Shown: positions 1 to 64,000, counted from the stretch's first letter. The stretch is 64,000 nt of DNA from Bacillota bacterium (GCA_050952625.1 JBMNLH010000001.1:1568001-1632000); one strand, 5' to 3'. The notes: generated by a model from the sequence alone, not told the origin. Made by a program: numbers and translations.

Positions 1-354
1 ACTGATGATGTTGCCGGTTAAGGTTACCGCGTTGGCACTGGCCAAAAATAAATCGGAGGTGAGTTGTCGCCGCATGACCGCCATTTTTTCTTCTGGGTTT
101 AAGCCGGGCTGATTATGATCAAGCAATTCCTTGCCCATTGCGGCTAACTGCTCGTGAATTCCCAGGTCAACGACGGTTCGCGAACCACCAAAACCGATAG
201 TGGCAGCTTCCGCCGCCTCTTGAAGAATGTAATTAACTGCTGCTTCTTTATTGGGGCAATAGACACTGGTAAATCTGTTTTTCTCCAGTGCTTTTACCGC
301 TGCCTGGCATCTTTGTTCCTGACCCCAATCGCGTAATTCCTCAGTAAAACCCAA
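1..354 (-). CDS. LUD-domain (lactate utilization protein C-like) protein, 3' end outside window
   Basis: Manual translation from TTG at 354 with GGAGG RBS: MGFTEELRDW...KALEKNRF...IGFGGSRTV...RRQLTSDLFLASANAVT, typical LUD family; not in ORF track because it runs off the edge. Confidence 0.8.
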   Translation of the reverse strand, partial: MGFTEELRDWGQEQRCQAAVKALEKNRFTSVYCPNKEAAVNYILQEAAEAATIGFGGSRTVVDLGIHEQLAAMGKELLDHNQPGLNPEEKMAVMRRQLTSDLFLASANAVTLTGNIIS

Positions 355-602
355 CTGTTTTACCTCCTAAGCTTAGGGTTTATTTAAAATAATATCATAA
401 AATCCCAAAAATAAGCTCGATTATTGTCGATTATGTTGCAAATTATCCAAACGTTTTAAAAACTACTTATTTTTTAAGCTATACCGTGGACGAGACTGTT
501 GGTTAGACTGAAAAACTGGTACAATATGGGCAGACGAATAGGTTGCTACCTTAAATCAGCCCTTGAGACAGAGAGGACAGGGTTAAAGTGTCTCCTTCCA
601 GT

Positions 603-705
603 TAAGGTAAAGAAAACTTGGCTTACGCCAAGCCTTTGGCGCGGGCGGAAGCCTTAGTTGCCCTTACTGATAATCAGAAAGTCGCTTATACTTTCTGATT
701 ATGGA
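603..705. repeat. Intergenic multi-hairpin palindromic element (REP/MITE-like)
   Basis: Hairpins CTTGGC-TTAC-GCCAAG and ATAATCAGAAAGT-CGCTTAT-ACTTTCTGATTAT; only one copy in this window. Confidence 0.4.
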
Positions 706-855
706 ATAGAACACAGGTTTGCTGTCTAGTCTATAAGCGGCGAGTGTTGAACTGTTTTCCACAGTCAAGTAAGGCCTTAAAAAAGACAAAGGATAGTAGA
801 AATCTGGAAACTAGAGCGGTCAAATAAATGTTTTAGTTATGGGAGGTTATGGACT

Positions 856-1641
856 ATGCTAGACAGAGATATGTCCCATCAATTGGCCAACCGTCTATTG
901 ACAGCAGAGCGGGCACGTGAACCGATTGCACCGATAACGGAAGAGATTGAGGATTTTAACACGGAGGATGCCTACCAAGTCCAATCGCACATCATTAACA
1001 CCAAAATAACCCGCAACAACTGCATTGCCGGCAAGAAGATCGGGCTGACCAGCCTCGCCGCGCAAAACCAGTTCGGGGTGTATGAACCAATTTACGGCAG
1101 CTTACTCAGTAATATGGAAGTCGCTGACGGCGGAATTATCCGGTTGGAGGAACTATTGCTACCCAAGGTAGAACCGGAAATCGCATTTATTCTGGGTAAA
1201 GACTTAACTGGTCCGGGAGTATCTGTGTGCGATGTGCTGCGGGCGACAGAGGCAGTGGTCCCGGCTCTGGAAATTGCGGACAGCCGCATCAAAGATTGGC
1301 GGATCAAGGTGCCAGACGCAGTAGCCGATAACTCTTCCAGTGCTCGGTTTATCCTGGGCGGGCAACTTACTCACGCAGCAGATCTTGATCTGAGGCTGAC
1401 CGGTTTGGTTTTTAAGAAGAACGGGGAGATTTTGGGAACCGCAGCCGGGGCCGCGGTGTTGGGTCATCCGGCTGCCGCTGTAGCCTGGTTGGTAAATAAA
1501 TTGGCCGAGCTCGAGCTCAGCCTGAAAGCAGGAGAAGTGGTCTTAGCCGGTGCCTTGACCGCCTCAGTTGCACCTAAAGCGGGAGATTACTTTGAGGCCT
1601 GTTTTGACCGATTAGATTCCGCCAGCGTCCGCTTTGCTTAG
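856..1641 (+). CDS. 2-keto-4-pentenoate hydratase / 4-oxalocrotonate decarboxylase (FAH family)
   Basis: GKKIGLTS, KVEPEIAF, ALEIADSRI, ADNSS, VLGHP motifs. Confidence 0.9.
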   Translation: MLDRDMSHQLANRLLTAERAREPIAPITEEIEDFNTEDAYQVQSHIINTKITRNNCIAGKKIGLTSLAAQNQFGVYEPIYGSLLSNMEVADGGIIRLEELLLPKVEPEIAFILGKDLTGPGVSVCDVLRATEAVVPALEIADSRIKDWRIKVPDAVADNSSSARFILGGQLTHAADLDLRLTGLVFKKNGEILGTAAGAAVLGHPAAAVAWLVNKLAELELSLKAGEVVLAGALTASVAPKAGDYFEACFDRLDSASVRFA

Positions 1642-1675
1642 GGGCAGGGGCAGAGGGACAGTAGGGGCGGATCTT

Positions 1676-1791
1676 TATCTGAAATCAAAAGACTCCCACT
1701 TCTATGAAGTGGGGGTTACCTTGTTTAAACTTCAGGTGGAGTAGAGTCTCCACCTGAAGCCTTGATGTTCAGCGAAGCTGAACGAGTTCAC
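1676..1791 (+). repeat. PATE/MITE-like palindromic element, copy A (most complete)
   Basis: TTAT|CTGAAATCAAAAGACTCCCACTTC...GAAGTGGG, CTTCAGGTGGAG-TAGAGT-CTCCACCTGAAG, GTTCAGC-GAA-GCTGAAC-GAGTTCAC; homologous copies at 34385, 44445, 59165, 60062. Confidence 0.8.
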
Positions 1792-1827
1792 CCCACAAAG
1801 AACCTTTTTCTGGAATAACAGCAGGGC

Positions 1828-3555
1828 TCATCCGTGATTATTCAGTTCATTTCTGCGCCGGATAAGTTCATGATATTCCCGATCAAGAGCCTGATAATCG
1901 GGCGCATCCGGTTTAATAAGACTTAATTCACTAAGCACCCGGGAAATCCTGGTTTCCAGCAGTAACTTTTCCTCATCGCTGCGCGCTTTTTCCCAATCTG
2001 GACCAGCTTCGAGATCGCGCTGCCTGTCCCGGTAACCTTCTAGATTACCCTCGATCCGCTTAATTTTACACTGATCAAAGACGAGCATCTGGCGGCAAAC
2101 CCGTTCCAGGAGATAACGGTCATGGGATATGAGAAGAATGGTTCCCGGAAATTGAACCAGGCTTTCCTCCAGGGCCTCGCGGCTGAAAATATCTAGGTGA
2201 TTGGTGGGCTCATCCAGAATGAGCAGATCATATTCGCCCATTATCGCCAGCCCGATCGCGATCTTCATTCTTTCTCCCCGGCTAAGCTCCCCGAGAGCAA
2301 CATGAAGCCGATCATAGGTTAGGCCTAGATTAATGAAAAGCTGAATCGTCCGCTTTTGCGTCTCAAGAGGCCATTGTCCTATTTTTTCTTTGAGACTCCC
2401 TTTTTCGCCTTGCGGCAGTTCCTGGCTTACGTAGGCTATTTTTGCTGCTTGACTCAAAAATACCTGCCCGGTATCCAGCCTTTCCTGACCCAGAATGTTC
2501 CTTACCAACGTCGTCTTGCCGCAGCCGTTTGGCCCAATGATGCCGACCTTTTCTCCCCGGTTTACATAAAACGAACTGTCCTTAAACAGCAGCAGCTCGC
2601 CGTAGCTCTTGCTGATATCTTCTGCTTGCAACAGACGTCGGCCACCCTTTTCCCAAGCCTGCAGGTTAAAGCTAACCGACACCTCTTTAGCCGGTCGCTC
2701 TATTCCCTTTTGACGCATCTTTTCCAGACGCTTAATCTGGGATTTTATCGCCTGGTCGCGTTTTTTCGCCTTCTTGCGGTAGTATTCCTTGCCCCCCTGC
2801 ATCCCTTGAGCTTTTTGGCGGGATTCGCGATGGGCTTTATCCGACCAGGTTTTTAATTGAGAAATGGCTGCTTCAATCTGCTTTTGTTGTTTCTGCTGGG
2901 CTTCATAGGTATGCTGCTGATTTTCACGTTCCTTCTGCTTGGCTGCCCGGTACGCGGTGTAATTGCCCGGATAGAGCCGAATCAGCCCCTTTTCAATTTC
3001 TGCTATCTGGGATACCGTCTGATCCAGGAAATAGCGATCGTGGGAAATGATAATTGCTGCTCCGCGGTAGCCGGCCAGTTCTGATACCAGGTAGTCTATT
3101 CCCTGATAATCCAGGTGGTTCGTTGGTTCGTCCAGGATAAGCAACTGCGGCTGGGAAGCCAAAACAGCCGCCAGGGCCAGCTTGGTTTTCTCACCGCCGC
3201 TTAAGGTTTGCAGTCGCTCCTCTGACCATTCCTTGACCGATCTAATTCCCAGGTGACTGGTCAAGCGCTGAAATTCCCCATTCACCCTGGATTCGTTGTT
3301 TAGTTCGTTAAGCAAAGGCTCCAATTGAGTTTCGCCCTGACGCAAGTAGCCGATATTGATTGTCTGACAGCTAGTAATAAGACTGCCCGCATCATGGTCG
3401 AGATAACCAGTTAAAATGTTGGCCAGAGTTGTTTTGCCGGTCCCATTGCGACCGACCAAGCCGATCCGATCCCCTAGGCCTATATCCAAAGCAACGCCAT
3501 TTAAAACGAGGCGATCGCCGAAACTTTTTTTAATATCCCGACAGCTTAAAAGCAT
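1828..3555 (-). CDS. ABC-F ATPase, ribosomal protection-like (antibiotic resistance ABC-F candidate)
   Basis: Two ABC domains (GRNGTGKT, GPNGCGKT, two LDEPTNHLD), no TM segments, long interdomain linker; start moved to ATG 3555 because of the GGAGG RBS. Confidence 0.85.
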   Translation of the reverse strand: MLLSCRDIKKSFGDRLVLNGVALDIGLGDRIGLVGRNGTGKTTLANILTGYLDHDAGSLITSCQTINIGYLRQGETQLEPLLNELNNESRVNGEFQRLTSHLGIRSVKEWSEERLQTLSGGEKTKLALAAVLASQPQLLILDEPTNHLDYQGIDYLVSELAGYRGAAIIISHDRYFLDQTVSQIAEIEKGLIRLYPGNYTAYRAAKQKERENQQHTYEAQQKQQKQIEAAISQLKTWSDKAHRESRQKAQGMQGGKEYYRKKAKKRDQAIKSQIKRLEKMRQKGIERPAKEVSVSFNLQAWEKGGRRLLQAEDISKSYGELLLFKDSSFYVNRGEKVGIIGPNGCGKTTLVRNILGQERLDTGQVFLSQAAKIAYVSQELPQGEKGSLKEKIGQWPLETQKRTIQLFINLGLTYDRLHVALGELSRGERMKIAIGLAIMGEYDLLILDEPTNHLDIFSREALEESLVQFPGTILLISHDRYLLERVCRQMLVFDQCKIKRIEGNLEGYRDRQRDLEAGPDWEKARSDEEKLLLETRISRVLSELSLIKPDAPDYQALDREYHELIRRRNELNNHG

Positions 3556-3574
3556 TAAACCGACCTCCAATAAG

Positions 3575-3612
3575 CAAAAAGGACTGCAAGCAACACTCGT
3601 CACTCACAGCCC
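3575..3612 (-). terminator. Intrinsic terminator in ABC-F leader (attenuator)
   Basis: GGGCTGTGAGTGAC-GAGT-GTTGCTTGCAGTCC-TTTTT: 14-bp stem with GU pairs plus U-tract, just upstream of the RBS. Confidence 0.75.
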
Positions 3613-3718
3613 CTTCAAGCCAAATAAATTATTTAGCCACCCATACCCTATTCCAGTTTGGCGACTAAAGATTATTCCGATTTTCCGCACTTAGCGACTT
3701 TTGTAACAAGCGTTCTGG

Positions 3719-3745
3719 TCATACTTGGCTGAATGGCAGAATCAT
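3719..3745 (-). CDS. Leader peptide uORF MILPFSQV of ABC-F attenuator
   Basis: GGGGAG RBS then ATG ATT CTG CCA TTC AGC CAA GTA TGA, about 110 nt upstream of the terminator. Confidence 0.6.
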   Translation of the reverse strand: MILPFSQV

Positions 3746-4035
3746 TAATTCTCCCCTTGACTCGCTCTCGATTCTCCCATAGCCCCGGATGTAGTTTAGT
3801 TAGGCCAGAATCCGCTTGCGCATTTCCTTTCTCCAATCTCGTTAGTAGTAATTTAAATTTAAATTATCTTAACATAAATTTAACATAAACTAAATGGGCT
3901 GGCAAACTTATTTGTTGCCAATTTAGCCCCGTGCCTGGATTCTTAAAAGGTGAAGCCCAGCAAAGGCAAACTAATTTGTTACCAGTTTAGCCTGCTAACC
4001 GAGTGAAAACACGAACGTAATTATTTTTTGAGTAC

Positions 4036-4824
4036 TTAACTTGTCCCACAACCGGAAGAACCGTCCCTCCGGCTGGTGTAGATCAATATGGCATCTCTGA
4101 GAAACTCAGCGGCCCCTGGTTGGACGGCATCATAATAGGCAGTAAATCTCTCATCATCAACATACATCTGGGCCAGACCAGCGTGGGCCTCTTTGGAATA
4201 GGTGGGCCAAAAATAACACAGCCATTGCCGATGCAGGTCCGCTGTTTGCTGGGCTAACGGTCCGGCCGGGTCACCGGTGGCCATTGCCGCCTTAAGCGTA
4301 TCCAGTACACTGGTGCTGAGTTTTTCCATCTCAACATACTGCTCCTCGGTCATACCATGTAATTTTTTATTTGATTGATCAACAACCTTGTCCCCATATT
4401 TAGCTCTGATTTCTTGGCCATATTTACGCTCATTCTCATCAATCAATTTTCGCTTGAAACCGGCAAATTTTTCTTGATCAGTCATCGTAATTCTCCCTTC
4501 TGTTAAGGCGATCGTCTTATCCACGTTGGCAATTAGTAGATCTAGTTGTTTTTTCTTGGCCAACAGTTTGGCGCGATGGTCTCGGAGGGCTTTAAGACTG
4601 TCAAAAGATGGATCCATGATGATCTCCTTGATCTGCTCCAAACCCACACCAAGTTCCCGGTAAAAAAGGATTTGCTGTAGCTGATCCACCTCGGCTTGAC
4701 CATATATCCGATACCCTGACGAGTTAATTCGGGCTGGCTTAAGCAGCCCAATTTCGTCGTAATACCGGAGGGTTCTGGTGCTGATGCCGGCTAGTTGGCC
4801 CAATTTTCGCACCGTATACTCCAC
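4036..4824 (-). CDS. MerR-family regulator with TipAS antibiotic-recognition domain
   Basis: N-term TRTLRYYDEIGLLKP; C-term GLAQMYVDDERFTAYYD...AEFLRDAI. Confidence 0.9.
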   Translation of the reverse strand: MEYTVRKLGQLAGISTRTLRYYDEIGLLKPARINSSGYRIYGQAEVDQLQQILFYRELGVGLEQIKEIIMDPSFDSLKALRDHRAKLLAKKKQLDLLIANVDKTIALTEGRITMTDQEKFAGFKRKLIDENERKYGQEIRAKYGDKVVDQSNKKLHGMTEEQYVEMEKLSTSVLDTLKAAMATGDPAGPLAQQTADLHRQWLCYFWPTYSKEAHAGLAQMYVDDERFTAYYDAVQPGAAEFLRDAILIYTSRRDGSSGCGTS

Positions 4825-4846
4825 GCCATCACCCCCTGCTCAAACT

Positions 4847-4877
4847 AATATACACCTTAACGCAACGTTAAGGTCAA
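4847..4877 (-). promoter_or_regulatory. MerR-type promoter with 19-bp spacer and operator palindrome
   Basis: -35 TTGACC, 19 bp, -10 TATATT; dyad ACCTTAACG-CAA-CGTTAAGGT (4854-4874) lies in the spacer. Confidence 0.85.
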
Positions 4878-5156
4878 TGGGATATTTTCTTAATAATCAC
4901 CCAGGCCCGTTAGGGATAATTGCTCCATATAGTTGATTTAATGGTTTAATTAGCATATTATGCATAAGGAGAGATTGTTATATAATTTGATTGGTATCGA
5001 ATTAGAAATTAGTTGTTGAAAAGCTAAAGGATGGTGATAAAATTTGTTATAATATATAATTAATTGTTTGAATATGTTGTGATATGTCAAAATAACATTT
5101 TACAAACTGGTGAAGCTGTTACATATTTTAAGCCAAATTTTTTTAGGGGTGATAAT

Positions 5157-6278
5157 ATGGCTAAATCTGTCATCGTTGCTTGTGATACCGGAAACGATAC
5201 TATTAAAGTAAAGGTAAATGATAAAATATACTATATTCCCAGTATTATGAAAATAAATCCCCGCCCAAGGTTAATTTTTGGCCAGGGCGATGAGGGACAC
5301 CCCATAGATTATTTAGATGTCACTGTTGAAAATGACAATGTATCCGGGAATTATCATATAGGAAATTTAGCCATGTTTGGAGTTAACCAGGAAAGCCTGG
5401 GAGGATTAAAATCAAATAACAAATTGCTTATGGTGTGTAGGATGACAGCTATCGCATATGCTCTGGCTATGGAATATCCGTTAGAAACTGACTTCGACTT
5501 ATACCTGGGTGTTGGATTACCAGTCAGAGAATTCTTCTGGCAGAATGAAAAAGGCGAATATGATTTTTCCAAAGTTGAAAAATATAAACACAGCATTGCC
5601 GGAATTCACAAAGTAAAGTTCAATACTAGCCTTATGAACTACAAAACAATAAACATTGCAATAGCACCGGATAATCTATCGGTTACCCCTGAGGGTTATT
5701 CTGCTTTAACCTCCATTTTAATGCATGAAAATATAGACCCAGAATTTGTCAGGTACTCAAGAAAAAATGCTATTTCCTTTTGCCTGGATATTGGATCTAT
5801 AAGCTGTGATGTATCGGCGATGATCAATGGAAAATATTTCGCCCCAGGGATGTTTGGGTTTGATATTGGCATGAGTACCGCTATAGATGAATTATGCGCT
5901 GGACTCCGTAATAGGACAGGTATTAAAGATATAACTAGATATGAGTTAAATACCTGTTTATTTGATAGAGATTTAATGGGAATATATAAGATTAGTAAAT
6001 ACAATTTTAATCTTAATAGAGAGAAGCTCCCTTATTACACAGCACTGGTGGATACGATAACCCATCGTTTTAAGGAAAAACTTAGGGAAAACGGAGTTGA
6101 TATTCGCCGGATTGATGTACTGTTCCTTGTCGGAGGCGGTAGTACTGAAGTAGGAGACATGATAATCGATGAATTAAAAGAAGATATACCTGAATTTGTA
6201 AACTTTCAGCCTGAAGAGGCAATAATCAAAAACCTGCTTGGTTATGAAATGGCTGCTAGAAAATTGGTAACAGAATAA
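5157..6278 (+). CDS. ParM/StbA-like actin-family ATPase
   Basis: Phosphate-1 DTGNDTIK, GVGLP, connect PEG, phosphate-2 LDIGSISCD, adenosine LVGGGS. Confidence 0.8.
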   Translation: MAKSVIVACDTGNDTIKVKVNDKIYYIPSIMKINPRPRLIFGQGDEGHPIDYLDVTVENDNVSGNYHIGNLAMFGVNQESLGGLKSNNKLLMVCRMTAIAYALAMEYPLETDFDLYLGVGLPVREFFWQNEKGEYDFSKVEKYKHSIAGIHKVKFNTSLMNYKTINIAIAPDNLSVTPEGYSALTSILMHENIDPEFVRYSRKNAISFCLDIGSISCDVSAMINGKYFAPGMFGFDIGMSTAIDELCAGLRNRTGIKDITRYELNTCLFDRDLMGIYKISKYNFNLNREKLPYYTALVDTITHRFKEKLRENGVDIRRIDVLFLVGGGSTEVGDMIIDELKEDIPEFVNFQPEEAIIKNLLGYEMAARKLVTE

Positions 6279-6410
6279 CATTTCATTATATAAAGTAACC
6301 TGCTAAGCAAATGAAAATCAAGGATTAGCAGTTTATTAAGCTATTTAATATGGCTACACCCCTCTAGCTTATGACGAAAGAATTCCTGATTTTTAAGTGG
6401 GGATGATATC

Positions 6411-7703
6411 GTGTTTTTATTCTCAAAAAATAAAAATATAAAATTTCACGCTAAACCCAATACTTACATGGAAGGCAGCATCAATGGGCAAGGTGACGTA
6501 AGGATCGAAGGGAGTATTTTGGGTAATATCCATGTCAATGGTGTTGTAATTATTGAGAAAAACGGAAATGTAAAAGGGAATGTGATTGCCGACAATGTTA
6601 AGATTCACGGTCAGGTAGAAGGTAATATAATAACCAGTGACTGTCTAATGCTTTTTGCGACTGGACGGTTTTATGGTGATGCTAGGGTCAAAGACTTTAA
6701 GTCGGACCCAGGAGCTGTGTTCGTAGGAAACTGCATCATTGTAGAGGATAATTCTGCCGGAGAGTATGATTTCGTTTCAACTACAATAAGTATGCCCGAA
6801 GTAACTTGTGAAGAAATAGATGAAAAACCGATAAATGAACTGATAAATGAAAAACCGATGGATGAACCTATAGATGAAAATAACGCAGTTGTTATCAGTC
6901 TTGAAGAACAGGATATTTACGATAAGAAGGATGATCAGGATAGTACAACTGGGGAGCTAGAAGTTCTTAAGGTTTTAGAATCAGATAAGATCAGTTCTAT
7001 TACCACGGAGGCGTCTGCCGCCGATTTGATCTGCGCGATTAAAGAGGAAACGCTAGAAAACGAAAACGATATTCTCTTCGACAATCATGTCAAAGAATAT
7101 ATTGCTGAGGATAATAATAATCCTAAAAACCCAGAGGTTCTCAAGGTTATAGAATATGATAAGGCTGATTATATTGCCACAGAGTCGGCTGCCCCAGACT
7201 TAGTCCGCGAGATTAAAGAAGAAATGCCTGTAAGAGAAGAAATACCGGTGCCTGTAAGCGAAAACGACATTATCCTGGACAATCTTACCGAGGAAGATGT
7301 TACTGAGAAAGATATTGCCGAGAACGATGTTACCGAGGAAGATGTTGCCGAGGAGAATGATAATCTTAAAAGTGTTGAGGTTGTCGAAGCAGAAATGCCT
7401 GAGGTAAGTCAAGATACGGCTGACAAGCTGGTTCTTCCTCTGAACGGTGAAACATTAGATGAAACAATAGGAGAAACAGTTGATGAAACATTAAAGTTCA
7501 ATCACGAAGAAGATCTCATGGATAAAATAGTAAATACTCAGGTCGATTCGATCAAGCCTGAGGAAAAGATTATCGATATACCTGAAGATAAGTCTATCGA
7601 TATACCTGAGGATAAAACTATCAATATAAATAATATTGCTATCGATGATCATGTATCAACAGTCAAGGAGCAAAAAAAATTTACCATCAAAAGATTTGTT
7701 TAA
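6411..7703 (+). CDS. Bactofilin (polymer-forming cytoskeletal protein) with long acidic repetitive tail
   Basis: Beta-helix pattern in residues ~17-110 (VRIEGSILGNI, GNVKGNV, IHGQVEGNI, GAVFVGNC); about 310 aa Glu/Asp-rich tail. Confidence 0.8.
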   Translation: MFLFSKNKNIKFHAKPNTYMEGSINGQGDVRIEGSILGNIHVNGVVIIEKNGNVKGNVIADNVKIHGQVEGNIITSDCLMLFATGRFYGDARVKDFKSDPGAVFVGNCIIVEDNSAGEYDFVSTTISMPEVTCEEIDEKPINELINEKPMDEPIDENNAVVISLEEQDIYDKKDDQDSTTGELEVLKVLESDKISSITTEASAADLICAIKEETLENENDILFDNHVKEYIAEDNNNPKNPEVLKVIEYDKADYIATESAAPDLVREIKEEMPVREEIPVPVSENDIILDNLTEEDVTEKDIAENDVTEEDVAEENDNLKSVEVVEAEMPEVSQDTADKLVLPLNGETLDETIGETVDETLKFNHEEDLMDKIVNTQVDSIKPEEKIIDIPEDKSIDIPEDKTININNIAIDDHVSTVKEQKKFTIKRFV

Positions 7704-7779
7704 ACACTTGCCGACCGCGACAATTTGGGTATTTGATCCTTAGTTTTCAAGATTATAACCCAATCCTTGCCAGGTTATT

Positions 7780-8030
7780 TCAGTGTTTCAAAATTTGAAG
7801 ATGATCTAGCGGCCAATAAATGCAAAAGGCTTTTCCAATAAGATGGTCACGAGTCAACCAGGCTTCCCAAGGATGACTGTCATAACTATTATTGCGATTA
7901 TCACCCATAACAAAATAGCTATTAGGCGGAACCACGACAGGACCGAATTGATAATTCATGCTTGCACTCAGATAAGGTTCTTGCTGAACCTGATCATTTA
8001 TATACAGTTGGCGATTTTTAATTACCGGGT
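7780..8030 (-). pseudogene. lepB: Signal peptidase I, C-terminal fragment
   Basis: VPPNSYFVMGDNRNNSYDS...IGKAFCIYWP; N-terminal catalytic half replaced by the antisense of the helicase remnant. Confidence 0.75.
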
Positions 8031-8509
8031 CTATGATCACATTTCTCATGGGAATTTGAAAACCAAACATATCCGGTTCTTGGTCCTTGATGAGGCCGAT
8101 CGGATGTTGGACATGGGCTTTTTGGGTCAAGTAGTGCGAATTATCAAAACCCTCCCCAGAAACAGGGTGACCCTGCTTTTCAGCCACCATCCCCCCCGAA
8201 GTCCGTAAAATCTGCCGGGATTATATGAAAAATCCGGTAACCATTGAGATTGAATCGCCGACCAAGACCGTGGATACCACGCAACAGGTATACTATCGGG
8301 TAAATAAAAACGAAAAGATCACCCAATTGAACCGACTGCTGCTGGTTGAACAGCCGGAAAGCTGTGTGATCTTCTGTAACCAACGTAATACCGTTGATAA
8401 GGTGCAGAGTTTCTTGAATCGCAAGGGGTATGCTTCTCAGACAATGCACGGTGATATCCCCCAGGTTAAACGGATGAAGACGATCCAGCAGACCGGAAAC
8501 ACCGGTTAG
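8025..8509 (+). pseudogene. DEAD-box RNA helicase (DbpA-like) internal fragment
   Basis: LVLDEADRMLDMGF, TLLFS, then VIFCN, MHGDIPQ in another frame; lacks both ends. Confidence 0.8.
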
Positions 8510-8510
8510 A

Positions 8511-8756
8511 CTACCGCTCATGAATGTCCATCCTCTCCCAAGAAATCACACCCTGGGTTCCCAAATCCAGGGACTCCTCTAATACCGCTAAATGACGGGT
8601 GCGGGCTTTTTGATAAGCTTCCTCCTTTTGGAGCAAATCCTCTAAAACTTTAGCTAAAACGGCAGAAACAGAAGTGTTTTGCTCTATAGCTACGTGTTTC
8701 ACTCGGCGAAGAGTAGTATCCTTGGGCAAAGAAAGGGTAATGTTTTGGTATTCCAC
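8511..8756 (-). CDS. RHH/CopG-type antitoxin-like protein; partner toxin appears deleted
   Basis: QNITLSLP...AIEQNTSVSAVL...WERMDIHER C-terminus typical of PIN-associated antitoxins; overlapping ATG at 8521 leads into unrelated sequence. Confidence 0.65.
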   Translation of the reverse strand: MEYQNITLSLPKDTTLRRVKHVAIEQNTSVSAVLAKVLEDLLQKEEAYQKARTRHLAVLEESLDLGTQGVISWERMDIHER

Positions 8757-8821
8757 CTAAATCACCTCCACCAATTCAATGTAGCACGTATTTCGGTGAA
8801 GGGCCAGTTGGAAACCAGCCT

Positions 8822-8850
8822 TTGACCTCATTGCTTGGCGGCGTTATAAT
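8822..8850 (+). promoter_or_regulatory. Sigma-A promoter of TA operon
   Basis: TTGACC-17 bp-TATAAT. Confidence 0.7.
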
Positions 8851-8887
8851 ATTCCTAGATATTATTATTTGTAAAGGAAGATTAACG

Positions 8888-9133
8888 ATGAAATCTACCG
8901 TTACTATTTCCAGTAAGAGGCAAATAACAATACCCGCTGATTTATTCAGATTGTTAAAACTACAACAAGGACAAAAACTAATTGTTGAAGTAAATGAAGG
9001 CCGATTGATTATTTCACCTCGGCCAGAAAGCTTGACAAAAGAATTACGCGGCCTTACCAGAGGCTTATATGGAAAAAACGCTAGCGAAATTGACGATTAC
9101 GTTAAAAAGGAACGAGATGAATGGCACAATTAG
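8888..9133 (+). CDS. AbrB/MazE-family antitoxin
   Basis: VTISSKRQITIP...LKLQQGQKLIV; overlaps the downstream PIN gene. Confidence 0.85.
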   Translation: MKSTVTISSKRQITIPADLFRLLKLQQGQKLIVEVNEGRLIISPRPESLTKELRGLTRGLYGKNASEIDDYVKKERDEWHN

Positions 9134-9594
9134 AATCATTGATGAAACAAATCACCCAGTACAAAAATCTATTTCTGGATACTAATGCCATCATCTATTT
9201 TTTAGACGATGTGCCCGGTTATGCAGATTTGATGGAACTAATTCTAAACTTGGCCGAACAAGGCCAAATGAGCATTAATCTATCCGTGATCTCCGAAGCC
9301 GAACTCCTGGTTAAACCTTATCGCGAAGGTCTTCTGGAAACCGTCAAGGCCATAAAGTTCTGGATTGAAGAATTTCCGAATCTACAAGTTATTCCGGTCT
9401 CTCGAGAAATTGCGCACAAAGCAGCGGATCTGCGTGGCAAACTGAGATTAAGGCCACCAGATGCATTAGTATTGGCTACGGCAATTAATAGCAATAGTGA
9501 GGTTATTGTCGGTAACGATTTCGAAATGCTACGAAAAGCCGCTGCATACCTGCCAGGGATTATTTTACAGAATTACGTTCCTAATGCCCAATAA
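9121..9594 (+). CDS. vapC: PIN-domain (VapC-family) toxin
   Basis: FLDTNAIIY, SEAELL, PDALVLATA, GND acidic quartet. Confidence 0.85.
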   Translation: MAQLESLMKQITQYKNLFLDTNAIIYFLDDVPGYADLMELILNLAEQGQMSINLSVISEAELLVKPYREGLLETVKAIKFWIEEFPNLQVIPVSREIAHKAADLRGKLRLRPPDALVLATAINSNSEVIVGNDFEMLRKAAAYLPGIILQNYVPNAQ

Positions 9595-9695
9595 AACAAA
9601 GACTTCACTTTTATTGGAATAATTATTATACAATGCCACCGGTAACTACAGGCTTTTATGGTGGTATCAAGTAAGACCTCTGGAGGGTTTATCTT

Positions 9696-10208
9696 ATGGA
9701 TCAACCGGTACCGGATTATTTGCGCCAAGATTTAAAGATCGTCTTTGTTGGTTATAATCCCAGTCTAATTTCCGGTGAAACCGGACATCACTTCGCCAAC
9801 GCCACCAACCGATTTTGGAAAGTGCTTTTTCTGGCTGGTCTTACGCCCCGAGTGTATCAACCTCATGAAGATGGCTGCCTGTTGGAACTTGGTTATGGCC
9901 TGACGAATATTGTTGCCCGTCCTACCCGGTCGGCGGCTGAAATCACCTGTCAAGAATACCGCGAGGGACAAATACAGCTTCAAAATAAGCTAAGCTATTA
10001 TCGACCCAGAATTGTTTGCTTCGTCGGCAAAGGTGTTTACCTGGAGTACAGCGGGTTGCGGAAGGCAGAATGGGGAATCCAAGACAAACAAATAGTCGAA
10101 GGAGTAACAGATTTTGTAGCTCCTTCGACCAGCGGCCTGGTCCGCATGAGGCTGGAAGAATTGGTTGAAATATATGGATTGTTGGCAGAGATATCCCGAA
10201 AAGATTAA
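9696..10208 (+). CDS. mug: Mismatch-specific G/U DNA glycosylase (UDG family 2)
   Basis: VGYNPS, HHFANATNRFWKVL, GLTNIV, PSTSG. Confidence 0.9.
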   Translation: MDQPVPDYLRQDLKIVFVGYNPSLISGETGHHFANATNRFWKVLFLAGLTPRVYQPHEDGCLLELGYGLTNIVARPTRSAAEITCQEYREGQIQLQNKLSYYRPRIVCFVGKGVYLEYSGLRKAEWGIQDKQIVEGVTDFVAPSTSGLVRMRLEELVEIYGLLAEISRKD

Positions 10209-10465
10209 TTGGCCGGGGGACGGACAGAGGTGTGAACACTTCCTGTCACGTCACTGGTTATAATCACGACCTTTTCGCCGGGTTTGACAATTACCCGCAG
10301 CCGGGGCGTGCCGATAGGATGTTCCACTGCGTAAACCACTTCTGCCACTTCCGCCACTTCCGGCCGTCCGGGCAGCATCGGATTTACGCTTAATACTTTG
10401 AGCAAATTATTATCGTTTATCGCAAACTCCTAGCAATCACGCCCATAGCCGAACTTCACCTGCAT
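10205..10465 (-). pseudogene. larA: Lactate racemase LarA N-terminal remnant
   Basis: MQVKFGYG...(in-frame TAG)...HPIGTPRL...VKPGEKVVIITSDVT, then truncated. Confidence 0.7.
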
Positions 10466-10482
10466 GGTAAATGCCTTGGTGT

Positions 10483-10647
10483 TCACTTGCCCTTTTTTTT
10501 ATAAGCCACAGTGCAGATTAAGGCCATGAGCATTAGGATAACCGTCGGCCCAGGGTTGCCTCCGGTAGTAACGCCACGAGCAGCGAACCCGAGTGAGGCA
10601 GCAGCAAAGATCAGTGCTAGTATTCTCAGGACATTTCTATTAAACAT
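10483..10647 (-). CDS. Small two-TM hypothetical membrane protein
   Basis: 54 aa, two hydrophobic segments, basic tail; AGGGGG RBS abuts the IS right end. Confidence 0.5.
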   Translation of the reverse strand: MFNRNVLRILALIFAAASLGFAARGVTTGGNPGPTVILMLMALICTVAYKKKGK

Positions 10648-10699
10648 TTTGAAACCCCCTCTGAACCTCCCCATGGCTAAAGTTATCTATACTCTTAAC

Positions 10700-10728
10700 G
10701 AGAGAGCCTGTTAAAATAAGGCTCTCTC
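10700..10728. terminator. Hairpin downstream of tnpC
   Basis: Perfect 10-bp inverted repeat GAGAGAGCCT...AGGCTCTCTC; weak U-tract. Confidence 0.5.
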
Positions 10729-10786
10729 ATTCTTTATATATTCACAACGTATATTTTGTTTCCTTATAAGAGGCAACAACTCAATC

Positions 10787-11176
10787 TTACTCCAGCGATT
10801 CGTAAAGTTTTCCCCGCAGTATTTTCAGTTCCTCTTTCAACCGCTTGTTTTCGGCCTCCAGTTCCTTGATTCGCTTGTTTTTCGCGGCAATAATGATGTC
10901 CTTGCTGGCATCGGTCATTTCCCGTTTTATCTGCTTCGGAGAAGGAGCGGCCGCCTGCTGCTTACGGAGGTTCTCGATGCGCTCCTTGAGCTCCTGGTGG
11001 GTGTAAAGATAGGACTTGCTCACCCCAGCCTTCAGAGAAACACTGTTGAAGTTGATTTTCTCCCCGGCTTTAATCAGCTTTTGGATTGCCTCGTCAACCT
11101 TTTTTACGGTTTCCTCGCTCTTACGCCTGGCGTGTTTTTTTATTCCTTCCGTGTTACGCTGGTGTTTGACGGACAT
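10787..11176 (-). CDS. tnpC: Tn554-family TnpC (DUF6262-like)
   Basis: AIQKLIKAGEKINFNSVS..AGVSKSYLY HTH plus C-terminal coiled coil; third gene of the trio. Confidence 0.85.
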   Translation of the reverse strand: MSVKHQRNTEGIKKHARRKSEETVKKVDEAIQKLIKAGEKINFNSVSLKAGVSKSYLYTHQELKERIENLRKQQAAAPSPKQIKREMTDASKDIIIAAKNKRIKELEAENKRLKEELKILRGKLYESLE

Positions 11177-13121
11177 TTAAACGTTCCTCCCCCACGTACT
11201 CCCGTCCCTTCTTGCCTGCCAGGTGACGGGTATGGCCATCTTTTAGAACGGCCAGAATCGCTTCGTAACGTTCCAGAAGGGCCTCGTTTTTCTCTACCCA
11301 GATGGTCCGGCCCTGGGCTTTGCCGCGCTCGATGACAGCCTTTACCTCCCTGATTTCCGCCTCAAACTGCGGGATAAAATCAGGGGTGGTGCACAAATTG
11401 CGGCAGGTCAGGCAGGGGTTCAACTGGTGCTTGCACTCCACTTTATTGGGCTTGAGGCAATAACCCAAAGGCGTCCTCACGGCGTCCAGGTTATAGCGGA
11501 TATACTCCCATTCAATTAGGTTTTCGTTCTCGATTTCGGAAGGGGCAATCTTCACAGGCTTACCCGTGGGGTCAATCCGGAAAAGGCCGTTCTTAGTAGC
11601 TTCCTTCCAAGACTTCCGCATGGTGGTATCGAGAATCTTGGCGTAGCGCAGGGTCATTTCCGGGGAAGCGTGAGCCATCCACTTTTGGACATGAAGAATA
11701 TTCATCCCGTTGTTAATTAATTCAACGCCTTTGGTGTGGCGAAAAGCGTGGTTGCGAAAATGGAATAACCGACCCTGATCGTCTACGATGTTGCATTTCT
11801 TGGCCAAGCGGTTGAGAGCTTCTCTAATTACCGCCCCTTCTGGTGGCCGGCCCTTGCGTTTTCCATTCAGACGGACAAACAGTAATTTATTAGGGTTGTT
11901 TTCCGGCGTGCTTTTTTCTTTCACATCATCAACTACGGCTTGAACTACCGCAGCCACCTCATCGGTAATAGGGACACGGTGATTTAATACTTGGGTTTTA
12001 AGAATATCGCCACAGAGCCACCAACCCTGAGCAGTACGATCCAGACATTTATCATAACGTAGATTCAGGATGTCAGATATGCGCCAACCTGTAGCACGGA
12101 GCAAAATAACGACGGGGATATACTCCGGTGGTGCCAACTGTTCTAAATTATCTTCTAATTGTTTCAGGACCCCTTCAGAAATAAATTTAATATCTTCTTC
12201 TGACCGCTTGGCTAACTTTGGAAAATCTTCCTTGAACAACAGTGAAGAGTGTGGTTTTTCTGGCGCCTCAGGATACTCGGCCCGCTGGATATGATCAAAA
12301 AAAACCCGCAGGCTAATTAGGCATTCACGATGTTGTTTTTGCCAGTCTTTTGTGTATGACCGGTACCACACTAAGTAATTCTCTATATCCTTTCGGGATA
12401 AACTCTTTAGATCTTGCCAATGAGGATATTGCTCATGAATAAAACGCAGGAACAAACGTATGGCCATTAAATCTGTTGCACATTGGGCATATGACCGGAC
12501 ACCTACACGCGCCTTTAGGTACCTTTTAGCCAGAGTTCGGAAGGGAATGGGAATGTTTTCGAAAGAAAGAAGGTAATCGGCCCTATTTTGAGTATATTTC
12601 GCTCCCGATATTTTTCGCATATCCCAAACGTCTTTTACAAATTCTTCCCGGTCGTCGTAGAAGTTGACTATAAACTCATATACCTGTCGTACTAAAGTTT
12701 CATAAGTATGACTGGACAAACGGCTTTTATTAACTGAAAATCCTTGGTCAATCAGATAAGAACGCCACCTAATCATAGCCTTTTCTCTTTCTAGCTCTGC
12801 AAAACTTCTGATCCCGGGGTAAGCTTGTACTAGAAAAGTGGCTAGGCGGTTAAGATGACTTCCATAGCTAGTAGCTGTTTGTAGCTGTAGGGTATGTTCT
12901 TGAAGGCGGCGAACTAAAAAAAACTTAATTTCCTCCTTGATACCTGGTTGTAAACGGGAAAAGTCAATAGTTTTACTGGTTGATGTCGATTTTTTAGTCC
13001 GAAACTCATCAAAAATGTGGTCGGTAATATCCCATTGATCATTTTCCCAGTAACCTTTTAGGGTTTCCTTAATCTCCTGCCATTTTGCCGGTGTCGGGAC
13101 CGTTCTGTAAACTGTGATCAC
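11154..13121 (-). CDS. tnpB: Tn554-family TnpB tyrosine recombinase
   Basis: GWRISD, HAFRH, AHASPEMTLRYA; C-terminal Cys cluster GYC...C...CLTCRNLC. Confidence 0.9.
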   Translation of the reverse strand: MITVYRTVPTPAKWQEIKETLKGYWENDQWDITDHIFDEFRTKKSTSTSKTIDFSRLQPGIKEEIKFFLVRRLQEHTLQLQTATSYGSHLNRLATFLVQAYPGIRSFAELEREKAMIRWRSYLIDQGFSVNKSRLSSHTYETLVRQVYEFIVNFYDDREEFVKDVWDMRKISGAKYTQNRADYLLSFENIPIPFRTLAKRYLKARVGVRSYAQCATDLMAIRLFLRFIHEQYPHWQDLKSLSRKDIENYLVWYRSYTKDWQKQHRECLISLRVFFDHIQRAEYPEAPEKPHSSLLFKEDFPKLAKRSEEDIKFISEGVLKQLEDNLEQLAPPEYIPVVILLRATGWRISDILNLRYDKCLDRTAQGWWLCGDILKTQVLNHRVPITDEVAAVVQAVVDDVKEKSTPENNPNKLLFVRLNGKRKGRPPEGAVIREALNRLAKKCNIVDDQGRLFHFRNHAFRHTKGVELINNGMNILHVQKWMAHASPEMTLRYAKILDTTMRKSWKEATKNGLFRIDPTGKPVKIAPSEIENENLIEWEYIRYNLDAVRTPLGYCLKPNKVECKHQLNPCLTCRNLCTTPDFIPQFEAEIREVKAVIERGKAQGRTIWVEKNEALLERYEAILAVLKDGHTRHLAGKKGREYVGEERLNVRQTPA

Positions 13122-14248
13122 TGTTCAGAGCCCTCCTTTTGCTGCCGTTTAAAGCGCATTTTTTCCTCTGCCTTCTCCCAGTCCTGGCGCAGGTCTTCGT
13201 CACTCGGGTGCAGGTAAATTTGCATGGTGGTCTGAACATGGGCATGTCCAGCACGTTTTTGCAAGTGTTCCGTTTTCCAACCGGCCCGGCGCAGTTCGGT
13301 TAAGGAACTATGTCGGAGTACATGGGGGCTGACGTTTATCCCTGTTTTGGCCTTTAGCCTGCGGAAAAGAGAAGCAACATCCTGGTATTCCATGGGCCAG
13401 TGCTTGTTTTCCCCAGACAGCTTGATAAAAACATGGTTTGTATCCACTTCATCTGTGTGGTATTCGGCCACGTAATCGAAAAACAGGTTGATTAAATCCG
13501 GGGAAACGTCCACCGTCCGGGGGCTACAGATGGTCTTGATCTCAGCAAGATTAGGGAGTTCGCCCCTGTCTCGGATATGTATTTTTCGGGCATCGGGCTC
13601 AAAGTCTTCCAGCCACAGGGCCAGGGCCTCACCAATGCGCATGGAGCTTTCCCACAAAAGCTGGATTAAAAATTTATCCCGTAAGTTTGAGCAGGCGTCA
13701 ATTAATTTGCCCACCTGCTCTTTGGAAATGGTCTTGGGCCGGGAACGGCGAACCTTAATTTTTAAAATCTTGCCCGGGTACTCCTTGTCCTTGTTGATGT
13801 GGTAGAGGAAGTCCTTAAAGCCTCGTCTGTTCCCAGGGATGGTCTTTTTTAGCCTCTCAGAAAGCTGTACGCTGTAGTCTTCGTGCCGCATGAGGTAGTC
13901 GTAGAAATTGAGGACCGTGGAAATTACGGTGTTCACGGTGGCCGGCCCGCGGGGAGACGTTACGGGTGTCGCCGGGATTACTTTCAGGTTCCCGTAGGGA
14001 TTTTGGAGCCAGCGCATGAAGGCGGCCATTTCGTCGATGCTGATTTTACGGTAATCCAGCCCCTCCTGCTCAAGGAATTCGAAAAAGAGTTTCAAATGCT
14101 GGCAATAGGCGCGGAGGCTGTTCCGGGCAGCCCCACTGTTATCCTTAAACTTGACGAACTGCACAACAGGAAGGACGGGTTCACTATTTGAGTCAACTAA
14201 CATATATCGAGTTTTTCCTTCGGAAGTTGTGATCGTTTCCACCCTCAT
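13118..14248 (-). CDS. tnpA: Tn554-family TnpA tyrosine recombinase
   Basis: SMRIGEAL, HVLRHS, GHAHVQTTMQIY. Confidence 0.9.
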   Translation of the reverse strand: MRVETITTSEGKTRYMLVDSNSEPVLPVVQFVKFKDNSGAARNSLRAYCQHLKLFFEFLEQEGLDYRKISIDEMAAFMRWLQNPYGNLKVIPATPVTSPRGPATVNTVISTVLNFYDYLMRHEDYSVQLSERLKKTIPGNRRGFKDFLYHINKDKEYPGKILKIKVRRSRPKTISKEQVGKLIDACSNLRDKFLIQLLWESSMRIGEALALWLEDFEPDARKIHIRDRGELPNLAEIKTICSPRTVDVSPDLINLFFDYVAEYHTDEVDTNHVFIKLSGENKHWPMEYQDVASLFRRLKAKTGINVSPHVLRHSSLTELRRAGWKTEHLQKRAGHAHVQTTMQIYLHPSDEDLRQDWEKAEEKMRFKRQQKEGSEQ

Positions 14249-14407
14249 TGGGGAATACCACCATCCAAAGCAATGTTTTCTATATTATACTACCAGTACT
14301 ATATTAACAAAATATATTTAAATAGTTTTTTAGGAAGAAAAATAGGGATAAACCCTTTCGTAGAATACCATAAGGTCTATCCCTTGCCTTAGTGCATTTA
14401 ACTAAAG

Positions 14408-14690
14408 CCAGGGGGTTCTAAGACCCCGTGTTGGCTACCATGAGTATTTCCATGTCTGCGTTCCTCTCTCAGCCGGCGAACCTGGGCTGAGCCTTAGAAT
14501 CTCGCTTCATCCAGAAAACTTCTTGCGAACGACCAGCTCTGTCCTTACCTTTTGGTCGAAGGAGCCCTCCAGGTTTCCCTTTCGGTTCTCGCTGGTTCGG
14601 CATCGGGCCACCCGCGTTCGCCAGGACGGTTCCGCCCTGCCCGGTTTGGGTCGGTATAGCCCAGGGTTTGAGCTTTATATCCCCATGCTG
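14408..14690 (-). ncRNA. Predicted TnpB omega-RNA (reRNA) scaffold; 3' hairpin and guide cut off by the Tn554-like insertion
   Basis: GC-rich non-coding stretch between the tnpB stop and the right-end hairpin, the position where IS200/IS605 omega-RNAs are encoded; boundaries approximate. Confidence 0.6.
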
Positions 14691-16123
14691 GTGGGTTTAT
14701 AGTAGTTGGCCGCTTTAAGGTTTTTGATCGTTTGCGTTAACATCGGTTCGTATTTCGGCCAGTCGGTTTGGGCTTTTTTCAAATCAACCTGCCATTTCCC
14801 GGTTTTATCTTGATCCACATACCGGGCTAGATAGGCGGAATAAAGGTCTCTTTGCGCTTTAACGCCACATTCACATTGGTGCCATCGTTTAGCCAGGGTT
14901 TTCTTTTCTTTTTTCCCGCATTGACAGGTTTGGGATAGGCTGGTTGGGCCAGCGGGGAATTCTATTACTTCTCCAGTCCGTTCAGTCTTTTGCTTTAACC
15001 GGGCGACGAATGTCCCCGGCCCTCGAAAGTTAACTGTTTTGCCAAAGTTTTTCTGGAATGACTTGTATGATAGAGCTTCCAGATAAATTCGGTTACCAGT
15101 TCGCAAGATTTCGTTAATCATCTTTCCATGCAGGGATTTTCGATATTCGGCTTGTTTGCGGTGAATTTCCGCGTGCTGGTTTTGAGTTTTTAAGTAGCGT
15201 TTGGATTTACGCCATTTCAGGTGGCCTTTTTTGATTGTCCCGTCTGGGTTATAGTTGTCCGGGTTATTCGCCCTTCTTTGCCGGTCCAGTTTGCGTTGCA
15301 GTTGTTTGATTTCTTTTTGCTGGCTTTCCAGCTCTGGGCAGAAGGGGCTTAAATTGGCTTCTGTTTCGCTTATCCTGGCAATAGTGGAAGGTCCGATGTC
15401 TAACCCCACAATCCCTTCTCGAATCTGATTTTGGGGTTTCTGATAAGGGGTGCCTTCACAGATTAGTTGGACGAAAAACCGAATTTTGCCGCCGATGATT
15501 CGTTTAACTATTCGAACGTATTTTACTCGACTATCTAGACCATGTTTTATTACCGGGTCATTAGAGTTAATTAGCGGCTTAAGCTCTAATCCATTCCATA
15601 TCACCCGATTATTTCGCCAGCGGATACCGGTTGAATTTGATTTGCCTTCAATACTGTTCAATTCTCCGTAGCGTTTAAATCTAACTCGCTCCGCTTCACC
15701 AGTTAGAGTTTTTTCGACTGCTTGATAAGCTCGGGAGGCTATCTTTTGAGCAGCTTGCGAATCCAGGTGTTCACCAATCCAGGAATTCCGAATTCGAGTG
15801 GCGTATCCGTGAAGGGCGTATTCAGAAAATCTGTATTTTTTTCTGGCTTCTTTAAAAACAGCTGACCGGGCGGCTTTTTCTGATTCGGTGTTACCAGGCA
15901 TAGTTTTGGCCTGACGATATAGTCTGGATCTAATCATCTGTTCTTTTCTTTTTAAGGCTTCCCCTAAACAGGCATTGTATAGTTGTCGGCCAGCTTCCAT
16001 TCGGGATAATATTGTCTTTTTCTGATGGGTATTTACTACTAAAGGCATTTCAATAATGAATGAAGGAGTTTTTGACTTGCCTGTTTTTTGTTTGCGTTTC
16101 TTGGCAATCAGGATCACCTCCAA
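14675..16123 (-). CDS. tnpB: IS200/IS605 TnpB RNA-guided endonuclease
   Basis: RuvC-I VGLDIG, RuvC-II IYLEAL, Zn-finger SQTCQCG...CECG, RuvC-III QRDLYSA; exact start uncertain. Confidence 0.9.
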   Translation of the reverse strand: MEVILIAKKRKQKTGKSKTPSFIIEMPLVVNTHQKKTILSRMEAGRQLYNACLGEALKRKEQMIRSRLYRQAKTMPGNTESEKAARSAVFKEARKKYRFSEYALHGYATRIRNSWIGEHLDSQAAQKIASRAYQAVEKTLTGEAERVRFKRYGELNSIEGKSNSTGIRWRNNRVIWNGLELKPLINSNDPVIKHGLDSRVKYVRIVKRIIGGKIRFFVQLICEGTPYQKPQNQIREGIVGLDIGPSTIARISETEANLSPFCPELESQQKEIKQLQRKLDRQRRANNPDNYNPDGTIKKGHLKWRKSKRYLKTQNQHAEIHRKQAEYRKSLHGKMINEILRTGNRIYLEALSYKSFQKNFGKTVNFRGPGTFVARLKQKTERTGEVIEFPAGPTSLSQTCQCGKKEKKTLAKRWHQCECGVKAQRDLYSAYLARYVDQDKTGKWQVDLKKAQTDWPKYEPMLTQTIKNLKAANYYKPTSMGI

Positions 16124-16128
16124 ACTGA

Positions 16129-16520
16129 TTAAACGTGTTTCTGGTTTTCAATGTATTGCTTAATAATCTCCAGGGGTGCTCCGCCTACGGTGGCGACGAA
16201 ATAACTATTAGTCCAAAGAGTCGGCATTCTTGTTTTTAGGTGCGGAAATTCGGTCCGCAAAATCCTTGAGGTTCGGCCTTTTATCTGCTTAATTAGGCGA
16301 TGAATGTCAAATTGAGGATCAATCCCGACCAGCAGGTGAACATGATCCGGCATAACCTCTAACTCAATTATTTCTGCCTGATACTCCTTGGCGGTTTGAT
16401 AGATTAATTCTTTTAACCGAACATCTACGTATAAACCAATACCTTACGTCGATATTTCGGGCACCAGACAACATGATATTTGCAGGAATATACGACATTA
16501 TGATTTGATTTAAAGCTCAT
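16129..16520 (-). pseudogene. tnpA: IS200-family Y1 HUH transposase TnpA with a 1-nt frameshift near 16430
   Basis: YSCKYHVVWCPKYRRKVL, then in a shifted frame MPDHVHLL...LWTNSYF...YIENQ; span 392 nt; may be a sequencing error. Confidence 0.85.
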
Positions 16521-16640
16521 AAACTAATTATACAGCATATTTCCAAGATAATTATATATACCAAAAAATTGCGGCCTAATGGCCGCCGTGCCTTATATCC
16601 CCATGCCTAAAGGCAGGGGCTTTACGGCACGTTTCGGTAA

Positions 16641-16738
16641 ACACATCTTCCCCGTTACTGGCGATAGCCCTCGTTCCTTAAATAAATAGTGATCGCCTCT
16701 AATATTTCCTTGTCGTCATCACAAATAAGGATATTCAA
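16641..16738 (-). pseudogene. OmpR-family response regulator N-terminal remnant
   Basis: TTG start with RBS; NILICDDDKEILEAITIYLRNEGY, then broken just before the IS target TTAC. Confidence 0.65.
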
Positions 16739-16840
16739 AGCCCATCCCCCTATTCAAAATCCGTACCCGCGACATTTTGCTTTGCCCAAATCATATCACA
16801 CCCCTCTGCTTTTTACTGTAGGGTAATGGTAGCAGACAAA

Positions 16841-16899
16841 TCTTAAGAACCGCCGGGGTAATTCTTAAGATCTTCTTAAGATAAAAGAAAATCTTAAGA
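16841..16899. promoter_or_regulatory. TCTTAAGA repeats, probable response-regulator binding sites
   Basis: Four copies at 16841, 16863, 16874, 16892 (spacings 22/11/18); similar TCTTAAAA pair with 11-bp period at 47433/47444. Confidence 0.55.
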
Positions 16900-17020
16900 C
16901 GAAAAGAGAAGGATTAAACTCAACGGGTCACCGGCCATTTTTTCATGCATATCGCCCTAGAAAACTTGTTTCAAATCGCCCCAGAAAAGCGGAAAAGCCT
17001 GCTAATTGCAGGCTTATTCT

Positions 17021-17190
17021 ATTTGTACTAAGTTTTCCGTTGTACTAGTTTTTCGCTTTGCATTATTTCTCCGTTTGTACTAAGTCTCCATTTGATTAAG
17101 TTTTCTAACTAAATTTTCTATTTATATTTGTTTTCCACTTGTATCAAAACAAAACTTTCCATTTATACTAAGTTTTATACTAAGTTGTTA
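17021..17190. repeat. Degenerate AT-rich tandem repeats (TTGTACTAAGTTTT-like)
   Basis: At least six imperfect units, e.g. TTTGTACTAAGTTTT, TTGTACTAGTTTTT, TTTGTACTAAGTCT, TTATACTAAGTT twice. Confidence 0.55.
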
Positions 17191-17416
17191 TTTGATCGGC
17201 TATTCTAAGACAAAAGGATACTTAAAAAAAGTTGCAAAATGCACAACCCCCGGTCAATCTTCCAACGATTACCGTGTGGGGTTGTGCATTTTTATCAAGG
17301 GGGGGATCACCGGGAGAGTCTTGAAAATCCTCTGTATTCCCTCTATAGTCCCCGGTATTGCCAATTTGTCTTGACCGGCAGCTTGACCACTTTTTCAATG
17401 ATTACCTCGTTATCGG

Positions 17417-17656
17417 CTATGACCCGTTGCAGAACGTGCCAAAAACTTTTCCGCCCTGTTTCTGGTGTTCAATCAACTCTGCCGGGCGCACTCCATGAAT
17501 TTCAGACACAACGAAATCATAGAAGCCCATACCTTCGGGCCGGTTTGGCTGGGAAAGGAATATCCCCTCAAAAGCTTCCGGCAGAACCTCGCATAAAAGA
17601 TCATGTTTTTCTAAGTCCATCCCCAGATCGGTCCACATCTGACGGTAATCAGCCAC
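17417..17656 (-). pseudogene. Double-cubane cluster reductase / 2-hydroxyacyl-CoA dehydratase-family N-terminal fragment
   Basis: MWTDLGMDLEKHD...NRPEGMGFYDFVVSEIHG...GKVFGTFC, then abrupt truncation. Confidence 0.75.
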
Positions 17657-17681
17657 TATAAATCCCCCTTTTTGTTATTAT

Positions 17682-18443
17682 CTAAGCCTGGCTTGCCAAC
17701 AGAGCTGCTCCCAGAGCCCCGGTAAACTGGCATGAATCGGATACGAGAAGAATACAGCCCAATTCCTTTTCCAGGGCTCTTTTCACTCCCTGATTCATCG
17801 CCACTCCGCCGGTAAAGGCCACTTTTTCCTGCACCCCCATCCGCAAAGCCATAGAGGCCACCCTTTTGCCTACAGCTTCATGCAGGCCGGCGATTATACT
17901 TCCTTTGGGATTGCCGCGGGCCAGCAGTCCGATTATTTCTGATTCAGCAAAAACAGTACACATACTGCTGATCGGAATGATCCGTTCTGGATCTTCGGCT
18001 TCTCCCAGTTCACTTACATCCAGGCCTAAAGCGGTTGCCATCACTTGCAAAAAGCGGCCGGTTCCGGCAGCGCATTTATCATTCATGGCAAAATTCAAAA
18101 CCTTTCCGCCTTCCCCGATCCGGATCACTTTGCTGTCCTGACCTCCTATATCGATGATTGTTCGAACTTCGGGGTGCATCTCCGCTACTCCCCGGGCATG
18201 GCATTTGATTTCAGTGACGGTCTTGTCGGCTTGTTCAAATGCTACCCGACCGTAACCGGTAACGAATATCCGTCCGATCTGGTCACGCTCGATCCTGCTC
18301 CGCTCCAACAGATTCTCGATCACACTTTGCCCGGCATCCCGCGGACTCCATCCGGTTGGAACCATTGTCTTCCAGCGCGAATCTCCGCTCACCATAACCC
18401 CTTTAGTGGCCACCGAACCAATATCAATGCCTACTGTTATCAT
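17682..18443 (-). CDS. ATP-dependent [4Fe-4S] activator (HgdC/BadF family, acyl-CoA dehydratase activase)
   Basis: GIDIGS, TGYGR, IDIGGQDSK, MNDKCAAGTGRF, SSMCTVFAESE. Confidence 0.9.
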   Translation of the reverse strand: MITVGIDIGSVATKGVMVSGDSRWKTMVPTGWSPRDAGQSVIENLLERSRIERDQIGRIFVTGYGRVAFEQADKTVTEIKCHARGVAEMHPEVRTIIDIGGQDSKVIRIGEGGKVLNFAMNDKCAAGTGRFLQVMATALGLDVSELGEAEDPERIIPISSMCTVFAESEIIGLLARGNPKGSIIAGLHEAVGKRVASMALRMGVQEKVAFTGGVAMNQGVKRALEKELGCILLVSDSCQFTGALGAALLASQA

Positions 18444-19026
18444 TTAGCCTCCGTCTACAGCCATTACTTTCTACATAATAAATTCTATTATCTTTTATCC
18501 TCACTTAAATATTTTAACATATAAACGTTATAGCAAAGATAACATTTGGTTATAGATAAGGCTTCCTATCCGGGCAAACGCTTATAGGACGCTTATAGGA
18601 AATTAAAAACGAGGCTATGCTTTCCAGCAGAAATGGAACTGGTTTCTAAAACGGATCAGGTAGGCGAAAAGGAGCAGACGAAAAAACGGTCACCGAAATG
18701 ACCGCTGTAAGCGAGTGTGTTGATAGTGGGCTTCGTCTGTAAAGCGATAGTCTATTAAGGGCAAAATGGCACAACCGCAGGTGTACAAAGATTCGCTGCC
18801 TTTTTACGGTTTGCGATTTACGGTTTACGGGTTGTATACCTTAAGAAATACTGTCAAAATAGCGGGCTATAATATAATATAAAGGTGACTCTAACCTGCA
18901 CTCATTTCTGTCCATACTTTTTAGTTGTATAATCCAAAATACTTACTGAACCTTAGATTAATAACCCCTGATTACAAACCCCGGTTTATCACTCACCCAA
19001 AATAAATCAAAATGGAGGGACACGAT

Positions 19027-20356
19027 ATGGAACTGAAAAATAACCGCTATAAGTTGCTTCTGTTATGCCTTGTTTTTACGTTTATAAGCCGGGCGGCTTT
19101 TGCCGACACCGGATTCGACGACGTTGCGGAAAAGGACTGGTTCTATAAAGGAGTGTTATACGCCAGTTCCAATAAGCTATTGGAGGACACGGGCGAAACT
19201 GCTTTTAAGCCTGCCTCCGCAATCGATCGCACCGAATTTATCGTGGCACTGTACAAATACTCAAAAATAAAAGGTTATGATGTATCCGCCGGATTAGATA
19301 CGAATATCTTGTCCTACGACGACGCATTTAACATTCGGGAAGGTGCTTACGAGGCATTCCAATGGGCCCTGCGGGTCTGGATTGATCCCAGATGCTGGTG
19401 CATCCTCGCTTGAGCCTGACCGCACTGTTTCCAGGGAGCAGATGATAAAGCTAATGTATGACTACGCGTTGCTTTACGGCATCAGCCCCACAACCGGCGA
19501 GGATACGAATATTCTGTCCTATACCGATGTGTCCGATATAAAGCATAACGAGGCCTACCGGGCATTTCAATGGGCATGCGGGACCGGAATTATTAATGGC
19601 ACTTCTGCTTCAACGCTCAGTCCGTCAAACAGCGTAACCAGGGCACAACTGTCAACAGTGCTGTTACGTCTTTCGGAAATGGGATCTGCCCAGACTGAAC
19701 CGGCAAGCGGTCCGGTTAAAGTCGTGACCTTTCAAGAATACACTGTAAAAGGGGACCGGTTTGAGGCAGATATTAAAGTGCCTCAAATACAGGGTCTAGC
19801 GAACAAGGACCTGGAAAGCAGTTTAAATGAAAAATACCGTGCAGAGGGCAAACAACTGTATGATCAGTTCCTTGACGAAATGGAAAACCTGAAAAATGGA
19901 GAAGGTTATTTTTCCGTTAACAGCGGGTATATGACCAAGACCGAAACTGACAGACTCCTGTCAATCGGGCGTTACACCTTAACGGTCATGGCTTCAGGAG
20001 CCGAAAAACTCAGATATGACACCATAGATAAAGAAAAACAAATTTTGATAACCTTGCCGGGTTTGTTCCAGGATAAGAGTTATGTAGACATTATCAGCAA
20101 CTGTATTAAATCTCAGATGAAAGAACAAATGCAAGCCGATGCGGGAATTATTTACTGGGTGGACAGCAGAGAAGGGTTTACCAATGATTTTGACAAAATA
20201 TCGGAAAACCAAAATTTCTACATTACTGAAGATGGGAAACTGGTCATTTCCTTCGATGAGTATGAAGTTGCACCAGGGAATATGGGGACCGTGGAATTTA
20301 CCATTCCAACCGAAATGATACTTCCCGTTTTGGTTAGCGACGAATACATAAAATAA
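19027..20356 (+). CDS. Secreted SLH-domain protein fused to RsiV-like (DUF4163/DUF3298) domain; frameshift near 19370
   Basis: Signal peptide, SLH motifs (FDDV...WF, GIING..., VTRAQ), C-term FYITEDGKLVISFDEYEVAPG.MG.VEFTIP as in RsiV. Confidence 0.75.
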
Positions 20357-20517
20357 AGCCAGGGAAACCTTCAGTATATATCGGCCAATCAACGGATAAT
20401 TCCAGTACACGGGTCAAGCAAAAAGAAACAGGGCGGCCGGTTGGAACCGGCTGCCCTATCCTATTTAGCCCCCAATAGATTTGGAGGAACTCCTGGCTGC
20501 TGCTGCCCCCCGCGCCC

Positions 20518-20626
20518 TTATTCATACCGTAAAGCCTCCACCTGGCTCATCTTGGCGGCTTTTCGCGCGGGATAAAGGCCAAAGATAATCCCGATTGCGG
20601 TGGAAAACCAGAAGGCAATAACCAAT
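20518..20626 (-). pseudogene. MacB/FtsX-like ABC permease C-terminal remnant
   Basis: [26 protein letters not shown]. Confidence 0.65.
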
Positions 20627-20875
20627 AGTTAAAAGCCCGAACCGGATAAGAAACAGGCAGCCAGTTAGGGCCGGTTGGGGCTTGCTGGGGCTGGTTGGCC
20701 GGCTGTGGGTGGGCGGACAGTTAGCCGGCTGCCGAGGCGTTAAATCTGGTTTTGGGTGGGGTATGGTCGGGGCAATAAGATGGATGTATGTTGTGTGGTG
20801 AATGTTATAATGAACTTGGATGTCTTTCTCAGTAACTCAACTTTCGCAGCAATTTGCTAAATCAAAAGGTCGATA

Positions 20876-21592
20876 CTACAATAGAAAAGCGAACACAACC
20901 GCAAATATGATAGTCGGAAGCATATTCGCTACTTTAAACGTTTTATCCCAAATCAGATTTACTCCTACACAGAAAATCAAAATTGAACCGGTTAAAGAAA
21001 GATTTGAAATAGCCTGAACCGTCATCAATGGTTCAATAAATACGGCCAGCACCGTTATGCTCCCTTGAAACAGCGCAACTGGAATGGCCGCAAAAATAGC
21101 TCCCTTACCCATTGAAGCGGCCAGGATCATTACAATAATAAAGTCAAGAATCGACTTAGCCATAAGCAAAGAGTAATCGCCCATCAAGCCGTCTTGGATT
21201 GCGCCTACAACCGCCATTGCGCCGATACACACGATCAAAGATGTGGTCACGAAACTGTCGAGAAATTGCGAATCATCATCATTCTTGCTCTTACTTTTCA
21301 GCCACGTCCCAAACTGCTCTATGCCCCTTTCGATATCAGCCATTTCTCCGATAAGGGAGCCAAGAACAAAGCTTAGAATTATCATCATGCTGCCCTGGCT
21401 TATCAGCTTTCCGTTTTCCAAGAAGAGCATTTCCTGCAGCGCGCCGCCTATTCCGATAAACAACACGCATACTCCGGTAGCTTTTATAAGCGTATTCTGT
21501 ATTTTTTCAGGAAAAGCATTCTTTAATAAAACTCCCAATATGCCGCCAGCTATTATGGCTCCAGTATTTATTACGGTTCCGGTTCCTATCAT
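20876..21592 (-). CDS. DUF554 family membrane protein
   Basis: GTVIN start, CIGAMAVVGAIQDGL.GD...KSILD, VANMLP. Confidence 0.85.
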   Translation of the reverse strand: MIGTGTVINTGAIIAGGILGVLLKNAFPEKIQNTLIKATGVCVLFIGIGGALQEMLFLENGKLISQGSMMIILSFVLGSLIGEMADIERGIEQFGTWLKSKSKNDDDSQFLDSFVTTSLIVCIGAMAVVGAIQDGLMGDYSLLMAKSILDFIIVMILAASMGKGAIFAAIPVALFQGSITVLAVFIEPLMTVQAISNLSLTGSILIFCVGVNLIWDKTFKVANMLPTIIFAVVFAFLL

Positions 21593-21749
21593 CCTTTTTT
21601 CCTTTCAGGAAGCTAGAGGGAGGCAAAAAGGAACGTCTTATTGCTTCCCTGCTTCCACATTCTGCCGTTTCCTTGCATCTTCCTGCTTCCGCTTGATAAA
21701 ACACTGGCGATTACCACAGTCCGCTTCTCACCGCCTGAAAATAATCTAA

Positions 21750-22052
21750 TTATCGCTGCACATTTTTCCTTATGTCCTTCAGGTAGTATTCGCCGTTATA
21801 GGTGTAGCCGTTCGCTTCCAGCACTTTGCGTGAAGCTGCGTTCTCCTTATCCGGCTGAATCACCACCCGCGTCGCGCCGAGACCGGCGAGCATTTCCCCC
21901 AGCAGCCGCACCTTTTCCTGGCCATAACCCTTCCGCAGGTATTTAGGCTCGCCAATCAGGTAGTCAATACTGAACAGCACCCCCGGATTATCGGCCGTAT
22001 ACCAATCCTCGTGCTGCTGGCCGAAATAACAGTCATTTATACAAGCAAAGGC
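21750..22052 (-). pseudogene. GNAT acetyltransferase C-terminal fragment
   Basis: IDYLIGEPKYLRKGYG, PDKENAASRKVLEANGY; no N-terminus. Confidence 0.65.
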
Positions 22053-22053
22053 C

Positions 22054-22404
22054 TTAAAATATCCACGGCAAAATTGCCTTTGTTTGCTGTCTATAAGTTA
22101 TATACTCCAGGCCAAACCGATCAATGAGCTTTTTTTCTTCAAGGGGGATCCGGCAGAGGATACCGGCCAGCACAATTATTGTCCCTAGCCATGACCACTG
22201 GCTTCCAAAATACGTATTTGTTCCGGCTAAAATGAGTAATCCCGACGAATATAAAGGATGTCTCACCACCCCGTAGATACCCGAAGTGATTAGTCTTTGC
22301 GTTGGCGATTTTTCAATAATCGGCGACCAATTTTCAGCAATCTCTCTATTTGCAAGATAGCCGCAAAGCGCTCCGAAAATAATCATCATTAATCCGGTGA
22401 TCAT
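22054..22404 (-). pseudogene. Isoprenylcysteine carboxyl methyltransferase-family fragment
   Basis: LITSGIYGVVRHPLY, EEKKLIDRFGLEY..Y; N-terminus probably missing. Confidence 0.65.
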
Positions 22405-22975
22405 TGATACGCTGAATGAGACAACAACGCGTGGAAATTGTTGTAGAGATCCGCATTCCGGGGAATGCTTCGTTCAAAGTGCGCCTTGACCGCAGCGTAA
22501 TCTTTGCCCGCTCCAATTGAGTATCTGTCGCAAAGCCGGGCGGTGTAAGCATCCCCCACGAAGGCCGGAAAGCCGAAAGCGTATAGCAGTATCGAGTCGG
22601 CAGTTTCCGGTCCCACACCCTTTGTGGAAAGCAGTTCGGCCCGCACCTTGTCCAGCGGCTCGCACTGGATGGCCGGCACATCGAATCCGTATTTACCGAA
22701 CCACTCCGTCACGCTTTCAAGTACGCCGCCTTCTGGTTAAAAAAGCCGGCTGGCCGAATCGTCTCCGTCAGTTCGGCCAAGTCGGTGTTCAGCACGGCTT
22801 CGGGCGAGAGGCCGCTGCCGAAGTTGGCGATGACCTTCTCGACGTTGCTCCAGGCCGTGTTCTGGGTCAGCACAGCACCGACTATAACCTCGTAGGGCGT
22901 TTTGGCAGGCCACCAGTGAAGCTCGCCATAATAGGCGATGAGCGTTTCGTATATGGATAACAGTTTGCTGCCCAT
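22401..22975 (-). pseudogene. HhH-GPD (endonuclease III-related) glycosylase, frameshift near 22712, C-terminus truncated
   Basis: WWPA..PYEVIVGAVLTQNTAW.NV, GFFNQKA; KGVGPETADSILLYA, NNFHALL. Confidence 0.75.
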
Positions 22976-23105
22976 CCGTGACCTCCTGTTTTATATCACC
23001 TTATATCACCTAAATATTACGGTTTACAGATACCGCAGGGGGAATATCCCCGATCAATAAGCTCTTTGCGGTCCCCAGCATAGATTGCTTGTTGGATTTT
23101 TATCT

Positions 23106-24839
23106 TTATAACAGCTCATGGATTAGCCACTCAAAATTCTCCCGCCAGCGGGCTCTCATCCCAGTTTTATTTTTCCAGATCGCTTCTGGACCTGTTGTTC
23201 GGTTCAGATCAATCCTAAAATGCCCGTTCTCTGGTTTCAAAACCTGTGCGGTACGGTTTTTGCCGCTTTGGTAACACTCGTTTATATTCTCTGATTCTAA
23301 GATCACCGCGCAGTAATTTTCCATAGCACGGACCTTCAGTACTACGGATAGCTTGTTGCGAAAAAACTCATCCTCTATGTACTTGTGTTTATTGACAAGG
23401 ATATATCGCTTATTGCCGATATGCCTAAGTTCTTCAGTATATAACCGCGGCAGGACTTTTTCCGGTTTTAAGATATCATTTCCCTCAACCAAACCGAATA
23501 CAACATTTTGATCCTTCACTTTACAGACATATATCCCCTCGGCCACTTTTTTCGACTTGCTCAAGATTTTATCAACGCCGCCCGCCGGTATTTCTAGGTG
23601 ATGGAATTTGTTCAACGTTTTCGGTTGATTAAGGCTGGTATCTGGAGACGCATGGCCATCATCCGTTGAGGTATCGTATACGTAGATGCCTCCCGGTGAA
23701 TTCAATTCATCGGTTTTCCGCATTAGGTTATACGGTTTAAGCTCCTTGCCATTAGGGTTGAATCCATATACATACGCATGGGGATTCCTGACTGTACCGT
23801 CCCCGCCCATGGTAACAAAATTATAACAGCTGTTTTCTATGGCTCTAACCTTGTTGTATTTATACCATTTGTCGTAAACTACATCGCCCCCGGTGCTGTT
23901 GATGAGAACCTCGACTCCATTCATCCCATATAGCCGGCTAAATATTGCGTGATTGCAGTCATAACAGATGGTTATTCCTATTTTATAGCCTTTGTACACA
24001 ATGGGTTGAAAGAAGGACTCCGCTACTTCACGATAATTGTCAAAATCAAAGGCGGAAAAGTCCGTCATGGTATGTTTGATATAAAAAGCGGTTTCGGTTT
24101 CCGTATCATCAGCGAATGCGTTGGCAAAAACGCTGAAAATCGTATTTTCCTTATCTGCGCTGCAGACAACCACTGCCTTCCCGATTTCTTCGCTAAAATC
24201 GAGACAGGCGGCAAAAATCCTCTCTTTATCCTCCTCATTACCCAAGTCTGACTCTTCAAATAAATCTACAAAAGGAAAATAGGCAAACTCCGGCAGAACA
24301 AAAATATCAAAATCCGCCTTTTTTACCACCTCAATCGCCTTGTCAAAACAACGCTGGTTTTTTAATTCCTCTGTCTGCAGATACAACCCGACCTTCAAGC
24401 CGCCTTTTTTAGGCCGGATGGCAGCCTCGGCGGCTTTTGCCGATGCCGATTGCAGATCCGATATGCCTTTATGCTTCTTAGCTGGCGGTTTTGGCGGTAC
24501 AGTCGCTTCTTTCTTTTTCATCCCTGGTTCCGATTGTTTTTGCTGAACCCCGCTTCTTGTCTGAATATTTTTGGTTTTGCCGGTGTAATACATTTCAAAA
24601 CCAAGACGTTCAAAAAACTTCACCGTCTCCATGCCGCCGCCGAAATCACTCTTGCTGATTTCCTTGCCAAATGCTACCTTATAGGCCATTCCGCGAATAT
24701 GCTTTGCGGGCAACTTCTTGCCTTCATATAAAAGGAAAGTAGATCTCGGACTCGGATATTCTGGATTTTCCGCATAGAAAATCTCAATCGTTTTTATTAC
24801 ATCTTCTCTTGTGATACTCAACCAATTGATTTTCGGCAT
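23106..24839 (-). CDS. Carbon-nitrogen hydrolase (nitrilase superfamily) with N-terminal ScoMcrA-head-like domain
   Basis: Catalytic triad VLPE / YIKH / ICYD and RAIEN; N-term ITREDV...LLYEGKKLPAK...FGGG.ET..FFERLGF resembles head domains of McrA/McrB-type proteins (recognised from memory). Confidence 0.7.
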   Translation of the reverse strand: MPKINWLSITREDVIKTIEIFYAENPEYPSPRSTFLLYEGKKLPAKHIRGMAYKVAFGKEISKSDFGGGMETVKFFERLGFEMYYTGKTKNIQTRSGVQQKQSEPGMKKKEATVPPKPPAKKHKGISDLQSASAKAAEAAIRPKKGGLKVGLYLQTEELKNQRCFDKAIEVVKKADFDIFVLPEFAYFPFVDLFEESDLGNEEDKERIFAACLDFSEEIGKAVVVCSADKENTIFSVFANAFADDTETETAFYIKHTMTDFSAFDFDNYREVAESFFQPIVYKGYKIGITICYDCNHAIFSRLYGMNGVEVLINSTGGDVVYDKWYKYNKVRAIENSCYNFVTMGGDGTVRNPHAYVYGFNPNGKELKPYNLMRKTDELNSPGGIYVYDTSTDDGHASPDTSLNQPKTLNKFHHLEIPAGGVDKILSKSKKVAEGIYVCKVKDQNVVFGLVEGNDILKPEKVLPRLYTEELRHIGNKRYILVNKHKYIEDEFFRNKLSVVLKVRAMENYCAVILESENINECYQSGKNRTAQVLKPENGHFRIDLNRTTGPEAIWKNKTGMRARWRENFEWLIHELL

Positions 24840-25761
24840 TTTATATCACCATTGCTTTCTTAACGCCTCGACTAATCTTTTTTAAGTTGAAGTATATCTT
24901 AATCCATACTTTTGAATTATTGAGTTTATTGAATTTGTAGAAATATTGATCTCGCAATCATCTTCGCTATACATAGGGATCGCTTTTACCGACATATTAC
25001 AGACATCACCGAGCTGGTAATCCGCATCAGGAAACGTAACATACGGTGCCCAACAGCTTTGCTGCATCGTAAGATATCTCTTTATCCAACATCCCTCTAA
25101 TTTTAGGATGCTTTGATAGTCATTCTGCTGATAAGCGCATAGCATTCGATAGTATAATGAAATTGTATCATTCATTGGGATAAGCAGTGAAGCCAACTCG
25201 AAAAGGCTTCTCACTACCGAACCTATTTGGTCCATCTTGAACCGGAAGAACACACTTATGATTTTGTGGTAGTTCACTCCTCTTCCCTGGAAGTACAGAA
25301 AGAAAAAACCTTACAAAAACGGATTGGATATCTTGGAGAGTTATATTCGACATAAATTTAGGCGGTCCCTGCCAGATACAGGACATATATTAAATGGATT
25401 CTGCCATTTAGCTGCCAATTTTGCCATCTTCTTCGCCTTCCTTCTCATTTTCATTCAAATCTTTTCGGGCTAAATTATCTCTGAGCGCAACGAAAAGTTT
25501 ATCCTTCATGGCATGCTTGACCAGAGCTGGTATGGTTGCGTAGCGGTTATCATAATCCGTTTCCGCTTGCCCTCTGCGTGTAAATACTCCATTATCTTAT
25601 TTGCTTTCCTCTTTCCGCTTATTACTTCCCGTAGTCAGCGCACGCGGTTTGTCAGAAGTTAACATAAAGCCTAAATGATGCATATGGTATAGATAGAAAT
25701 AACCTTAGAAAAATGTCCTTTAGAAATATCCTTTAATACCCAAGCTGGAGGAAACGAGATT

Positions 25762-26250
25762 ATGGAATTTGGATATTTTCAGGGTCGGCTTACCCGAATC
25801 CGGGATTTGCCGGCCGAATACCCCGGCACGGCCGGCTGTTATAAAATGATGACGGTGGTCAATAGCGAAGGCAGCATCGTTGATTTCGTCGTTACCCCGG
25901 ACACTTACTTTGTCGATCATGAAACACTGAGAGTCGGGTACCAGGTAATCGGCTTTTACGATGCCAATGCCCCGGTGCCACTGATTTATCCGCCCCAGTA
26001 TGAGGCACTGGTGATGGCCCGGGTTACCCGCGGGCGAAACGTTGAAGTGGCCTTCTTTGATTCCCGATTAGTCAGCAGCGACGGATGGCTGAAGCTGAAT
26101 ATCGGCCCGTCTACCCGGATTCTTTTGGAAAATGACCAGGCTTTTAACCGGAACCCGGCCAACCGCAACCTGGTTGTCACCTTTGGCCCTACGACCCGGA
26201 GCATCCCGGCACAGACCACCCCGTACGAGATTATCGTTTTGTGTCTCTAG
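25762..26250 (+). CDS. Conserved hypothetical protein of spore-forming Firmicutes
   Basis: GGAGG RBS; FVVTPDTYFVD, PLIYPPQY, TTRSIPAQTTP motifs. Confidence 0.7.
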   Translation: MEFGYFQGRLTRIRDLPAEYPGTAGCYKMMTVVNSEGSIVDFVVTPDTYFVDHETLRVGYQVIGFYDANAPVPLIYPPQYEALVMARVTRGRNVEVAFFDSRLVSSDGWLKLNIGPSTRILLENDQAFNRNPANRNLVVTFGPTTRSIPAQTTPYEIIVLCL

Positions 26251-26493
26251 GGAAGCTTACGCCCCGTTTATAACGTCAGTTGATAAGTTTAAAAGCTTCT
26301 CTCCTTTAACCCGCTCAATTGCTGAATTTAAGCATTAAGACCTAGCTTCTTTTAATGCCTCTACCGGGTTTAAAATAAAACCCGACCCGGAATAAAACCT
26401 TCCGGTCGGGTATCGCTTTAATCCGCGATGTTTTATCCGAGAGTCAAGTCACCATAAAATCTTTTACAGCAAGTCTTCTGGTGTCAAAACTTC

Positions 26494-27302
26494 TCACATC
26501 AGCAACTGCAGGCTTACCGCCATAATAATCATCCCGGCAATCAGACCGTAAATCGTTAGGTGATGCTCCCCGTATTCCCTGGCCGTTGGGAGCAATTCAT
26601 CGAAAGAGATATAAACCATGATTCCCGCTATTACCGCATACAATATCCCAAAAAGAGCATCGCTTAAGATAGGCATTATAATCAAATAAGCAATAACCGC
26701 ACCCAAAGGTTCTCCCAGCCCGGATATAATGCTCCAGCCTAACGCCTTCATTCTGCTTCCGGTGGCGCAATATACCGGAACTGCTACAGAAATGCCTTCC
26801 GGGATGTTATGGATGGCTACCGCGATTGCAACCGCAATTCCCAGCGAGGGGTCCTGAATGGCGGAGATAAAGGTTGCCATACCTTCTGGAAAGTTGTGGA
26901 TTGCAATGATTAATGCAGTAAAAACACCCACCCGGAAAAGTTTTCGGTCTCCTTTTAGTCCGCTGTAATCTAAGCTTTCACCTCCGCTGAATTCATGGGG
27001 ATTTTCTTGGACGGGGATAAGCTTATCGATAATAGCGATGAGAAAAATCCCCCCGAAAAATGCGGCCAGGCTGAGCCAGCTGCCCGTACTGGTCCCATAG
27101 TCGGCGACCAACTGTTTGTTTGATTCGGAAAGCAGCTCGACAAACGAAATATAAACCATCACCCCGGCCGAAAGTCCCAGGGAAACTGACAGGGCTTTTG
27201 GATTCGGTTTCTTAAAAACAGTACAATCAGTCCGCCAATCCCGGTTGATAATCCCGCAAAAATGGTCAGACCAAGCGCAATTAAAATACCCGTTGCACTC
27301 AA
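26494..27302 (-). CDS. zupT: ZIP-family zinc transporter, frameshift near 27215
   Basis: AGLSTGIGG N-term in one frame; SAGVMVYISF, HNFPEG, HNIPEG, DELLP in the other. Confidence 0.85.
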
Positions 27303-27459
27303 TTTGTCCACCTTTTCTTTTTGCAATTCCACAAAATACAACTATAAGATGCCTGGATAAATGGTCTGTTATTTTTATCAAGACCGATTTCGGCTTCCAT
27401 GCACGATCCGTTTCATATATTAATCTTGTATTTAGTTTCAATATTAATCTATATTTAAA

Positions 27460-28137
27460 TTACCCAACTTTTGTAATGCCCCGAATGACAATAGGAATAA
27501 CCGCAACGACTAGTTTATAATGATTACCTCTAAATTCAGAACCTAGCCCAATCGTTAGATAAAAACTCCCCTTAAAAAGATAATCGCCAAATTCCCATAA
27601 TTCGGACCGTGGATCATTAAACTGTTCCTCCCACTCCGTATCCAGTCACAGCGAAATTGTAATTATTGCCATTATAAAAGAATTTTGCTCTTATTTGCCT
27701 GTAATTTCTCCACGTTTTCTGAAAAACTATGTCATCCTGCTGAATCAACACAATGGAATTAGCAATAGGATTTCTTTGGAGAGAAGCGACAGTTAAGCGA
27801 TCAGAATTATTCATAAATATTCTAGGATTGTTAGTACAGTAATTACCAAGTAATGTATTAGGTACTTCTCCTACCTTAATCCAGTACTCCTCGTCATCAA
27901 TTACCCAGTTTTCAGGTTGATAATACAATGGCTGTGCATGTAAAACGGGAACATCAATGATATCTAATAATTTTGGTTGTTCTTCATTTTTGAAAAGCAA
28001 TATCCTTTATAGTTAATTCCGCGCCTCCCATCTTTCACGAATCTCACCCATGTATTGTTTGCCCAATCAATACCTGCAACACACCGCTGACCATGTTTTC
28101 TTGAGTTAGCCAGACAAATGATTCTCTTGGTAGGCAA
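27460..28137 (-). CDS. Dual OB-fold domain protein, at least two frameshifts
   Basis: KRIICLANSRKHGQRCVAG (manual), PKLLDIIDV..YQPENW, and YLTIGLG...YKLVVAVI (manual, other frame). Confidence 0.7.
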
Positions 28138-28194
28138 ACCAACCCCCCCTTATAACTCCCTTCTTTTAAATTAAGCTTCGAGTTAAGTCTTATG

Positions 28195-28629
28195 TTACAA
28201 ATGTTTAATTTCAAGATTATCTACCCGCTCAAGAAAGTATTCGGCTACCAATCGACGATGACATTGTTTTGGTTTATCTTCTGAGCATAGTAAACAAATC
28301 GAACTGGGTTTGTTGTCATCATAAATATTTTTCAGGGGCTCTCTCTGGGTTAAAAGATTCTTAAATTGTTTCTCGTAATCATTCCAGGTTATTTTTTTTT
28401 GTTTATATCCCTTCAAAATATCCTCAGTTGGCGCGAGATCAGGGCGGTGTTCATATGCGATGCCCACTAAATCCAAGATATACTCAAGATCTTGCTTTTT
28501 AGCATATCCGGCCAATTGTGAGGTGTTATTAAGACGTACATCTACTATCTTAGAAACCCCTGCTTTTTTTAACCTGGTTATGAATTCTCGGAGATTTTTC
28601 TTTGAAAAACCAATCGTATAAAGAGTCAC
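28195..28629 (-). CDS. DUF488 family protein
   Basis: LYTIGF, VDVRL.N.SQLAG, LAPT, CLLCSE..P..CHRRLV. Confidence 0.85.
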   Translation of the reverse strand: MTLYTIGFSKKNLREFITRLKKAGVSKIVDVRLNNTSQLAGYAKKQDLEYILDLVGIAYEHRPDLAPTEDILKGYKQKKITWNDYEKQFKNLLTQREPLKNIYDDNKPSSICLLCSEDKPKQCHRRLVAEYFLERVDNLEIKHL

Positions 28630-28640
28630 TAGTATTCCTC

Positions 28641-29096
28641 CTAAAAGAGTGTTAATTGTTCAACCTCTATATAGTCCCCAACTTTTCTAGCATTCACTTT
28701 AATGTATTCCTCGGTTACAATATCATGCTGTTTTAAAAAATCACCTACTAAACTTCGGTGACAGTATTTTCTTTCTTTGCAAAAACAGACCAGCGCGATG
28801 GTCTCTCCCCGTTCGACCCTGCTTTTGAGTCTACTAACGACTTTAAGTTTTTCCCTAGATCTTAACTCCCGGTTAAATATTTCCGCGTAGTAAGGCCACC
28901 ATTCTTCAGGCGGTTTATCCTTCCAATGATAAAGATACTGATGAAACAGGACAGGGCTCGGAGACAATTCTGGCACCCATATACTTCCAGGAATAGTATT
29001 GCTAGATCTGGTGATTTGCCAAACCTCATCACAGTTAATATATTTTAAAGAAGAAATAGACGCCGTAATCACCTGTCCTTTATAAATTGTATTCAT
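28641..29096 (-). CDS. Second, divergent DUF488-like protein
   Basis: ELSPS..LF, IALVCFC....CHRSLV. Confidence 0.7.
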   Translation of the reverse strand: MNTIYKGQVITASISSLKYINCDEVWQITRSSNTIPGSIWVPELSPSPVLFHQYLYHWKDKPPEEWWPYYAEIFNRELRSREKLKVVSRLKSRVERGETIALVCFCKERKYCHRSLVGDFLKQHDIVTEEYIKVNARKVGDYIEVEQLTLF

Positions 29097-29180
29097 AAAT
29101 ACATCTCCTCCTCTAAAACATATTTTACCAATAAATCAACTATTTTAATATAAAATACATGGATTTTGCATATTTCCACT

Positions 29181-29241
29181 AAAAGACCACACAATTTAAC
29201 CGACTGCTGCTGGTTGAGCAGCCGGAAAGCTGTGTGATCTT
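29181..29241 (+). repeat. 61-bp copy of the DEAD-box helicase remnant at 8313-8373
   Basis: 57/61 identical by manual alignment. Confidence 0.85.
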
Positions 29242-29273
29242 TTGGAGAGGGACAGATTTAATGTCCCCGGTCT

Positions 29274-30509
29274 CTATTGAGCAATACGTGCTCCTTCTTT
29301 GAGTCCAGCCAACCGGGTATTGCGGATGACCAGGTCTCCTTCGGTCAGTCCCGAGACTACCGCCACTTCATCATCTGTTTCTAGGCCTTTTTCCACCGGC
29401 TGAATCTCCGCTTTTCCCTGGCGGGCGACCCAGACCGCACTTTGGCCATCATAGTTGAACAAAGCTGTTTTCGGGACTACCAGTCTTCCCTCTTCCCGTT
29501 GCGTGATAAAAGTCACATCCATGGCGTAGCCGGGTCGCAGGCGGCTCACCTCGCCAGTCAAACCAACGGTTACTTTTACCCTTTGTTCCACCAACCCCAG
29601 GGTAGATATGCGTTCTTCCGCCGCCGCCGCAATTCTTTTGACGGTGCCGCTGAATTCCTCGTCACGACTCGAGCCTTTATAAGTCACTCGCACCTCCTGG
29701 CCAAGTTCGACATAAACGAGATCTTCCGGCAGCACAAAGACCTCCACCTCGTATTCACCGGGACGGAAAAGCGACAGCAGAGGCGTTCCAGGCATTACTA
29801 CCGCTCCTTCTTTCACGTGGACCGTGCCAACAGTGGCCTCGTCCGGTGCGGTGAGTTCGGCGTTTTCCTTTTGATATTCGAGCAAGTCAATCTGGGCGCG
29901 AATTGAAGCCTGAAGACCGGCAAACTGCTCTTTGGTGCCTTCCGGAGGGTCTTCAAGCAAAAGCTTTAACCCCTCCTCCTGTTGAGCCAGCAATAACTCC
30001 AGCTGCTTGACAGCCCTGGCCGCCTCATCCAGGGTAGCCTGACTGACCACCCCGGCCTCATAAAGGACTTCGGTCCGCTGATAGTCCTCTTGGGCGGCCT
30101 TTAACTGTTCCTGAGCCAATTCCAGGGCTAACTGCTGCTGGGCAACTTGGGTTTCCTTGGGTCCGCTGAAAGCCTGCTTCTCCTGACCCTGAATGCTGGC
30201 TAATTGGCCTTGAAACTGAGCGATTTGGTAGTCGATATCCCGCGTATCCAAGGCTAATAAAGGATCACCGGCAGCTACCGTGTCCCCTTCTTGTACATCG
30301 ATGGTTAATACTTTGCCACTGGTGATACTAAAAAAGTCTTTCTGCCAGCTAGCGGTTATGATCCCGGACTCAGTAAACTTTTTTTCGATGGTCCGCGGCT
30401 TTACCTCCAGCAGATCTGCCTGAATCGGCCGGGTAGCGGAGTAGACCGAAACCCCAACCAGGGCCACCACCACGACCCCCCAGAGCAGCCACTTGATCCG
30501 TTTCTTCAT
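29274..30509 (-). CDS. Efflux periplasmic adaptor (HlyD/MacA-like)
   Basis: N-terminal TM, lipoyl-like V.EGD.V..GD, coiled coil, LRPGY, GLTEGD. Confidence 0.85.
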   Translation of the reverse strand: MKKRIKWLLWGVVVVALVGVSVYSATRPIQADLLEVKPRTIEKKFTESGIITASWQKDFFSITSGKVLTIDVQEGDTVAAGDPLLALDTRDIDYQIAQFQGQLASIQGQEKQAFSGPKETQVAQQQLALELAQEQLKAAQEDYQRTEVLYEAGVVSQATLDEAARAVKQLELLLAQQEEGLKLLLEDPPEGTKEQFAGLQASIRAQIDLLEYQKENAELTAPDEATVGTVHVKEGAVVMPGTPLLSLFRPGEYEVEVFVLPEDLVYVELGQEVRVTYKGSSRDEEFSGTVKRIAAAAEERISTLGLVEQRVKVTVGLTGEVSRLRPGYAMDVTFITQREEGRLVVPKTALFNYDGQSAVWVARQGKAEIQPVEKGLETDDEVAVVSGLTEGDLVIRNTRLAGLKEGARIAQ

Positions 30510-30526
30510 TGCCAACACCCCTCCCT

Positions 30527-32883
30527 TTAATCTCTCTCCTTCAGTACTTCTACCATCGAAAGCTGCCGAATTTTCCGGGCAATAACCCAGTGCGTCAGCC
30601 AAATCGAAGCCACGGTCCCAACAGTCCCCATAATAAATGACTGTAGTTCAAAGACAACCGGAAAGCTGAAAAGGTCGCTGTCCGCCATGCCCGCCATGCC
30701 TTTGATAAAGAGCATCGTCATCGGTATCCCGGCCAACATCCCAAAGATACTGACAAACCATTGCTCAAAAGCCAACACCTGCAGGACTTCACCCGGGGTC
30801 ATGCCCATCACCCGCAAAGACGCCAGTTCTCGCTTTCTTTCGGACAGGGACACGATGCCCGAGTTATAGATCACCGCAAAACCGGTTAACATGCCAAACA
30901 AGGCCAATACCCACATGGTATAACCGTAAGAATCCATCATTTCATTAAATTTCTGCAGGGCCGCGCCCTTTTCCTCTACAGAAAACACCCCGGCTGCCTC
31001 CCGATAGTGCTCCTTCAGTTCGGGGAAGGCTCCCTCTTCCACCGCCAACAAGGCGGCGGTGCTGATGTTTCCCTGCTCAAGCAGGCGGCCCAAGGCACTG
31101 ATTTCCATATAGGCGTTAACCCCCAAGTACTGGGGGACAATGTCGACTACTTCGGTATAAACCGGTGAATCTTTAGCATACGGGCTCTCGATTTCTAGCC
31201 GTGAGCCCACCTTAGCCTGGAGATTTTCCGCTAGGGTCTGGGAAAGGATAATCCCTTCTGCAGGCAGAGGCACTTTTACCCCATCTTTAGTCAGGATATT
31301 GTACATTTCCGTATCCGGTTCCAGGCCCAGGATGACAGTCGATTTTTCGTGCCAGGTGTGATTGAGGGTCGCTGGTACTTCCAAATAAGCCTCAAACCGA
31401 GTCACCCCCGGCCAGTGCGCCAACTCGTGCCGGGCCTCTGGCCCACTAGTCGGGTTAGTGTAAACAACTTTCACATCATGGGTCTGCACCTTGGTAAACT
31501 GGTCAACCATCAGCACATCAATTATTGATAGAAAATAGCCGGTGGTTGAAATAAGGCTAAAAGCAAACATGACCCCGATCAAGGTAAACAAACTGCGGCT
31601 TAAATTACGAAACAGGTTGCGGGTCGCCATTTTACCCTGAACGGTTAGATTATTCCAGAATAAGCGCCAACCCTCGATCAAGGTTTGTTTGGCCTGGGGT
31701 GGGGCCGGTGGCCGCATCGCTTCAGCCGGCTGCAGCTTCAATACCCCTTTGCTGCCAAAATAGCCCGCCAGAGCCCCAAAACCAGTGGAAAACAAGGTCC
31801 CTAAAACAAGATAATAAATTGAAACCTGACCAGTTAGCCCCGGCAGGTTAAAAAATGTTTGATAAACCCCATCAAGGGATAAGACAGCCAGAATCCAAGC
31901 AGACTTCCGAGTATTCCGCCAACGGCTCCAATGATTAAGGCGTAGGAAAGATAGTGGAATAAGATGGTCCGGCTTGAATAGCCCAGGGCTTTGAGGACAC
32001 CAATCTGCCCTCTTTGCTGTTCCACCATCCGTTTGAGGAGAATGTAGAGAATAGTGGCGGCCACGATTAAAAAGAGGAGCGGCATGGTCGTCACCATCGA
32101 CTGCATTGACTGCAGTTCCTGTTTCAGGATCACTTCACTGACTTGGTCCTCCCGGGCATAGATGCTCTCCAAACCACATGATTTAAGCCTCGGCTTCAAC
32201 TGGCTCTCCACTTCGGGATAGGTGTAGCCGGCAGCCAGGGTAAAGGCAAGATCGTTTAAGGATTCTTCCCCGTATAGTTTTTGCATCACGTCCAGCGGGA
32301 GATAGGCCACTCCGAAGGTCGCCGGGTCCGGGTAGATATCCATCGGTGTCCGCATGGCATAGATAAATTCCGGGCTTTGGGCCGTCCCGGTCACCGTTAG
32401 TTCCACTTGGTTGCCGGCGATGATCACCGGCAGTTTATCGCCCAATTGGAGGGCGTTGGCTGCCAGGAAACCGGGATCAAGCAGAATCCCCCGGGTGCCC
32501 GCAGACGGCAAGTTTCCCTCAACAATCCGCACATCGTTTAACCGATCCGTTTGCTCCGGCCTAATCGACACCAGCCGCAGGTAAACATTCTCCTCCCGGT
32601 CCGAAAACAATACCTGAGCGTCTTTAACCAGACGGCCTTCCAGTTGGGCTACCCCTTCGACAGCCGCCAAGCGGTCCGCTTGGGTCTGGGAGATCCCCCG
32701 AACCTGAGCAAAACCGTCTGCAAATCGGTACTCCGCATAAAAATTGTTCCGGGCGTCATTAAGCCCTTCAAAGACGACGGACATCGAGGTATAAAGCATT
32801 AAGCCTATTGCAATAACGGTAATGCAGGCTAGATAGGCTGCTTTGTTCTCGGTTAGATCTCGCCACATTTTTCTCCACAGCAT
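30527..32883 (-). CDS. FtsX/MacB-type ABC permease, frameshift near 31850
   Basis: Two permease halves: IGVLKALGYS and ERKRELASLRVMG. Confidence 0.8.
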
Positions 32884-33587
32884 TACCAACTCACCTCTTC
32901 CGCGGCTTTGGGTTGGTCAATTACGCGGACGCTGGCGATCTCCCCGTCTTTCATTCTAAATACCCGATCAGCCATATCGGCGATGCTGGCATTATGGGTG
33001 ATAACGATTACAGTCTTCTGGTATTTAAGATTAAAATTACGCAACAGTTTTAATATCTGAATCCCGGTGCTCAGGTCCAAGGCCCCGGTTGGCTCATCGC
33101 ATAAGAGCAGTTCTGGGTTTTTGGCTACTGCTCTCGCTACCGCTACCCGCTGCTGTTCCCCGCCCGACAACTGGGCTGGGAAATGGTTCGCTCGCTCCGC
33201 TAGGCCCACTTCCGCCAGGACCTCGGCCGCGGCCAAAGGATTCGTCGTTATTTCCGTCGCTAACTCCACGTTTTCGTAGGCGGTTAAATTAGGCATTAAA
33301 TTATAAAATTGAAAAATAAAACCGACGGCGTTTCGTCGATAGCGAGTCATTACACTTTCTTCGGCGTTATGGAGCGGCATTCCCTGATAGAAAAGCTCAC
33401 CTTCACTGACTTGATCCATCCCGCCCATTAAGTTTAGCAAAGTACTCTTACCGGAACCGCTCGGACCAAGCACCACCACAAACTCACCTTGATAGATTTC
33501 AAAGCTGACCCGTTTCAAGGCATCCACGCGCACCTGCCCCATCTGGTACCATTTACTGACCTGCTTACCTTCAAGGATTACCTTCAC
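32883..33587 (-). CDS. ABC transporter ATP-binding protein (LolD/MacB type)
   Basis: [25 protein letters not shown]. Confidence 0.9.
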
Positions 33588-33660
33588 CGTCCCACCACCT
33601 TTTAACCATCAAAAATGAGGATTCCTTTGGATAAAATATCTGGATAAGACATCATACTAG

Positions 33661-34248
33661 TTAGTGTGTTTGCTTTCCTAACAAACCGTAAAAAAACAAC
33701 AGGGTTAAATCATGCCGATCCTTATTAGAGAGCTCCATATTGATCAGTTCATTTTTAAACATTTTCATATATAAAACAACGGCGTTATTAGATAAGTCAG
33801 GATTTACATATCCTTCCTGCTTGCCTTGCTCAATAAGCTTTATCATTAGAGGCACGGTTCGGGTTTGAAAAAACTGTTCTAAAAGATCCTGAACAAATGG
33901 TTCCTTCCATATAGAAGACCGCAGAAATTCCTCACTGTAAACGGTAATAGCATCCATTTTATTTAAAAACATATTTTCAAATTTGTTAATAAATGGAATC
34001 CGGTCATCAAACAGCTTCTCGTACTTCTGCATTTCGTTTTCCATTAAAAAAAAGATGACCTGTTTAACTAGGTTTTCCTTGCTGCCAAAATAATTATAGA
34101 TACTTACCGGTGAAACCGCCGCTTTTTTGGCAATTGAGACAATGCTTACCGAATTTATTCCATGAGTACAAAAAAGTTGCGTCGCTGCTTGAATAATCGC
34201 GTTGATCTTCTTTTGCCGACGTAGTTCAAAACCGTTCAAGTTGCTCAC
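33661..34248 (-). CDS. TetR-family regulator
   Basis: IAKKAAVSPVSIYNYFGSKENL HTH. Confidence 0.9.
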   Translation of the reverse strand: MSNLNGFELRRQKKINAIIQAATQLFCTHGINSVSIVSIAKKAAVSPVSIYNYFGSKENLVKQVIFFLMENEMQKYEKLFDDRIPFINKFENMFLNKMDAITVYSEEFLRSSIWKEPFVQDLLEQFFQTRTVPLMIKLIEQGKQEGYVNPDLSNNAVVLYMKMFKNELINMELSNKDRHDLTLLFFYGLLGKQTH

Positions 34249-34269
34249 CTCAAAATATCTTAATGCTTT

Positions 34270-34300
34270 TTATGAAATATTTCAATGCAATATTTCATAA
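34270..34300. promoter_or_regulatory. Probable TetR operator
   Basis: Perfect 12-bp inverted repeat TTATGAAATATT-N7-AATATTTCATAA just upstream of tetR. Confidence 0.7.
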
Positions 34301-34384
34301 TTCCACATGAAGATACTTGTGGATAAGGAGAATATGTCCAGTCTGGCTACCTATAACAAGTTAACCCGACAATTGGCGTAAGAA

Positions 34385-34467
34385 GTGAACTCGTTCAGCT
34401 TCGCTGAACATCCGAGGCTTCAGATTGAGACTCTACTCCACCTGAAGAGTCTTTTGATTTGGATAAA
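34385..34467 (-). repeat. PATE/MITE-like element copy B (internal deletion)
   Basis: Reverse-complement match to 1676-1791, lacking the CCCACTTC hairpin segment. Confidence 0.75.
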
Positions 34468-34689
34468 TCCTCTGTGATTAAATACAAAAAACCGGTCACG
34501 CATCAGGAAACTTTTCCTTTTGTAACCGGCCTTTTTATCGTGTGGGAAACGGGGACAAGTTCAATGTCCATTATCCCAGAAAAATGTTATACTGGTTAAG
34601 AAGAGTGGTAAATATGCCCAGGATAGCTTGAAAAAAGCGAAAGCGGTATCTATCATCTAATGTTCAGGGACATCAACCGACAAAATATT

Positions 34690-35971
34690 TTAGCGGATGT
34701 TCCGGTGTTTAAAGGTTTTAGTTTTGTTGGCGTAGTCAGCCACGACCTGGCCTTGGCCGATTAGTTTATACTTGTAGATTACTAGACCATCTAGGCCGAC
34801 CGGGCCGCGGGCGTGGATTTTACTCGTGCTGATGCCGACTTCCGCCCCAAAACCATACCGAAAACCATCACTGAATCGGGTGGAACAGTTCCAGAAAACG
34901 TTCCCGGAATCGACCAGATTCATAAACTCGGCTGCATTTTCTTGACTATGAGTAATAATGGCGTCGGTATGCCCGGAGCCATAAGTGTTAATATGATCTA
35001 TTGCTTCCTGAAGACTGTTGACCACCTTAATCGACAACTTATAATCCAGGTACTCGGTCCGCCAATCCTCTTCCGTAGCCAGGCCCACCTCGATAATCTT
35101 TTGCGTTTCCGCACAGCCGACCAGTTCCACCTGCCGCAGAATCCATTTCTGCTTTCAACTGGGGTAAGAATTGAGGGGCGATGGCTCGGTGTACCAACAA
35201 GGTCTCGGTGGCGTTGCAGACGGCGACGTATTGTGTTTTAGCATCAATGACTAACTCCAAAGCCATCTTCAGATCGGCCGCGGCATCCACGTAACAGTGA
35301 CAGATTCCATCGGCGTGGCCCAAAACAGCAATGCTGGTGTTCTCCATAATGTAGCGCACAAACTCATTCGAACCCCGGGGAACGATCAGATCCAGGTATT
35401 GATCTAGTTTCAACATTTCCTTTACGTCGTCCCGGGTTTCCAGAAGCTGGATCCAACCAGCCGGGATCCCGGCTTGGGCGGTGGCCTCCCGGATAATCTC
35501 GGCCAGGATCCGATTGGTTTCCTTGGCCTCACTCCCGCCCTTTAACAGCACAGCGTTCCCACTCTTGAGAGCCAAGGTAGAAATCTGAACCAAGGCATCC
35601 GGCCGAGATTCAAAAATAATCCCGATAACCCCAATCGGGCAGCTGACCTTGTAAAGTACCAGCCCATCATCCAGTTCTGTGGCTGCCAGGGTTGTCCCCA
35701 CTGGGTCCGGTAGTTGGATCAAGCTGTTGATGCCGCTGATTACCTCGTTTATTTTAGACTGATCAAAATTTAATCTCTTTAAGAGGGGCATCGCCAGTTG
35801 CTCGTCTTTACTTCTGGCCAGATCTATCGTATTGGCCTGAATAATCTCTGCCTGCCGCTCGCTTAATAACCGGGCGATCTCGCTCAAAGCCTGATTTTTA
35901 ACCGCCACCGGGGTGGCTGCTAGCTGGATTGAAGCCTTTTTGGCTAAGGAGGCCATTTCCTTAATACTCAT
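34690..35971 (-). CDS. proA: Gamma-glutamyl phosphate reductase, frameshift near 35135
   Basis: GIIFESRP, LLKGGSEA, VCNATETLL, STRFSDG..YGFGAEVGIST.KIHARGPVG. Confidence 0.9.
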
Positions 35972-36114
35972 GCTCTAATCACCTGTTCTTTTCAAAGATT
36001 ACTAACCCCATGATACTATAGAACTGATTTTTGGCAAGACTGAAAACACAGACAACCTAAAGAACAATGGGACGGTTTAACTGTCCCGATTTATCCGAAA
36101 ATCATTTTGTTTCG

Positions 36115-36142
36115 TGTCATTTCAAGCGAAGCGAAGAATCTT
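36115..36142 (+). repeat. Short REP-like unit, with a reverse copy at 59344-59369
   Basis: TGTCATTTCAAGCGAAGCGAAGAATCT vs reverse complement TGTCATACTGGGCGAAGCGAAGAATCC. Confidence 0.5.
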
Positions 36143-36316
36143 TCCCACGCTGTGAAATACTGATCCTTTCTCCCTGTCACACTAATAAACTAATAAACAG
36201 GGCATTTTTTGAGACACTAAGCCTAGCTCCCTGTCCCACATCTAGATTGCCAAAGATTGTGAAACGTTGTATAACTCTATTATAAGTTAAATTCTTTTTA
36301 AGAAGGGGAGAATACC

Positions 36317-39300
36317 ATGCGACTCCCGAATTATAAAATAATTGAAAAGGTAGTCGAAAACCAGCAGGCGGCTATTTTCAAGGCTTACCATAAAAACGAC
36401 CCGGACCGGGTCCTAATCCTTAAAGTCTTGAAAACAACCTTCCTGTCTGAATACCAGATAGCTCAATTTAGACAGAGGGTTGAACATCTCAGGGTGCTAA
36501 ACCATCCCCTGATTATTGCCCCTATCTCATTCGGCGTCACCGACGAGAATTGCTTTATTACCTATGAATTCTTTGATGGCGTGCCGCTTAATCAACTGAC
36601 AAAGCCACAGTTGGGAATCGACTTAAACGCTTTTTTCACCATTGCCTGCAAGCTCGCGCAGGCTATCGATAATGTTCATGAGTCCGGCATTATTCATGGC
36701 GGCATAAAACCGAACAACATCCTGGTAAACCCCAATACCCTTGACATTCGGTTGATCGACTTCATCAGCGCAGTTGATATGAGAGAGATTAGCCATTTTA
36801 TCTATAATTATTCATTTATCAGAGAAACTCTAGCCTATACCTCCCCGGAACAGACTGGCCGCATCAACCACCGGGTTGCTTTTACTTCGGATCTCTATTC
36901 ACTAGGAGTTGTCTTTTTTGAGATGCTGACTGGCCATCTTCCGTTCTTATCCGATGATCCCCTAGAATTGATCCATTTTCATCTGGCTAAAAAGGCTTCG
37001 CTGGTTCATGAATTAAACCCAGCTATTCCCCCAGTTTTAAGTAAAATTATTGCTAAACTAATGTATAAAGAGCCGGAGAAACGCTATCAAACCGGCCGCG
37101 GGCTCTTAGCGGACCTTGTTCGGGCTCAGGACGAGTATTTAGCCACTGGGACGATCCGCGATTTTCCTTTAGAAAGCTCAATCTATCCTCATCAGATTAG
37201 CTTCATCTCCAAAATGGTCGGCCGAGATCGGGAAGCTAAAATAATTCTTGAGGAATATGAGCAAGTTGTTCAGGGGGCATTTCGCTCATTGCTTATCTCT
37301 GGACTATCCGGCATCGGCAAGACCCGCCTCATTCAAGAACTGCAAAAACCGTTGATCCAACACCGGGGCTACTTTACCTCCGGCAAATTCGATGTGTCCC
37401 AGAAGAATATTCCTTATAGTTCGCTTATCCAAGCTTTTAGGAATTTAATCCGGACCTTTCTAACTGAAAGCGATAAACGGGTTGAGCTTTGGAAAAAAAG
37501 AATTTTAGAAGCCGTCGGCCAAAATGGTAAGGTCTTGACCGATGTCATCCCGGAATTGGAGATCTTGATCGGACCGCAACCAGAAGTCAATCAGCTTCCG
37601 CCGGTCGAATCACTCAACCGATTCCATGACTTATTTGGCCGTTTTTTGGCTTGCTTAGCGAGCAAGGAGAATCCGCTTATCTTATTCATCGACGACCTGC
37701 AATGGTGTGACTCAGCCTCTTTTGACTTTTTGGCCAATGTGTTTACCAATCATCTGGAACATCCATACCTTTTCTTTTTGGGCGCATACCGCCATAACGA
37801 GGTAGGGTCCAGCCATCCTCTAGCCAAGCTAATCCGCAGTGCCACTGAAGCTCGCCGGCCATTGAAAGAAATCAAACTGAAACCCTTAGAACCCGAACAT
37901 TGCCATGAAATGGTATCATACATCCTCGATTCTCCCCTAGACAAAACCAAAGCTTTATCTGATTTCATCTGCACACTGAGCGATGGGAACCCGCTCTTTG
38001 TCACGGAAAGCCTGTCCTATCTGTATAACGAAGATCTTCTTTTTCTTGATGCAGACAGGCAATGGCGATGGGACCTGGATAAGATTCATGAATCATGCAT
38101 GCCGACAACTGTAGTCGCTCTTTTTTGTGCCAAGATTGAGAAACTAGTGCCAGACCTAATTACCCTCCTTGAATACTGTGCCTGTAGCGGAAATACCTTT
38201 TCACCGGCAGAGCTAGCATCAAACATGGGGATAACCCTCCGGGATACTTTCGAAATGCTGAAACCGGCTCTGAGTCAGAGGTTGCTGATAGAAAGCAAAA
38301 ACCAGTTGCAGTTTATCCATGACAAGGTCCAGGAAGCGGTCCTGTCCATGATTTCGGCGGAAAGACGCCGGCAGATTCACTGGCGAATTGGCAGCCGTCT
38401 CTTGTCCGCTATTCCGGAGGACCAGATAGACCTCGAAAAAATAGATAACCTTTTCACCATTGTCTCTCATCTTAACCTGGGAAGAGAAAAGCACCTAGAT
38501 AACCAAACGGCGTACCGCCTCTCAGATCTTAACTACCACGCCGGCAACAAAGCCCTTGCTGCCCTCGCGACGGAAGCAGCCAATGATTATTTCAACCTCA
38601 GCCTCGAACTGCTGCCGAGTGACTGCTGGGAAGATAGTCAATATAACCAGACTTTCTTGATCTATAAAAAAGCGGCAAACTGAGCTTATGTGCGGCAATT
38701 ACCAAAAATCGGAAAGGCTGCTCAACTATTTGCTGCAAAATGCTAAGACCGACCTGGATAAGGCAGAGTGTTTGGCAGAACAAACGACTACCCTGTCCTC
38801 CATTGGTAATTTCATCAAGGCGATCGAGACGGCTAACCGGGGACTGGCCTACTTCGGCAAGTCCATCCCCGCCAGTCCAGCGGAAGCGGACCAGAAACGG
38901 CAGGAGTTAATGGTTGATATTGCCGCAAAAAACATTGATGTCTGGGAAACCATCCTGAACATGCCCTTTACCACTGACCGAAAGAGTAAGATCGAGTTGG
39001 CCTTCTATAGTGAACTGATTCCCGACCTATATTTGTCCGGCCTTGTCCCCCAACTCTACCTAGCGGCGACACTTTCCACCCAGCATTGCCTGGCCGGGGG
39101 GATGGATGAATCTGTGATCTATTCTTTCAGCATCATGGGACTTCAGCTAGGAGAACAGGAAGACTTCGCCTCCGCGTTTCGGTACGAGGACCTGGCTCGG
39201 GAACTATCGGCCAAGTACCCCAATACCTTTGGGGCCACTCGGGGAATGAATGGGATCGTTTGGTGCAACATGCACTCCAGAAGTCACCCAAGGGAGATTG

Positions 39301-41948
39301 TTGATTATTGTCTCAAATCGATTCAGTGCGGAAAAAACTGTGGTGACCTGTTTAATGCCGGTCTGTCTTACGGTCCGCTGATGTGGAATCTTCAGGTGCA
39401 AGGGGCGGACCTAACGACAATTGAACACTATGCCAAAGAATGCTTGCAATTTTCTAAGCGTTACCATCTATCCTTTTCCGTCGGCCTGGCCGAGGCAATG
39501 CAGGCGGGTTGGATCGAGCCCATGAAAAAACATTATTCACCGATAGCCATGGAAGAAAAAGTCAAACAGTGGGAACAGGACAACCACATCGCCTCCGCTG
39601 GAAGTTATTATATCCACATGGCTTTAACGCATTATTATTTTGGTGAGTATGAAAAGGCTGAGGAGTACCTGGTCGGCGCCCGTAAGTATTTGTCAGGCCT
39701 GACCGATAACGTGCTAAAAAGACAGTGGCATGTCTTCCGGGTTTTAAACGCACTAAAACTATATGATAAGGGCTTTCGCTTTAAGAATATCCATGAGTTA
39801 TTGGCCGAAATCCGGCCAATCATTGAAAAAGTCAAGCTGTGGGCTAGTTTAGGACCTTTATTGAAACCCTACCTAGCTTTTATGTATGCTGAATTGGAAA
39901 GAGTTACTGGTATTTTTAATGAGGCCAGAGGTCTCTACCTTGATGCCATAGAGATGGCTAATAGGCTAAGTTATACCTTTCTGGAAGGTCACCTAAACGA
40001 ATGTCTGGGGGAATTCCTGCTGCAGGCCGGTCGAGGGCCGGAAAAGGTATTTTTTAACGAAGCAGCGCGTTTATACAAGAAATGTCACGCAACCCGAAAA
40101 GAATATCAGCTGATTGAGAAATATCCTGAGTATTTTGAAGAAGAAAAAACAGCCTACTCAGACCTTGAGGCGGATTATCCGAAACGTATTCTGTACGACC
40201 TGGACGTGGAATACCTTACCAAGGCATCTCTGGCTATTTCTGCGGAAATAGAACCGGAGGCCCTGATTAAAAAGATTATGAACCTGGTTATCGAAAGCTC
40301 CGGAGCGCAGCACGGCTATCTGTTGATCGAAGAAAACGGTAATCTGTTCATCCGAGCCACAAGCCACGTCTCAGAAAAGCAGGTCGTCCAGTTAGTTAAC
40401 ATAAAACTGGATGATGCTAAAGATATCTGCAAAGCCATCGTTCGTTATGTATACCGAACCAAAGAGAAGGTAATCCTGAACAATGCTGCCCAAGAAGGGA
40501 TGTTCAAAAACAATCTAGAGGTCCAGCAGCTGCAATTACGCTCAGTCTTTTGTCTGCCGGTGATTGAGCAATCAAGAATGATTGGGATAATCTACCTGGA
40601 AAATCGCTTGTCCGATTCGGTATTTACCGTCAACAATGCGCAGATGACAGAGCTGCTAACCTCCCAGGCTGCCATCTCCCTGGAAAATTCCCGGTTATTG
40701 GAAATAATGAAGAAAGCGGAGGAAAAACTGCGCCTGGCCAAGGAAGCACTAGAGGTCCAGGTGCAAGAACGAACCGCAGAACTGGCTAAAGCCAACCAAC
40801 TGCTGGAAAGAGACAATGCCGAACGCAAGCGGGCTGAGGAAGCCGCGAAAGCAGAACGGCAGCAGTTTTATAAGGTCCTGGAAATGCTTCCGGCTTACTT
40901 GATTCTGCTGACGCCGGATTATCATGTCCCCTTTGCTAATCGACTCTTTAGGGAACGTTTTGGAGCATCTAGCCGCCGTTGTTATGAACATTTGTTTGGA
41001 TATAGTCAGCCCTGTCCTAATTGCGAGACCTTCCAGGTCCTTGCGACCATGGCACCCCATGAGTGGGAATGGAACGGCCCGGACGGCCGTATTTACCATG
41101 TTTTTGACTTTCCTTTTACTGACGTGGATGGGTCCACCCTGATCCTGGAGATGGGTATTGACATTACTGATCATAAAAAGGCAGAAGAAGAGATTCAAAA
41201 GCTAAACCGGGAACTGGAGCAGCGCGTTAACGAACGGACCGCCCAATTGGCCGCCGCTAACGAGGAACTGCACACCAGTGAGGCGCAATTACAGGAAGCC
41301 TTATTCGAAAAAGAGGTACTGCTCAAAGAGATCCATCATCGGGTTAAAAATAACCTCCAGATCATTCACAGCATGCTCAATCTTCAACTGCCTTATATCA
41401 AAGATGAGCAAGCCATTGAACTATTCAAGGAAAGCCAAAACCGAGTCTTCTCAATGGCCCTGATTCACGAGAAAATGTATCAATCTAAGTCGTTGGCCAA
41501 GATCGACTTGGCCGAATATATCCGTAACCTGACCACCAACTTGTTCCTATCGTATGGAGTGAGTGAGAGAGTGATCAAACCTAGAATATACGTTGAGAAC
41601 CTAACGTTTAACATTGATACAATGATCCCCTGTGCCTTAATCATTAATGAACTCGTTACGAATTCGCTAAAATACGCCTTTCCGAATACCTCCAGAGGTC
41701 TAAATAATAAGTCTGAGGTTCGCATTGAACTCCGTCATGGTGCTGATAATAAATACATATTGACCGTCAGCGACAATGGTGTTGGGCTACCGGAGGGCTT
41801 CCAGATTCAGGACTGTGAGTCGCTGGGACTAAAACTTGTCAGGGTGCTGGTAAAACAGCTCAAGGGGAGTATTAACCTTAATTCAAGCAATGGAACCGAG
41901 TTTACGATAAAGTTTAGGGAACTAGCAAGGAAGGGGAGTATGAAATAA
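36317..41948 (+). CDS. Ser/Thr-kinase-like + AAA/STAND ATPase + GAF + PAS + histidine kinase; frameshift near 38680
   Basis: YTSPEQTGR, GLSGIGKT, IDDLQW, GAF (YLEN...SQAAISLEN), EIHHRVKNNLQ, DNGVG; two ORFs join with a 1-nt shift in an A-run. Confidence 0.85.
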
Positions 41949-43900
41949 TGTCTGGTGCCAGAATACTAATTGTTGAAGACGAAGGTATTGAAGCCCTTGA
42001 TTTGCAACAAAGAGTAACCGGCATGGGTTACACCGTTCTAGATATTGTATCTACTGGAGAAGAGGCCATAGAAAAAGCAGGGGAAACCTTACCAGACCTG
42101 GTGTTGATGGATATCATGCTTCCTGGAGAAATTGATGGAGTGACCGCCGCTGAACAGATCCGATCTCGCTTTAATCTTCCAGTTATTTATATTACCGCCT
42201 ATGCTGATGAAGATACTCTGCAGCGGGCTAAGGTAACCGAGCCGTACGGTTATATTGTCAAACCTTTCCGGGAAAGAGAATTACAAATAACCATTGACAT
42301 GGCCCTACACAAACACGAAATGGGAAAGAAGTTGAGAGAGAGTGCCAAATGGTTTTCCACAACACTCAAAAGTATTGGCGATGCGGTAATCGCCACCGAT
42401 AAAAAAGGTCGAATAACCTTTATGAATCCGGTGGCCGAGAGGTTAATGGGTTGGAAGTTGGAAGAAGTTAAATCTAAAAAACTGACTGAAGTATTCAACA
42501 TCATCAATATGTACTCACGCCAACCGGCTGAAAACCCGGTTACCCGGGTCCTCCTGGAAGGCGTTACTATTGGCTTGGCCAACCATACCCTATTGATCGC
42601 GAAAGATGGGACAGAAATTCCAATAGATGATAGTGCCGCGCCGATTAAAGACGACCAGGGGAATATTGTCGGGGTAGTCCTGGTATTTCATGATGTAACC
42701 GAGCGTATCCAAACAGAAGCAGCCCTACGCGAGAGCGAAGAACGCTATCGCACCCTAGCGGAAGAACTCCGCGAGGCGGATAACCGCAAGAACGAATTTT
42801 TGGCGATCCTCTCCCACGAACTACGCAACCCGCTCGCCGCTATTCAAAACAGCTTGAACATCCTTGACCGCACTAAACCTGGCAGTGACCAGGCTCTGCT
42901 AGCTAAAAGTATTATTGACCGGCAGGTAAGGCAGCTTTCGCATCTGGTCGATGATTTGCTCGACATTACCCGTATTACTCAAAAAAAGATCAAGTTGCAG
43001 CGACAGCGGCTTGAGCTTAATGAACTCGTGCGACGGACTCTGGAAGACCATCGATCACTTTTCGAGAAAAGCGGCGTACGTTTAGAAGCCGAATTGGCTC
43101 CAACGCCGATTTTCTCGAACGCTGATGGAGCCCGTCTAGCGCAAGTGGTTGGAAACTTACTGATGAATGCGGCCAAGTTTACCGACTATGGCGGACATAC
43201 TCGAGTGTGCCTCGAGAGCGATGCCACCCAGCAACAAGCAATAATTCGGGTAATCGATACTGGAATTGGGCTAGCCCCGGAAACACTCCCCCGCCTCTTC
43301 CGGCCATTCATGCAGGCAGAAACAACCCTTGACCGCAGCCGGGGCGGACTTGGCCTTGGGTTAGCCCTGAGCAAGGGACTGGTTGAGCTCCACGGCGGCA
43401 AACTAAAGGCTAACAGTGCCGGAATCGGTAAAGGGGCCGAATTTGTTGTCTGCCTTCCTTTAGAAGAAACCGCTTCCAATGAAGAACAGCCATCTATTAC
43501 TCTAGAGATTGCACACCCCAACCGACGACGGGTACTGATCATCGATGACATTGTCGATGTAGCGGATACCCTTCGTGACTTGATCAAACTCAATGACCAT
43601 GAAGTGGCCGTTGCTTACAATGGCCCTGAGGGACTAGCCAAGGCTCGGGAATTTCAGCCCGAGGTTTTGCTGTGCGATATCGGGCTGCCTAAAATGAATG
43701 GCTACGATATTGCGAAAGCTATTCGTCAGGACGAAACACTCAAAGGTATATTCCTGGTGGCTTTAACCGGTTATGCTATGCCGGAGGATCTGCAGCGAGC
43801 AACTGAGGCCGGTTTTGATTACCATTTGGCCAAGCCAGTTGATCTGGATGAATTAAATCGAATGCTGACTGAGATACCCAATAATCTAAAAACTTTTTAA
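41948..43900 (+). CDS. Hybrid sensor kinase REC-PAS-HisKA-HATPase-REC
   Basis: ILIVEDE, LVLMD, LSHELRNPL, GLGLGL, LCDIGLP, AKPVD. Confidence 0.9.
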   Translation: MSGARILIVEDEGIEALDLQQRVTGMGYTVLDIVSTGEEAIEKAGETLPDLVLMDIMLPGEIDGVTAAEQIRSRFNLPVIYITAYADEDTLQRAKVTEPYGYIVKPFRERELQITIDMALHKHEMGKKLRESAKWFSTTLKSIGDAVIATDKKGRITFMNPVAERLMGWKLEEVKSKKLTEVFNIINMYSRQPAENPVTRVLLEGVTIGLANHTLLIAKDGTEIPIDDSAAPIKDDQGNIVGVVLVFHDVTERIQTEAALRESEERYRTLAEELREADNRKNEFLAILSHELRNPLAAIQNSLNILDRTKPGSDQALLAKSIIDRQVRQLSHLVDDLLDITRITQKKIKLQRQRLELNELVRRTLEDHRSLFEKSGVRLEAELAPTPIFSNADGARLAQVVGNLLMNAAKFTDYGGHTRVCLESDATQQQAIIRVIDTGIGLAPETLPRLFRPFMQAETTLDRSRGGLGLGLALSKGLVELHGGKLKANSAGIGKGAEFVVCLPLEETASNEEQPSITLEIAHPNRRRVLIIDDIVDVADTLRDLIKLNDHEVAVAYNGPEGLAKAREFQPEVLLCDIGLPKMNGYDIAKAIRQDETLKGIFLVALTGYAMPEDLQRATEAGFDYHLAKPVDLDELNRMLTEIPNNLKTF

Positions 43901-43904
43901 AATA

Positions 43905-44055
43905 CAACCGTTTATAAAGCCCTCGCTTTTCTTGGCAAACTCCTTAATCTCACTGAAATGGGTGGTGGCTACGATGGCGGCCTGCTTACTGAAAACCTCC
44001 TCCAGCACGGCGACGGCAAAACCCATTCCTTCTCCTGGCTCAGTCCCCGCCCCCA
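43905..44055 (-). pseudogene. MutS2-like ATPase internal fragment
   Basis: GAGTEPGEGMGFAVAVLE...IVATTHFSEIK. Confidence 0.7.
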
Positions 44056-44061
44056 ATCTAC

Positions 44062-44104
44062 AAAAAAATAAGGCTGTAATGAACACCAATGTTCACTACA
44101 GCCT
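44062..44104 (-). terminator. Intrinsic terminator at the end of a long orphan leader
   Basis: AGGCTGTAGTGAAC-ATTGGT-GTTCATTACAGCCT-TATTTTTTT; second hairpin plus U-tract at about 44152-44175. Confidence 0.65.
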
Positions 44105-44444
44105 CAACAAGAATCCTATTGCGCCAAAAATGGTTGGGCAAAAATGAGCATAAAAAAGCCGTACGTGAGCACGGCAGATTATCATGCTTTATTCCTGAGG
44201 AAGGAGCAAATATATGCCGGTGTTCTCAATAACCGTGTCGCATGGTACAACTAAAAAGCCGGTTAAATTATCCGACCTTAACTAACTCTAGCTCTCAATA
44301 CCAAGCGAACTACCTATTTGGTTACGGTTAGTTGAAAACAACCTCTAACACAAACTCAATCCTTTACTTTTAAACTATATCTATTTTAAATCATTTTCCA
44401 ACATCAAGTCAACCTGTTCTAGAAAGCAAGCGACGGTTCCGTGT

Positions 44445-44560
44445 TTTATCTGATTCACAAGACTTCTGCTTTTGAAAATGAGGGTTACCTTGTTTATACT
44501 TCAGGTGGAGTAGAGTCTCCATCTGAGGCCTCGAGGTTCAGCGAAACTGAACGAGTTCAC
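44445..44560 (+). repeat. PATE/MITE-like element copy C
   Basis: TTAT|CTGA start, CTTCAGGTGGAGTAGAGTCTCCATCTGA, GTTCAGCGAAACTGAACGAGTTCAC end. Confidence 0.8.
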
Positions 44561-44626
44561 TAGTTAGGACCGTGGCCATTCCTCCGACTCACGTCATTCG
44601 AATGGCCCAGCCTTATGTGTTCCTGA

Positions 44627-46663
44627 TTAAAGTGAATGATTAATGGAATTATATAAAGGTATCTCTATCATCACCTTAAATAAATCGCCGTCAATTTCTA
44701 CCTTAAACTGGCCTCCCTGTAACTTGGTCAGGCTTTGAGCGATGGCTAAACCCAGACCGGAGCCTTCAGTTGTTCTGGAGACATCTCCTCGCACAAAACG
44801 TTCGGTCAACTGGTCCGGAGAAACCTCCAGCGGAACCGCCGAGATATTCTTGATAGTTAATAATCCATATTGATCGATTTTCACGATATCGATATACACC
44901 CTGGTGTTAGGCATGGAATACTTCACCACATTGGACAGCAGGTTTTCGATTATCCGCCACATCTGTTTTCCGTCGGCCCAGACTAATATGTCTTTTTCAG
45001 TGGGCTGAACGCGAATGTCCAGTTGGGCTTGCTTGATTTTTTCCTCGTACTCGCCACAGGCCTGGAAGACAAGTTCCTGCAGATCCACTTTTTCTGCCGT
45101 GACCGCCAAATTGCCGCTAGAGGCCTTGCTCGCTTCAATCAGATCATCAATCAGTTGCTTTAATCTTTCAGACTTTTCTTCCAAAATCCCCACATATTCA
45201 GCCGCCGGTTCACTATTTAGCTCCTCCATCTTGAGCAAATCAACATAATTAATAATGGAGGTGAGCGGTGTTTTTAAGTCATGCGAAACATTGGTAATCA
45301 GATCTGTTTTCATCCGTTCTCCCTTAATGGCTTCGGCAACGGCTTTTTTCAGCCCCGCCTGAATGCTTTGGATATCCTCGGCAAAACCGGAAAAGGCAAC
45401 TGATATTTTAGTATTGTCCAGCGGATAGTCTAGATTTCCCATGGATATTTCTTTAGCCGCGCCCATTATTTGAGTTAATGACAGAAGGGCTTTGGCCGCA
45501 AAATATACCACAGCGACATTCAAGGGAATTATTAATAGAATCGTAACTAAAATAAAAAATTCATCCTCGCCTACCAAGCCACAGGAAAAAAACAGAATGC
45601 CATTGGCTAACCCATACGCTAAGAGCAGCAACAGGGTCCAAACCTTAAAAGTTTTTCCGTTAAAGCATATTTTGGTGAGGTCTCTTATAATGTTGAATAG
45701 CCGATAGATTAAAGTATTTTTAATTATTTGGCCGCTTTTGATCTGCCTAGTCATGGATAAAACATAGTTTAAACCAATTAGAGCATTCAGACTTAGCACA
45801 ATTATCGATAATACCAATGACTCAATCAAATTATAATAATAAAAAGAACTAGCATAAAAATTCAACGGAAAATTTGCCAGGGAAAATAGGATCACAAAGA
45901 ATACCCCGACAGAATGAACGTCTGAATAGATCTTATCAACGAAGGAAAGAACTATCTCCCCACCCTGTTCACGTCGCCCTGCAACGCCAACAAGATAGAT
46001 AATAGCTAGTACCATCAAGAATGCCGCGGCTATTAATAAGTTTTTGTAAGCCAAAACCTTGTCGATCATTAGTTTGATTTTAGTATAGCCTATATACTCA
46101 TCATAAAAACCATCTCCCGGGGTTAATGGTTCGATGACTGCTGTATAAACCTCAAACGGAGTACCGGCCAGCATTCGTCTGATAGCATTAGCATACTGGG
46201 GATAATCAGTATTCGCTTTCCCCTGGTCATAATAGGCGAACGTCGCTTGTTTTTGAATTAAAGCCGCCGCCTCAGTTGCCGTTCCTTCCGTTACGTTGGT
46301 AATCTCCTCACCAGTTTGGGTGTTTTTCAGGTAATAGGCGAAATTAACGGTAGCGGACAGCCTGTCCTGGATGCGCTGCAAACGATTCAAATTATCTAAT
46401 ATAATCATTTTCTCTTCGGCAGAGGCCTTAATGTTTTCTTCACTTTTTAATTCCACGTTCAGCTCAACCGTATTATGAATTAACCGGGCATATTCCATCC
46501 TGAATGAATTAGTGTCAAAATAGTTGTTGCTTCTGATAATCTCCGAATTTTGTAATAAAAACAGAGCACTGCCAAAACTAACCACAAAACACAGCCAGGC
46601 TAGTACAACAGCCGTCACCTTTACCCCAGTTGAGTATTTAATATTTTTCAATTTTGTAGCCAA
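44627..46663 (-). CDS. Membrane sensor histidine kinase
   Basis: Multiple TMs, NVSHDLKTPLT, GSGLGLAI. Confidence 0.9.
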   Translation of the reverse strand: MATKLKNIKYSTGVKVTAVVLAWLCFVVSFGSALFLLQNSEIIRSNNYFDTNSFRMEYARLIHNTVELNVELKSEENIKASAEEKMIILDNLNRLQRIQDRLSATVNFAYYLKNTQTGEEITNVTEGTATEAAALIQKQATFAYYDQGKANTDYPQYANAIRRMLAGTPFEVYTAVIEPLTPGDGFYDEYIGYTKIKLMIDKVLAYKNLLIAAAFLMVLAIIYLVGVAGRREQGGEIVLSFVDKIYSDVHSVGVFFVILFSLANFPLNFYASSFYYYNLIESLVLSIIVLSLNALIGLNYVLSMTRQIKSGQIIKNTLIYRLFNIIRDLTKICFNGKTFKVWTLLLLLAYGLANGILFFSCGLVGEDEFFILVTILLIIPLNVAVVYFAAKALLSLTQIMGAAKEISMGNLDYPLDNTKISVAFSGFAEDIQSIQAGLKKAVAEAIKGERMKTDLITNVSHDLKTPLTSIINYVDLLKMEELNSEPAAEYVGILEEKSERLKQLIDDLIEASKASSGNLAVTAEKVDLQELVFQACGEYEEKIKQAQLDIRVQPTEKDILVWADGKQMWRIIENLLSNVVKYSMPNTRVYIDIVKIDQYGLLTIKNISAVPLEVSPDQLTERFVRGDVSRTTEGSGLGLAIAQSLTKLQGGQFKVEIDGDLFKVMIEIPLYNSINHSL

Positions 46664-47333
46664 TCCCCCACACCACCTTTAAATATTTTGGCTCTTTCGG
46701 ATTAATCTCGATCTTTTCTCTGATCCGCCGAATGTGTACCGCGACCGTATTTTCTGCGGAATAGGACGGCTCTCGCCAGACATTTTCATAGATTTGTTGG
46801 ATCGAAAAAACATGCCCCATGTTTCGCATCAGGAACAGCATAATCCCGTATTCGGTTGCGGTTAGCTTAACGGGCTCCCCATCAACCCGCAGATCCTTGG
46901 CTTCTGGATCAAGTTCTAAACTACCCGTTGTTAAAACTCCGCTTTTCCGAGCGATACTACCCAGGGCCGTGTAACGGCGCATCTGCGATTTGACTCGGGC
47001 CATCAACTCTAATGGATTGAAAGGTTTGGTCACATAATCATCAGCCCCGAAGTTTAAGCCAATTATTTTATCCGTATCCTCTGATTTGGCCGATAATATA
47101 ATTATCGGTAGGTTTTGCTCTTCGCGAATCTTCAGGGTTGTGGCAAGGCCATCCAGTTCCGGCATCATTATATCCAACAGGATCAGATGAATTGTCTGTT
47201 CCGATAAAGCCTGTAAGGCCTGCGTCCCGGTGTAAGCCTTAACTACCCTATAATTCTCCATCATTAAGAACTTTTCCAATGCATCGACAATGGCTTGGTC
47301 ATCATCACATACCAAAACATTTAGTTTATCCAT
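46638..47333 (-). CDS. OmpR-family response regulator
   Basis: VCDDD, LLDIMMP, KPFNP, VWGIGY. Confidence 0.9.
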   Translation of the reverse strand: MDKLNVLVCDDDQAIVDALEKFLMMENYRVVKAYTGTQALQALSEQTIHLILLDIMMPELDGLATTLKIREEQNLPIIILSAKSEDTDKIIGLNFGADDYVTKPFNPLELMARVKSQMRRYTALGSIARKSGVLTTGSLELDPEAKDLRVDGEPVKLTATEYGIMLFLMRNMGHVFSIQQIYENVWREPSYSAENTVAVHIRRIREKIEINPKEPKYLKVVWGIGYKIEKY

Positions 47334-47460
47334 TTACATTCCCCTCCCCTGTTGACAATTTGTCGTTCATTTTAAATCACCTGCCTTTTCGCCTATTTTA
47401 GGCGGCAGGTTTTACAAAACACCGGATAAAAATCTTAAAATTATCTTAAAAATCTGCACA

Positions 47461-47498
47461 AAAAAGGCCGTAATGAACACCAAAGTCCATTACAGCCT
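47461..47498 (-). terminator. Intrinsic terminator
   Basis: AGGCTGTAATGGAC-TTTGGT-GTTCATTACGGCCT-TTTT. Confidence 0.7.
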
Positions 47499-47586
47499 GA
47501 CTATCTCAGGAGAAAAAGAACTATCAGGGATTGTAGGAACTTAACTATCCTGCAAAAAACGGCCGGGAGAACCGTCCCCGTGGCTG

Positions 47587-48252
47587 TTAATACAAGCCGT
47601 AGGTTTTGTTGATATCAAGGATAAAGATGATGCCATGTCCCGGTTTATCGATCTTTAGGGTTTCTCTAATTGTGGCAACAATACCCTCGGTCAGGTTTTC
47701 CTCCGCTAAGATCAGCACGATATCCTTTTCTGGTTCAACGACCATTGAGAAAAGCTTGCTGTTCTCATGAATTCCGGAACCTCTGGCGTGAATTATCGTG
47801 GCCCCTCTAGAGCCGGCTTTTTCAGCAGCCTCGACCGCCGTTTCCCCCATCCCTCTATCAACAACCGTAAAAATAGCATTATACATTGGGTTGGTTCCAC
47901 CTCCACTAGCTTTAAGTTTATTATCGATACAGTTTCTAGCACCAATAATGTTAGCCACAGAAGTAGTAAAAGCTATCCCATGATTCGGTCTGGCAAAATT
48001 AAACCTTTTATTCAAGTCTTCAAGTGCCTTATCAACCGTTTGTCTCTCCGCTATGGTTAGCACTATTTCTTTTCTAATATCGTATAGGCCTAGAAGTTCT
48101 AATAAATGATTTTTTATGGTTCCTTTCCCTAAAAAAATGGTCCCACCAGAAACGCCATTCTGTTTCGCCGTTTTAATTACTTTGCTGCCTAACCCAAAAT
48201 TGACAACGACGCATAATAGTTCGTACGTTTTTCCACTAGCTGGGCTCTCCAT
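47587..48252 (-). CDS. Tandem P-II-like regulatory protein
   Basis: Two P-II-like repeats (GVSGGTIFLGKGT; GSRGATIIHARGSG; G.GI.F). Confidence 0.8.
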   Translation of the reverse strand: MESPASGKTYELLCVVVNFGLGSKVIKTAKQNGVSGGTIFLGKGTIKNHLLELLGLYDIRKEIVLTIAERQTVDKALEDLNKRFNFARPNHGIAFTTSVANIIGARNCIDNKLKASGGGTNPMYNAIFTVVDRGMGETAVEAAEKAGSRGATIIHARGSGIHENSKLFSMVVEPEKDIVLILAEENLTEGIVATIRETLKIDKPGHGIIFILDINKTYGLY

Positions 48253-49732
48253 CTTCTTCTAGACCCCCTTTAACTGTTTTTAATTTAAAAATTAAGCCTA
48301 AAACCTGCAAGGCAATTAAAGGAGTTAAAGCTACCATAGCAATTACCCCAAACCCATCAATTAATACATTAGCTCCTTCCATCGATTCCGCTGCCCCCTG
48401 GGCAAAGGCTAAGATAAAAGTTGCGGTCATTGGGCCCGAAGCAACTCCGCCTGAGTCAAAAGCAATCCCGACGAAGAGTTTTGGCACTATATAAGTTAAG
48501 GCAATCGACACTAAATAACCAGGCAATAAATAATGCCATAACTGAATCTGGGGAACAACTATTCTTAACATGGATAGAGCAACCGCAAAGGCAACCCCGA
48601 TTGATAAGGTAAATAATATAACATTTCTTTTAACATATCCACTGGTAACATTCTCTATTTGTTCTGTTAAAACGTAAACCGCTGGCTCAGCTAATATTAC
48701 AACTAATCCAAGGATGAAACCAGTAAGGATAAGCACCCAGTTATTATCTAAAGCGGCGACACCATAACCGACAGCACTGCCAATTTCCATAAAACCGGCA
48801 TTGACACCGGTTAGAAATAGAACCAGTCCGAGAAAAGTATAGATAAGTCCTTTCGATATCTTTAGCAATTTCTTTTTCTGTAGTTTAAAAACAATAATAT
48901 TAAAAATATAAAACAACGAAAGGATGGGGAGTAAGGCTAATAAAACTTCTAGCATCATTGTCGGGGCTTTTTGAAGAAACGGGCCAATAATCGAAGTTGA
49001 TAAGGTTGTATCATACGCTAGATCACCACTGTATCCTTCTGGCCTGGTTAAAACGCCCATCAAAATGACTGTAATTATCACTCCGGCCGAGGCGATTGCT
49101 ACTAGTCCAAAACTATCCTCCTCTGATTCTTTCCCTTTTTTTAAGGAGGATACCCCTATCCCTAGGGCCAGGATAAACGGAACAGTCATGGCACCAGTTG
49201 TTGCTCCCGAAGCATCAAATGAGATGGCTAAGAATTCTGACGAGGAAAATAAAGCGAAAACAAAAATAACAAAATAAAGGCCCGTTAAAACCTTATTTAA
49301 CGGTTTATTAAAAACTATTCTTAATAAGCCCAAAGATATCATTGCTGCAATTCCAATCGATACTACAATAATCAGACTTGGTTTAGATATTATTCCATCT
49401 GTAACATTACTCACTTGCCCGGCCAGCACATGCAAATCAGGTTCAGCAATCGAAATAAGAAAACCGAGGATTAGACCAGCGATGCCGATAATCCAGACCT
49501 TATTACTTTTAGCCAGTGATGTCCCCATTAAGTTTCCGATCGGCCCTATACCTATCTCAGTGCCAAATAAAAAAATAGATAGTCCGATGACGATTAAGAC
49601 GGCCCCGAGGAGAAATCTTAATATTTGATAGCTTTCAAGAGGAGTAATAGTAATATTTAGTATTAAAACTATTATTGTAATTGGCAGCACCGCCAAAGCG
49701 ACTTCTTTAAATTTCTCCACGAGTATATTCAA
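48236..49732 (-). CDS. DUF1538 family multi-TM membrane protein (duplicated domain)
   Basis: AEPDL/AEPAV, FDASGATTG/FDSGGVASG, FGLVA/FGVIA repeats. Confidence 0.85.
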   Translation of the reverse strand: MNILVEKFKEVALAVLPITIIVLILNITITPLESYQILRFLLGAVLIVIGLSIFLFGTEIGIGPIGNLMGTSLAKSNKVWIIGIAGLILGFLISIAEPDLHVLAGQVSNVTDGIISKPSLIIVVSIGIAAMISLGLLRIVFNKPLNKVLTGLYFVIFVFALFSSSEFLAISFDASGATTGAMTVPFILALGIGVSSLKKGKESEEDSFGLVAIASAGVIITVILMGVLTRPEGYSGDLAYDTTLSTSIIGPFLQKAPTMMLEVLLALLPILSLFYIFNIIVFKLQKKKLLKISKGLIYTFLGLVLFLTGVNAGFMEIGSAVGYGVAALDNNWVLILTGFILGLVVILAEPAVYVLTEQIENVTSGYVKRNVILFTLSIGVAFAVALSMLRIVVPQIQLWHYLLPGYLVSIALTYIVPKLFVGIAFDSGGVASGPMTATFILAFAQGAAESMEGANVLIDGFGVIAMVALTPLIALQVLGLIFKLKTVKGGLEEDGEPS

Positions 49733-49842
49733 ATATTCTCACTCCCTTTCATTGTATTAGTATAACACAGGCAAGTTTCTTTCGCTGCAGTATTGCCAGT
49801 CAACGTCCAACAGACCGCTGTTTTCCCCAAAATATCATTTTT

Positions 49843-49930
49843 CGGGGCGGGATAATAACCAAAGAAAATCCCGACCGCCGTCGCAAAACTAAGGGCCACA
49901 ACTATTAACCAAGGCACAGATAAAACACCT
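49843..49930 (-). pseudogene. ABC permease C-terminal remnant
   Basis: PWLIVVALSFATAVGIFFGYYPA. Confidence 0.55.
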
Positions 49931-49972
49931 TACAGCCCGTAACTTCTATGAGCCATTATACGTTAATCATAA

Positions 49973-50022
49973 CAACGAACTTGACCACTGGCATCTTCAA
50001 TTGAAGGCATGCGTCAGCAACC
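49973..50022 (-). promoter_or_regulatory. Candidate DUF1646-like (Na+-I) riboswitch aptamer
   Basis: GGTTGCTGACGCATGCCTTCAA...ATGCCAGTGG resembles my recollection of the consensus (GGTTG..CGCAAGC.TTCAA...TTGCCAG); not verified. Confidence 0.3.
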
Positions 50023-50295
50023 GGTCCGTCAGGAGGTCGCTCAACAATCCGTGCTTCAAAATGTGTCACATGAATTTAAAGGCCGGTTTGCGATTTAATC
50101 AAAAACATTTATAATAGTAGATAGATATTTTTACTGAAATAAAATTTCAAGTAGAAGAGTCTAATATAATTCTTTCACTGCTATACTACTACTATACTTG
50201 ATATATACTAATTTTTTTACTGCAAGGCCTTAACGAAGTCATAATTATAACAAAATATATTTAAATTTATAAACCATGCGAGGTGAAAGATCCAA

Positions 50296-50697
50296 TTGAA
50301 AACTGACCCAATTAAAGGCGGCCCTATGGAGAAGCTATATGCCATCATAGCCATTATTATCGGTGTATTTGTACTGATTGCCCTGTTTGGTCAGTTGATT
50401 ATGATCAAAGAACCAATCCCCCAGGGCACGATCGTTTATGTAAATGAAGAAACGAAAATTTATTATGCTCCCCCCTACATTTTAGGGGATAAATATCCAG
50501 AAGATTTGGATGTAAGTAACTTAAAATCAATGACTGTTTCCGAGGCTGAGAGTAATAATTATCAAGCAGATAACAAGTGTGAAGAAATGGGTTATTTTAG
50601 GGAACAGTATTCCCTAAAGGATACGATCCTGATTAAGATTGGCCTGATCGAACTGCCCCCTAGTCGGTGGAACCCGGATGGGTCCTGGAATTGGTAG
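50296..50697 (+). CDS. Hypothetical membrane-anchored protein
   Basis: GAGGTG RBS, single N-terminal TM, C-terminal RWNPDGSWNW. Confidence 0.65.
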   Translation: MKTDPIKGGPMEKLYAIIAIIIGVFVLIALFGQLIMIKEPIPQGTIVYVNEETKIYYAPPYILGDKYPEDLDVSNLKSMTVSEAESNNYQADNKCEEMGYFREQYSLKDTILIKIGLIELPPSRWNPDGSWNW

Positions 50698-50866
50698 ATG
50701 CGGTAATAATATCTTCATAATAATTGACTATCTGGTTGACCTCACCAGAGCCGGACTGACACCATGTCACTGCCGACAGCGACGACCAACCAATATTGAA
50801 TCCAGATAATAAAGGAAGCAAGGGAACTACCTGTCCCTTGCTTCCTTGTCTGTCTACTCATTCATA

Positions 50867-53800
50867 CTATCCATGCAAAAGATTGTATAAAACCTGAGCC
50901 ATTTCTGCCCGTGAAGAAGTGGCCAGAGGCCTCAGCAATCCATTGCTCCCACTTACTGTGCCCGTTTCGACAAATAGCTTGATCGCTGGTTTCGCCCAGG
51001 AAGCAATTCCATCGGCATCACTGAAGCTTTCCAGGTTCTTGTCACCGTTTCCCTCTGGCAGTTCCTCAATGACCTTTAGGGCATTGTAGAGCATGGTAAA
51101 CATCTCCTGCCGAGTAATAAAACGTTCTGGGGCGTACATATTGTCCCCGATCCCGCTTACTATCTTTAGATTTTTGGCGGCAGCCAGGTAATTAGTGTAA
51201 TAGGTATTTCCGGCATCAGCAAAGTTGATCGTCGGGTTTTGCTCAGGATCAATTCCGTAGGCTTTCATCATCATCACTACAAACTGTCCTCGGGTCATCT
51301 GCTGAGTTGGGCCGAATCTGCCCGATTCAACTCCCTTGACTATATCCCGGGCTGCCAGGAATCCAATCGCATTACTGTACCAGTCTGTATCTTTCACGTC
51401 CTCGAAGCTGACGTCATTGTAACCAATCGCATACTTGGAAAAATGAGTTGTCTCGAAATCAACCGTATTGGTAGCCGGATTGAAAGCACCCCGGACCGCA
51501 ATCAAGTTCTGATTGTTGTCAATGTAGTAAACGACAATCGCCTCTTCCTTCTCACCTGGTTTTGGTGTATACGGAATGCTGAGGCGAGCCTTTCCGCCTT
51601 CAAAACTGGAGATTTCTGTGTCCCCAGCCTTAACTGAGAAGTTGTAAACTGGACGATCAGCAACAACCGCCAGGGCTTGCGGGGATAACGAACCCGCATC
51701 AACACTGGCTACGCTGATGCTGACATCCCCAGTCGAAGCCGCATTATTGATAGTCTGAAGTACCTTGTTGTCAAAGGTGACGGTTGCCAGGGCTGTATTG
51801 ACCGTGACGTTGGCTTGCGTTTCAGTCGCCAAGTTCATAATTGATGTTTTGGGAATTGCGATCTCCACCGCTTTTGCTTCTGGGGCTGCTTCAACTTTTA
51901 TTTCCACGACCGCCTTCTGTCCAGCAGCCTCCGCTGTTTTGGCCTGAGTAATCATGGCTTCCATAGCTGTTGTGCTTACGGGAGCGGTAGCTTTACCGGT
52001 AGCACTATCCAGAGCGGCAGTCGTACTGGTTGACGCTGTTGTCGTTCCATCCGTTGTTGTGGGAGGGTTTGTCGTTGTTGGGGGAGTTGTTGGGGTAGCG
52101 GGTGCTCCGCTACTACTGCTACCTCCGCCGCTGCTGCCTCCACCGCTAGTAACTGATACCAGGCCGGCAATCGCATTGTTAATAGCTACTGTCTTTTCCA
52201 CCATCTCGTCCAGGGTTGTTTCCGGCAGTGCCAAGGCAGTTGTTAAGATCACCCAACTGGCCGTGGTGTAGTTAGCCTGCACCTTGGCATCCGCCGCCGC
52301 CTTCGCTGCGATTAAGTCACCAACCGCTCCGTCAACCAGGTAGTAAGTTAAAAGGCACGTCCCAAAGCGATAATCTTCATCCCTAACTTCTATCATTAAC
52401 TGATAGCCTTGATCAGGACCAGTTCCCGGTACGCGGTATTTGTCGTCAAAAGTGCTCAAGTCAACAGAAAAGGAAAAACGGTTGTCACTCCTAATCACCT
52501 CCGGTCCAATACCCTCAACTATTACCCCTTCGTAATCGCCGTCCTGCATGGCCGCATGGCTTCTTATAGCAACCTCAAAACCAGTGATCGCTTTGCCTTT
52601 AGCTTCTATACTGCCGCTAACCTGCAGCACCGGATATGACAGAGAGATCTGTGCTTCTTCCTCGGGGGATTCACATTCCACAATAATTTCAGGGTCAATA
52701 GGGCCTCCGCCGCCACCTTCAGTGCTGACCACCACATAACAGCCAACCGTTGCATTACCGTCAACCGAAGCGGCTGTTATGAGAGCTGGCCCTTCCGCAA
52801 CGGCGGTCAATAGACCTTGGTCACTGACCGTGACTGCGTCGGGATTATTGCTTTGCCAGGTAACTTCCCGATTAGTTGCGTCCGCCGGATGGGCAAGGGC
52901 TTCGAGCTGACAGGTATCTCCCACCTTTAGTTCCAGGCCGGTTGCCAATTCCTGCGTTTCCGTTAGAATCAGATCAATCCACTCCACCAAAACATCGGAG
53001 GAACCCGGAGAACGTTCATCTCTTAGTGCCTGCAGGGTTTGAACGCCTCGGTTGTGTTCAGCCCAGGCCATTTGAAGCTGAACCGTGTTCAGCGCATAGT
53101 CCATCACCATGCAGTTGTCCAATTTTTCCTTATACTCAGCAGATTCGGTCTCAAAATCTTCATCGCTCAGCGAACGCAGGTAGTCAGCGTTTCGCTGGAT
53201 CTCATCCGCCACAATCATTGCATTATAGTAGGCACCGCTCGTTCCCTCCAACTGCTCGATAAATCGTGGAATGTCGGACTTATTGAGAGAAATAGATTCC
53301 CGGTAAAGTTTTAAAATGGTGTCGTTTTGTGATAAATAACTTTGGGAATCGGTGATTTCCTTGCCAATCAATTCTCCTAAATTTTGATAGGCTTCCTGAT
53401 TCCCGTACACCCCTAGCTCTCTAAGCAACTGATCAAGCTGACCAGCATCGTACTGGCAATTACGCTGCCCGGTAGTTATCTGGAGCAGGAACTGGAGTTC
53501 CTGGGCACGCAAATCACTCAAATCAGTTTTTATCTGGTTAAATACCGTCGCTTTTTGCTCTGCCGCTGCCGCGTCAATTAAACTGTTGACATAGTCCTCA
53601 TTCACAATCGGCATATTTTCGCCATAATTTTCCGGGTTGTAATAAGTAAAATAGGGACTGGTCTTGTACAGGTTCTTCAAGGACACATAGGCACCAGCCA
53701 TGAAGGTCGCGCTATTTTGCAGATTGGTGTAAAGCGAGTCATACCCGGCAGCCGCGGCTTTTAGCTCCGATTCGAACAGCGCGGATTCGGTTTGAAAATC

Positions 53801-55493
53801 ATCGATGTTCTTCTCGATAATAGTCTGCTGACCCTCCATCCCAGCCAGCAATTGATAATCGTTTTCCCACCATCCCGTGGTTAGCATGCTTTCGAGGTTA
53901 CTCTGGATTGTACCATAGCTAATCCCGTTCAACACATAACTTTTTAGATCTCCGCCAACATAAGCAACATAGACACTCTCCAGGCCGTTGATTTCCTGCT
54001 CAACACTGTCAAACTGGGGCCCGCAGCGTCTCATCCGCGATCAAAGCCTCCACGTCCTGGATATACTGCTGGAGGAGTTCGATAGATTTATCCCAGTTAT
54101 CAACCAGGTCCTGGCCGCTGGAATCAATAACCGATTTTGTCTCACTGTACGGATGATAGTAAGAAAAATAAGCCGCCGGGTCGATGGGCGTGGTCAGATC
54201 AATTGCTCCATAAGGAGCATCTGCATAACACGAAACCCACAGGTCGTTCTCGATGATTTTCTGTTCGGCAGTTGGATGATTGGTTAATGCCCCCCCATCA
54301 TCGTAATCCAGCAGGGCATAGATGTCATGCTTGCGTTGGAGCACCTCCGCCAGAATACCCTCAAATCCTGATTTGATACTGGTCGCCTCCGACTCAACTT
54401 GAGCTCTCTTGGCCGCAATTTCTTCTTCAGTCATTTCTTCATCAGGAGCGGGGATACCATAATTTACTGCCTCCGTGCTCCAAGCAAAAGTAGCCGCCAC
54501 ATTCTCTGCCAACGCAGTTTCTTTTTGTTTAATCAGCTGCTCCTTTTCCTCTTCTTTCTGCTGTTCCAGAATGCGCAGAGTTTCCATCGATGAAGACAAT
54601 TGTCCTAGCTGGCTGTTGATCTCGTTGATAATTGCCTTGTCGGTTCTTTCCAGGATATCCAGCATTTCCTGCATAATGGCCAAGACTTCACCGACATCCG
54701 GGTCCTCCCGCAACTTGCCGTACATGTCCACCGCCCGATCTTTAAGGAAGAAAATGCATTCGGCAATGGCCTCGCTGACCTTACTAGCGGAAGGAGTGAT
54801 GGCCGGAATCATGATATTGTCGATAATTATATCCTTGATTAAAATTTCCGAACCGGCTTTGAAGGCGTTTCCTACCTGTTTGGCCTTGATGTCCGCGAGT
54901 TTTTCGTAGATTGCCTGCCCAGCGGCGTATTCCTGATCTATGTCCTGTGTCAGCTGCAAGGCCGCTTCGTACTGCGAACTCTGTTTAACCTCGACCGAAA
55001 AGTTGCCCAGTTCAGATTTAACATCGTTTAGACTCTTATCGCCCACCATCAGCGTGTTGTAGCCGTTGCCGGTAAAGAACGCCGCTAGCCCGGGATATTC
55101 CCGCGCCCCAATGGCCGCTTCCCAGGCTTCGCCGGCTGCCTTCCACCCTGAGACCTCGTTTTTCCAATCAACCATTGCCTGGCTCCCGGCTGATCCAAAC
55201 TGGTCAGCTCGATAGGCTGGGGCAAAAGCATAGTTACGCGAAACAGTTCTTCGGTCCGTTTCATCCAGCATGTTCCACATATTAGCGTTAAAGGCTGACC
55301 CCATCTGATCAGAGCGGTACTGGGTTCCATTATACTCAAAAACGACATAATACCTAAGACCGTCGCCGACAGTACTAACTACTCGAGCCTGTCCCGACTC
55401 TGCCCCCAGAGCAGTCGACGGGTTAATTAAAACAGGACTCAGGCTAGTGAAAAGCAAAAACAATCCTAAACAAATGGATAAAAATTTTTTCAT
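50867..55493 (-). CDS. Large secreted S-layer homology protein (helical N-term, Ig-like Big_2, C-terminal SLH repeats); frameshift near 54020
   Basis: Signal peptide MKKFLSICLG; P.DATNREVTWQSNNP; Gly/Ser/Thr linker; THFSKYAIGY; TRGQF/TRQEM/SRAEM SLH motifs. Confidence 0.8.
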
Positions 55494-55649
55494 TTGAACC
55501 CCCCCATCTTTAATATAACGTCTATTTCTCAATATAACAGTATCGCCAAATTTTACATACCCCCCTTCGTAGGTACCTAGTGTATAGTAAAAAAACAGGT
55601 TCAAGAAAAATAGATCTTTTCCAATACTGGTTGATTAGAACCATAAAAA

Positions 55650-55967
55650 TCATCCCTTGACAAAGTATAATTTCCGGCCAAACTCTTCGATAAAAAGACC
55701 AAGCAATTCTTCAAAGTTAGTGTTTGGCGCGAAAACTCCCTGGTAGCTTCCTTGTTGAGAAAATATTTCAAGTTCCATTACTTTAGCTTTTTTTTGATTC
55801 AGACTAATAGAGATTATATCGGAGTCGTTGATAACGATTTGATTAAGTTCTCCGCCTTCTGGAATATCTTGGATTAATGGCGTTAATCTTATTTGCTTTT
55901 TCGCCAAAATCAATATATATGGGTGAGTTTTAAAAAAGCCAGATTTTAATTTTAATAAATAGGACAT
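55650..55967 (-). CDS. Hypothetical protein
   Basis: GAGGTG RBS, 105-aa ORF divergent from the regulator. Confidence 0.55.
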   Translation of the reverse strand: MSYLLKLKSGFFKTHPYILILAKKQIRLTPLIQDIPEGGELNQIVINDSDIISISLNQKKAKVMELEIFSQQGSYQGVFAPNTNFEELLGLFIEEFGRKLYFVKG

Positions 55968-56117
55968 AACGCCACCTCTGGATAAATCATATCAACCTAA
56001 CCTGAAAAGCAAAATGCCTTTGCCGGATGTGGCAATGCCAAATCTTTGGCACGATTTGTGACAAACCGTTTGCGCTTGTAGTTATGCTCTGGCAGAATAT
56101 ATTATGGGGTGATCCTA

Positions 56118-57656
56118 ATGAACTTTGGCGAAAAACTTGATTTTCTAATGAACATCACTAATACGACGAACAGTGCTCTAGCTCTTTCAGTTTCTCTGGA
56201 TTCCTCTTTTATTAGCCGTTTACGCCGAGGAGTACGTGTCCCGGCTAAAAAAGAAAACTATCTCAAGGCTATGGCCACCTATTTTGCTCGTCATTGTCAA
56301 GCTGAATATCAAAAAGTTGCCTTAGCCGGGCTGCTAAAAATTGACCATACAAATCTACCAACAGATATAGAAAAAACGGCAGAGCTGATTTACGAATGGT
56401 TTTTACAAAAAAGCCGGGATGAGCAAAAATCAGTAGAAAGTCTGGTTGATGGTTTAAGGCAGTTTAAATTTAAAAAGCCCCTACCAACTGATGTTCCCGA
56501 TTCTTTGAACATTACTGAACCTGGTAACGTTAAGAACCCGGTATTCTATGGAACAAAAGGCAAGCAGGAAGCAGTCATTCACTTTTTATCTCTTGTCTTG
56601 AAAAACAAAAGACCTCAAACACTGCTTCTATACAGCGATGAGGACTTAGACTGGTTAACTCTAGACCCGGAGTTTACTGTAAAATGGTCGGTCCTTTTAT
56701 CACAGGTAATTATGGGTGGCAATAGGATTAAAATAATCCATGTAATAAACCGCAGTCTTGACGAGATGTTGCATGGAATTGAAAAATGGCTCCCAATTTA
56801 CATGACCGGGGCCATTGAACCATATTATTATCCGAAAAGTCGTGATCGAGTATTTAGACGCACTCTTTTTATAGCCCCTGATACAGCGGCTGTTGTTTCA
56901 TCCTCCGTAGGCAATAAGACAAAAGAAGCGGCCAATTTTCTTTTTACCGATAATAAGACGATTGCTGCGCTTACCCAAGAGTATAACGACTACTTAGCCC
57001 TATGTCGTCCGCTGATGCAAATCTTTACACCGTTCAACAATGCAGGTTGCCTTGATACCCTAGCCGAATTTGAGGAAGAAGAAGCTGACAGCATCATAAA
57101 AACTGACTCACTTTCCAGTATCACCATGCCGCCATCGGTAGTTGAAAGTATTCATCAACGATTACCTAAAGACCAAAGAGACCAAATCCTAACTTACCAC
57201 CAAACAAGGAGTAAGAACTTCCAACAGAAACTAAAAAATTATAATTTCACTGAAATAATTACTATGCCTGACATACAATCTATACAAAGGCACAAGGTTA
57301 AAATTGGCTTATCCGATCTGCTGATTGACACTGAACTCTTCTATACACCAGAGGAATTTCGTCGTCATCTCCAAAATATTATTCAGTTACTTCAATCCTA
57401 TGCTAACTTTAAAGTTTATCTGGTTCCCCGTGTGAAAACAACCGGTGCCCTGATTTATGTTAAAGAGGACGTCGGTATCTTGATAGCCAAAACCTCTTCG
57501 CCGCCGGTGGTTTTTGCGATAAACGAAAGCAATATGACTGCTGCATTTTGGGATTATATGAACTTGATGTTAAGTAAGACAGCAAAAAAGAAGCAAGAAA
57601 AAAGGCAAACTATTTGCGAGTCGGAAAAAATCATCGATGAATTAAATTATGAGTAA
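56118..57656 (+). CDS. Large transcriptional regulator with N-terminal XRE-like HTH
   Basis: FGEKLDFLM...NSALA..VSLDSSFISRLRRG.R. Confidence 0.7.
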   Translation: MNFGEKLDFLMNITNTTNSALALSVSLDSSFISRLRRGVRVPAKKENYLKAMATYFARHCQAEYQKVALAGLLKIDHTNLPTDIEKTAELIYEWFLQKSRDEQKSVESLVDGLRQFKFKKPLPTDVPDSLNITEPGNVKNPVFYGTKGKQEAVIHFLSLVLKNKRPQTLLLYSDEDLDWLTLDPEFTVKWSVLLSQVIMGGNRIKIIHVINRSLDEMLHGIEKWLPIYMTGAIEPYYYPKSRDRVFRRTLFIAPDTAAVVSSSVGNKTKEAANFLFTDNKTIAALTQEYNDYLALCRPLMQIFTPFNNAGCLDTLAEFEEEEADSIIKTDSLSSITMPPSVVESIHQRLPKDQRDQILTYHQTRSKNFQQKLKNYNFTEIITMPDIQSIQRHKVKIGLSDLLIDTELFYTPEEFRRHLQNIIQLLQSYANFKVYLVPRVKTTGALIYVKEDVGILIAKTSSPPVVFAINESNMTAAFWDYMNLMLSKTAKKKQEKRQTICESEKIIDELNYE

Positions 57657-57897
57657 AAAACGGCACAAAACGCAAGATTATCAATAGTCTATAATTACCC
57701 GCCAAAATAGGCTGATTCACAGCTATACTATTGCATTCTCTAAGCCTGAATCTGCCAAAAAGAAATGGAAGATCGGGATAAATCCATCCCGGGTTCGAAC
57801 CCTTGTTTTATGGTCACTCACAAAACAAGCCGCCCCACAAGCCATAAAATGGCCTAGGGCGGCTTTGCAGTGGTTTTTTAATATAACATAGTGCCCA

Positions 57898-59002
57898 CTA
57901 TTCAGCCAACTGCTGAAGCAGTTCGGCTGAAGGTTCGTTAGGGATCACCGCGATTGTTTGTCCATTATACCCAAAGATATTCTGGTTATCATTAGTAATT
58001 TCCCCGATCACCGCCGCTAACCCTTGCTTACTGCGAATAGCAGCTAATACCTCGTCAACGTCACTCGGGGCAACCTGCAGCAACATACGGGCCTGGGTTT
58101 CACAAATCATTATTTCTTCCGGACTAATATCAGTTACTCGCACTGGTGCTTTGGACAATTCAACCCTGGCCCCCAGGCCGCCAAAACGGGCTGATTCGCA
58201 GACAGCGGCCCCGATCCCAGCGGCTCCTAAGTCAGAACAAGCTTTAATTTTTCCAGTCGCAAAGGCCGCCAAGGTAGCTTCCATCGTCTGCCGTTCTTCT
58301 TTAAAAAGAGCAATGGCTGGCTGCATTGTTGATACTAATCCAGCCCTATATAGAGTATCATTGCCATCGGTCCCGGTTTCCCCAATGATGATAATTTTAT
58401 CGCCGGCAGATTTCGCGGGCTTAGTTAAAGGTTTATCTGTCACCAGTTTGCCAATCACCGCTACGACGATGGCCGGCACAATATCGCTAAAAGAGGTGGA
58501 GAAACCGCCTCCAACCACAAAAACGCCCATCGTCTCACACATATCCGCCATGCCTTTAAGCATTAAATTAATCCTATCCTGACTGGTCATGACCTGGCAG
58601 TTGCCGCACGTACATTTACCTTCAAACCCACAAGGGCCAACAATAACTTCTTGTTCCAGCGGGCGGGTACCAATAAAATCAAGGAGGAACATTGGTCTAG
58701 CCCCCATGGCTACTACATCTCGCATGGCCCCCGCCAGCCCCGGTAGCGGCTGCATCATAAGGACGAGGTACCCCTGGGGAACAATGACTTTCCATCTTGG
58801 CAACCACAAAACAATTCTTATCCGGGATATTAAATACCGCTGCATCATCATTGGCATCAGGACCTACCAATAATGCTCCAGGCCATGTTTGGGCAACCTT
58901 TTGATTTAATTCTTTAAAAATTCCAAAGTCAATCGCCTTATCGATATTGTGATGCAGGTGAACAAACAGAGCGTGCATGAGTGCCTTTTCAACTTTATTC
59001 AT
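57898..59002 (-). CDS. AIR synthase-related, half-size PurL-like protein; frameshift near 58740
   Basis: DDAAV, KMESHCSP...AATG..G.MRDVVAMGARP, DLGAAG, ETQARM. Confidence 0.75.
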
Positions 59003-59164
59003 CCTTCAATCCTCCTAATAAAATATGGTTAGTTATGCCCTGGCACTTAGAGATTCAATCATTTTAAGACCATGCTATATTTTAACACAGATCGGACTGA
59101 TTCTTTCTAATTATAGTATTTTAGCCGGTGTATTACCAGATTATTTCGCAGCCGGTCTCAGTAA

Positions 59165-59277
59165 GTGAACTCATCCAGCATCGCCGAACATCAGGGCTTC
59201 AGGTGGAGACTCAACTCCACCTGAAGTTTGAACAAGGTAACACCCGCTTAGAAGTAAGGGTGCTTTGAACTCAGATA
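59165..59277 (-). repeat. PATE/MITE-like element copy D
   Basis: Reverse copy containing CTTCAGGTGGAGACTCAACTCCACCTGAAG and AACAAGGTAAC. Confidence 0.75.
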
Positions 59278-59422
59278 TAACAAGTTGGCAGACGAAAAAG
59301 CAAAGGAATATTTATTAGTGTTTCGGAAAAATATAATAGAGAAGGATTCTTCGCTTCGCCCAGTATGACACGATACTAAAACCTATTTTTAATAAAATTT
59401 AAATTAACGGGAGGTATCAACG

Positions 59423-59863
59423 ATGACTCAACTTACGCCTTACAACAGAAATCGGCACCCACACAGTCTTTTTGATGCAGAAAGCTTCTTTGACCGCTTT
59501 TTCAATGATGCATTCCTGCCATCTCTCTATCTGAACACTAGTCAGATGAGAGTCGATGTTAAAGAGAATGAAAGGGAATATATTGTTGAGGCGGATCTGC
59601 CCGGGATCAAGAAAGAGGAGATCGGAATTGATTTGCACGATAATCTGCTAACCATCTCGGTCGCTAGAAACGAGACAGTCGACGAAGAAAATGAGCGATA
59701 TATCAGAAAAGAAAGAAAATACGGCTCCATGTCTCGATCATTTACTGTAGCAAATGTGAATGAAGAGGCGATAAAAGCCCAGTTTGACAATGGAGTACTC
59801 AAGGTGATCCTTCCCAAGCTAAAACAAGAAAACACTAAAATCAAGAGAATCGAGATTCATTAA
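59423..59863 (+). CDS. Hsp20/alpha-crystallin small heat shock protein
   Basis: VDVKE, ADLPG, ERKYG.M.RSF, A.FDNGVL.V.LPK. Confidence 0.95.
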   Translation: MTQLTPYNRNRHPHSLFDAESFFDRFFNDAFLPSLYLNTSQMRVDVKENEREYIVEADLPGIKKEEIGIDLHDNLLTISVARNETVDEENERYIRKERKYGSMSRSFTVANVNEEAIKAQFDNGVLKVILPKLKQENTKIKRIEIH

Positions 59864-60061
59864 GTCGAAAATCTATTAGCCATTTATGTCCTAAGGTACA
59901 ACCACAAAGGAAAATAACTGAAATAACGTAGTATTTGCGTTTAAGAAAAGGCTTAAGTAAAAGCGGGTGTGACCATCACTCGCTTTACTGTTTAACCGCC
60001 CAATGTCCAAAAGACACAACCACTAATGAAAAATAGCGGACATATGTCATCTTATTAATTT

Positions 60062-60102
60062 TTTAGCTTCGCTGAGTATCGAGGTTTCAGATGGAGACTC
60101 TA
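60062..60102 (-). repeat. PATE/MITE-like element copy E (partial, degraded)
   Basis: AGCTTCGCTGAGTATCGAGGTTTCAGATGGAGACTCTA matches the core of copy B. Confidence 0.55.
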
Positions 60103-60318
60103 TAGCTGTTTCATCGACCATTCTAGACGGATTACTGAAATTATTTTTTGTATTTATTTACATTTCGACAAAGTTTTTCAAAGGAATTTTTAAAATAATG
60201 TCAAATTATTTAAGACAATTAAGTATCTTCAGGAAACAACAGCAGTGCGGAGAATATCTAGCCAAGAACGTTTCAATATATGCTGGAAAAACTCTCTGGA
60301 ACGAAAGGAGAGTCGAAA

Positions 60319-62315
60319 ATGATAAATCAAACCCCAGATTATCTAACAGCAAACTCCATTATCGTAACATTACTTAAACGCAAACAAATAGAAAAGACCC
60401 TGGCTTTTCAGGCTGAGCTATTATCTAACGTACATGATGCCCTCACTGCTACCGACGAAAATTTCAATATCACCTATTGGAACAAAGGATCCGAAGAGCT
60501 ATTTGGCTGGACGGCTCAAGAAGCCCTGGGAAAACCCATTTTCGATTTATTTGGTAAAAATCAAGATGCTATAAACCAAATACTTATAAAAGGAAACTAT
60601 GAGGGTGAAATGTATTTTCGCCGTAAAGACGAGACATATATATTAGCTGAGATTCGTGCAAAAGCTATCCGCAGTCCGGAAGGTCAATTCAAGGGCGTTA
60701 TGACATCTAGCCGCGATATTACTGAACGCAAGCAGGCAGAAAAAGCACTGCAGGAAAGTGAAAAAAAATTCCGCACCCTCGTGGATCAAGCGGCTCAAAT
60801 GCTCTTTCTTCACGATGATGAGGGACACATTATTGACGTTAACCAAAAAACTGTTGCTCAGTTAGGTTATACCCGCGAGGAACTATTACAGATGCATGTT
60901 TTCGATTTGGACCCGGATGCTGACCAAAGAGACGATAAAAATTGGCTTTGGAAAAATTGGCCAACCGCGGGGAGGCAATCACCTTTGAAACTCGTCAACG
61001 GCGTAAGGACGGTTCTATCTACCCGGCCGAGGTAACTGCCTCTAAGATTGTTTTAAATGACACCACCTATGTGTTATGTTTGGTCCAAGACATAACCGAA
61101 CGCAAGCAGTTCGAAAAAGCATTGATCGATAACGAGATAAAATTTCGCGACCTGGCGGAGACCCTTCAATTAACTGATCGACGCAAAGATAAATTTTTAG
61201 CCATTCTCTCCCATGAGATCCGGAATCCGCTAGCGGCAATGAGAATGGCCTTGTCTCTCTTCGAACAAGACTCGTTGGATGGAGAACAAGCGAAAAAGGC
61301 TAAAGAAATCTTGAACCGTCAGGTTACTCACCTCTCTAGCCTAATAGATGATTTGCTTGATATTCCCAGAATTACCCAAAACAAAATTGTCCTGCAAAAA
61401 AAACAGTTAGAACTTAACGAGCTTGTTACTAAGACGGTTAAGAGTTTCCAGTTTCTCTTTCAAGAAAAGGGCATTCAACTGGAAATTAAATTAGCCCCAA
61501 CTTGCTTATATGTGGAAGCTGACGAAATCCGTCTAACCCAAGTGGTGGAAAACCTACTGCACAATGCGGCTAAATTTACAGCGAATAACGGAATTACTCA
61601 AGTAACCATATTCAAAGATAATTTACAGCAAAATGCGATCATTCAAGTTAAAGATAGCGGTATTGGGATGGAACCTGAGATGCTATCCCATATTTTCGAA
61701 CCCTTTATCCAAGCAGATACTTCGCTGGATCGCAGTGCCAGCGGTCTTGGACTTGGCCTGGCTCTAGTCAAGGATCTAGTCGAGTTGCATGATGGTAAAG
61801 TGACTGCTCACAGTGAGGGTTTAGGCAAAGGGTCCCGAATTCATTGTCTCACTTCCCCTAGTTAGCACTGTACAAGCCGAACAAGTGGCAATTGAAACAG
61901 ATAGAATCTTACCACCCAACACACAGCGCAGGAGACGAGTGTTAATTATCGATGATAATCGAGATATAGCTGAAATTCTCAGTTGCTTGCTCGAAAAAGA
62001 AGGCCATGAAGTGATGGTGGCGTATAACGGTACTCAAGGAATAGCCAATGCAAGACAATTCCGGCCTGAGGTGTTAATCTGCGACATCGATTGCCGGGTT
62101 TGGATGGCTATCAAGTAGCTCAAACCTTTAGGACTGATGAGGAACTGAAAGATGTCATCCGTATTTCTTTAACGGGATATACCCAACCCGAAGAACTCCA
62201 GCGCGCCCAAGAGGCCGGATTTCAATATCAACTATCGAAGCCGGTAGATCTAGAAACCCTAATCCAGGCACTGAACCAAATTGAGCCAGCCACTTCGGCG
62301 TCAAGTAATTCCTAA
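60319..62315 (+). CDS. PAS-PAS hybrid histidine kinase with REC; three frameshifts (about 60955, 61835, 62090)
   Basis: PAS/PAC RDITERK repeats, LSHEIRNPL, GLGLGL, VLIIDDN, KPVD; paralogous to the C-terminal part of 41948-43900. Confidence 0.8.
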
Positions 62316-62406
62316 TTTATTGCCCATAACTCCGTAACCAAATTAGAATAAATGTTAATAACTTTGCTCATTGTCTTGTTTAATAACCTTTTAAAGAAAC
62401 AAAGAT

Positions 62407-63674
62407 CTAAAAAATTTCTTTTATCTTATTATTTATACTTTCTATCATGTGTGGATCAGCCCCTGGAACTATTGCATCAGTGAGCCCATATTTTTGTTTT
62501 AGTTTTAAGATTCGATAAACACTTTGATCTATCCGTTCCGGTGCAATCACCCCGTTTTCCGCCGCCATTTGAATAGCCTTAATTACTGCCTCTTGTTTAG
62601 CAAAATCATGACAGACCAAGATAATATCACTGCCTGCCTGGATTGATTTTACCGCGGCTTCGCCTATGTCATAATTGTTGACTATTGCCCCCATGGTCAT
62701 ATCATCAGTAATGACAACTCCGTCAAACTTCATGTTTTTTCTTAAGACATCAGAAATGATGATTTGAGAAAAAGAAGCCGGGTGGTTCGGATCAATTTTC
62801 GGCAGTTGGATATGAGCAATCATAATCGCATCCGCCCCACTCTTTATTACCTCAGCAAAAGGAATGAGTTCAAAACTGTTTAACCGATCCAAATCGTTGT
62901 TTACGGTAGGCAACCCAATATGCGAATCGACTGAAGTATCGCCATGGCCAGGAAAATGCTTGACGACCGAAATTATATTTTGTGACTGGATGCCTTTCAT
63001 GGTTTGTATGCCTAACTTGCTGACAACATCGGCCTTGCTTCCAAAAGACCGATCCCCGATCACTGGGTTTTTAGGATTGCTGTTAATATCTAAAACCGGG
63101 GCGAAATTTAGATTGAGGCCAAGGAGTTTTAGTTCTTCCCCTAAAATGCTGCCCACTCGATAGGAAAGCTGGTTATTGTTAAGCTGGCCCATCTTTTTGC
63201 TGGTCGGTAGTTTCAGAAACTCCTCAGGCAGCCGAGAAATCCGGCCGCCTTCTTCATCAATGGCTAGGAATAACGGTATTGGGTTAACAGAGTTTGTTTC
63301 TTTCAATGAGTTAATTAAAGCCAACATTTGCTTGGAATCCCTGATATTCCGTTTAAACAGCACCAAGCCGGCTACATGATATTCTTTAATCATCTTTTGG
63401 GCATAGTCATCATTTTCGTATCCCTCAACCCCCACCATCACTAATTGACCAATCTTTTCCTCAAGACTCATTTCCTTGATCTGAGCTTGGATGGGATCGA
63501 AATTTTGGCTATTGCCGTCAGAGTGACTGCCTGATGGATTATTTAGATTATTTTGCCCCGATGTGTTGATAGGTTGCCGTTAGGGTTTTCTAGATTAATA
63601 CCCTGAGCCGCAATGTACCCGATGACCAGGGAAAAGACAAGCAAAGATAGAAAAATGAAATGTTTTTTTGACAT
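62407..63674 (-). CDS. nagZ: GH3 beta-N-acetylhexosaminidase with N-terminal signal/anchor; frameshift near 63585
   Basis: DEEGGRI, KHFPGHGDT.VDSH, ITDDMTM; start MSKKHFIFLSLLVF with GGAGG RBS. Confidence 0.85.
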
Positions 63675-63804
63675 TGACTTGTTTTCCTCCTAACCCTACT
63701 AACCACCCATGCCCAAGGACCCAACCACCAATGAAAATAACATCGGGAACGAACACATAGACCTAAGTTCAACATATAACTATAGTATAACAGGACTTTC
63801 TTTA

Positions 63805-63833
63805 TTGACAAAAGTTTTTCCTTAAGCTAGTAT
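63805..63833 (+). promoter_or_regulatory. Sigma-A promoter
   Basis: TTGACA-17 bp-TAGTAT upstream of the T-box leader. Confidence 0.7.
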
Positions 63834-63864
63834 AGGAAATATAGTATTAATAAAAATATAGAAT

Positions 63865-64000
63865 AAACCATTGATTGAGAGTAGTAACATAAACCACTTT
63901 ATCTTAAGAGAGCCGCAGGTGGTGAGATTGCGGCGGTAAAGCTTATGCGAATGGACTCATGAGGGCGAGGCAGAAATTTTTTTAGAGTATGCTAGCCGGG
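63865..64000 (+). promoter_or_regulatory. T-box riboswitch Stem I, Trp (UGG) specifier; continues beyond window
   Basis: GAG-AGTAGTA, AG box AGAGAG, apical GGTGAGA, specifier loop GAA-TGG-A-CTC. Confidence 0.8.

What the first reader, a model, noticed from the sequence alone, without database searches (positions are those of the whole stretch)
10661..14420. Tn554-like transposon inserted exactly in the loop of an IS200/IS605 right-end hairpin: a possible IS-end-targeting hyperparasite
Seen: the junctions read CTGAACCTCCCCATGG[CTAAAG]ttatc... (10677) and ...gcatttaa[CTAAAG]CCAGGGGGTTC (14402). Deleting the 3725 bp between them gives, on the minus strand, GAAC-CCCCTGGC-TTTA-GCCATGGGG-AGGTTCAG, a sister of the intact left-end hairpin at about 16599-16620. 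Established: in IS608 the guide tetranucleotide dictates the cleavage site (AAAG/TTAC, GAAT/TCAA). The same rule gives AAAG/TTAC and GAAC/TCAG here, and both are present, so the reconstruction is self-validating. Established: Tn554 normally targets radC and carries a junction hexamer from its previous site instead of duplicating the target. Inference: identical CTAAAG at both ends suggests the donor copy also sat in such a hairpin, i.e. the element may specifically target IS200/IS605 ends, a multicopy, self-replenishing, neutral target. I know of no description of this specificity.
Basis: partly seen in the sequence, partly recalled or inferred. Interest (0 to 1): 0.85.

Follow-up and report, generated by a model that had tools for sequence, protein, structure and literature searches.

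The report
Tn554-like transposon that lands in hairpin loops
A small three-gene Tn554-type transposon sits exactly in the loop of the right-end hairpin of an IS200/IS605 insertion sequence, the same transposon is found in the same kind of hairpin elsewhere, and its close relatives sit in terminator-like hairpins, so this group appears to use GC-rich stem-loops as landing sites.

Summary
Window 10683-14401 (minus strand) is an intact, cargo-less Tn554-family element: tnpA, tnpB and tnpC (DUF6262), 38/33/42% identical to genuine Tn554. It is bracketed by CTAAAG and splits the right-end (RE) hairpin of an IS200/IS605 element (10661-16636).

Uninterrupted sister RE hairpins with a single hexamer exist in the same genome and in a metagenome contig.

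A 99.87% identical copy in a same-genus genome sits in the RE hairpin of a different IS copy (93% identical), at another locus and in the opposite orientation. Its hexamers are CTAAAG and CATTAG, as the Tn554 carry-over rule predicts. Metagenome contigs show at least one more IS-hairpin context.

Relatives at 76-91% DNA identity are not in IS ends. All 6 of 6 with both junctions readable lie in the loop of a GC-rich stem-loop: 2 IS RE hairpins, 3 terminator-like hairpins and 1 imperfect hairpin of unknown nature.

Best reading: this Tn554 clade recombines across a 6-bp centre of dyad-symmetric GC-rich stem-loops, and this lineage prefers the IS RE hairpin sequence. The "IS-end hyperparasite" idea is therefore only partly supported. 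I found no description of this target choice. It is a new variant of a known kind.

The parts
10661..10676 (-). Outer part of the IS200/IS605 right end: TCAG cleavage tetranucleotide (10661-10664 as CTGA on +) and the 3' arm of the RE hairpin
   Evidence: Sequence reading. The same string is contiguous with the inner half in the sister RE at G000 C4.
10677..10682 (.). Junction hexamer CTAAAG on the tnpC side (attR). By the Tn554/SE rule this is the copy carried over from the donor site.
   Evidence: Rule taken from passages of PMC3261861 and PMC10214605.
10683..14401 (-). Tn554-family transposon, 3719 bp, no cargo, single copy in this genome
10683..10692 (-). Right terminal repeat (GTATAGATAA on the element strand)
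   Evidence: Conserved in relatives. Imperfect inverted repeat with the left terminus, 6 of 10 by my own comparison of the two 10-mers.
10700..10728 (-). Stem-loop just downstream of tnpC (GAGAGAGCC...GGCTCTCTC), terminator-like
   Evidence: Sequence reading. Conserved in L002 and L005. Function inferred.
10787..11176 (-). tnpC-like gene, 129 aa, DUF6262
   Evidence: Pfam PF19776, 83.4 bits. 53 of 125 aligned residues identical to Tn554 TnpC.
11154..13121 (-). tnpB-like large tyrosine recombinase, 655 aa
   Evidence: Pfam Phage_integrase. R347, K375, H458, R461, H484 and Y493 are invariant in 37 homologs. 194 of 594 residues identical to Tn554 TnpB.
13118..14248 (-). tnpA-like tyrosine recombinase, 376 aa
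   Evidence: Pfam Phage_integrase plus SAM-like N domain. 138 of 358 residues identical to Tn554 TnpA.
14392..14401 (-). Left terminal repeat (TTAAATGCAC on the element strand), followed inward by the conserved GGGATAGAC motif
14402..14407 (.). Junction hexamer CTAAAG on the tnpA side (attL). By the Tn554/SE rule this is the target's own copy, i.e. loop TAAA plus one stem pair.
14408..14418 (-). Inner half of the RE hairpin (5' arm) and the guide tetranucleotide GAAC (14415-14418)
   Evidence: Guide concept from passages of PMC3597680.
14419..14674 (-). Non-coding RE region of the IS downstream of its tnpB, the presumed omega-RNA scaffold. It is now cut off from the IS boundary by the insertion.
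   Evidence: Inferred from position. No Rfam match.
14675..16123 (-). IS-encoded TnpB (RNA-guided nuclease family), 482 aa
   Evidence: NCBIfam guided_TnpB, 103.1 bits against a cutoff of 100. Pfam TNB domain.
16129..16520 (-). IS-encoded Y1 HUH transposase TnpA, read in two frames (apparent frameshift near 16420-16440)
   Evidence: Pfam Y1_Tnp positions 49-121 on the 74-aa ORF. Three-frame translation. An assembly indel is not excluded.
16599..16640 (-). LE hairpin (16599-16619), guide AAAG (16620-16623), linker, and target TTAC (16637-16640). The IS left boundary is at 16636.

Best explanation
Window 10683-14401 is an intact, cargo-less member of the Tn554 family: two tyrosine recombinases (TnpA and the large TnpB) plus the DUF6262 protein TnpC.

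Proposed mechanism. Like Tn554, it probably moves through a circular form in which its imperfect terminal inverted repeats abut across a 6-bp coupling sequence copied from the donor's tnpA-side flank. It then recombines with a target across a 6-bp overlap, with no target duplication and no need for homology.

Target choice. In this clade the target is the centre of a GC-rich dyad-symmetric stem-loop, roughly C-rich arm ending GG, then 6-7 nt, then CC followed by a G-rich arm. Such a site has the same arm/6-bp/arm layout as a recombinase core site. This particular lineage prefers the sequence CCCCATGG / CTAAAG / CCAGGGGG, which is the right-end hairpin of an IS200/IS605 family. Relatives use intrinsic-terminator-like hairpins.

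Consequence. The insertion splits the RE hairpin that the IS transposase must bind. It also separates the TnpB guide-RNA region from the IS boundary, so the host IS copy is presumably immobilised.

Shown: element identity, exact junctions, the intact sister hairpins, repeated independent use of IS RE hairpins in both orientations, hexamer behaviour, and hairpin targets of relatives.

Inferred: the circular intermediate, the 6-bp staggered exchange, which protein binds which arms, duplex versus extruded-hairpin recognition, and the loss of IS mobility.
For: 1. Family identity. Pfam finds Phage_integrase in both recombinases and DUF6262 in the third protein. Genuine Tn554 on pWBG4 has the same tnpA-tnpB-tnpC(DUF6262) order. 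Global alignments give 138/358, 194/594 and 53/125 identical residues, with the catalytic motifs kept (tblastn). The terminal motifs are alike: TTAAC.../...GATAA.

2. Intact target. Sister RE hairpins with one hexamer exist in G000 C4 and in an X10 contig.

3. Second independent insertion. L005 (=L062=L145), from a same-genus genome, carries the element at 99.87% identity over 3747 bp. The flanking chromosome is 95.0% identical over 4042 bp and the host IS 93.3% over 1595 bp. The locus is IS-free in G000 and the orientation relative to the IS is opposite.

4. Further contexts. Loose ends in runs X10 and X11 show the tnpA-side end plus CTAAAG plus CCAGGGGGTTCTAA running into a third, more diverged IS-like interior. 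Another loose end shows a different outer flank before CTGAACC.

5. Hexamers follow the Tn554/SE rule (passages read). In L005 the tnpA-side hexamer equals the target's CTAAAG. The tnpC-side hexamer CATTAG is foreign and one base from the reverse complement. L002, L003 and L064 have unlike hexamers; WIN and L065 have identical ones.

6. Clade pattern. Of 12 distinct insertions with 76-100% DNA identity, 6 have both junctions readable. All 6 of 6 fold with the hexamer at the loop. The share of random position pairs reaching the observed ungapped arm complementarity was 0.015, 0.014, 0, 0.0002, 0.0023 and 0.013.
   - L002: 10-bp arms plus a T-run, about 40 bp after a CAP-domain gene.
   - L003: directly downstream of tRNA-Gly, with the T-run on that strand.
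   - L064: 8-bp arms plus a T-run.

7. Lineage specificity. G000 holds 113 perfect GC-rich 8-bp stem-loops but only a handful of IS-type hairpins. Every context seen for this element is an IS RE hairpin.
Against: - Only one lineage (WIN/L005) has more than one context. Each relative is a single observation.
- The third and fourth contexts are known only from 30-letter loose ends of contigs.
- L065's stem-loop is weak (dG -6.2, z about -0.3).
- Four left-only flanks (L001, L004, L068, L128) cannot be judged, and L128's flank is not obviously GC-rich.
- More distant relatives do not show strong dyad symmetry. The 48-51% TnpB group includes the gut group beside a DUF3849 gene and L039/L058 in a Y-family polymerase gene. 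The rule is therefore not family-wide.
- LE hairpins carry the same CTAAAG but no insertion in one was seen. The sample is small.
- Nothing here separates sequence recognition from structure recognition.
- No experiment has been done.
Confidence: 0.7

Rival explanations
1. IS-end-specific hyperparasite. The element has evolved to recognise IS200/IS605 ends as such: a multicopy, self-renewing and neutral target. It may use features beyond the bare palindrome, such as the flanking guide or cleavage sequences or the single-stranded or TnpA-bound state.
For: All contexts seen for this element are RE hairpins of one IS family: the window, L005, and at least one more in runs X10/X11. This holds despite 113 other GC-rich perfect stem-loops in G000. 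Both hexamers in the window, and the foreign hexamer in L005, look hairpin-derived.
Against: Relatives at 76-91% DNA identity use terminator-like hairpins with no IS nearby. tblastn with the IS TnpB found a match only in L005/L062, and the flanking genes are ordinary. The shared C-rich/G-rich arms suffice to explain the hits. LE hairpins of the same IS were not seen occupied.
Confidence: 0.2
2. Structure-specific targeting. The recombinases recognise a folded hairpin or cruciform, as integron integrases do with attC, rather than duplex sequence. Any stable GC-rich stem-loop would then be a target.
For: Arm sequences differ between the targets of relatives while the stem-loop geometry is kept. 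Both orientations are used in the quasi-symmetric IS hairpin.
Against: One lineage used the same sequence at least three times although many other hairpins were available. The arms share a C-run...GG / CC...G-run pattern, which suggests base contacts. NCBIfam integron-integrase scores are far below cutoff (52.8 against 265).
Confidence: 0.25
3. The IS and the transposon move as one composite unit. Alternatively the element simply inverted in place, so the two copies are not independent insertions.
For: With a palindromic target and terminal inverted repeats, attL and attR are near inverted copies of each other, so in-place inversion is conceivable (inference only).
Against: The two host IS copies are at different chromosomal loci and only 93.3% identical, while the transposon is 99.87% identical. 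A split RE hairpin should prevent Y1-transposase recognition (mechanism from passages of PMC3597680).
Confidence: 0.05
4. Chance insertion of a low-specificity element, or an assembly artefact.
For: Single copy in this genome.
Against: The same kind of site recurs in independent assemblies. An identical X7 contig bridges the tnpC-side junction. The junctions are base-precise at the loop.
Confidence: 0.03

Closest known systems
Tn554 (Staphylococcus aureus) and its family (Tn558, Tn559, Tn6188, Tn6674, Tn553)
   Same: - tnpA-tnpB-tnpC module with a DUF6262 TnpC.
- 38/33/42% identity to the Tn554 proteins.
- Imperfect terminal inverted repeats.
- No target duplication.
- A 6-bp junction sequence carried from the previous site (passages of PMC3261861 and PMC10214605).
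   Different: - The target is not radC/att554 but the loop of GC-rich stem-loops (IS200/IS605 RE hairpin, terminator-like hairpins).
- No resistance cargo.
- The host is an anaerobic-digester Syntrophomonadaceae-type bacterium. PMC10214605 states that reported hosts were only Staphylococcus and Enterococcus (passage).
[quoted passage not shown]
   Same: [quoted passage not shown] The target's 6 bp stays at attL and a 6-bp footprint of the donor's left flank ends up at attR (PMC10214605 passages). One SE was reported inside an IS3 gene (same passages).
   Different: SEs have a fourth core gene (tfp), which is absent here. The paper reports no sequence similarity between SEs and GInts; I did not compare SE proteins with this element. 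The targets named there are genes, not hairpin loops.
Palindrome-targeting insertion sequences (IS110 family such as ISPpu9/ISPpu10 in REP sequences; IS1397/ISKpn1 in REP loops)
   Same: Use of multicopy extragenic stem-loop sequences as neutral landing sites. For ISPpu9/ISPpu10 I saw only the abstracts in the listings. IS1397/ISKpn1 are recalled, not looked up.
   Different: Different enzymes: DEDD or bridge-RNA-guided, or DDE transposases, not a pair of tyrosine recombinases.
Integron integrase IntI with folded attC; class C group II introns that home to terminator stem-loops
   Same: A tyrosine recombinase acting on a palindromic hairpin-forming site (abstract of PMC3053210, seen in the listing). 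Terminator stem-loops as safe harbours (recalled).
   Different: IntI is a single recombinase, and the window's proteins score far below its NCBIfam cutoffs. Group II introns are retroelements.

Membership tests
Tn554 family | Three co-oriented genes: tnpA (tyrosine recombinase, about 360 aa), tnpB (large tyrosine recombinase, about 630 aa), tnpC (about 125 aa, DUF6262) | tested here: met
   376, 655 and 129 aa, overlapping and on the same strand. Same order as Tn554 on pWBG4.
Tn554 family | Sequence homology of all three proteins to those of Tn554 | tested here: met
   tblastn E-values 9e-80, 6e-67 and 6e-24. Global identities 138/358, 194/594 and 53/125.
Tn554 family | Catalytic R...K...HxxR...H...Y set present in both recombinases | tested here: met
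   TnpB: R347, K375, H458, R461, H484 and Y493 are invariant in 37 sequences. TnpA: the RIGE, HxLRH and GHA...Y motifs align with Tn554 TnpA.
Tn554 family | No target duplication; a 6-bp junction sequence inherited from the previous site | tested here: met
   Unlike hexamers in L005, L002, L003 and L064. In L005 the tnpA-side hexamer equals the target's. Identical hexamers in WIN and L065 fit a donor with the same hexamer.
Tn554 family | Imperfect terminal inverted repeats | tested here: met
   TTAAATGCAC against GTATAGATAA: 6 of 10 in the window by my own comparison of the two 10-mers, up to 11 of 11 in L010 (termini). Tn554 has TTAACCATAG...CTCTTGATAA.
Tn554 family | Primary insertion site in radC (att554) | tested here: not met
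   The window and 5 of 5 other close relatives with both junctions readable lie in stem-loops, none in a JAB/RadC gene. This concerns target choice, not the recombination machinery.
Tn554 family | Circular transposition intermediate | not testable with these tools
   Needs outward PCR or long reads of the source community.
IS200/IS605 (the host element) | Y1 HUH transposase | tested here: met
   Pfam Y1_Tnp, 92.8 bits. HUH (HVHLL) and the catalytic-Tyr region are present, but the gene reads in two frames.
IS200/IS605 (the host element) | TnpB RNA-guided nuclease downstream of tnpA | tested here: met
   NCBIfam guided_TnpB, 103.1 bits against a cutoff of 100.
IS200/IS605 (the host element) | Subterminal imperfect hairpins at both ends, guide tetranucleotides 5' of the hairpin foot, TTAC-type target at the LE, no inverted repeats | tested here: met
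   LE: TTAC, 13 nt, AAAG, bulged hairpin. RE: GAAC, bulged hairpin (split), AGGT, TCAG. Concept from passages of PMC3597680. The IS608 tetranucleotides themselves are recalled.
Integron integrase / attC system | IntI-type recombinase | tested here: not met
   NCBIfam integron integrase models score 52.8 and 35.4 bits against cutoffs of 265 and 435.

The most novel reading that the evidence does not exclude
A lineage of Tn554-type transposons has specialised on the cis-acting right-end hairpin of IS200/IS605 elements. The paired recombinases would read a stem-loop (arms plus a 6-nt centre) as their attB. Every new IS copy would create a fresh neutral landing pad, and each insertion would disable that IS copy. 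This would be a transposon parasitising another transposon's recognition structure. Sister lineages would do the same with intrinsic terminators.
Probability: 0.35. Interest if true: 0.8.

Novelty: new variant of a known kind. Interest (0 to 1): 0.62.

Why it matters
The mechanism of Tn554-type elements is still unresolved. It is not clear why there are two recombinases, what TnpC does, or how the 6-bp footprint arises. Their reported hosts and targets are narrow: staphylococci and enterococci, and radC (passages of PMC10214605).

A natural set of related elements whose targets are short, easily synthesised stem-loops gives a direct handle on target recognition. One can test arms against the central 6 bp, duplex against folded DNA, and which protein binds which half-site.

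Loops of terminators and IS ends are near-neutral, multicopy sites, so this would be another solution to the safe-harbour problem. Insertion into an IS recognition hairpin is a clear case of one mobile element disabling another. A recombinase pair that integrates into a 22-bp palindrome without needing overlap homology may also interest people building integration tools.

Tried and rejected
- Other copies in G000. blastn and tblastn found none, so the element is single copy there.
- Relatives by taxonomy. The order and the class hold only 7 genomes. One other, of the same genus, has the element.
- Extra copies or missing right ends in the genomes of L001-L005. Each has a single copy, and no tnpC-bearing contig turned up for L001 or L004.
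- Blind scan for palindromic flanks over all loci, and end-finding by terminal inverted repeat. Both were too noisy in AT-rich loci, with many spurious internal repeats. I used motif-anchored ends for the close clade only and make no family-wide claim.
- Mid-distance relatives (60-70% TnpB). Megablast found only duplicate records, so their ends could not be fixed.
- Rfam. No family matched window 10300-17000 at E <= 0.1. In six related loci only the tRNA matched.
- Read laying. No contig joined 10682 to 14408 (an empty site at this locus) and none showed a circle junction. These are contigs, so this says nothing about excision. One 'opposite strands' joint, 10669 to 14436 in X10, was left unexplained.
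- Literature. Searches searched Tn554 with IS605, hairpin, terminator, stem-loop, palindromic, DUF6262, target specificity and related terms. No listed paper describes Tn554-type insertion into IS200/IS605 ends or terminator loops. The six papers that hold both 'Tn554' and 'IS605' are, by title and abstract, genome or resistance surveys; I did not open them. The library lacks most subscription papers, including Murphy's original Tn554 work. Supplements were not consulted.
The contigs of the closest protein relatives (P0002-P0028, including Pelotomaculum thermopropionicum PTH_2659 at 83%) could therefore not be read.

Full report
WHAT IS THERE

On the minus strand, window 10661-16636 is one IS200/IS605-type insertion sequence. 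It has these parts:
- the target TTAC (16637-16640);
- a 13-nt linker, the guide AAAG, and a bulged LE hairpin (16599-16619);
- a Y1 HUH transposase gene that reads in two frames (16129-16520; Pfam Y1_Tnp; three-frame translation);
- a 482-aa TnpB (14675-16123; NCBIfam guided_TnpB, 103.1 bits against a cutoff of 100);
- a non-coding RE region, the guide GAAC (14415-18), and an RE hairpin followed by AGGT-TCAG (10661-64).

The RE hairpin is split by 3725 bp. CTAAAG stands at 10677-82 and again at 14402-07, with a 3719-bp element between them. The role of subterminal hairpins and guide tetranucleotides in this IS family is taken from passages of PMC3597680.

THE INSERT

The insert encodes, on the minus strand, three overlapping genes:
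- a 376-aa tyrosine recombinase;
- a 655-aa tyrosine recombinase;
- a 129-aa DUF6262 protein.

Genuine Tn554 on S. aureus plasmid pWBG4 has the same order. Its TnpC is also annotated DUF6262, and it sits next to a JAB (RadC-like) gene. Identities to the Tn554 proteins are 138/358, 194/594 and 53/125, with the catalytic motifs aligned (tblastn).

In 37 TnpB homologs, R347, K375, H458, R461, H484 and Y493 are invariant, as is a C-terminal cysteine cluster. The termini are imperfect inverted repeats. They are perfect in some relatives, and Tn554's own ends resemble them. The element carries no cargo.

IS THE RECONSTRUCTION REAL?

Yes, on four counts.
- The same genome holds an RE remnant at C4:~346298, in which the outer arm, one CTAAAG and the inner arm are contiguous.
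- A contig of run X10 shows an uninterrupted RE with loop TTAAAG.
- A contig of run X7 is identical to the window over 10570-13413 and so bridges the tnpC-side junction. X7 is not flagged as a possible source of this DNA. The tnpA-side junction is covered only to 14422.
- The element is single copy in this genome.

OTHER COPIES OF THE SAME ELEMENT

A genome of the same genus (L005 = L062 = L145) carries the element at 99.87% identity over 3747 bp.
- Its left flank matches G000 contig C2 at 95.0% over 4042 bp. G000 has no IS at that place.
- The IS beside it is 93.3% identical to the window's IS over 1595 bp.
- The transposon again splits the RE hairpin at the same hexamer, but in the opposite orientation relative to the IS.
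- Its tnpA-side hexamer is CTAAAG, the target's own. Its tnpC-side hexamer is CATTAG, one base from the reverse complement of CTAAAG.

This is what the Tn554/SE rule predicts if the donor sat in such a hairpin in the window's orientation. Under that rule the target's 6 bp stays at attL and 6 bp from the donor's left flank ends up at attR (passages of PMC3261861 and PMC10214605).

Loose ends of contigs in runs X10 and X11 add two things. First, the L005-type junction appears again. Second, there is a third context: the tnpA-side end, CTAAAG and CCAGGGGGTTCTAA run into a more diverged IS-like interior. X11 also shows a different outer flank ahead of CTGAACC. These are 30-letter views only.

RELATIVES

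The GTDB genome scan gave 61 loci and the metagenome scan gave 80.

Twelve distinct insertions have 76-100% DNA identity to the window's element: WIN, L005, L001, L002, L003, L004 (=L069), L064, L065, L066, L067, L068 and L128. Only WIN and L005 are the same element.

Both junctions are readable in 6 of the 12. In all 6 the two flanks fold into a stem-loop with the hexamer at the loop.

| Locus | Arms | Context |
|---|---|---|
| WIN, L005 | bulged IS RE hairpin | IS200/IS605 right end |
| L002 | AAAACCCCGG / CCGGGGTTTT | T-run; about 40 bp after a CAP-domain gene |
| L064 | AACTCCGG / CCGGAGTT | T-run |
| L003 | ACCCCGCA / TGCGGGGT | immediately downstream of tRNA-Gly(CCC), T-run on that strand |
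| L065 | imperfect stem | GGGAAT on both sides |

The share of random position pairs reaching the observed ungapped arm match was 0.015, 0.014, 0, 0.0002, 0.0023 and 0.013. The ungapped measure under-counts the two bulged IS hairpins.

The two right-only flanks begin CCCGGCCGGC followed by a T-run (L066) and TGCCGGGG (L067). The four left-only flanks cannot be judged.

No IS TnpB lies near L002, L003 or L064: tblastn with the IS TnpB matched only L005/L062.

More distant relatives behave differently:
- A gut group with CCAGCC on both sides lies beside a DUF3849 gene.
- L039 and L058 lie in a Y-family polymerase gene, with GGTTCA.
- L012 lies in a 13-bp-arm palindrome.
- Several Bacillus and Clostridium elements lie in recurrent intergenic sites.

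Strong stem-loop targeting is thus a property of the close clade, not shown for the whole family.

HOW SPECIFIC IS THIS LINEAGE?

G000 has 113 perfect GC-rich 8-bp stems with 4-8-nt loops, and 4 sites of the loose C-run...GG / N6-7 / CC...G-run type. It has only one RE remnant and three LE-type hairpins of the IS. All contexts seen for this element are nevertheless IS RE hairpins. This argues for a sequence preference within the general stem-loop habit.

MECHANISM (INFERRED)

The circle junction (right repeat, 6 bp, left repeat) and the target (arm, 6 bp, arm) both have the layout of a tyrosine-recombinase core site, but their arms are unrelated. A plausible division of labour is one recombinase on the element termini and the other on the target arms. 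Exchange would take place at the two edges of the 6 bp. No homology would be needed, which would explain the unlike hexamers.

Because the target is nearly symmetric, either orientation is possible, as observed. The insertion removes the structure that the Y1 transposase must bind, and it separates the TnpB RNA region from the IS boundary. The host IS copy is therefore presumably dead. Its tnpA also looks frameshifted, although an assembly indel is not excluded.

COMPARISON AND NOVELTY

By machinery this is a member of the Tn554 family. Every tested defining feature is met except the radC target. [quoted passage not shown]

My searches listed no description of Tn554-type insertion into IS200/IS605 ends or terminator loops. 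The library is incomplete and the older Tn554 papers are not in it.

Functionally the habit resembles three other systems: REP-targeting IS elements (abstracts seen for ISPpu9/ISPpu10), IntI with attC (abstract seen), and terminator-homing group II introns (recalled). The enzymes are different in each case.

VERDICT

I rate this a new variant of a known kind, of moderate to high interest for people who work on mobile elements.

Noticed in passing
G000 C2:7978-8142; also contigs of runs X11 and X15 (loose end behind window 14677): A gene-less miniature of the IS, with part of the RE region joined directly to the LE hairpin (PATE/MITE-like). The IS family therefore has non-autonomous derivatives.
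   Followed up: partly
window 16400-16460 (minus strand): The IS Y1 transposase reads in two frames: MSFKSNH...KVLVYT* and then ...VDVRLKELIYQ...HVHLL.... This is either a real frameshift or an indel of the assembly.
   Followed up: partly
L064:5860-6150, L065:4950-5250, L066:2735-3040, L067:2935-3240: Four relatives carry an extra conserved non-coding block of about 270 bp between tnpC and the right end. It folds into a long, nearly perfect extended stem (consensus -85.6 kcal/mol, 85 pairs, only 3 with compensatory change). There is no Rfam match. It could be a nested MITE or a structured RNA.
   Followed up: partly
L009, L010, L020, L021, L019, L037, L087, L089, L093, L094 (flanks): Distant Tn554-like elements of Bacillus and Clostridium recur in a few intergenic site types (GGGGTAG... 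/ ...C[CT]ACCCC, and GCTTAACGTTGTAAAT / ATTTACAACGTTAAG). In several, the two junction hexamers are reverse complements of each other (GTCGGA/TCCGAC, ATGCGG/CCGCAT). That is expected if successive insertions into near-symmetric sites alternate in orientation. The nature of these sites is unknown.
   Followed up: partly
L144 (pWBG4) about 3721-3738 and 10392-10416: In this Tn554 copy my reading of the junctions gives TACATC on the tnpA side and GATGTA on the other side, which are reverse complements. The radC-like JAB reading frame runs into the element. The ends were assigned by motif similarity only.
   Followed up: no
L039 and L058 (one MAG, two contigs): Two copies of a 48%-TnpB relative lie at the same position of two Y-family DNA polymerase (IMS) genes, with GGTTCA at the junctions. 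This is a gene-specific target like radC for Tn554.
   Followed up: partly
L074 (flanks): The flanks of this element are perfect inverted repeats of each other for at least 30 bp beyond the junctions. This is either an insertion into a long palindrome or an assembly artefact.
   Followed up: no
protein search; plasmid search: TnpB-type large recombinases of this family are widespread outside staphylococci and enterococci. There were 773 hits among the 8000 candidates scored. 429 plasmid records had a match, led by Bacillus (115) and Rhodococcus (63). Many metagenome contigs are about element-sized (3-5 kb), as expected for repeats that break assemblies.
   Followed up: no
window 10483-10674 (minus strand): A 63-aa ORF with no Pfam match abuts, and slightly overlaps, the outer end of the IS. 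I did not study it further.
   Followed up: no
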